Shown here: piece after piece, positions 1-35,325 of the stretch
Layout: every line of letters begins with the position of its first letter
How positions within the stretch are numbered: position 1 is the first letter of the stretch
The notes under the pieces: generated by a model
Database searches by the model: none
What the model was told of the DNA's origin: nothing
Seen by the model: the letters and a program-made list of their open reading frames with translations, nothing else
Translations under genes and position numbers: made by a program
Origin: Basidioascus undulatus
Lineage: Eukaryota
Reading direction: 5' to 3'
DNA: 35,325 bases
Assembly (NCBI GenBank): GCA_000826855.1
Contig: JTLS01000001.1
Location: 62,001 to 97,325 of the forward strand

Positions 1-366
1 AGATTGTTCAGCTTTGGGCTCAAACGCCGGCGTCCGCTCCCGGCCGACTTACTGGTAAGCTCGATCTGGCGGCCTACCGAGCCCTTCGGATAAAACACCA
101 TGTTGTAAATCGTAAGGTGTCTGAAGAAAAAGAGAGAGGGTAAGCGACTCCCAACAGCGACGGAAGGAAGAGGCGTACGTCGAGGCCCAGCGTCTGCCCG
201 TGAAGTCGCTTACCGGACGCGTCACGACCAGAGCCGTGAGGATGGCGGTCGCGAGCACCGGCGCGGAGACGAGGCGCACGAGGTCGTACGCTTTCCTACG
301 CCATCTTGCAATCTTGTCCGGTGCAGGTAGGTGCGCGCGAGGCGAGGGGAACCAGCTCGACGACAT
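1..366 (-). CDS. 5' part of a FUSC_2/ArAE_2-type multi-pass membrane protein (paralogue B), running off the window start
   Basis: ATG at 366; spliced translation MSSSWFPSPRAHLPAPDKIARWRRKAYDLVRLVSAPVLATAILTALVVTRPVSDFTGRRWAST|HLTIYNMVFYPKGSVGRQIELT| aligns with the N-terminus of the neighbouring gene and has the same first two intron positions. Confidence 0.75.
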
Positions 367-684
367 GCTGGACGACCGAATGAAGATGTTACAGCGAAGA
401 GCAGCTGTCCGTATGCGAGATGTAGGTGAAGCGATCGCTGACCGCGTCACAAGCAGAATCGAAGCCAGAAAGCTGGATGCCGCTGCCCCTGAGCCGAACT
501 CTGTACCCCCTCGGCAATGCTTGACCTCACCGCATGCTCTTAGGTATGTGCGGCCCCGCACGAGACCAGGCAGGAGAAGTATGTATTCCATTTCCGTCTA
601 TAGTCTATATCAGCGAGACAATGCGAGATGCGATATACAGCTGCGATGCGAGAAGCGCGAGAGAAAGGAAAGGGGACTGCAGGG

Positions 685-3600
685 TCATGCGAAACGAGCC
701 GAACGTCTTGCGAGAATGGAACCGGCGTCAGGGTTGGAGGAGGGAAACAGAGAAAGAGCAGAAGGGGGATAATTTGGTGTTCCAGGTATAGATGTGGACG
801 GGCTCGAGAGCGCCGAGTCGAGTTGGAAGCGGAAAGTGGAGGACGGGGACGGTGCGCGGGTCGACGACCGGCTGAGGTGGCCTGGAATACTGCTGCGAGT
901 GCCAAAGACATTGTGAAGGGGTAACGCTTCGCCCTAACCGTTTCCTCATCAGAACATGCGCTCGAGAAAAGGGAACCTAGAAGTAATAGTACCTGGCTAG
1001 CGATCAGCTGAGCGTGCTCGTTCTCGTCCACGTCCAAGATGCTCGCCTGGCCGAAGAGCAAGCGAGCAACCTCCAAGATGTTCTCGAGCGACGCGACCAT
1101 CTCCGTGAGGATCTCCGCCTCCGCGAGCGTGAATACGAGGCCGAAGTCGAGCCGCTGCGGCTGCGGCGGCGCGAGAACCTCGCGGACGTGCGCGTCGATC
1201 GCTTCGAGCAGGTCGTGAAGCGCGAGTTGCGGAGAGGGGAGGAACTGCGGCAGAGGAGAGTGCGAGCGGAAGGCTTGCGAGGCGGCGTAGAGGGAGAGGA
1301 GTGCAGCGTTCATCTGTCGCGCACGGAGAGCTCGGGTCAGGTCTGTCTGTGAAGGAGGGTGAACGCTGCATAGGACTTACCAGGTTCAAGCGGTACTCCA
1401 GCACGTCGAGGACCGTTTCTTTCCGCGGAACACGCTCGCGGACGTAGCGCAGCCCGATCATTAGGTCGAGCGTCCGCTGCAGCGAAGACACGGCCCGGCG
1501 GTAGAGGCGGACAGGCTTGGGGAGGATCGAGAGTTCAAGCCGGAGAGGTTCGAGGAGGCTGGATCCTTGAAGGACTGAGGTCTGAAGCAAGCTTGGCAAT
1601 TGAGTAAAGGAAAGCGTCCAGAGAGAAGAGGCAGGCAAGAAAAGGGAGGAAGGCGGACGGCAAGCGTACCTGGACCTTCTTTTCCAGCGCGTCCATCTGC
1701 CAGCGCGGGATGTCTTCGGCGCTGATGCTGCGCCGCGAGATGGCGAGGTAGAGCTTCGACATGTCTCCGAGGGACTTGGAGACTTGCGTGAGGAAGCGCT
1801 GCGAGAAGGTCTCCCATCAAACCGCGCTCAATGGTTCAGTGGCAGAGAGCGAAGATGACTGCGTACCTGCCGAGCATGAAAAGGAAAGAAAAGGAGGTTA
1901 ACGAGGATGGCGGCGATGATACTGCGTACGGAGAAAGACTGAGCGATGCTGCATTGATGAGAGGCGCAACACGATGGCGAACCCGAGCGAGATCATGTAT
2001 GCGCGAGTAAGCGCCGTCGCGATCGTCTTTGTTGTCGCAGTCCCGAGATACTAATACAAGAGCCCGACTCAGTAACTTTCCGGTGCACGCGAGCAAGGAT
2101 TAACCGTACCGGAGGGAAGATGATGGGAGGTATAGTGATCGAGCTGCGGTCGACGGCCGAGGTTAGATGGAGCGCTTCGCCAAGCGGGGTCTTGCCGAGG
2201 AGGCACTCACAAGACGACGCCAACGCCGGGGAAAGACGAGCGGCGGATGACCCAGGAGATGGGCGCTGCTGAGAAGGCCACGAGCGCCGCGATGCCGTAG
2301 GGGTTGTTCTGGGCGATGACAGCCGCCTGCGATTGTAGTGCACTCATCAATACATCGTCTTGCTTGCACCATCGTTGTGGAGGGGTGCAAGACTCACCAC
2401 ATACGCGTATATGGCGCCGAGGATCGTTCCGCCTATACGGCAGCGCGTCAGTTTGGTTTCGTGGTGATGCCGCTGACTGAGAAGACGACGCACAGATGCG
2501 TAACAACCCGACGCGGTACGTCGCCCCGGTGGACGTTTCCAACACGTAGAAGCTGCGAGGATTAAAATCAGTGTTGGACGGTGATCGACAGGGCGAGAAC
2601 GGAGCGCGCACTAGCTAATGACCATCCAGACGGCTCGCTGTTCGGTGTACCATTTCCTCCCCGCTGAGCCCGCCGGAAAGAACGCCGCCAGCGCGAGCAG
2701 CACGACTCCTGCCGCGTTCTGCCATCCCGTCGCACCATCACCATCACCGTCAACCGCCACCCATCCCACCTCCCTCGAGCACACGCGCACTCACCTTGAA
2801 TGCATACCGCACATGCCTTGACCGCCCAAAAGCGCGGTACGCGCGCGCGAGGAGGACGCGGGCCTTCATGATCCCAGGCGAGTCCCAGAGGACGAGGAGG
2901 CTCTCCGGCGAGAGGCTGCGCTTGGACGGGTCCCCGCGCGCGGAGCGCCGAATCGCGTACGACGCGTACGCTTCGAGCTGCAGCTCCTCTTCGACGTGCA
3001 GCAGGTGGTGGTCGCTGTCTGCTTGGTCTTCGGAGGGCTCGTCGTGCGCGTCGTCTGGTTGGAGAACGGGTATGAGTCAGTACGTTGAGGGAGGAGAGGC
3101 GAGGAGAGGAGAAAACACACGCTTAATCCCTGACTCGTTGCCTGCTACCGAAGTGGACGGTGGTGCGCCCAGCCAAGCGCGCGTGAGCGTCGGCCAGCGC
3201 ACCCTGCGCCTTCCCGTCCGGCGGCGCTCCAACACGTCCCCCGCGCTCTGCAGCGCGAGGGAGACGTCCTTCGAGATAGCCAAGAGTGTGATAGCGAAGT
3301 ACGAGAGTGCGCAGAGGCGCCTGCGAAAGAGGTGGTCCTGCTGCGCGGCCTTGCCCGCTAGGCCCTTGAGCAGCGTCGTCCGCAGGTCCTCGCGGCAGCG
3401 CTGCACGCCAGCCTGGAGGAGCTTCCCCTGCGCGACGAGCGCCTCCGCCGTGGACTCCGGGCCAGGCTTGTTCGGCGTCAGGGACGTCGCCAGCGCGTTC
3501 CGCACGAGCCCGAGCGAGGTGAGCACCACCTGGCACAGCAGCCGGATGGACGTCTCAAAGCTCTCGACCACCGCGTCGTCCTCCACGTCGGCCGTCGCGC

Positions 3601-4824
3601 GGTCCGCAGATAGCGACGCCGAGCCAGAGATCGTCCCGCTCCGAGACGAGGCTTGCACGCCCGCGGCGCCTCCGCCCGCGTGCTCGCCCTGCTTCAGCGA
3701 GACGAGGTCGTTCAAGCCGGAGCTGAGCGAGTTCCTCAGGCGCGCAAGGATCTCGACGAACGGCCTGAGCCGCTCGACCGCGATGTGCGTGTAGCTGAAC
3801 TCGAACAGCGCCTCCTTGAGCGCGAGGGGCAGGCGGTTCGAGGAAGCCAGGAAGCGCGCGCGGAGCGCCCCCAGGTCCGGCGGCGGGGGGACATCCGGAT
3901 CTGAGGGTGCGAAGAAGAGCGTTTCGAGCGACGCGCGCAGCGTGGATTCCGCATCGGAGAGGGCGTCGAGGATGAGGTGCCCGAAGATGTCGGTTGCGGG
4001 TGTGGAGAAGCAGAGGATGGAGGAGAGAAGGGAGACGAAACCCGCAAATAGGGTGGGCCAGAAGAGATCGAGAAAGGTGCGCGCGGACATCTAAGGGTGA
4101 GGGTAGAGGGGTAAGCGGCCAGGTCGGACTGGCTGTGGGAAGGACGAGCGACGGGGACGCGCTGTTGTGCGGCCGAGATCTTCGGTGAGAACCCAGATCG
4201 AGTGGAAAAGTGCAATTCGGCTGGCAGTAGTCAGACGAGGTGTCTTGCTTCGAGCAAAGCCGGCTGTGGGTCAGATCGTTAGCTGTATGCTCCACGGCAG
4301 CATTTGCAGAGACGGGCGTGCGCACCCGCGAAGGCCATCAGCAGCAGGAAAATGGCGGGTATCGCCCGCCCCGCATCCGAATCTTGCCCGTATCGGCGAT
4401 TCGCAAGCACGGCCATGCCGATACCGAAGTTGGACCAGGCGAGTCCGATGAGGCCCCCGAGGATGCCGAGGACTGTGAGCCAGGGACAGCGTGTCAGCGA
4501 AAACAGGGAGGCTCGGGAACGCGTTTGGGTGTCCGCCTTACTCGTGAGCTCAATTTGACTGCCGATGCTCCCGCTCGAGTAGAAGAATAGGATGTAGATA
4601 GTGATTGCGCTGAGAGATTTCGTCAGTGGGTACAACGGGCTGCCGAGCGAGCCGAGAACCGCGCACAGGAACGCATAGCGGGGCCCGAAAAAGTCGGAGA
4701 CGGGATGAATGAGGATAAGGATGGATAGGATGAGGGTGGAGAGGACGGGTGCGGCGGATAGGCGGGCGAAGGAGAGGGCTCGAGTGAGCCCTGGTTTAAG
4801 TCGAGAAACATGTGGGCTCAGCAT
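685..4824 (-). CDS. Multi-exon FUSC_2/ArAE_2 (aromatic acid exporter-like, YGL140C/BRE4-like) membrane protein (paralogue A)
   Basis: N-terminal TM bundle (GSIGSQIELTILGILGGLIGLAW) and a second TM bundle (SRHVRYAFK|NAAGVVLLALAAFFP...WMVISY|FYVLETSTGATYRVGLLRI) typical of this family. Last exon ...SILARRSARFA* ends at TGA 687-685. Start codon uncertain: 4824 is the in-frame ATG, but an acceptor-like site at about 4791 may indicate a further upstream exon. Exons between about 2500 and 1300 were only partly traced. Confidence 0.75.
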
Positions 4825-5080
4825 GCGCGTTTTCGACGGGCAGGCATGAAGCGCGAGTGAGTTATGAGCGTGGTGAGTATGTAAGGATTAGGATATGTTA
4901 GTGCGAGTGGTGGATATACAGGCGGAGCGAGATGGAGCGATAAAAGGTCAAGAGGTGAAGGCTGGGGTATTCCAGGAACTCGGCCGTGGGATGCGCGCGG
5001 CTATGAAGCGAGCGGGTGGAAGCGTAGGCTGAACCTCGACACTTACCTTCAGACCTCTAGCACTCTACTCTTGCCCAGCG

Positions 5081-7499
5081 ATGAGTCTATACGCGGGCAT
5101 TCTCACACCAGACGCATCAGCGTCTTCGCCGTTGAATCCATCCGCCACGCCTAGCGCGCCATCCCCGACGACCGACGCCGGCGGGAGCGAGCAGCCCTCC
5201 AAGGCGGCGTCCTCGGCAGTGGCAGCATCGGCAGCAGCAGCAGCACCAGGTATCTAAGGGTCCCTGGGCGTGTGGCGCATGGCTCTGCCCAGCCCGCACG
5301 CTCTGCCCTTTCCCGGTTGCCCGCACCCCTCGATCTGAGCGCTCACCTCCGTCGTCTTCCCGCGCACTCCCCCCTCCCACCCGCTCCCTTCCCTCCCCAC
5401 CCAGCATGGTCCGCCGCCCTCCGCTTCGCGCCCGTGGCTCGCAAGCCTGCGCAAAAACCCAAAGCCTCGAGACCCTCCATCCCGGCCGCGTTCGCAGGCG
5501 CGACGAGCACCGTTATCGAGGCGCCTCCGCAGATGGCGGTCCCTCCCGCCACCGCCCCGCCGTCTTCGGCGGCATCTGGAGCGCCCGCTGCCCCACGCAT
5601 CAAGCCGCCTCCGATGACGCTCGATGATGACGATGTGAATGGGTTCAAGGCCACTGCGGCCGGGCAGAAGGCTTCAAAGAAGGTGCGTCTTCTCCGTCAC
5701 TCAGGCTAGGTAGTAGGAGATTCAACACGCTGGTGTGGGGTGCTACAGAGGAAGAAGAACAAGAAGAACGCGCCCCCGCCCGGCCCGTCGTGGGACGACG
5801 AGTACGACCCGCGCCGGCCGAGTGACTACCAGGAGTACAAGGACTGGGTCAAGGCGCGCAGGGAGGAGGCGCGCTGGCGGCGCGAGCAGGAGCGCAGAAG
5901 GGAGAGGGAGAGCAGCTACAGCGAGAGCAGCGACTACAGCGAGAGCGAGGACGAGGAGCGTGCGAAGAAGATTGGTGTGCTCCCCTGCCTCTTCTTGAGG
6001 CTACAAACGCTGATAGACCCCGTCGCTGCGCCAGGCCGATTCTTCGCTCCGCCAAAGTCGTACGACGACAAAGAGGGCTCAGCGCCCTCCGTGCCCTCCG
6101 GCTCCCGTCGGTCCACCCCACCTCCTCCGCCACCGCCCGCTCCGGCCATGGCCATCAACAAAGCCGAGTCAGGCGAGGAGGCGTACCTCCGTCGGCTCGC
6201 CATGTCCGGCCAGGCGCCGCCTCCCGCCGCCGCCGCTCCCCCTCCTCCCGCTTCCGTCGCCGCTACACCTACATTCAAACCCGCCGCCGTGGCCCCGTCC
6301 TTTACTCCCGCTGCCGTCCGCGCGCCATCCTTCACCCCTTCCGCGTTTCCGCCCGCTGCGCCCGCCCAACCGCCCACACCAGCGACAGGCGAAGAAGCCT
6401 ACCTCCGGCGCATGCAGCTGTCTGGCCTCGCCGTCCCTCCTCCGTCCGCGATCCTCAACCCCTCGGCCTCAGCTTTCATGCCCGCTGCTCCGGCACATGC
6501 ACCGGCACCCGCGGGCGCGGACCCGAGCGCGTTCGACGCGCGTCTCCAAGCGAGCAAGAGCGCCGCAGCGGCCATCGCTGCGCGCTTGGCGGCAGCCGCG
6601 CCTCCGCCGGCGCCGCCGGAGCTTGCGGCCGTCGACGACTTCCTGTCCTCGCTCGACGAGTCAACTGTGAACCAGGAGGCCGCGGCCGCGGTTGCTGAGG
6701 CTGAGGCGAAGTACGTCTCTCTCTTCTCCTCTCCGCTCTCTCTCACCTTGCGTCCGCGCGATTACTGACTCCCTGAACGTGACGGGCAGAGCGGACAAGA
6801 GTAAGTTCGCCCAGCGGTTCATGTCCAAGTACGGGTGGAGCGAAGGCCAAGGCCTCGGCGCGTCCTCCTCGGGCATCACGCGCGCTTTGTCCGTCGAGCG
6901 TGCGCCACCCACGCCCGCGAACAAGAAGGCCGGCAGATCCGAGGCGGAGGCCTCGGCGATCGCGAGCACCAAGGCGCGCGGGCAGATCATCAACGCGAAT
7001 GCCGACCCGGGCAAGGAGGCCGACCGCGCGCGCTTTGGCGAGCCGAGCAAGACGATCTTGCTCCGGAACGCAGTGCGGAGGGACGAGGTGGACGATGATC
7101 TGGCGGGCGAGATCGGTGCGTCCCCCACATGCGGTGAAGCTGAAGTGAGATGCAGGAGATGTTGACGGATGCGACCGCGGCGGGACAGGCGAGGAATGCA
7201 ATAAGCACGGCATCGTCGAGCGCGTCGTGGTCCACTTGCCGCCGTATCCGCAAACACCAGAGGACGACGTGCGGATCCTCGTCCGCGTACGTCCCCCGTC
7301 CTCCATCCTCTTCCCTTCCTTTCCCTTCCACAATCGTCTAGCACACTCTGACCCGCGTGCCCTGCCCGAGCAGTTCTCCGGCCTCGTCGGCGCGTACAAC
7401 AACGTGCGCGAGCTCGACGGCCGCTTCTTTGGCGGGCAACAGATCCGCGCGACGTACTATGATGATGCCCGATTCCAGAGCGGGGATTATAATGCTTGA
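5081..7499 (+). CDS. SPF45: Splicing factor 45 / RBM17-like protein (SF45 motif, G-patch, C-terminal UHM-type RRM), 7 exons
   Basis: Starts MSLYAGI; WDDEYDPRRPSDYQEYK motif; G-patch FAQRFMSKYGWSEGQGLGASSSGI; UHM ILLRNAV...EIGEECNKHGIVERVVV...ELDGRFFGGQQIRATYY; all introns GT-AG; TGA at 7497-7499. Confidence 0.9.
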
Positions 7500-7955
7500 T
7501 GTGCGGGTGCCAGGAGGAAGGCGTTTGACGTGCAGCCACGGCTTGGATTCATGTTTCTCTTGACTGTACCGCGTCGCGTTGTGTGACTGCCTTCTGCTTG
7601 CTTTGATGTATGGGCGTAGCTTGCCTTGCCTGAGTTGGTTGCCATGCTGTGCCGTGCAACCTTCGCCGGTTCCATCTCGCCGCTTTCCACATGAGCACCA
7701 TGTCCCTTTGTCGGTATACATGCGCGCTCTTCTTTCCCTCGCAAGATAGAATAAATCCAGCATCGCATCTTCGCCCCACGGCCGGCTCCTTCGTCGACAC
7801 GACCGGCGGGGACGGTGCGGTGGAGGCAGGCTGCGGCTTCTCGGTCAGCACGACACACACTCGCCTTCTCAGGCCTTCTCCACGAACTCATCCTGAACCA
7901 ATACCTCACACACGCACCCTCACTCTCACATCCATTTACTCACTCATCATTTATC

Positions 7956-8546
7956 ATGTCGAGCAAGGACATCATCTCCACCCTTCAGGGCCGTTTCACT
8001 CTCGTCGCAAAGGTCCGGATCCGGATCCTTCTCCGTGCATGGAATATCGACTTCACTTGAGACTGACGCTTGGGACGTGTTTTTGTCTGGATTGATGTAC
8101 GAGCAGCTCAAGGCGCTGCCTGGGAAGGGCGACGAGGTCGAGAAGCTCCTTGCGGCCGTCGCGGCGGATGCGAACTCGGCCAAGGAGGAGGGAACGCTGA
8201 CGTGTGTCTCAATGTTTTCACGTTCGCATCTCTTGTCTCTCTCAACTGAAGAAACGCAATTGGCCTGCAGGTACCGGGTGAACCGCGGCTGGGGCGTCGA
8301 TGCTGAGAAGTTTGTTGTTTTCGAGGAGTACGTTCCCATCCTTTTCTTCCTGACCTCCGCATTTACTTTGAAAGCTTACATCGTTGATCCGCTTTGACTC
8401 TTCAAAGGTACGAGAACCCCGCTGCGATCGGCGTGCACGGCAAGGGCGAGGCGTACAACAAGCTCGTGACCGCTGGCGTGCTCGACATGGAGAAGTTCGA
8501 TGTCGAGATCTACCGGGAGTTCACCCCGGGCAAGGCGAACCTGTAG
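7956..8546 (+). CDS. Small ABM/Dabb-fold (YgiN-like quinol monooxygenase) protein, 4 exons
   Basis: Spliced: MSSKDIISTLQGRFTLVAK|LKALPGKGDEVEKLLAAVAADANSAKEEGTLT|YRVNRGWGVDAEKFVVFEE|YENPAAIGVHGKGEAYNKLV...ANL*. The xxxPGK, EEGTLxY and FVVFEEYENxxAxxxH patterns fit the ABM family. Confidence 0.8.
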
Positions 8547-8881
8547 AAGGGGCGCTAGATAGGATGTGGAGCGGAGCGGATGAACGGACAACATTGCATT
8601 GATCAACGAATGTTGAGCGTTTCTAGCGGGGTACTGAGTGACACGGCGGCATGCTTCGAGTGTGGATGCGGAAGCGGCTGCCGCGCCCTCCGCCATCCCC
8701 GCTCAAGACAGGCATTTCAGATTAGGATGAGAGTTACGATGGATGCGATGCAAGCAGGGACGATACAGTACGGACAAGGCGACGGACAGTGATTACCAAG
8801 CGTCACGAGATGCAGAAGCGGGTGGGTAAACTAAGCGAGGGCATGAGGCCCCAAATCATGGCGAGATCGCGTAGGGGGCAA

Positions 8882-9702
8882 TCAGTGGCATGCCATTCCC
8901 TTCGAGTCGAGAGACGGAATGTCGAGTTCGCGGTGCAGGAGGAAATGCCCGATGCCGGCGCCCACGATGACGGCCCCGATGAGATAGCCCTGAGCGTCGT
9001 CGGGTTGGCTGAGAAGCGGCAGGAAATACGATGAAGGGGCGGAGCACGCACATTGTATGTCATGAACACGAGCATGAGGAAGAACGAGAGAGCGACGCTC
9101 AGTGCGTACAGCACCGAGCGCTGCACCTGCTGGCTCCTCGGCACGGTGATCTTGCTGGCCACCCGACACAACCAGCCCGCCCAGTCAGCTTGGCTTGCCC
9201 TTCCACATCGTGCCTTTATTGATGCATTGACTCACCAGGGAAGCGCCTTGCTCTCCAGCAGCCGCTCGCCCTCGCCCTCCTCCTCAAGCCGGGACGACCC
9301 CCTCACCACCACGCCGTACGACGCCGCGATGCGCTCGTCCAATGCGCGCTGGCGCGCACGAAGGTGCTCGAACAGGATACCGAGCCCGACGATGGCCAGC
9401 AGGGAGAGGACGAAGGTGCCCCCGCCGGTGATGTGCCATTGCGGGAAGACGACGCAGGTGTCTTGATAGCGGCCGTCAGTTCAGCGGCTCCTGACCGCGG
9501 ACAGCAGGCTCACCCTTGATCTGCCAGTTCCAAAGCATGTGCAGCTACCCTCCCTCAAAAGGCCGCGCCCATCAGCTTCCCGCATTCAACCGCAGCGAGG
9601 AACATGAAGGGCGCGATATCGCCGGACCTTGCACGTCGGCGCCGGCATCTCGTGCCCGCCGCCATGGCCCATGCCGCCGTGGTTCATGCCGTCGTCGAGC
9701 AT
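8882..9702 (-). CDS. CTR2: Ctr (SLC31) copper transporter, Ctr2-like, 5 exons
   Basis: Met/His-rich N-terminus MLDDGMNHGGMGHGGGHEMPAPTCK|LHMLWNWQIK|DTCVVFPQWHI; MxxxM motif (LMLVFMTYN); GxxxG in TM3 (GAGIG); C-terminal GMACH*. Confidence 0.88.
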
Positions 9703-10479
9703 TGTGTGTTATACGTAAAGAAGAGGGATGAGTGCAAGAACGAAGGTGGGCGGGCGAGGACAAGGAGGGAATCGCGCTCAAGTTGACGCCATCCGCCCGC
9801 GTCGCCTTCGGCACGATTGCCGAGCGAGCTGGATGGTGACGAGCAGATCGAGCTTCGAAACCGGTTCCCTGTACTTGTTGCGGTTTCACAGTCCATACCC
9901 CCTTCAGCGCAGAGACTTTTGATATTGATTCTTTGAAATCATTTTGTTTGCTGTACCTGGTCAGTCGGCGAAGCCAGCTGAGAACTCAGGGCGAGCCTGC
10001 TCCCAGCGTTGAAACGTTTGCTGCAGCTGCCCGTGATCACGGCTTTTCTGATTCCGGCTGGACAATTATTTATCGAATGTGGTGTCTTTCTTTACAGTTT
10101 GGTCCCAGTTTTATGGGGATGAGGTGTCAAGGTCTGGCTCGAGACCGGCGTGACACCACCGCCGAGCGGCCCGGGAGGTTAAGATGCAGATTGACGCAGA
10201 CAAAAGTACCTTGCTATTCGTGGAGTGCATGAATATGTCTGAAATTAAGTCTGGAGATCTGGAGATCTGCATAGGAACATGTGTGCGGGTGAAATAGGCT
10301 TGATGGAGGAAATACTTCCGCAAGTATCGTAGGCGAGCCAATCCGCGGAAAGCTTCACCTGCTAACGGAGAAGGACCAAAGACCTCTGTTTGGACATGTA
10401 ACTCTCAGGAAAATTCTTAACAGGGGATTTTCCCTTGCATGCTTTCATAACCGTTACAGACGTTGATGACTCAAGGACT

Positions 10480-10950
10480 GGCTGGCATCGACGATGAGGC
10501 ACCCAGCCGTAAGACCAAGAATCATCAGATTGAATATAAGCCCTTTCAGGCAGTCGGCACAGGTAAGAACGGAGCATCAGCGACCGACGTGGCAACTTTG
10601 GCGGAACCTGGTTTTACCCTTCGTTGTACGTTGCCAGGCCAGACACTTCGCCTCCATGTTCAGGTTCATCGCATCATAGATAGCGCTTTGCGATGGCAAG
10701 TATGTTCAGCGGACACAGTGGTTTATATTATGAACTTTAACACATACGCGATCAACGCTAACCCAATAAGGGCTCATCGGGCGAGTATGACCAATAGCAT
10801 GGGCCACTTGGACTCGCGGCGTCCCGTCAGAATCCCCCACTCGAAGTTGATCGTGCTTGCGACCTCCCTGCGTAGAAACATCTGATTATGTGCGTCAAGC
10901 ATGCTTACTCAAGCTCCCAACTGCTTACCAGAGGGCTAATCCAAACATGC
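10480..10950 (-). pseudogene. Decayed gene for a basidiomycete-type multi-pass membrane protein (DUF6533-like, putative GPCR-like)
   Basis: Exons 10950-10929 and 10867-10748, flanked by canonical splice sites, join to MFGLALW|EVASTINFEWGILTGRRESKWPMLLVILAR*ALIGLALIA. This resembles the recalled family pattern GLxxWExxxTLxFEWxxxxGxRxxxWPM...RY, with an in-frame TGA at 10776-10774. Later exons (AIYDAMNLNMEAKCLAW; LIFNLMILGLTAGCLIV) degrade, so the boundaries are approximate. Confidence 0.55.
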
Positions 10951-12793
10951 CTGCCCAGGGGAACCGTCAGACTGCCGCGTACAAGCGCCACGCAGCACCG
11001 AACGGCACTCATCTCGCCATGCCCCTCCTTTCTGGTTCCATAGCTCCCAGGTGAACATACGCTCACCGTCAGACATAGTATAACTACCAAAAAGAAGTTG
11101 AGAGGAATAGGGAGGGACTGACTTTTTGAGGCGGAGATGGAAAGAAGGGAAGGCCTGGGAAGCACCACGCTGCTCAACGACAACTTGATCATGTCCCGCA
11201 GTCGGGGTCCGAGCTGAAGGCACACGAACTGGCTCGTGTGTGGCGGGAAAAGAGAGGAGGGTCTTGCAGAAGTCGATAAAGGGTATGTAGGGATACATAC
11301 TTTGCGATGCTGCGTCGAGAGAAATCTTGTACTTTCACAGGTACAGACGTCTCGGAAGTTAACATTGGCTGAACACAAATAGGTAGGTAGACTACAATAA
11401 AGGGGACTAGGGTGTACATCCTGGAAAGCATGGCAGCGGCTGCCAAGTCGACCATTCGCTCGCTCCCGATTCCGGGTTCAGACGCTGCTCTGCAAAAAAC
11501 CACCGCGCCTGTGCATATTGCGTGATGCCTGTCAACCAAAGATAAGTGTCATTCCTGGAGGGTTTCCTTGTCAAAGAGCTTATGAAACAAGTGAATATCC
11601 CGACAGACAAGGCCTCCGGGAACGAATGCAAAAGGTGTGAATATGGATGTGTAGCTTCCCAGCTCTTCGAGAGCAGCTTTGAACACTGGTATTGGGATGA
11701 ATGATGGTAGGTTTGGGGATAACGTACGACTTTGTGGCTGTTCTTCGAAGTTCTTCAGGTTCCGAGCCGACGTAGCGGTAAGACCACTTCCGTTGGGGCG
11801 CTCATCCGATGGCCTGGCCGTTTGACGTGACTGGACTTGATATTTTAATGCAGACCTCCACAGCGAGATTTGTTGATTTTTTACCATTATTTTTGGTAAA
11901 ATAGGTTGCAGTAGGTACAGACCTAAGTTCCTATCGATGGATCAACTTCCTATAACTCGGCACTTGCGTAGCTTGCCATGGCAACAATTCACTGCGTTTC
12001 GAGTACTGCATTTCTTGATCTCCCACTCCAGCTACCTATAAATTCAGGTTTAAAAAAAATTCTTCTCTTCCCCCTTCAGCTCTCCGTAGCCCTTCAAGGG
12101 TTTGGCCTCATGCGTAAAGTCGATCAGTCAAGCGGCTGTGCTGACCACCGATTGTTCACAACCGAGTGGCCTGTTACGTCCCGCCTGCACGGTCGCAGTG
12201 CTACTGCAGCAACAGCATGTAAGGGGGCTATAAAGTATGAAAGTTAGCACCGGAGGTTCCGGTGCTTCAGGCTGTCAGGTACACTACATCCACATCCTCA
12301 ACCCACGTCCTTGACTGGCAAAGGGCGCCGCGGCAACAAGACAAGCTTCCCAACCCATCCAATTCTACCTACCGTGCAGCCTCCGATGACGACACGCTCT
12401 CCCCTTTCAGAATCAATCAGTCCTCTCACCTGCCATGCACTCATAGTGACCTGAACGCTGTGCCCTCGAGTCGCAGTCTTTCAAGCTCCGGGGACTTCCA
12501 CGACTGGGACTTTCGACGTCGTCCGGCCGGCATGTGCATGCATTTTCACAATGCGCATGCAAGTACACTCATGAAAGTGCACACGGATGGTGCTCAATCT
12601 GTCCTGCAGAATACACAGAGAAAAAATAAGAGGAAAACTGGAGAAACATGTGGAGGAGGTGGAGGCGTATCGACGATCGCGATGATGCCGTCAGAGTCTC
12701 GCTGAACCGCCCTCTCCCGCCTGGTCTTCCTCGAGAAGCGACATGGAGTCTCTCCCTACTGCTCACCTTCCGAACTTTTCAGCTACTATCAGA

Positions 12794-14480
12794 ATGCCTA
12801 TCCCTCAGCGCTCGCTCGGAGGGGATGCGAAGGACGTTCGCGTAGGCGCCATCGGCCATGGTCTCATGCTCCTGACGTGCGGGCCCTTCCTACCCGTTGA
12901 TCCGTCCGTTCGCGTACTGATCTATGTCGGACAAACAGTTGGAAGCCTGAGCCGCACACGTATGTACTCATCTTCAATCTCTCTCGCTCCTCTAGGCGCG
13001 TCGCTGATCCTGCGGGAGCGGGCAGCCCGGATGATGAGGCCTTCGAGTCCATGATTGCCGCGCTTGAGGTGAGTTCTCTCCTTCGTTTTCAGCCATAGGC
13101 TCTGAAGAATTTAGACCTCATCCCCTTCTTCCACAGGCGGGAGCCAACTTCTGGAACTCGGGCGAGTTCTATGGCCAGCCGGACCCGAACGCGAACCTCA
13201 AGCTCCTCGCGCGTTTCTTCAAGAAGTACCCGCACTTGGCGGACAAAGTTGTACTCTCTGTCAAGGGCGGCCTGAAGGTTGGGCAGCTCGCTCCAGACAG
13301 CAGGTACAATTCTCATTCTACCTTCTCATCCCCTGATCCATCCCGAGGCTCACATCGGGTGGGGATCGTAGCGAGGAGAACCTTCGGCGCAGCATTGACC
13401 GCATCAACGAGGTTCTGGAGGGTACCAAGACTGTTGACCTGTTTGAGGTGGGTGCAACGCGGCTGCTGCTCATTTGGATGCTGACGCGCTTTGCGGCAGC
13501 CCGCTCGGCTGGACGCCAGCCGGCCGATCGAGGACACCATCAAGATCCTTGCCAAGCTCCAGAAGGAGGGCAAGTTCAAGCACATCTCGCTCTCGGAGGT
13601 TTCCGCAAAGACTTTGAAGACTGCTCTGTCTGTGCGTAATACTTATCTCTCCTTCAGTGCCCAGGTCGTCTTCTTATTGACCGGAAGTGATAGATTACCC
13701 CCATTGCCGCCGTGGAGATCGAGCTCTCGCCGTGGTCGCTGGAGCCTGAGGCGCTGGAGGTGGTGAAGGTCGCAGAGGAGAGCAACGTTGGTGAGTTGAT
13801 CAAAGGCGCGTGCGGTACAAGATGTGTGGTTAACGTGGCTTCCGCAATTCCCAGCTGTCATCGCTTACAGGTTTGGCATTCGTGTCTTCGTCCTTGACCT
13901 CTTGGAGTCTGCCTGCTCACAAACTTGAATGACAGCCCCCTTGGACGTGGTATGCTGACGGGAAGGCTGCGGTCCCGCGCGGACATTCCCGAGGGCGATT
14001 GGCGCCTGCACATGCCTCGCTTCTCCAGGGAGGTGCGTCTTATCTTGCCTTGGCCTCCTCATACCAGTTTAGAGGTCCAGTCTTCACTAGTCCTCTGCAT
14101 GACTCCCTATCTCAGAACTTCACCCACAACCTCGAGCTCGTCGATGCAATCCAGAAGCTGGCGAACAAGAAGGGCGTGACGAGCGCGCAGTTCGTCCTCG
14201 CCTGGCTGCTCCGCTTCTCGCCCGTCGTCATCCCCATTCCCGGCTCGAGCCACAAGACGCGCACACACGAGAACATCAAGGGCGCGGAGGTCCAGATCAC
14301 GGAGGAGGACGACAAGGCGATTAAGGACGTGCTCGCTCGCTTCACGACCAAGGTTCGTGGAATGTGCTGCGAACGTATGGCCCCCTGACGCGGCCTTATG
14401 GCTGACCTCTGGCTCTGAGCATCAATTGGAAACAGGGCGGCCGCTACCCGGATGCGGCAACACCCACTCTCATGGTCTGA
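12794..14480 (+). CDS. Aldo-keto reductase, pyridoxal reductase (AKR8/plr1/YPR127W)-like, 11 exons
   Basis: [12 protein letters not shown]...[13 protein letters not shown]...KVVLSVKGG...DLFEPARLD...ISLSEVS...AVEIELSPW...[12 protein letters not shown]...IPIPGSS...GGRYP; all introns GT-AG; TGA at 14478-14480. Confidence 0.9.
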
Positions 14481-15115
14481 GCCTCCTGGGTCTTAAGAGT
14501 CGGAGAAGACGTACATCATAGATGGACTTGAGCAGATGCCTTTTCGCATGTGTACCGGATGGATCGATTCAATTGATAGGATTTGATGGGTCTGCAGAGG
14601 TTGCTGTCGGCATAACTTAGGTAGGCTATTGACCGCCGTGGTCACAATGCGCGGCAGTTGACTTTGTGCTGCGCTCTGAGGCTTCAGACCGGGGTCGCAC
14701 TGCTTAGGCTATGTTCAAGGATTTGAACTTATGGATATAGAATGGAGAGAACCAGATTTTGTATTTCTTTGCTGTATTGTGAATCGTTCGCTCGATGCAG
14801 CCAGGAAGCAGCACACGGAGGGTACAGCTCGGCCAAGGCCAGGCGGCTATCGCCCACATCACTCCCGTGTACCGCCTGTGGGTTTTCACAGTAATCTTCA
14901 TGTTCATCCAAATTTGTCTACGTTATAAGACGGTCCAGTAGAAGGCTTTTATAGCTATCGTGCTGGCGCAATGCCTGGCGAGTAGGAACTATGACGTAAC
15001 ATTGCAAGCCTCGTTGCCCGACTTCGCTGGGTCGCGTCCCTTCTGCGCTCCTCCTTCCCCTTCCCTTTCGATTCGCTCTCACCCCTAACACCTCTACACT
15101 CTCTCATAACGCACA

Positions 15116-16047
15116 ATGGCTACCCTAGCACTCCGCCGACTACCCCAATGCGCGTCCGTTACGCGCGCCCTGCCAGCGCGCCCTGCAACGCGCCTCTTCT
15201 CGTCGGTCTCCCCCATCGCTCCAGCACGGCCGTTCCGCGGCCAGCGGTTCCTCGCGTTAGGTATGGGAACTGGTGTGGTAGCAGGTGGAGTGATGGGGTT
15301 TCAGTCGAACAAGACTGTGCACTGTCAAGGTGAGCCCGGTACCATCAGGCTATCGGAACGCTGCTCATTAAGGGTTGTTTGTGGCAGAGGTCGTCCGGAC
15401 TCCGTTTGAGCCGATCGAGCCCGTTCCTGAGGCGGAGCTCAGGCAACCTCAATCTATTGTGAATGTGAAGGAGTTGACGTTCGGCACAGGTATGTCTCTT
15501 GTCGGTCCTACGGCTGAGCTGTGGGAGCACGCTGACCATGTTGTTCTTGCAGTTGCTGGAATCTGTGCGTTTAAGCGGCACCTGAAAGTAGGCGAATGAC
15601 TTAAAATTCCCGCGTTTTTGCAGGTGCCGGTGTCTTTATCAAGAAGGGAGCGAGGGCACTGGCGTTCCTCCTCGGCGCCGCATTCGTCTTCCTGCAGGTG
15701 AGCGCCGCGCTGGCTGATCGAGACTTGGATCAGTGAGCTGACGCGTTGTAATACCGCCACGCAGTACTTGAAGTCACAGGGCCTCATCGCTGTCCAATGG
15801 GGTGAGGTCTCCGAGCGGTATGCGGGTGCCGTATCGAAGAACTTCAAGGACACGGCCGGCAAGGTCTCGGTGGAGAGCGTATGGAGCAAGTTGGTAGAGT
15901 GCGTGTTCCCCGTTTCCTCCCGGGATTATCGTCTGCTCGAGTGGCCACTGACTCTGAGTGCTCTGTCAACGTAGCTTCCTCACTGCCGACTTCCAGCAGC
16001 GGGCGACCTTCATTGCAGGTCTGGCCCTTGGGCTCAGGATTGGTTGA
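15116..16047 (+). CDS. FUN14: FUN14-domain mitochondrial outer membrane protein, 6 exons
   Basis: Arg/Ala-rich presequence-like N-terminus; SIVNVKELTFGT|VAGIC|AGVFIKKGARALAFLLGAAFVFLQ|YLKSQGLIAVQW...|FLTADFQQRATFIAGLALGLRIG*. Includes a 12-nt exon at 15553-15564. Confidence 0.85.
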
Positions 16048-16440
16048 GTGGAACAGTGCATACCGATCTGGATATGGATAGGGAAGGGCCTGATTTCTAT
16101 ATTATGAAGATGTATTAGATGTATCAGGGTTTATCGCCCGGCAAACAGCCGCGGTTCATGGCACAGGACCTGGTATTGTGGACTTGATCCGACAGTTCCT
16201 ATCCTTCTTTCGGGACTTACAAGGAAACTCCCAAAGCATCTTGAAATGAGGAAAATACTCCTCTCAATCACGGCCACGCAGTCAAAGGTGTGCGTGATAG
16301 CGTGTCAGGACGAAGGTATCCCATATTTGGCGCTCGACCGCTCCCTCGACCGCTCGGCCCTCCCCAAGCGAGCTCCTCGAGCGCCTTCGCGTCCCAACAC
16401 CATCACCACATCCTCGCCTCCTTCTCTTAACTCTCCCAAA

Positions 16441-17413
16441 ATGGGTTACTACGCCTATGCGACGGGCGCCACCCTCTCCATCACCACGCTGGTCGTCCTC
16501 TATCTCGTTCTCACCGGTTCGGCCTGTCCCGCTTCTGCGCCCTCCTGGCATCTGCTGAGCCCCTGACAACCCCCTGCAGGCACCGGCGAAGCGATCAACA
16601 TCGGGCGTTTTCTGGAGGAGAGCAGCCCGTACATGTGGGCGCTGGTGGGCGTTGGGTTGTGTATCGGCTTGAGCGTGGTGGGCGCTGGATGGTGAGTCCG
16701 CCAGGTCACGGTCATGATCGGCAGGTGCGCTGGGCCCGGAAGCTGAGCAGTAGGGGCGGGCGGTCGCACTGCGCAGGGGTATCTTCATCACGGGCTCTTC
16801 CATTCTGGGTGGTGGTGTCCGCGCTCCCCGAATCCGCACGAAGAACCTTATCAGGTGCGTTCTCAACCGCACCCTCTCAGGCGCGACCCACATCCCCCCC
16901 ACTCACCCTGCCGCCCGCCGAGCCAGTATCATCTTCTGCGAAGTCGTCGCCATCTACGGTGTCATCATGGCGATTGTCTTCTCCTCCAGGATCCAGGGCG
17001 TCGCGCCCGACGCGCTCTACACGCTGAGCAACTACTACACCGGCTACGCGCTCTTCTGGGGAGGGATCATCGTCGGCCTGTGCAACCTGCTCTGTGGTGT
17101 CGCGGTCGGTGTGACCGGCTCCAACGCTGCCCTCGCGGACGCCGCGGACCCCGGATTGTTTGTCAAGATCCTGATCGTCGAGGTGTTCAGCAGTATCATG
17201 GGACTGTTCGGCCTCATCGGTGGGTCGTGTGGAGCGCTGGTCCTTGAGGTGGGAGATAGAACAGTGCGCTGATCAGGTGCTGCTGGTCCCTTATCGCTGC
17301 AGTCGGTCTGCTTATTGTGCGTCTTTCATTGCCTGCACGATGCCCTAGGCCCCACGCTGACTGGACACGCTGCCCTTTCACAGTCCGGAAAGGCCGAGGA
17401 GTTCTCGGCATAG
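16441..17413 (+). CDS. VMA16: V-ATPase V0 proteolipid subunit c'' (21 kDa), 6 exons
   Basis: [60 protein letters not shown]...[42 protein letters not shown]. Confidence 0.95.
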
Positions 17414-17725
17414 CCCTACCTTATACCGCTTACCTCTGCCCCTTATTTCGTATGGCCTCATACGCATCGACCTCAATGAAATTTCTCTGTATCTTCTGTG
17501 GGAATGGCGTTTCCAAAATGCGCTGTGCCGTGTCTGCTAGCCGCACTGCACGCACAACCTCAACTAGGACATGCCGCACATCTTCCCGCGCACGAGAGTA
17601 ACGCGAGCGGGGACGCTCAGCTGCATGTTCGGGATGCCGTGTCCGCTAACAGACCACAAGCAGCAAGCAGGCCGCAGATGCAGAGCGGTGTTGCAAGTGC
17701 ATCAACATGATCCAATCCGCCCGTC

Positions 17726-18750
17726 CTATGCCCGCCTCGCTGCATCCGCCTTGCGGGCCGCCTCGCGCTCCCGCGTCGCGATAGTCCAGTCGTCCTCCCT
17801 GGGCTTCTTCTCCGCCTTTCCACCCTGCGGCACCTCTGCGGGCGCGTCCTCATCGTCGATCTCTGTTCGAGGGTTGAAGCTCGTGTCAGCTTTGAGGGAC
17901 AAAAATGGTTGAATGGACAATAACGAACCTTCGCCGTAGAACTGTTGAGTCGATGGAAGGTGTTGAGCTCTATGCGGAGATGCGTCGCTAAGAAGGGCAG
18001 ACGACCGACCTCAGGGTGGCGCCGGAAGCAGTCCTGCATCGCCTTGAACTTGTCTACGCAGTCGATGCCCTTCGGCTCCGCTTCAGAATAGACAAAGCAG
18101 GCTGTCGTTAAAGAGATGATGGGTCAGCACCATGCCCGACTGAAGGGAATCAGACACCGCGACGCACAGAACGCGGCCTTGAACTCCTCCCCACACGGCC
18201 CATGCGCCATCCCGCCAAGACACGGGCAATCCCTGCCATCCGTATCCAGCACAATCAGTTTCAACCCAGATTGTACTCTGACTCCACCCGGCCGATCCGA
18301 CTTCAGGACGTACCAGTTGATCTCCCCCGTGATCGGGTTCACCGCCCCCTGGCTAGCAGCGTCCTCATCATCGGCCAGTTCAGGCGCGTTCGCCGCAGAG
18401 GTGTAAGGCGAATCAGACGCAGAGGGCTGGGACTCGTCGGCAGCCTCCTGCGCCTTCTGCTCGATAGCGGAAGGCGCGGGCGAAGAGACAGGGTCGGTGA
18501 GCACTGCTGATGGAGGTCAGCGGGGGAACGCAGGGGCATGGCAACGGGAGATGAACGCACTGGGCCCATCCAGCTTCACATCATTCCAGCTGTTGCTTAG
18601 CGCCCATGCACCGAGAGCAGCCGCGGCTGCAGCGGACGCGAATGCCGCGCCGGACCTGCTCGGCGCGGCGGAGCTGGAGGCGCTCGAGAAGGAGCGCGCA
18701 GCTCGGGCAGAGCGCGCGAGGGAGGAACGCAGAAGAGTGCGAGCGAACAT
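17726..18750 (-). CDS. MIA40: Mitochondrial intermembrane-space import oxidoreductase Mia40, 6 exons
   Basis: Presequence plus hydrophobic anchor; [68 protein letters not shown] contains the CPC motif and twin CX9C. Confidence 0.95.
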
Positions 18751-19157
18751 GAGCCTGGTGTTGAGATGTGTGCGGAGGTAAATGGGAGGACGAGTGTTGG
18801 AAGGACGATCGGTGGAGGGATGAGAGAAGACGCCGGGCTTTTCGGTCGCCGCGTCAGCACGCTGACTGAGCCTACCTAGCTTCTGTAGCCTTCAACTTGC
18901 AACGACTCGTCTGACTTTCTTTTCGAACGTGCAGACAGAACTGCATTCTTAAAGACGTGCTGGGAAAATGTCCACGCAAAAGAAGTAGAAGAACAACGCG
19001 TGCTTGAGTTCAGGTTGAGTCAGGGCTGTCACGGTCGTCTGTCGCGGTCGTCTGCTCATGACTCGTTTTTTTTCCAGCCTGCGACACAGCAGAAGAATCT
19101 TTCGAACAACATTTATCTCACCCTCCTAGAATTTACCAGCATCCCAAACAGACTATC

Positions 19158-19743
19158 ATGGCCTCAACGCCTTCTACACCCGCCCGCCTCGTCCTACTCA
19201 ACGGCTTCCCCGGCGTCGGCAAACTTACCATAGCCCGCCCTACTCCGAGCTCAGTCCTCTTCGATGTTCATCTCATCGTCGACCCTGCTACGGCACTCTA
19301 TCCGTCGCCCCAGCCGCCATCTTCTTTCGCGCACCTCCGCTCCGCGATCCAGGACGCCGTACTGACCCACCTACGCCTGACGCCCGACCCGACAGTCGTG
19401 CCAACGATCTGCTTTTCAGCCGACGAAGTCGGGCGCGCGGAGCCGCACAAATGGCTCGAGACTGGAAGGAGGTTCTCGGGTGGGGTGGTTTGGGTTACAC
19501 TTGGGTGTGGGAAGGAGGAGCTCGTGCGAAAGGCCGTCGAACAGGCAAGAGACGGATAAGAAGCTCAGGGATGAGGCGGTGTTGAGGAAACTGCTGACCG
19601 AGCACGAGATGCCTAAGCCGCAGTCCTTTCCTTCGAGCGAGTTGGAGGGGATAACGTAGGCGGTACGGGGATCTTGATACTTCCGACTTGAGGGCGGAGG
19701 AAACGCTCGAAAGAGTGAAGGCGCTTCTGAGAGTTCGGGTTGA
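19158..19743 (+). pseudogene. Disrupted intronless P-loop nucleotide-kinase-like gene (AAA_33 / chloramphenicol phosphotransferase-like)
   Basis: Walker A LVLLNGFPGVGKLTIAR, then FDVHLIVD and WVTLGCGKEELVRK. The ORF stops at TAA 19557-19559. Family-like segments continue in other frames: KKLRDEAVLRKLL up to TAG 19657-19659, then DLDTSDLRAEETLERV. The 3' boundary is approximate. Confidence 0.7.
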
Positions 19744-20502
19744 TCATGGAATCAAAGACCTTTATGCTAGTGTGTATTGGGTGACTAGAGGCCACATTGC
19801 ATATTCGTCTAAAGCTACGCAACGCGCTGCTGCGCTGAGTCACATAGGCTGCTTGAACCGCTTTTCCAGAGAAAGACATATCGCAGACCGTGCCTTTCTG
19901 GACCGCATCACATATCAGATATAGATAAGAGATAGCGATCCATATTAAAACTGCTAATTTTTCGAACATTCTCAGGAATATGCAGAAGGAGGTTCGTGCG
20001 GGTGAAAGACGATCCAGTGACGAGCACCCGCTTGCAGCTCATAGCAAAGGGAAGTATCTCCTTGAGGACGTTGAGAGGCTGCGTACAGGTTGGAACTGTG
20101 GACCACCCTCCATTTTGGAATGTGAGTGGCGGTTTTTCCTCTGTCTACGAACATATTCTCTGTGCTTGATTCGTGTTGGGCCCTGCACGACCTCTTGACA
20201 TTCTCTCATGCAGGTGGCCGGGCATCGCAAAGTGCTTAGAGTGGAGACAGGCTTGCCGAATCGTCACACCATCTACTGTCTTGGAGACTTTATTCCGTAG
20301 ATTTGAGTTTGTTCGAGGTGTTGAAGAGTGGGCTTTGCAGCCATGTCACTGCGAGCGACCGCATCGGATCATGTCCTGAAAATGCACTTTCAGCGGTATT
20401 GCGTAGGTCCAAAGTCTTGCGATACCTTCCTAGATTCACATCATGGTCACGGTTCTGTAAAGCGGTAATGACTAAAAGTAAGATTGATGCGGTTCTACTA
20501 CG

Positions 20503-20617
20503 ATTCCACTGCTATTCCACTGCTTTTCCACTACTTTTCCACTGCTTTCCCACTGCTTTTCCACTGCTTTCCCACTGCTTTCCCACTGCTATTCCACTGC
20601 TATTCCACTGCTATTCC
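20503..20617. repeat. Minisatellite: 10 full copies plus a partial copy of the 11-bp unit WTYCCACTGCT
   Basis: Read directly: attccactgct x2, tttccactact, tttccactgct, ttcccactgct, tttccactgct, ttcccactgct x2, attccactgct x2, attcc; followed by an AG-rich tract. Confidence 0.95.
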
Positions 20618-20736
20618 GCGAGACGAGAGAGAGAAAGGGAGAGGGGTAAAAAAGTAAAGGGATGTTCAGAAGAGAAAAAGGAAGGGAATGAAAAGCTGGT
20701 AAGAGTCCGTGAAGTGGGCGTCGTCGGACGTGACGC

Positions 20737-22252
20737 TCAGACCGGCGAGAGTACAGGTGCCGGCGAGAGTGCAGGAACAGCGGGGTTCGCTTCCTCGCCG
20801 TCGGTGGAACAACCGGAGCTGGCAGCGCTTCGAATGCCGTCCTGGTCCGTGCTCTCGTCGCTTCCATCGCCTTTGACGGCCTTGATGTAGGTCATCAACA
20901 TGTAGTGTCGACGGTCCGGATCCGTGGCCTCCTCGTGACTGCGTACACCGTTATCAGCCAGCAGAAAGGTGAGCCAAGGTCATGAGAAGGGTCCTCTTAC
21001 GCCGCCCGGAAGAGCTCGTCGATCTCGGACGGGCTCATCTGCAGGTCGGGTTCAATCAATTGACGAACGATCGGCAGCACCTGGCGCCAGGCCGCCAGAG
21101 TGTGCCTCACGACCTCAGCAGGTTCGCCTGTACGGATGTCTCAGCAAGAATAACTTGAAGGCTTCGAAGTATGGGAGAGAAACAAACGGGGTTCGTCCCA
21201 CGAGTGCATAGGCAGCATGGCCTGGTGCTGCTCTACCTCACGTAGAAGGCCGGCGACGGCTGAGAAGTGGACCATGTCGCCGACTGTAGTGGGGGAAAAT
21301 GTCATTTACGAAATATAGACAGATTATCTGAGTCAATAAAAAGGCACCCGTGGTTGAGCAGTGAAAATTTGCCCCGCAGTCGGCGAACGCCTGCGCGACG
21401 GCACGCGCAATGACCACTTGGGCTGGTCCGAGGGTGGCAATGCCAAGTTCCGTTTCGAGAAAGTGCTGTGGCTCAGCGAGAAGAAGTATCCCACCTGGCG
21501 CAAGAACGCGAACCGCCTCGTCGAATGCCTACGTTATTTGTCAGCTGGCAAGGACGAGGGAGTGTATTGAAAGCTGCTTGTGCAACGTGCCTCTTGAGGG
21601 TCCGTCAGAAATCCGAAGACGTTTCTGATGTGAACGATGTCGAAGCGTCCATCTTCAGGTTTTAGTGTCAGCCAATATCTTGTCTGGCCACTCCGTCTCG
21701 ACGCACCAGGATATGGCAATCGGGTGAGGTTCGCGATTTCAAGAGTGCAGTTCGGCGGGGGGGCCCTTCATCATGGCACATATCAATAAAATGACTTTCG
21801 TCAATTGGAAGCTGATCTACCCACCGAGGAGGATTGATCATGTTCATGTCGCAGCCGACAACGGAAAATGTCGGGTACGCCAGTGCGAAATCAATCGCCC
21901 TCCATGGTATCGGAGTGTCAGCCAAACCCTATATCACAATAGATAGATGAATAAACTCGTACCACTTTCCACGATAGGTTCCGGCGTCCAAGACCTGCAC
22001 TGGATGCTCCGGGTGCAGCGCAGCTTGCTGCGAGAGATAGCGTAACCGAGGCCCGATCATCTCAGGCAGATGTGGACCCGGAGGGCTACTCCCGAAGTAA
22101 GAAGCGAGAGCCTCATGATAACCGTCGAACCTACCAGTACGTGCCTCTGCGTCGTCAGCAACGTTGATGGGAGGTTCTATCACTTCAGTCGCGTCACCGA
22201 CGTACCTCGTGGCTGCACGCATACGAAAAACCGTCTCGTTCTCGACTGCCAT
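20737..22252 (-). CDS. Class I SAM-dependent methyltransferase, LaeA-like (Methyltransf_23 type), 8 coding exons
   Basis: Open spliced frame: ...VQVLDAGTYRGKW|AIDFALAYPTFSVVGCDMNMINPPR|APPPNCTLEIANLTRLPYP|DGRFDIVHIRNVFGFLTDPQE|AFDEAVRVLAPGGILLLAEP...|HEEATDPDRRHYMLMTYIKAVK...VLSPV*, with TGA at 20739-20737. The start at ATG 22252 is tentative because upstream splice sites suggest 5' UTR or extra exons. Confidence 0.8.
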
Positions 22253-23135
22253 AATGTCCCCTGGAAGAGAAAGCAAGGTTGCGGAAAATAAGCTTAGAGT
22301 GCGGAAAGAAGGGTAAAGAGCTCGAGTGCTCTGATCTCGCCTTGTTTTTCAAGAGCCACGCGGGCACCGACTGCGACCCGGGAGATGGGGACGACACTGC
22401 CGCTGACAAGTTCTGCGCAAGAGGCGACGAAGCGGAATGAGCGGAATGAGACGGGCAGCTTTGGGCCACTCGACCTCAGGTACTGTACTGTGAAGATGTA
22501 TAGGACGGGAGATCAAGCAGTTCAACGTCCACGCCGACGTTGCGCGGTCCGCAACGGGATTTTGAGGACTCACTCCACGGATTTAGCGTCAACAGTCATC
22601 TATCAGACAAAACCCTTGTCTTTATAACGCGTTGCCCAGACATTCTTATCAGATTGGACCAAGGATCAAGACGGTGAAGCCGTGTGTCCGCTGTGGAGTG
22701 TGACCGTGTAAACTCACGACTCGTTCGCTGCATAGAAACAACGCAGTCATGCCGACGACTGCGTACCATACCGACCTTGCCCCAATGATTGAGATCCGCG
22801 GCGGCTCCCCCGGCCGTCTCATGGTGTTGCGGTCTTCGGAGGATGCAGTGGCAGCACGCACGCTTGCGCACGTGACACTCGAGCGCAGTCAAGCGCGAGC
22901 CCTTGCCCCGTCACTGCTTGTCGCCAGGTTTTCGGTATTTGCATTTCGTTTCATGTGGATCCTTGCTGGCAGATACGACGGAAAGCGACCGCGGTTGACG
23001 GCAGCGTACGCTAGGCAGGGAGTTTCCTCGACCTTTCATCGTCTTGACCGAAGGCTCTCACTCATGCACGCCAAAGACTGAACAAGATAACCATGCATCG
23101 GCAGACCAACACAAAACGGAGGAAACACAGAATAC

Positions 23136-26100
23136 TCAATCCCGCTTGCTAAGCTCTTGCAGCGCGACCTGTCACAGGTCCGAAGCGTCAGTTCCACAAG
23201 CATCATGGCAATGAAGAAAAAGATAGGATCGCGACACACAAGCTCCGCATACTGCACAAACAAGGATATGAGTTGTCAGAACATTCCCTCAATGAAAAGT
23301 GCGAGAACGACGCACAAGTCCCGCCTTGTCCTGGAGCAGCTCGTTGTGAGTGCCTGCTTGGCTGACACGCCCGTCCTTGAACACGTAGATGATGTCGGCC
23401 TTCTGGCTGTAAAACTCAACAACCTGGTGAGCTGAGAAATCATTCCACGCATGGGCGCAACATCTTACATCGTGGACAGGCGATGCGCGATGGCGATGGT
23501 AGTGCGCCCCCTAGCGGCGTTGTCCAAGGCCTGCGTGAGAGCGATATTGTTTAGAGCTCGTTCCGGTTAAAGTTGCGGCAAAGACTCACAGCCTGCACGA
23601 CCTTCTCGCTCTCCGAGTCCAGCGCCGAGGTCGCCTCGTCGCTGCGTGTGTCCAAGAAGTTGTTCAGTACGAAGACTATCCCGAACGTGTACCGCTTCAG
23701 ACATACAGGAGGAGAATCTTCGGCTGGCGGATGAGGGCACGGGCGATTGCAATACGCTGACGATGACAGGATGTCAACGCTGCGAATCGTGGAGGTTAGG
23801 AGAGAGGATGATCACCTGTTTCTGCCCGCCGCTGAGTTGAGTGCTGCAGACATACATGCACATGTCAGTACTGCACTTGCCCAGTCACATTTATGGAACG
23901 CTCTCTTACCCTTTGCCTCCCACCTGAGTGTCGAATTTGTCGGGAAGCTGCTTAATGAAGTCGAGAATGTTCGCGTCACGGCAAGCCTAACACAAATTGT
24001 AAGCAAACGAGTCCTAAGCAACGACTAAGTCTTCTCGCACCTGCTCGAGCTCCTCCTGGGTCACTTCCTCTGCGGGCTTGACGGCGCCGAGCAGGATGTT
24101 GTACTTGATGGTGCCCTGATAGCTGTTAAGATACCTTGGTATCAGCCCTGTCCCTCGTGTGAGAAGCAATCAGGTAGCTTACAGCGTTGGCTCCTGAGAA
24201 ACGAGGGCGATATGCCGACGGAGATTGGCGACGTTGAGCGAGGTAAGCTCGTGACCGTCGAGCGTGATGCGGCCGACCTATGTCCGCCTTCCGCGTCAGC
24301 GGTGAAATAGATCCATCAGAAAAGAAGCAGGTATTCACAATGGCATCGTAATAACGTTCAATGAGCTGGATTGTCGTCGACTTGCCGCAGCCAGACGGGC
24401 CGACCAGCGCGACGTAGGTGCCCGGCTTGATCTCGAGGTTGAGCGAGCGAAGGACGCGGACGTCAGGACGAGTGGGGTAGCGGAAATGAACGTCCTCGAA
24501 GCTGTCCGAGTCATCAAAGTTCAGCAAATTAAGCACGAGACACTGTGAGATTGCCACACGCACCGGAGGTGACCCTCGACGTGGTCGAGCTTAAGGCCTT
24601 CCTCAGACTCGGAGTCGATCTCCGGTTCAGAGTCAAGCAGGGTCATCGTGCGGCTCGCCCCACCTTTGGCGGAAGAAATGTCGGGCACGAAGGAAAAGAC
24701 GTTGCGTGGAGGCGGAAGGAGATGTTAGACAAAGAAGGACCAGGAGCGAAGATCATGACTTATCAGCTTGGATTGAAGCCTGCAGAGTGCACGAGTTCAG
24801 TATTATGCACATTTGTTGCATTGGAGAGGGGTAGCAGACTCACGAAGACGACAGACATAAGGACTGAAGATGAAAATGATCAGCTTCAGTTCACCACAAG
24901 TTCCGGAACAGCGCGGCGTGAGGGAAGTCCACCTCGCTTTCCAACAATTACTTACCGATGAAGAACTTCTCGGGGTTGTACTCGCCGCTGATCAGGAGGC
25001 CCGCGCCGTACCAGAAGACTGTGCGTGAGGGGCAGAACATCCGTCAGAACGCCTTGCCGACAACAACAGACGCGAAAGACGAACTCAGGGCAATGACCCA
25101 GAAGGCGAGAGCCTGCGAGAGGGCGTAGATTGCGCTGCAAGCAGAAAGAAACCTCAGAATCAATTGAACGGAATCAGGTAATACTTTGAAATGAGCTTAC
25201 TTCGACGTCAGAGAAGTACGGTGCGACAGCCGAGCAGGCGCCTCGAGCGACTCGTGGTCTGCAATGTCCCATAGCCATTCAGCACTATATTGTGAGGTAT
25301 CGAGAAGAGTTTCTTACAGATGCGGGAGCAATCGTCCTCACGAGTAAGGGAAGCCACTGTGCGAATAGCACCGGCGGCCTCACAAGCGAGTTGCGCCGAC
25401 TCATCATGCGCCTTCTTATTCTTCTGGTCCTTGAGGACAACGACTTGAAGGCGAATGTAGCCGGCGCAGACGCTTCAAGGTAGAGCAAGAGTAAGCGTCA
25501 AAGCGAGCAGGGTCTCGGGCGGGGCAGGGCGTACGTGAGCGGGATGCACGCGGTGCCTACGAGCCCGAGTTTCCAACCGTTGCTGAAGTGCAGGTCAATA
25601 TAGCCAGCAAAAAAAAGAATCAGCACAGAAAGGGTGAAACGCACGCGACACCGATGATAATGCTGCCGCGCAGGACAATGCAGTCAGCAGCGAGGACAGA
25701 CACCAGAATGAAAGTCAGCGACGCACCCTCCAACAAGCGTCGCGATAGACTGGATGATTGTTCCGAGTGTGACCCCGCTAAAATTACACAAATATATCAC
25801 TTAAGAGTCAGATGTGGCATATGCAAAGTCTGGTATTGTGCCGACGCACGCGAGCCCCTGGACCTTCTGCGCGTTATCGGCGAGCTGCGAAGTGAGAGCG
25901 CCGGTCGAGTTGTCGGAGTTATCGAAGTACTGTGGTGAATAGAGTGAGAAAATATCCCAGTTTGCGTGAAGCCGGCAGGACCTACCTTGACGTCCTGGCG
26001 AAGGAGTGCCCGGAAAGACAGGGCTCGCAGCTTGAAGGTCAGAAGCTCCGATGTGCGGGTCATGCAGAAGGTTTGCACGAAGATGGCCTTTGCGTTAATC

Positions 26101-29100
26101 ACGACGTTAGCCGTTTGTCCCGATTGGCCTACAGGGCGACGCTTGAGAAACGTACAATGGTTGCGGCGATTGCGATGATGAAGAACCAGAGGCCATTGCG
26201 GTCACCCTCGTGACGAAGCTCGGAAGGGTTGTCACCAGAGTAGTCCGCAAAAGATCTGCGGAAAGTAGATCAGCGACTGCTCGCTTTCCTGTAATCAACT
26301 CGCAAGCTAGGGCGTACTGCAGAGTGCGACCGAAGACAATGCCCTAAAGTAACAACAGCCTGTTAGGACTCTTTTCCTCATACTGAAAAAATATGCTTAC
26401 GAAACAAGGGTAGACCAGTCCCGAGGCGATCTAGAGAGTGACGAAATATGTGAGATAAGAATGCTCGACCATTCGGAAAGGATAATACGTGCCGCTCCCA
26501 AGGTACCGAGCATGTAGAGATTCTTCGCATCCCAGTTGATCTGTGTGCGGAGAGGGATCGGTTAGCAATGAAAGGGGCGTAGCTGGTCTTGGGTAACGTA
26601 CCAACAGCATGCGCTTCAGAATCGCGAACATGGCTGTGGGTAGAGATACGGGTCAATCTGTGTTGTCGTGTCTCTGACTGGAGCGAGTGACCAACAATGC
26701 TTGTCCCTGTACGCCTGCTCTTCGTCCTCTTCCCTCTTGCGCTTTGCCAAGATCTCGGAGGCAATCGAATGCCCCGTGCCGACGCGCGCAAGCGGTTGCT
26801 CCTTCTGCGCAAGCTCCTCGGCTTCTTCGCGCGAGAGGGCAGCCGGACCGGCGCTGTTCTCTTCACCCTGCTTGGCAGCGGCGAGTTTTTGAGCGGCAAC
26901 GAGACGACTGGAGAAATGATGGTGAGTCAGACACACAGTCAAGCTAAACGACTCAGTGCAGCTCACGAGTAAGGGCTGTCGGGGTTGGTGAGCACTGGGT
27001 GGAGGCGACATCAGCCATGGTGTGTACATCGGCACCGGCGTCGAACTCACACTCTTCGTGAGTTCCGGTCTCCAGAAGCTCGCCGCCGCCCATGACGAGG
27101 ATCTGGTGAGCGTCGCGAACAGTGCTGAGACGGTGAGCCTAAGAAACGGTAAACCATGAGCAATTTTCGTCGTCGAAGAAGGGCGAATGAAACAGAGCGC
27201 ACAATGACGATGGTGGTGCGACCTTGGGAAGCCTTGTCGAGCGCGTCCTGGACGATTCCTTCGGACTGCGTGTCGAGCGCCGAGGTTGCTTCCTGCAAGG
27301 GCAGCGAGCAGATTATGAGTACCATTCCGAGCAGTATGCCGGAGTCTTCTCTCACATCGAGCAGGAGGATGAGCGGGTCCGAAACGATAGCACGGGCGAT
27401 GGCAATTCGCTGCTTCTGCCCTCCGCTGAGGAGCATGCCCCTATTTCACGCATTCGCGGATCAGCCAAGAGTACAGTGAAACAGCGGTCTTCTGAGACTC
27501 CTTGACAAACCTTTCACCGACGTTGTTGTCGTATCCGAGCGGGAGGTTGGAGATGAACCCATCCGCATTGGCTTTGACCGCAGCGGCCTTGACAAGCTTC
27601 AACTTCTCGTCTGCGCTCAGCTGCTCCAGCGGCGTGCCGATCAGACCGTGCTAAGTCGACGCGTGTCTTAGTCCTCCTGCGTAAGAGCTTCATGAAGCCT
27701 CTAACGAAGCATGTACCTCGATATTCTCCCTCACGGTCGCGTTGAAGAGCACCGGTTCTTGCCCGACGAGGCCGATCTTCCCGCGAAGGAACTTCAAGCA
27801 GAAGCAGACAAGTCAGCGGCACGTTCTGACACACCAGCATGGCAGAGAGATTTGTTCACCTTGATGTTCAGGGACTTGAGCTCGTGGCCGTCGAGACGGA
27901 TGACTCCAGACTCCGGATCATAAAAGCGCCTGGCAATGATACTTTCAGCACCGCACTGTCAGAGAGTATTGAACACGACGCAACTTACTCAATGAGGGAG
28001 ACGATGGTGCTCTTCCCAGAGCCGGATGCGCCGACGAGCGCCGACTGATGGGAGGCTGATCAGCTCGAGTATGCAGAACGATCGTACTTGGAATCCTTAC
28101 CACCTTGCCCTTCGGGAAGGTGGCCGAGAAAGACTTCAGAATAGGCACATTCGGGCGAGCCGGGTACCGGAAGTTGACGTTCTGCCGGACATGTGAATGC
28201 GTTAGCGATAGCTGGCAGTTGCGTTCTGATCTGAGAATCAGCTCACCTCGAAGGTGATGTGCCCCTCGACATTCTCCGGCTTCTCACCCAGCGGGCTGGC
28301 GGAGTCGATGGGGGGGATGCGGTCAATCGTGTCGTAGATCTTAGCAGCAGCGCCGCGCGCCTTCGCAATGGCTTGACTGGAAATGCAGAAGCTCCGCGTT
28401 AGAAGCTGTTACGGGAAGGTATGATCAAGACATCGGTCTCGCACAGTTCAGGGGCAATCATGGCGAGCGAGAATGCGCCGATCAGGATGGCCCTTAATGC
28501 GCTGCAAAGTCAGCAGCCAGTCTCCGAAGGGGCAGACAGGATTCCACGTACAGGAACACGTTGACGACAACACCGACGTCAGTCTCGTTACGAAGAACGA
28601 GCGTAGTCCCGTAGACGAAAGCGAGGGCGTAAGACTGTTTGGGAACGCAGTGCAAACAGCTTAGGCAACTGTCCATTGTACCGAGGTGTACTGAAAGCTT
28701 ACGCTGTAGATGATGAAGAAGAAGGTCTGAAGCAAGTGATGCAAAGCTCAGCAGATGGACCTGGCTGAAAATTAGCAAGTGGGTGACACACCCCCAGACC
28801 GCAACCCATCTGCGCCACCGCAGGTCAGCACTGTGTCTCGCAAGGCGGTTCGGAAAGAGACTTACAACAACAGCGCCTTTCAGGCCGACAGTGCGCGCTT
28901 TCACAAGGTGGGTATCGTAGAGCGACGCCAGCTAGAAAGTACCGGCGTAGGGACTGTCAGGGAATGGGAAATACCGCAAGAGGCGAGCACCAACGCACAA
29001 TCTTTTGGGTGCCGAAAGCTTTCGCTGTGCGGACAGTCGAGATGACCTCCTCCGCAAGCGAACCCGATTCGGCAACCGCCTCGAGCGCCAGTTGTTGATC

Positions 29101-30528
29101 TGTGTGCTAATCGCCGTCTATCAGCCTATGTAAGGGCACCTAAGTATCGGTACTGACACTTTGTCATCAGAGTCGTCATGGTTCCACCCGCGACCTGCAT
29201 GGTCGGGCCATCAGCAACGCGCAGGAGGGCTTGAAGCGTTATCTGGGGCTTACCGCGATACACGGCATGATGACGAACAGAACACCAGCGAGCTTCGGTT
29301 GGCGGATGAAAGCGATGATAAATCCCGCAACGAAAGCCGCCAAGAACTGGACCGCAAGGGCGACCTTCTCCGAAATGCCCTGCTGGATGAGATGCGTGTC
29401 CGTCTCGATGCGTGTCGCGACCTCGCCCGCGCCGAGCTTGTCGAAGTATGCAATGTCCTTCGGCACAGACACGCAGAGTATGTCAATATGATTATCATCG
29501 CAATGTGGCAGCCAATGCGTGGGTGAAGTGCGCTTACCTGGCGAAGGACAGCACCAAGATACCGCTCACGTATGCGGCGCGAAATGGTCTCGGCCGTGTA
29601 GACCCAAGCAGCCATGTACATGTATGTGCCGACGAACATAGCGATACCGATGCTGGAAACGGGGAGAATTGGCATCAGGCTGGGGTTGGCCCAGTGATTA
29701 GCACGGGCTGAAAACGCACATGGTGAGGTAGAGCGCATTCATGTTGCCTATGATAGCATCAATGTGACGCTCAGTATTCCGGGGAGCTAGACCGTGGAAT
29801 ATTTATGAGTATCACATACAGTCGTCCCGAAGCGAGCGCCGGGCATTAATCAGATCAGCGAGGAAGCCAGCGTCGCCAGGATTGTCCATCGCATTCTTGG
29901 CGGCGTGCCCGAAATCCACGAAGGATCTGGTATGCGAGCGGTAATATATGAGTAATTAGGACTTTTGCCTTGGAACAAGCCAGAACAAGAGAGGCTCACG
30001 TCGTGAGGCGGCCGAAGATGAGTGTCATCAAGGCTGCGAAGGCAAGATGCCACTCAGCTAGGTTCGGGTTTTCACATGAGAACAAAGGGACTGACGCTGC
30101 ATTGCGCCAGCTTTGATACAGCAGGACGTGTTAAAAGTTTCGTCTGGGTAGCTCATGGGAAACGGGGCGCGTACCTCCGGCCGAGCACAAGAGTCCAACG
30201 AAGTTGATGAACTGTTCAGTCCGCGAAGTCTTCAGGATCTCTGGCAAACACATGCTCGCCGACCTCCCAACCCATCCGCCATCTCCGCGTGTAATTAGAA
30301 ATGCGGACGTACGAGCTCGAACTTGGTCGCGTACCGCCACAAGCTCAGCAGCGGGACGGACGGAGGCGCCGCCGGCTTAGCCGTGTCGGCGACGGCGACC
30401 TCAGTCGTCTGGTGCGCGTCGCTCGAGGTGGTCGAGGAGCGAAGCTCTTGCTTCTCGCTCAGAGAAGGAGGCTTCTCCGCCGCGAGGATGGCGCCCTGTT
30501 GGGCGGAAGAGTCGGGGATCTTGGACAT
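23136..30528 (-). CDS. Full-length ABCB (MDR/P-glycoprotein, Pmd1/Mdr1-like) transporter, TMD-NBD-TMD-NBD, about 54 exons
   Basis: Traced by hand from MSKIPDSS to [13 protein letters not shown]1: [44 protein letters not shown]2: [41 protein letters not shown]. The frame is continuous if one GC-AG and one AT-AC intron are accepted. Confidence 0.95.
24706..24763 (-). other. AT-AC intron (58 nt) in the ABCB gene
   Basis: Minus strand: ...CAA GCT G|ATAAGTCATG...GTCTAACATCTCCTTCCGCCTCCAC|GC AAC GTC TTT. Removing it restores [20 protein letters not shown]; retaining it gives TGA four codons after GCT. Confidence 0.85.
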
Positions 30529-31059
30529 GCTGGTCCCGATTCGAACGAAGGTTGGAATAGAGCCGGATCGGGGCGGCCAGCAGACGCCGGGAAGGTCAGG
30601 AAGCGCGAGAGTCGGAGGACGATATTGAAGAATTAGTGTGTAAATCAAGAATGCGAAGCCGAGATGATAATGAGGGAGTGGAGTGCAAGAACAAAAAAAA
30701 AGAAGCAGAGAAGGAGGTGTGAAAGCGACCAATCGAGGCCGGATGGATCGGATCGTTGGAACGCGTGTACAGCTTGCCGCTCACCAGCGGCTTCCAAGGG
30801 CACGCGCGGGCGGACGGCACGGCGCCCGCGATGGGGACACGGGGATCTTAATATTGTGCCCGAAGCTCACGGCGGCCGTTCTGCATAAGTATCGCCGAGC
30901 TCAACCTGGAAGGCCAATAGAAACGTTCTACACGCAGCTTATGTTGTGCTAGTGCTGCACTCTTACAGTCCCTCTATGCAAGCAATTGATTGTAACTCAG
31001 TTTAATGCTCAAGTACCTTCAGCTTGGTTGCTAGCTTGCTACCGCCAAGTCACTGGCAG

Positions 31060-31096
31060 AGTCATCGGGCAAAGTCATCGGGCACAGTCATCGGGG
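31060..31096. repeat. Three tandem copies of a 13-bp unit AGTCATCGGGCAM upstream of the ABC transporter
   Basis: agtcatcgggcaa agtcatcgggcac agtcatcgggg, preceded by a degenerate copy aagtcactggcag. Confidence 0.8.
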
Positions 31097-31424
31097 TCCC
31101 CAGGGAACGCGAGCGCGACCGAGCATCAAACTGGCCTGATGAGGCTGAGCTAAACGCATTCCATGCTGCAGCGCCGGCCAAACTTGGTCAAACTCATCGC
31201 AGCAAGTTGTCCCACCCAATCCCTACTAGAGGAGTTTTGGAAGAATGACATGATGCCATGCGTGGACGCAGGTGGCCACGGGAACCTCCTCTCATGAGCT
31301 GTCGGCTTTTCCGACGGCAAGTTTCATGAGCCTCCTTGATCGCCTTATCGTGCCTTGTCACCCTGTGTTATCAATTTTAAAGGGATAGAGGAAAGAAATA
31401 TCATGATGAAACATAATGTTTGAT

Positions 31425-32015
31425 CAGATGCGGGCGCTCATCTTTGTCGTTCACCAGTTTGTAGAACGCGGCACTGCCGGGATGCACCGGCGGCTTCGCA
31501 TGCGAGCTGTGCAAAGTCGTTATGGGCCTTCTTGTTCTTTTGGAAGACCACCTCAAAAGCATTTTTTAACCCCCCATACCCTTCAGATATATGCACCAGC
31601 CAGCGTTGGAGCGGGCATAGTCCTGGATCGGAGATCGGACAGGGGGTTCATGAGCGGGACGCATGCGGTGCCCACGGGGCCGGGGTTTCAACTATTGCTG
31701 AACAGGAAGACAGTGCGGTTAGCAACCTGAAACCGAGACAAAGTGGGCAGTAACCCGAGACCGATGGTAATGCTGCAGTGCAGGACAATGCAGTCAACGA
31801 GGATACCAGAAAGAAAACTCGGCGACACACTCCCCAATGAGCGTCGCGACGGACCGAGAGTTATGCTACTCAGGGTACTCAAAGACATGGTGAATTGTCA
31901 TGTATGGAATATACAAGTCTGATGTGGTACCGACACACGCGAGCCCTTTACCTTCTACGTATTCTCACTTCTGAGCAAGCTACGAAGTGGGAGGCGCAAG
32001 TCCGAAGTGTCGGAC
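31425..32015 (-). pseudogene. Decayed partial paralogue of the adjacent ABCB gene (TMD2 region, exons plus introns)
   Basis: Collinear with about 25320-25918. [23 protein letters not shown] matches [25 protein letters not shown], and VGTACVPL matches VGTACIPL. Carries TGG>TGA at 31690-31688, a GT>GA donor and indels. Confidence 0.85.
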
Positions 32016-32541
32016 GATGCAGTGACTTATCCTTTCATTCAGCATAGATAAATTGCTGCAACCTACTGAAGATTATTATCAGACCTGCCAAGGATCACGT
32101 TCGCATCAGGGGACTAGGACGGCAACTTCACGCTAGGCAGCGTGCAACAGATGTGCAAGATCATGAGCAAGGGAAGGGAGAACGGCATTCGTTGTCCCTT
32201 CATGTGACGGGTAAATACATTGGAGGCTCAGCACTCAAATAAGCCTATGATTCTTGGAGGAAACGGTCAAAGACCTGCCGTCGTCCGGGCCGTTGCACTC
32301 GCGTTCAGGGTTGCGGCTTCTTGGAGCGGGCACCGTCTCCGGACGCCATTGCCTTTTGTCAAACGGCGACCTCGGAGGGCCATATTGAGCCATAATCAAG
32401 TGGTCTGACTGATTCGAAGACAAATTTCATAGCATCCCCCGCATTAGCCCAGCCTCGTGTCTCCCTCCTCGCACTTCTGCACTGAACACCCTGCCGACGA
32501 GACTCTCATTGGTTTTTAACACTTGTGTGCATTCACCGTCA

Positions 32542-32615
32542 TCTTCGGTGGCGCAATTGGTTAGCGCGTCCGACTGTTAATCGGGAGGTTGTGAGTTCAA
32601 GTCTCACCTGAAGAG
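32542..32615 (+). tRNA. tRNA-Asn (anticodon GTT), intronless
   Basis: Acceptor stem TCTTCGG/CTGAAGA plus discriminator G; D arm GCGC-AATTGGTTA-GCGC; anticodon arm TCCGA-CTGTTAA-TCGGG; T arm GTGAG-TTCAAGT-CTCAC. Confidence 0.95.
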
Positions 32616-32625
32616 GACACAAACC

Positions 32626-32630
32626 TTTTT
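32626..32630 (+). terminator. RNA polymerase III T5 terminator of the tRNA gene
   Basis: TTTTT starting 11 nt after the discriminator base. Confidence 0.75.
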
Positions 32631-33568
32631 GGCCTGTGTGGGGTTGGGAGGCAGTGGTGAGGAATCAGTGCGGGGCGGGGTGGTGAACGTTGTTGCGGAG
32701 GAGCAGCAGCGTCGGTGTGTCGACCAACTGTCGAGTTCCATCCAGCCTAGAATTTTTGGTAGACCTGCTAAGTGGTCGTTGCATACAACAGAAGGGTCCT
32801 GAACCCTCACGAAGTCCTCAGGACAACACCCAGAAAAGCGCAACTGGCACCCATTGGTGGCACTGAACCGTCCTGAGTGGGTCTCTGAAGCCTGAGCCAC
32901 TGTAGACAGTTGAACGTGCCCTTTCATAGTATAGCGTTGTGCATGCCTATGAGGATTCTGGGTATTTTTTAGCGGCAAGGAGGGTACAAGACTGTACAAA
33001 CTGGGGCGGTGTCTGTCTGTGCTATCCGTCAGCGCATGGACTACCCAACTGCCGCGGCTCCCTATAAACTGCACTCAGGTATCTATACACCCACTTCGAC
33101 AGACATTTCTCGTCACTCCCTCCGTTGCTACCTTTTGTAGCAGGACAGTCCCACGAGCACTTCCAATAGTGTGCTTCAGAGCAGCCAACGCGCTTCCACT
33201 CTTTACCAGTGTCACGGGTCTGGCAGTGGAGTACGGTGCAGCCGACGTTGATGTATTCCAACTGTCTACGCAAGTCGCGGTGCTGCCTACACATCCGGCA
33301 CGGAAACGAGAACACATACAGATCTGCGGATTAAAAAGATACATCTCAACATGAACTTGCAAGTGAAAGGCTGAGTTCGGTGCTAAGGACGACTCAGCAG
33401 CTCGACGCGAGACGCCTCCACAGACGCGTCGCACGTGCAGTAGAATCCACTCAACACGCCTACCTGCCCTCCTTGCGCACCTCCTTGCAGCTCCCCAGCA
33501 TCCCACGCTCTCCATTCTTCCTCCCGGTCCTCCGATCTTCCCTCTCTCATAACACTTACTCACCCATC

Positions 33569-34246
33569 ATGTCCGACACCGCCTCCCCCGCGCCCGAGCA
33601 AGTCGAGGAGGTCGACCCGGCGGTCGCTCCCGCGCTCGAGGAGGAGGACGACGGAGAGGAGGGGACGTATGTGGATGATGATGATGAGGGTGCGGGTGAG
33701 GACGAGGAGGAAGATGATGAGGATGAGGTGCATCTTCCGATTCGCGGCCCGCGAGGCAGGCGAGTTGCAAGCTGATGAGAAGCGGTGGGTGCGGGACAGG
33801 GTCCCGGACTGGCCTACCTCGTCGAAGGGGACGTGGCGTCTGAGGATGATGACGAGGAGTATGAGTACGGTGGTGCGGCGGGAGAGTAGGTCTTCTCTTT
33901 CCCCTCCTCTCTCCCCTTTCCCTAATCCTTCCCTCTGTTCGCCTTTCCCTCCTTTACCGGCCCCGACCCCAAGCAACCTTTTCCGAACGCGCGGCTGACT
34001 GTGGTGCTGTGGGTGCTGGCGCAGGGAGGACGATACGGATGAGGAGCCCGAGTCGGATGCGGAGGGGGAGGAGGAAGAGGAGGAGCCGAGGGTGGGGGAG
34101 AAACGCGGGTGCGTCTTCCCACTCGCCTTGCCTTCCCGCGCGTCTTCCCGGAGTGGACGCTCATTTTGTTCCCGTGCATACACAGGCGCGCAGCCGCTGC
34201 GGAGGAGGAGGGGGATGCGCCGGAGGAGAAGAAGGCGAAGGCGTGA
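33569..34246 (+). CDS. 122-aa highly acidic protein with an ANP32E-ZID-like motif and C-terminal NLS; putative histone chaperone
   Basis: Exons 33569-33727, 33800-33864, 34025-34108 and 34186-34246 (all GT-AG, 369 nt) give MSDTASPAPEQVEE...DDEDE|GPGLAYLVEGDVASEDDDEEYE|EDDTDEEPESDAEGEEEEEEPRVGEKRG|RAAAAEEEGDAPEEKKAKA*. The gene model is well supported; the function is inferred. Confidence 0.8.
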
Positions 34247-34556
34247 GGACCGACAGCTGCGCGGGATGGGCGGACGGACGGACGGAGATGGAAAGGAAAG
34301 GAGGAGGGGCATATGTATGCTGCTTGTTGTTGTTGTTTGGCTGTTTTTGGAGTATACTATACTTGCTTGCATACTTGCTTGCGCGGAAAGCATGGTGGCT
34401 GAAAAGGCTTGCGCCCTGGACCACCTCCGCCATCGAATATGCCTGACCACCAGTACTGCTCTTCCGTTCCCCAAACCGCATTCAACATTCACGTAGCGCA
34501 GTCCTCAGTGGTACCAAGCCCCGCCGCCCTCGAAATAGTCGCTCAACGACCTCATT

Positions 34557-35325
34557 TCATCGCATCCCCGCCCCGCCCACCGCCTCCCACGCCCCGACAC
34601 ACATCGCGTCCCACCCCGCATCCTCCTCCACCTCCTTCCCTCCCTCCGCGCGGACGGTCGCCCGCCACACGCGCACGACGGGCGGGATGTGTCGCTCGAT
34701 CATCCGCCCCGTGAGGGCGCAGGGCTGGTTGTAGAGGGTTGTGAGGGAGGCGAGTAGGGACTGCGCAGGGGGAGAAGGGGGGGCAGTTGGGTGAGGGAGA
34801 GAAGAAAGAAGGGTTCAAGGGAGGAGTGGACGCACAAGCACGAAGGGCACGTTGGACTGCGGGTTGCTGGGGCGCGGGGCGAAGGGCGAGGTGGAGGGCG
34901 AGAGGGCGGAGGTGCAGTGCTGGGTGAGCGCTTGGAACACGGCGTGGTCCGAGATGTGGTAGGGCTTCTTGTTCTGCGGGCAAAGCACCACCATGTCAGT
35001 CATCCTGGACGGCTCAAGAAGGGGAAAGACAAGAACAGGAAGGGGAAACAGAGAAAGAGGAAGCGCAGGACGAACCGTCTCCAACGGCCCAAAGAACACG
35101 ATCCTCCTCACAACTGCGCCCTCCTCCCCCGTCCACTCCACATAAAGCACCGCCCTCCAGCTCCCCTCGCACAGCGCGTCCACCAGGTCCTCCCGCTCCT
35201 CCGGGAGCGCGTACTTGACGCCCCTGCCGCTCTCGCTCTCGGCCGCGAGGTGCCCACGCAGGGCGGCGGGGGTGTAGAGGTCGGGCGGCGGGGAGGAGAG
35301 CGGGAAGGGGCGCGGGAGGCGCTGT
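34557..35325 (-). CDS. 3' part of a probable Mediator subunit Med27-like gene, entering from the window end
   Basis: Spliced ...VRRIVFFGPLET|NKKPYHISDHAVFQALTQH...VPFVL|SLLASLTTLYNQPCALTGRMIERHIPPVVRVWR...WDAMCVGAWEAVGGAGMR*. Resembles the recalled Med27 C-terminal pattern SxxxVFQxLT...LFxxPCxxCG...PPxxR. Confidence 0.55.

Follow-up and report, generated by a model that had tools for sequence, protein, structure and literature searches.

A probable U2-type AT-AC intron in an intron-dense ABCB transporter gene of a basidiomycete

Our results indicate that the interval 24763..24706, on the minus strand of the window (the whole stretch of DNA analysed here, 35,325 nt in length), is, with a probability of about 0.8, a genuine U2-dependent AT-AC (type II) intron, which the major spliceosome would remove from the pre-mRNA of an ABCB transporter in a poorly sampled basidiomycete lineage. 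A first-pass annotation of the same DNA had proposed a U2-type AT-AC intron needed for the transporter, and the junction test, the spliced alignments, the intact gene, the splice signals and the phylogenetic placement agree in pointing to such an intron. The coordinates given there and the description of the sequence were found to be correct throughout when the interval was inspected.

The host gene and the exon junction

The gene was modelled with a protein-to-DNA spliced aligner, in which the ABCB protein of Wolfiporia (P0006) was aligned against 30600..23100 and AT-AC introns were charged a penalty of 20. The resulting model (Table 1) has its ATG at 30528 and a stop codon that ends at 23136, with a CDS of 3.97 kb, and is free of frameshifts and internal stops. 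Walker A, Walker B and LSGGQ motifs are present in both NBDs. The 45 best-scoring homologues listed are annotated Agaricomycetes ABCB proteins, to which the model is 58-62.6% identical nearly end to end; the near end-to-end alignment to annotated fungal ABCB proteins shows a TMD-NBD-TMD-NBD architecture. Pfam searches on single exons returned ABC_membrane (E 3e-15) and ABC_tran (E 8e-9). By homology the gene is thus an ABCB transporter of the MDR/P-glycoprotein type, and drug pump is a name taken from homology only.

The introns of the gene measure 54-101 nt, with a median of 63 nt, and their ends are GT-AG in 51 cases, GC-AG in one and AT-AC in one. When other proteins served as guides, P0040 recovered 51 of the 53 introns, the AT-AC one included, and P0048, from Wallemia, recovered 48 of 53. 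Micro-exons are numerous in the gene model, and the residues that flank the sole GC-AG intron match the homologues without gaps.

Table 1. Positions of the host gene, of the AT-AC interval with its signals, and of other features in the window
Feature	Position	Strand	Basis
ABCB full-transporter gene, 54 exons, 53 introns, 1323 codons	23136..30528	-	spliced alignment
Putative AT-AC intron, 58 nt, phase 1, splits Gly codon of QAG/N	24706..24763	-	junction test, spliced alignment
5' splice site ATAAGT; exon base G at 24764 is position -1	24758..24763	-	sequence
Branch-site motif CTAAC, putative branch A at 24725	24724..24728	-	sequence
Pyrimidine-rich tract, 15/18 bases, ends in 3' splice site CAC	24706..24723	-	sequence
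In-frame TGA met on retention of the AT-AC interval	24753..24755	-	read-through translation
Micro-exon, 16 nt, A-S-I-Q-A-G (first base)	24764..24779	-	gene model, junction test
Canonical GT-AG intron, 64 nt, GTGAGT..CAG, upstream of the 16-nt micro-exon	24780..24843	-	gene model
Micro-exon, 20 nt, V-L-M-S-V-V-F	24844..24863	-	gene model
Exon, 142 nt, from GC AAC GTC; NVFSFVPD..., end of TM12 and linker to NBD2	24564..24705	-	gene model
Sole GC-AG intron of the gene, GCACGT..TAG, in the stretch before TMD2	26431..26492	-	gene model
Micro-exon, 12 nt	23240-23251	-	gene model
Micro-exon, 15 nt	30096-30110	-	gene model
Micro-exon, 18 nt	28792-28809	-	gene model
Micro-exon, 18 nt	25645-25662	-	gene model
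tRNA gene	32542-32615	+	Rfam, 66 bits, sole Rfam match in window

The integrity of the model bears on the reading in which this copy is not productively expressed, either as a very recent pseudogene or dead allele that has lost both terminal G's of the intron, or as the result of two assembly errors. The locus has undergone duplication and decay, as shown by a diverged copy of part of this gene 1 kb upstream, at 31484..32014, and this history favours a non-expressed copy. However, the other 52 introns have all kept GT-AG or GC-AG ends, and the 54 exons (54/54) are in frame, with every catalytic motif present. By our own arithmetic, two random substitutions would fall on the first and the last base of the same intron with a probability of about 1e-6 in a gene of 7.4 kb, a figure that is smaller still if the changes must be to A and C, and this A/C pair is exactly the one that has been reported by Gould et al. 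(2016) to splice. We regard a non-expressed copy as decidedly unlikely.

The preferred reading, a spliced AT-AC intron, depends on where the exons join. Upstream, the exon ends ...ATC CAA GCT G, with its last base at 24764, and downstream the first base is 24705, in GC AAC GTC TTT. The segment encoded across this junction had been described in the first-pass annotation as conserved among basidiomycete ABCB proteins, and the homologues bear this out. In 15 of 15 homologous proteins [IV]QAG is directly joined to NVFSFVPD. Eighty metagenome loci were examined, four of which (L019, L055, L065 and L069) fell outside the motif patterns, and in all 76 readable loci QAG and NVFSFVPD are contiguous. 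Among the 89 homologous proteins that cover the motif region, QAG is found in 83 and the Gly in 87.

An exhaustive junction test, in which 1574 donor/acceptor pairs were tried and any dinucleotide was allowed, gave 24763/24706 as the unique top junction, with a score of 88 against 81 for the next best; the runner-up junctions scoring 81 replace the conserved Gly. Spliced alignment leads to the same place. Once AT-AC ends were permitted, the score rose from 3238 to 3315 with P0006 and from 3274 to 3351 with P0040, a gain of 77 in each case with the penalty already deducted, and both of these guides, two of the three used, put the intron at 24763..24706. The third, P0048 from Wallemia, kept the AC acceptor and used an AT donor at 24821, so that the upstream intron and the AT-AC intron were merged into a single AT-AC interval, 24821..24706. 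This protein reads LAS where the great majority of homologues read QAG, and its placement was given little weight because it is aberrant at the motif itself.

When only GT-AG and GC-AG introns were allowed, the aligner read through the upstream intron and used a weak GC-AG pair, 24779..24664, which removes a conserved segment of 13 residues at the motif. Neither spliced alignment nor inspection of the signals yielded a GT-AG or GC-AG solution that retains both the frame and the motif. Within 24763..24706 there is a single AG, at 24760, inside ATAAGT itself, and, as had been noted in the first-pass annotation, none lies between the branch site and the exon; past the interval, the minus strand offers no further AG until 24665, which lies 41 nt inside the next exon.

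A different non-canonical junction could in principle be used, namely GT-AA at 24759/24702, CT-AC at 24766/24706, or the AT donor at 24821 with the acceptor at 24706. Such alternatives rank next in frame among the 1574 pairs, with scores of 81 and 73, the donor at 24821 is the one favoured by P0048, and GT-AA introns outnumber AT-AC introns (22 versus 13) in the annotation paper of Ganoderma lingzhi. Every one of them, however, disrupts the conserved QAG: the GT-AA junction would put Asp in place of the Gly, and the CT-AC junction would drop the Ala. The alternative 5' sites GTCATG and ATGCAA lack the G at +5 that is present in 49 of the 53 introns of the gene, and the option at 24821 would require an intron of 116 nt, which exceeds all others in the gene, and would add unrelated residues. 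The use of another junction is, on this evidence, very improbable.

The splice-like signals were also considered on their own. A scan of the window for AT[AG]AGT...CT[AG]A[CT]...YAC found five distinct donors, compared with 1.9 +/- 1.4 in 100 Markov simulations, which was rated as chance level. Splice-like signals alone do not exceed chance, and it is the reading frame and the homology that carry the case for an AT-AC intron at 24763..24706. A nested or twin intron was rejected by eye, as there is no AG after position 5 and no GT/AG arrangement that would yield canonical ends after an internal excision.

The type of spliceosome

At the best-scoring exon junctions the interval begins with AT and finishes with AC. 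Its 5' site, ATAAGT, fits the U2-type consensus at every position except +1, and the branch site and the pyrimidine tract stand at the usual distance. Its length is inside the range of the gene. The branch motif, by the count of the script, sits 20 nt before the 3' end, against a median of 21 in the gene, and the branch A itself is 19 nt ahead of the last intron base. At the 3' end, CAC takes the place of CAG, which is the commonest ending in the gene (36 of 53 introns). AAGT at +3..+6 is shared with only 3 of the other 52 introns, and CTAAC, placed 12-35 nt before the 3' end, with 5 of 52; the two together occur in none of the other 52. The strong 5' site and branch site of the AT-AC intron are consistent with compensation for weak bases at its ends.

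In U12-type introns the branch site follows a TCCTTAAC-like consensus close to the 3' end and is not accompanied by a pyrimidine tract. Here the branch region, TGTCTAAC, agrees with that consensus in 5 of 8 positions, and the 18 bases after it include 15 pyrimidines. An Rfam search for structured RNAs in the window returned only a tRNA, and no minor snRNA was seen within the window.

Identity of the ABCB protein to basidiomycete homologues is 56-63%, compared with 48-51% to a glomeromycete and to Basidiobolus. In a FastTree phylogeny of 37 proteins, built on this one gene, the protein falls inside Basidiomycota, beside Wallemia and outside Agaricomycetes. Larue and Roy (2023) reported that neither Ascomycota nor Basidiomycota had yielded convincing minor introns and described such introns as absent from Dikarya, and Gould et al. 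(2016) gave ATAAGT as the very strong consensus for the U2-type AT-AC introns known so far, with ATATCCTT as its U12-type counterpart. The U2-type reading of the interval is favoured because its signals are U2-like, the gene is placed among basidiomycetes and Dikarya have been reported to be without minor introns. A U12-type intron, for which the lineage would have had to keep a minor spliceosome, would fit the AT-AC ends and could be imagined in an unsampled, deep-branching basidiomycete, but it is exceedingly improbable in view of a 5' site, ATAAGTCA, that agrees with ATATCCTT at only 3 of 8 positions, a CTAAC and pyrimidine tract that resemble those of the neighbouring U2-type introns, and the report on Dikarya just cited. 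What the first-pass annotation had stated about the U12 consensus, Dikarya and the pairing of a first-position A with a terminal C is in line with Larue and Roy (2023) and Gould et al. (2016).

From the observed features of the interval, the uniqueness of its junction and the intactness of the remaining gene, we infer both the splicing itself and the type of spliceosome. With a U2-type intron, U1 and U6 would recognise the 5' site G/AUAAGU, which is otherwise optimal, and the CUAAC branch site would pair with U2. The usual G-G non-Watson-Crick contact, which exon ligation requires, would then be replaced by one between the first base of the intron, A, and its last base, C. Through this proposed contact, the exon ending at 24764 would be joined to 24705, forming the Gly codon of QAG/N. 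If the intron were retained, translation would halt four codons into it, at the TGA that the first-pass annotation had predicted and that read-through translation of the sequence does reach, and NBD2 would be lost.

Published AT-AC introns

AT-AC introns of this class have been published before, also from Dikarya, and the present intron would add one case. Sheth et al. (2006) counted 24 U2-type AT-AC introns among 610,067 introns of five model genomes; they cited SCN4A and SCN5A as examples backed by experiment, and also mentioned hypothesised examples in xylanase genes from filamentous fungi. As reported for the human genes, SCN4A and SCN5A introns have the same AT and AC ends and the same ATAAGT consensus as the present intron. 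The two differ in that dependence on U2-type snRNAs has been shown by experiment for the SCN4A/SCN5A type, whereas splicing of the present intron is deduced from sequence, and in that the former are described as conserved from human to puffer fish, whereas the position of the latter is specific to its lineage.

Among fungi, the annotation paper of Ganoderma lingzhi lists 13 AT-AC introns (0.014%), 49 GT-AC and 21 AT-AG introns. One of the AT-AC introns, in chr6g0094801, was confirmed there by RT-PCR and Sanger sequencing, and its omission broke the gene model. Like the present intron, this one occurs naturally in a fungal group without minor introns; unlike the present intron, it has been confirmed on RNA. 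The likeness noted here concerns the terminal dinucleotides, the host group and the effect on the gene model. The first-pass annotation had presented a natural AT-AC intron in this group as more of a novelty than it is, given that such introns, one of them confirmed in this way, were already described in Dikarya. Papers on Fusarium graminearum and Coprinopsis cinerea also include AT-AC among the splice types observed, and Frey and Pucker (2020) found AT-AC to be less frequent in fungi than in either animals or plants.

Two cases come from yeast. Gould et al. (2016) cite Parker and Siliciano (1993) for an engineered yeast intron with A first and C last, in which the same pair of ends was tolerated by the major spliceosome of a fungus that has no minor one; that intron is artificial, unlike the present one. 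Gould et al. (2016) themselves described an endogenous AT-AC isoform of RPL30 in S. cerevisiae, confirmed by RT-PCR and amounting to ~1-2% of mRNAs. This nested AT-AC is, like ours, an endogenous fungal AT-AC junction, but it is a minor isoform with a 5' site unlike ATAAGT, whereas the present intron is obligatory for the frame and matches ATAAGT. U12-type AT-AC introns have the terminal dinucleotides in common with it, but their ATATCCTT 5' site is absent here and minor snRNAs are needed for their removal.

Because both the class and its occurrence in Dikarya have been published, the intron opens no new question. It would provide a clean, obligatory example of A first and C last, with otherwise optimal 5' and branch sites, in a basidiomycete. 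It also has a practical implication for annotation. Gene prediction that admits only GT-AG and GC-AG introns would disrupt this transporter of 54 exons or splice it wrongly. The canonical-only alignment loses the conserved segment here, and the same kind of failure has been described for Ganoderma lingzhi.

Intron turnover in the host gene and the rest of the window

The first-pass annotation had further suggested that the intron may be rate-limiting for the drug pump, and that it descends from one with GTAAGT...CAG ends, both of which would have changed. The comparison of homologues gave no footing for the latter proposal: an intron at the AT-AC site was found in 0 of the 76 readable metagenome loci. 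Two protein searches returned no match above 78% local identity, and no close relative or transcript-derived protein of the same species was found among the results.

With 53 introns in 3.97 kb of CDS, the gene carries 13 introns per kb of coding sequence. Intron positions were compared over residues 601-1335 of P0006 in 56 metagenome homologue loci, which together have 578 introns at 60 distinct positions, 15 of these positions being common to at least 21 loci each. In this C-terminal span the present gene has 32 introns, compared with 0-27 (mostly 5-14) in the 56 loci. The 15 common positions are all unoccupied in this gene, and only two of its 32 introns coincide with a position in any homologue, both of them with the intron-rich locus L041 only. 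Such a density, together with a nearly complete turnover of positions, is unusual for a fungal gene. Similarity among the introns themselves, as expected of introners, was looked for by all-against-all blastn of the 53 introns, which gave only matches of 9-10 nt and no mutual similarity. Four homologous loci (L003, L018, L044 and L048) align without introns over 300-735 residues, and may be transcript-derived contigs or intronless copies.

Researchers of intron gain may find the turnover of introns in the host gene more interesting than the AT-AC intron itself. It could be imagined that the latter is one of some 50 lineage-specific introns that replaced the entire ancestral set. If an exceptional rate of gain were combined with a permissive major spliceosome, the genome could hold far more U2-type AT-AC or other non-canonical introns than the 0.003-0.014% seen elsewhere, and the intron at 24763..24706 might have been gained recently, or might act through slow splicing as a gate on the expression of the pump. 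We consider this scenario, which is built on the comparison of intron positions, unlikely.

Outside the ABCB gene, Pfam searches on 23 large ORFs of the window gave no match above threshold; matches below threshold were CHCH at 17617-18123 and SR-25 at 33560-34504, both on the minus strand. The GC content is 50-65% across positions 1-23000 and 32600-35325 of the window. The segment at 31484-32014 is a diverged duplicate of 25368-25917, with 65% identity over 568 nt, and tblastn identified it as a degraded piece of TMD2; situated about 1 kb upstream of where the ABCB gene starts, it is probably a pseudogene fragment.

Follow-up and report, generated by a model that had tools for sequence, protein, structure and literature searches.

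A candidate stand-alone acidic H2A(.Z)–H2B-binding protein with an ANP32E-like motif, encoded by a probable four-exon gene of Basidioascus undulatus

Results

A plausible but unproven candidate for a stand-alone acidic protein that binds the H2A(.Z)–H2B dimer is encoded at 33569..34246 (+ strand) of the window, which is the whole 35,325-nt stretch of Basidioascus undulatus contig JTLS01000001.1 that was analyzed. The gene model has four exons and is probable, judging from its splice signals and reading frame. Exon 2 carries a short hydrophobic and acidic segment that aligns without a gap to the H2A.Z-interacting domain (ZID) of ANP32E. From its sequence, the mini-protein is predicted to be expressed, to reside in the nucleus, and to bind histones, conceivably with a preference for H2A.Z.

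Composition and motifs of the mini-protein

The predicted 129-aa product contains 38 Glu and 21 Asp residues (46% D+E) and seven basic residues, and its net charge is −52. Aliphatic and aromatic residues number 15 in the whole protein, and four of them fall within LAYLV at positions 57–61. Exon 2 codes for GPGLAYLVEGDVASEDDDEEYEYGGAAG alone and holds the sole hydrophobic cluster of the protein. This is the arrangement that an earlier, sequence-only reading of the DNA had described, i.e., a protein rich in Asp and Glu with its main hydrophobic patch on an exon of its own. The acidic run, GEKR, and terminal KKAK that it placed after the patch were found as an acidic run, GEKRG, and a terminal EEKKAKA.

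The ZID-like motif GLAYLVEGDVASEDDDEEY (33806..33862, + strand) spans residues 56–74. Within it lie the L57/L60/V61 triad, EDDDEEY74 as the DEF/Y motif, and S67, which forms a CK2-type site. The other CK2-type S/T-x-x-D/E sites are T33, T86, and S92, the last two of which are encoded by exon 3. A KR-x15-KKAK element (34101..34240, + strand; residues 108–128) is split by intron 3 and contains six of the seven basic residues; by analogy, it would be a bipartite nuclear localization signal. AlphaFold2 modeled the isolated exon-2 peptide without secondary structure (mean pLDDT 64), which fits disorder in the free state and is uninformative for a motif that folds on binding. When the four exon peptides were scanned separately against Pfam, no family was matched at E ≤ 10, CHZ and prothymosin included.

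Similarity to the ZID of ANP32E

The 36-residue frame of exon 2 was compared with the PDB (177,635 distinct sequences) using phmmer, and a single match was obtained at E ≤ 10. The matching chain, 4cay_C, is the ZID of ANP32 family member E (15.6 bits, E = 0.19, 24 ungapped columns). For a feature selected by eye in a very large scan, an E value of 0.19 falls short of significance. The chain has GLSYLMKEEIQDEEDDDDY opposite GLAYLVEGDVASEDDDEEY, and the two line up ungapped over an equal span of 19 residues. Both the ZID sequence that the earlier reading had given and the equal 19-residue spacing from Gly to Tyr that it had noted are thus confirmed. The first Leu and the Tyr are 17 residues apart in the mini-protein as well as in ANP32E. 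Leu218, Leu221, and Met222 of ANP32E align with L57, L60, and V61, respectively, and Y74 aligns with the tyrosine that closes the acidic run of the ZID, which is taken to be the DEF/Y aromatic of ANP32E. All six hydrophobic or aromatic columns align to the ZID without a gap, and G56 and Y59 are identical. Control acidic peptides from exons 1 and 3 each gave no PDB match at E ≤ 10, which indicates that acidity alone is insufficient for the ANP32E match. As far as sequence comparison goes, the likeness to the ANP32E ZID is specific, being the sole PDB match at E ≤ 10.

The chance expectation was estimated from composition-preserving shuffles of the whole 129-aa protein, with patterns that had been defined after the match was seen. 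The triad pattern L..L[VMIL] occurred in 548 of 200,000 shuffles. The same triad followed 8–16 residues later by [DE]{3,}[FYW] occurred in eight of 200,000, and the full set of aligned columns in none of 200,000. The DEF/Y motif alone was present in 66,631 of 200,000 shuffles (33%). Hydrophobic clustering as such was less extreme, with windows of six residues holding at least four hydrophobic residues found in 1,860 of 20,000 shuffles. A chance match between two acid-rich peptides is a live option. Because the E value is 0.19, the patterns were chosen post hoc, and the feature was picked by eye, we treat the match as a specific and mechanistically sensible lead and not as evidence of homology.

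The same data bear on a different reading, in which the gene is real and expressed and encodes a polyacidic nuclear protein of a generic kind, like prothymosin alpha. Such a protein would bind basic partners (linker histone, core histones, and ribosomal or other basic proteins) mainly by charge, and its likeness to the ZID would be a coincidence of composition. We regard this as possible and as only slightly less likely than the histone-binding reading. The net charge of −52 and the 46% D+E are in keeping with it, as are the absence of predicted secondary structure in the exon-2 peptide (mean pLDDT 64), the weak statistics of the ANP32E match, and an overall plan like that of prothymosin alpha, in which an MSD start is followed by a long acidic stretch and by KR...KKxK at the C terminus. 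It sits less easily with the rarity of the hydrophobic triad among the shuffles (548/200,000), the six hydrophobic or aromatic columns that run ungapped against the ZID, and the absence of a match between the exon peptides and the Pfam prothymosin family.

Gene structure

The 129-aa product is obtained by joining the exons in frame through three GT..AG introns on the + strand. The four in-frame exons of the sequence-only reading were borne out in this way, whereas its length of 122 aa has to be corrected to 129 aa. Exon 1 (33569..33727, + strand) encodes residues 1–53, which consist of MSDTASPAPEQVEEVDPAVAPALEEE and then an acidic run. Intron 1 (33728..33799, + strand; 72 nt) has the form GTGCAT...CTGAT...CAG; its length is a multiple of three, and it contains an in-frame TGA at 33776. 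Exon 2 (33800..33885, + strand) encodes residues 54–81 and supplies two further nucleotides. Intron 2 (33886..34024, + strand; 139 nt) has the form GTAGGT...CTGAC...CAG and is pyrimidine-rich (29% purine). Exon 3 (34025..34108, + strand) encodes residues 82–110, with the codons at both of its ends split, and comprises an acidic run and then PRVGEKRG. Intron 3 (34109..34185, + strand; 77 nt) has the form GTGCGT...CTCAT...CAG. Exon 4 (34186..34246, + strand) encodes residues 110–129, RAAAAEEEGDAPEEKKAKA, and the TGA stop. The CTGAT, CTGAC, and CTCAT elements of introns 1, 2, and 3, respectively, are located about two dozen bases 5′ of the AG. GT..AG introns with a CTRAY-like element near the AG are the usual style of fungal introns. 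At every donor, the acidic frame is about to close (TGA at 33776; TAG at 33887 after exon 2) and is reopened by the acceptor. Retention of intron 1 would yield an acidic product of 69 aa without the motif exon. A donor-like GTGAGG at 34243–34248 (+ strand) overlaps the TGA stop; if it were used, the last residue would be lost and reading would continue downstream, where no candidate exon was seen.

The ATG at 33569 lies in the context CCCATCATGTCC, with A at −3, and no other in-frame ATG precedes it after the stop at 33332. Directly 5′ of it is a pyrimidine-rich tract (33440..33568, + strand) with 73% C+T, as against 49% in the 800 bases before it, in agreement with the promoter-like tract described earlier. 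The tract is presumed to be a core promoter or a 5′ UTR. Tandem repetition in the exons is weak; the best TRF rows are GATGAG ×8.2 (71% matches) and GGA ×8.3 (81%).

The G+C content of the window is 57.5%. Recognizable genes in the window are divided into many short ORFs and have short introns, which suggests that the genome is intron-rich. A large ABC transporter gene (ABC_tran, ABC_membrane; ~24100–30800, − strand) is broken into many short ORFs. The other neighbors include a G-patch protein (6671–7162, + strand), a Ctr copper transporter (8806–9231, − strand), an aldo-keto reductase in two exon ORFs (13068–14385, + strand), and a weak match to a CHCH-domain protein (17620–18123, − strand). 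An ORF at 16754–17269 (+ strand) is an exon of a V-ATPase proteolipid subunit c″; in the PDB, it scored highest against the c″ chains of 6m0r and 5tj5 (66.3 bits), followed closely by chains named as the 21 kDa proteolipid subunit (62.8 bits). A convergent gene without a Pfam match, deduced from ORFs, appears to occupy ~34505–35325 on the − strand up to the window end. Its end is ~260–310 bp from the stop of the mini-gene, so that the 3′ UTRs of the two genes probably meet or overlap.

An ORF of 314 aa (33563–34504, − strand) runs antisense to the mini-gene over its full length. Over exon 2, its codons exactly mirror those of the sense frame, and for this reason it was rejected as a gene. With neither a Pfam match nor a homologue, it is probably a by-product of the acidic coding sequence.

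Searches for relatives

Word-indexed protein searches returned no relatives. The exon 1 query in the "longer" mode gave 3,630 candidates, none of them at E ≤ 1, and region 79–131 of the exon-1 ORF, with lengths restricted to 80–256, gave 81 candidates, none at E ≤ 10. With the antisense 314-aa ORF as the query, 8,000 candidates were scored and none reached E ≤ 1. An exhaustive HMMER comparison of the 36-aa exon-2 frame with 1.84 billion representatives, in which a query of this length passes near-identical relatives only, produced one match at E ≤ 0.001. This sequence (P0005) was rejected as a relative; it is a translation of 2,503 aa made up of tandem repeats, and its 25 matches are confined to the acidic EEDDEEYEFGE part and reflect low complexity. 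Its repeat unit is ~95 residues long, each with EEDDEEYEFGE, and it looks like an ORF of satellite DNA. Two metagenome loci matched the back-translated GLAYLVEGDV; in both, the ten residues fall in flanking sequence without the acidic run or any other likeness, and the loci were judged by eye to be chance matches. In the ESM Atlas, the best score of the exon-2 peptide was 0.83, below the level worth following. Since the queries are short or of low complexity and have little power, these blank searches say little about whether orthologues exist.

The structural and search results together bear on whether there is a gene at all. The exons could be GA-rich low-complexity DNA flanked by a tRNA gene and by the 3′ end of the convergent gene, in which GT/AG pairs fortuitously stitch an acidic frame together. 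No protein search found a homologue and no Pfam family was matched; in addition, exons 1 and 3 contain weak tandem repeats, GA-rich and CT-rich tracts alternate, and the antisense strand has an open frame of 314 codons, as is expected of low-complexity DNA. Nevertheless, we judge such an artifact to be unlikely. All three introns combine a fungal-type donor with a CTRAY-like element before YAG, and the acidic frame is restored exactly where it is closing. The ATG, with A at −3, is the first in frame past a stop. The Asp and Glu codons are mixed and are broken by other residues, so that no clean microsatellite is present, and ~3.7 kb of a dense window is otherwise gene-free.

Other partners and the upstream region

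The LAYLVE patch might instead dock a partner other than histones, either as a PP2A-B56 LxxIxE-type site with an acidic patch or as a phospho-regulated SUMO-interacting-type motif, and the protein would then be a regulator or inhibitor of that partner and not a histone chaperone. L57-x-x-L60-x-E62, together with the acidic residues and a CK2-type Ser, fits the B56 consensus, and inhibition of PP2A has been described for members of the ANP32 family. On the other hand, the motif consists of six degenerate residues without statistical support, and docking of this kind leaves unexplained the spacing to Y74 and the identities of G56 and Y59 with the ZID. We therefore consider it very unlikely.

The mini-gene appears to stand alone. 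An intronless tRNA-Asn(GTT) gene (32542..32615, + strand) was identified by ARAGORN and by Rfam (RF00005, 66 bits), of which it was the only match. It is located 953 bp 5′ of the ATG and is likely to be the upstream boundary of the transcription unit. Leucine-rich repeat (LRR) families were matched by none of the 36 + strand stop-to-stop ORFs of at least 30 aa in 30561–33549, i.e., the 2.9 kb upstream, at E ≤ 1, nor by any of the 108 ORFs of at least 110 aa in the whole window. These scans apply to reading frames of at least 30 aa within the window. The three weak family matches among the 36 upstream ORFs are to unrelated families and are all below the curated cut-offs. The absence of upstream LRR exons seen by the sequence-only reading agrees with these counts and with the position of the tRNA gene in between. 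The exons might also form the acidic tail of a larger gene whose upstream exons, LRR-coding or other, were missed. The frame 5′ of the ATG, which is open back to 33332, and the possible acceptor CAG at 33488–33490 in the pyrimidine tract would be compatible with this, but it is highly improbable given the LRR counts (0/36 and 0/108) and the tRNA-Asn gene 953 bp upstream.

Discussion

Proposed mechanism

Here, we tentatively propose that the locus is a small intron-containing gene for a nuclear, polyacidic, disordered protein, which would bind the free H2A(.Z)–H2B dimer through its DEF/Y tyrosine and the LxxLV helix upstream of it, as the ANP32E tail does. The biochemistry of ANP32E provides the template. 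As described in passages of Mao 2014 (PMC3975505), residues 214–224 of Anp32e form a helix on α3 and αC of H2A.Z through L218, L221, and M222; L218A and L221A weaken the binding, and L218A/M222A abolishes it. In the same source, H2A.Z–H2B is bound by the acidic tail (186–268) and not by the LRR part (1–185). Since the tail binds the dimer without the LRR part, an LRR-less form is mechanistically credible. The DEF/Y motif is defined in the relevant text of Wang 2019 (PMC6544321) as consecutive Asp or Glu residues plus one aromatic residue, and it engages the arginine finger of H2A(.Z) and a pocket of H2B.

In the proposed mechanism, the acidic runs of the mini-protein would mimic DNA and cover the DNA-binding surface of the histone dimer. 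EDDDEEY74 would function as the DEF/Y motif: its Asp and Glu residues may cap the arginine finger in the L2 loop of H2A(.Z), and the Tyr side chain may enter the α1–α2 pocket of H2B. L57, L60, and V61, seventeen residues upstream of the Tyr, would fold on binding into a short helix on α3/αC of H2A.Z. This helix would resemble that of ANP32E (L218/L221/M222) and could provide a preference for H2A.Z. Because the two anchor points are fixed on the dimer, the identical 17-residue distance between Leu and Tyr suits a bidentate binder, as far as can be inferred. The C-terminal KR-x15-KKAK may direct nuclear import, and the CK2-type sites S67, T86, and S92 could tune the charge.

The selectivity for H2A.Z is the less secure part. 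According to the part of Wang 2019 (PMC6544321) concerned, H2A.Z preference is not conferred by the DEF/Y motif itself. An H2A.Z preference of the ANP32E kind is doubtful for the mini-protein on its sequence. The full proposal of a fungal, stand-alone, LRR-less chaperone of the ANP32E-ZID type that prefers H2A.Z–H2B would make it either a relic of an ANP32 gene that fungi are thought to have lost or a separate invention of the bidentate module, with an αC-binding helix and a DEF/Y tyrosine at identical spacing, and we hold this to be a decidedly long shot. Reilly 2014 (PMC4270211) reports that annotations of the ANP32 family are lacking for fungi, and no fungal ANP32E-like or LRR-less ZID-type protein is described in the literature searched, which was covered mostly at the level of titles and abstracts. 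Swr1, Swc2/YL1, Anp32e, Spt16, and Chz1 have the DEF/Y motif in common and are called ancestrally unrelated in the same sections of Wang 2019 (PMC6544321). Because DEF/Y modules recur in unrelated chaperones, convergence is more likely than descent from an ANP32 tail as the source of the likeness.

According to passages of Mao 2014 (PMC3975505), a preference for H2A.Z has been demonstrated among fungal chaperones for Chz1 alone. If the proposal is true, fungi would gain a second H2A.Z-selective chaperone beside Chz1, possibly for H2A.Z removal, and a ZID-type module would be shown to work without an LRR scaffold. The mini-protein would then also offer a very small natural system in which to dissect H2A.Z–H2B recognition and would bear on whether acidic modules that bind histones are inherited or have arisen anew several times. 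Should it prove to be a generic acidic protein, or the gene model to be false, the locus is of little interest.

Comparison with known systems

The closest parallel is the ZID of ANP32E (PDB 4CAY chain C, also 4NFT), with which the mini-protein shares the ungapped pattern G-L-x-Y-L-[M/V]-x3-[I/V]-x-acidic-Y. In both proteins, the module is set within a long acidic region and is followed toward the C terminus by a GEKR-type basic element, which in ANP32E reads GEKRKR. V61 takes the place of M222, and the linker that joins the helix to the Tyr has other residues. The mini-protein also differs from ANP32E in having no LRR domain and only 129 aa in total. Of the two features of the ANP32 family, LRRs were not found in the window, and we therefore do not file the mini-protein as an ANP32 member; the acidic region is present (46% D+E over 129 aa), as a matter of composition and not of homology.

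Among the DEF/Y modules (Chz1-C, Swr1-Z, Swc2/YL1, Spt16, and Swc5), EDDDEEY at residues 68–74 agrees with the definition of the motif and stands in a disordered acidic context. The DEF/Y class is defined by function and not by homology, and the motif is common by chance at the composition of the mini-protein. The known modules are located in larger proteins or in ones with other motifs (CHZ, BCNT), and none of the five appeared among the PDB matches to the exon-2 peptide.

Fungal Chz1 (PF09649) is likewise small, acidic, disordered, and stand-alone, with a C-terminal DEF/Y motif, and beside it the mini-protein is a candidate histone-dimer chaperone only. The CHZ motif (PF09649) gave no match at E ≤ 10 to the four exon peptides scanned separately, a scan that covers motifs within single exons, and a basic-hydrophobic segment of the CHZ type is not visible in the mini-protein. 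As there is no CHZ match in the exon peptides, we take the mini-protein not to be a Chz1, and the distinction from the yeast protein that had been drawn from the sequence holds.

Prothymosin alpha and parathymosin are polyacidic, disordered proteins of ~110–130 aa with a C-terminal bipartite KR...KKxK, and act as H1 chaperones through charge. The prothymosin/parathymosin family (PF03247) gave no match to the exon peptides at E ≤ 10. Prothymosin is not known to have a hydrophobic LxxL[VM] patch or a DEF/Y tyrosine, nor to occur outside animals. In comparison with prothymosin alpha, the size, the acidity, and the KR...KKxK element are alike, whereas the LxxL[VM] patch and the Tyr are present only in the mini-protein.
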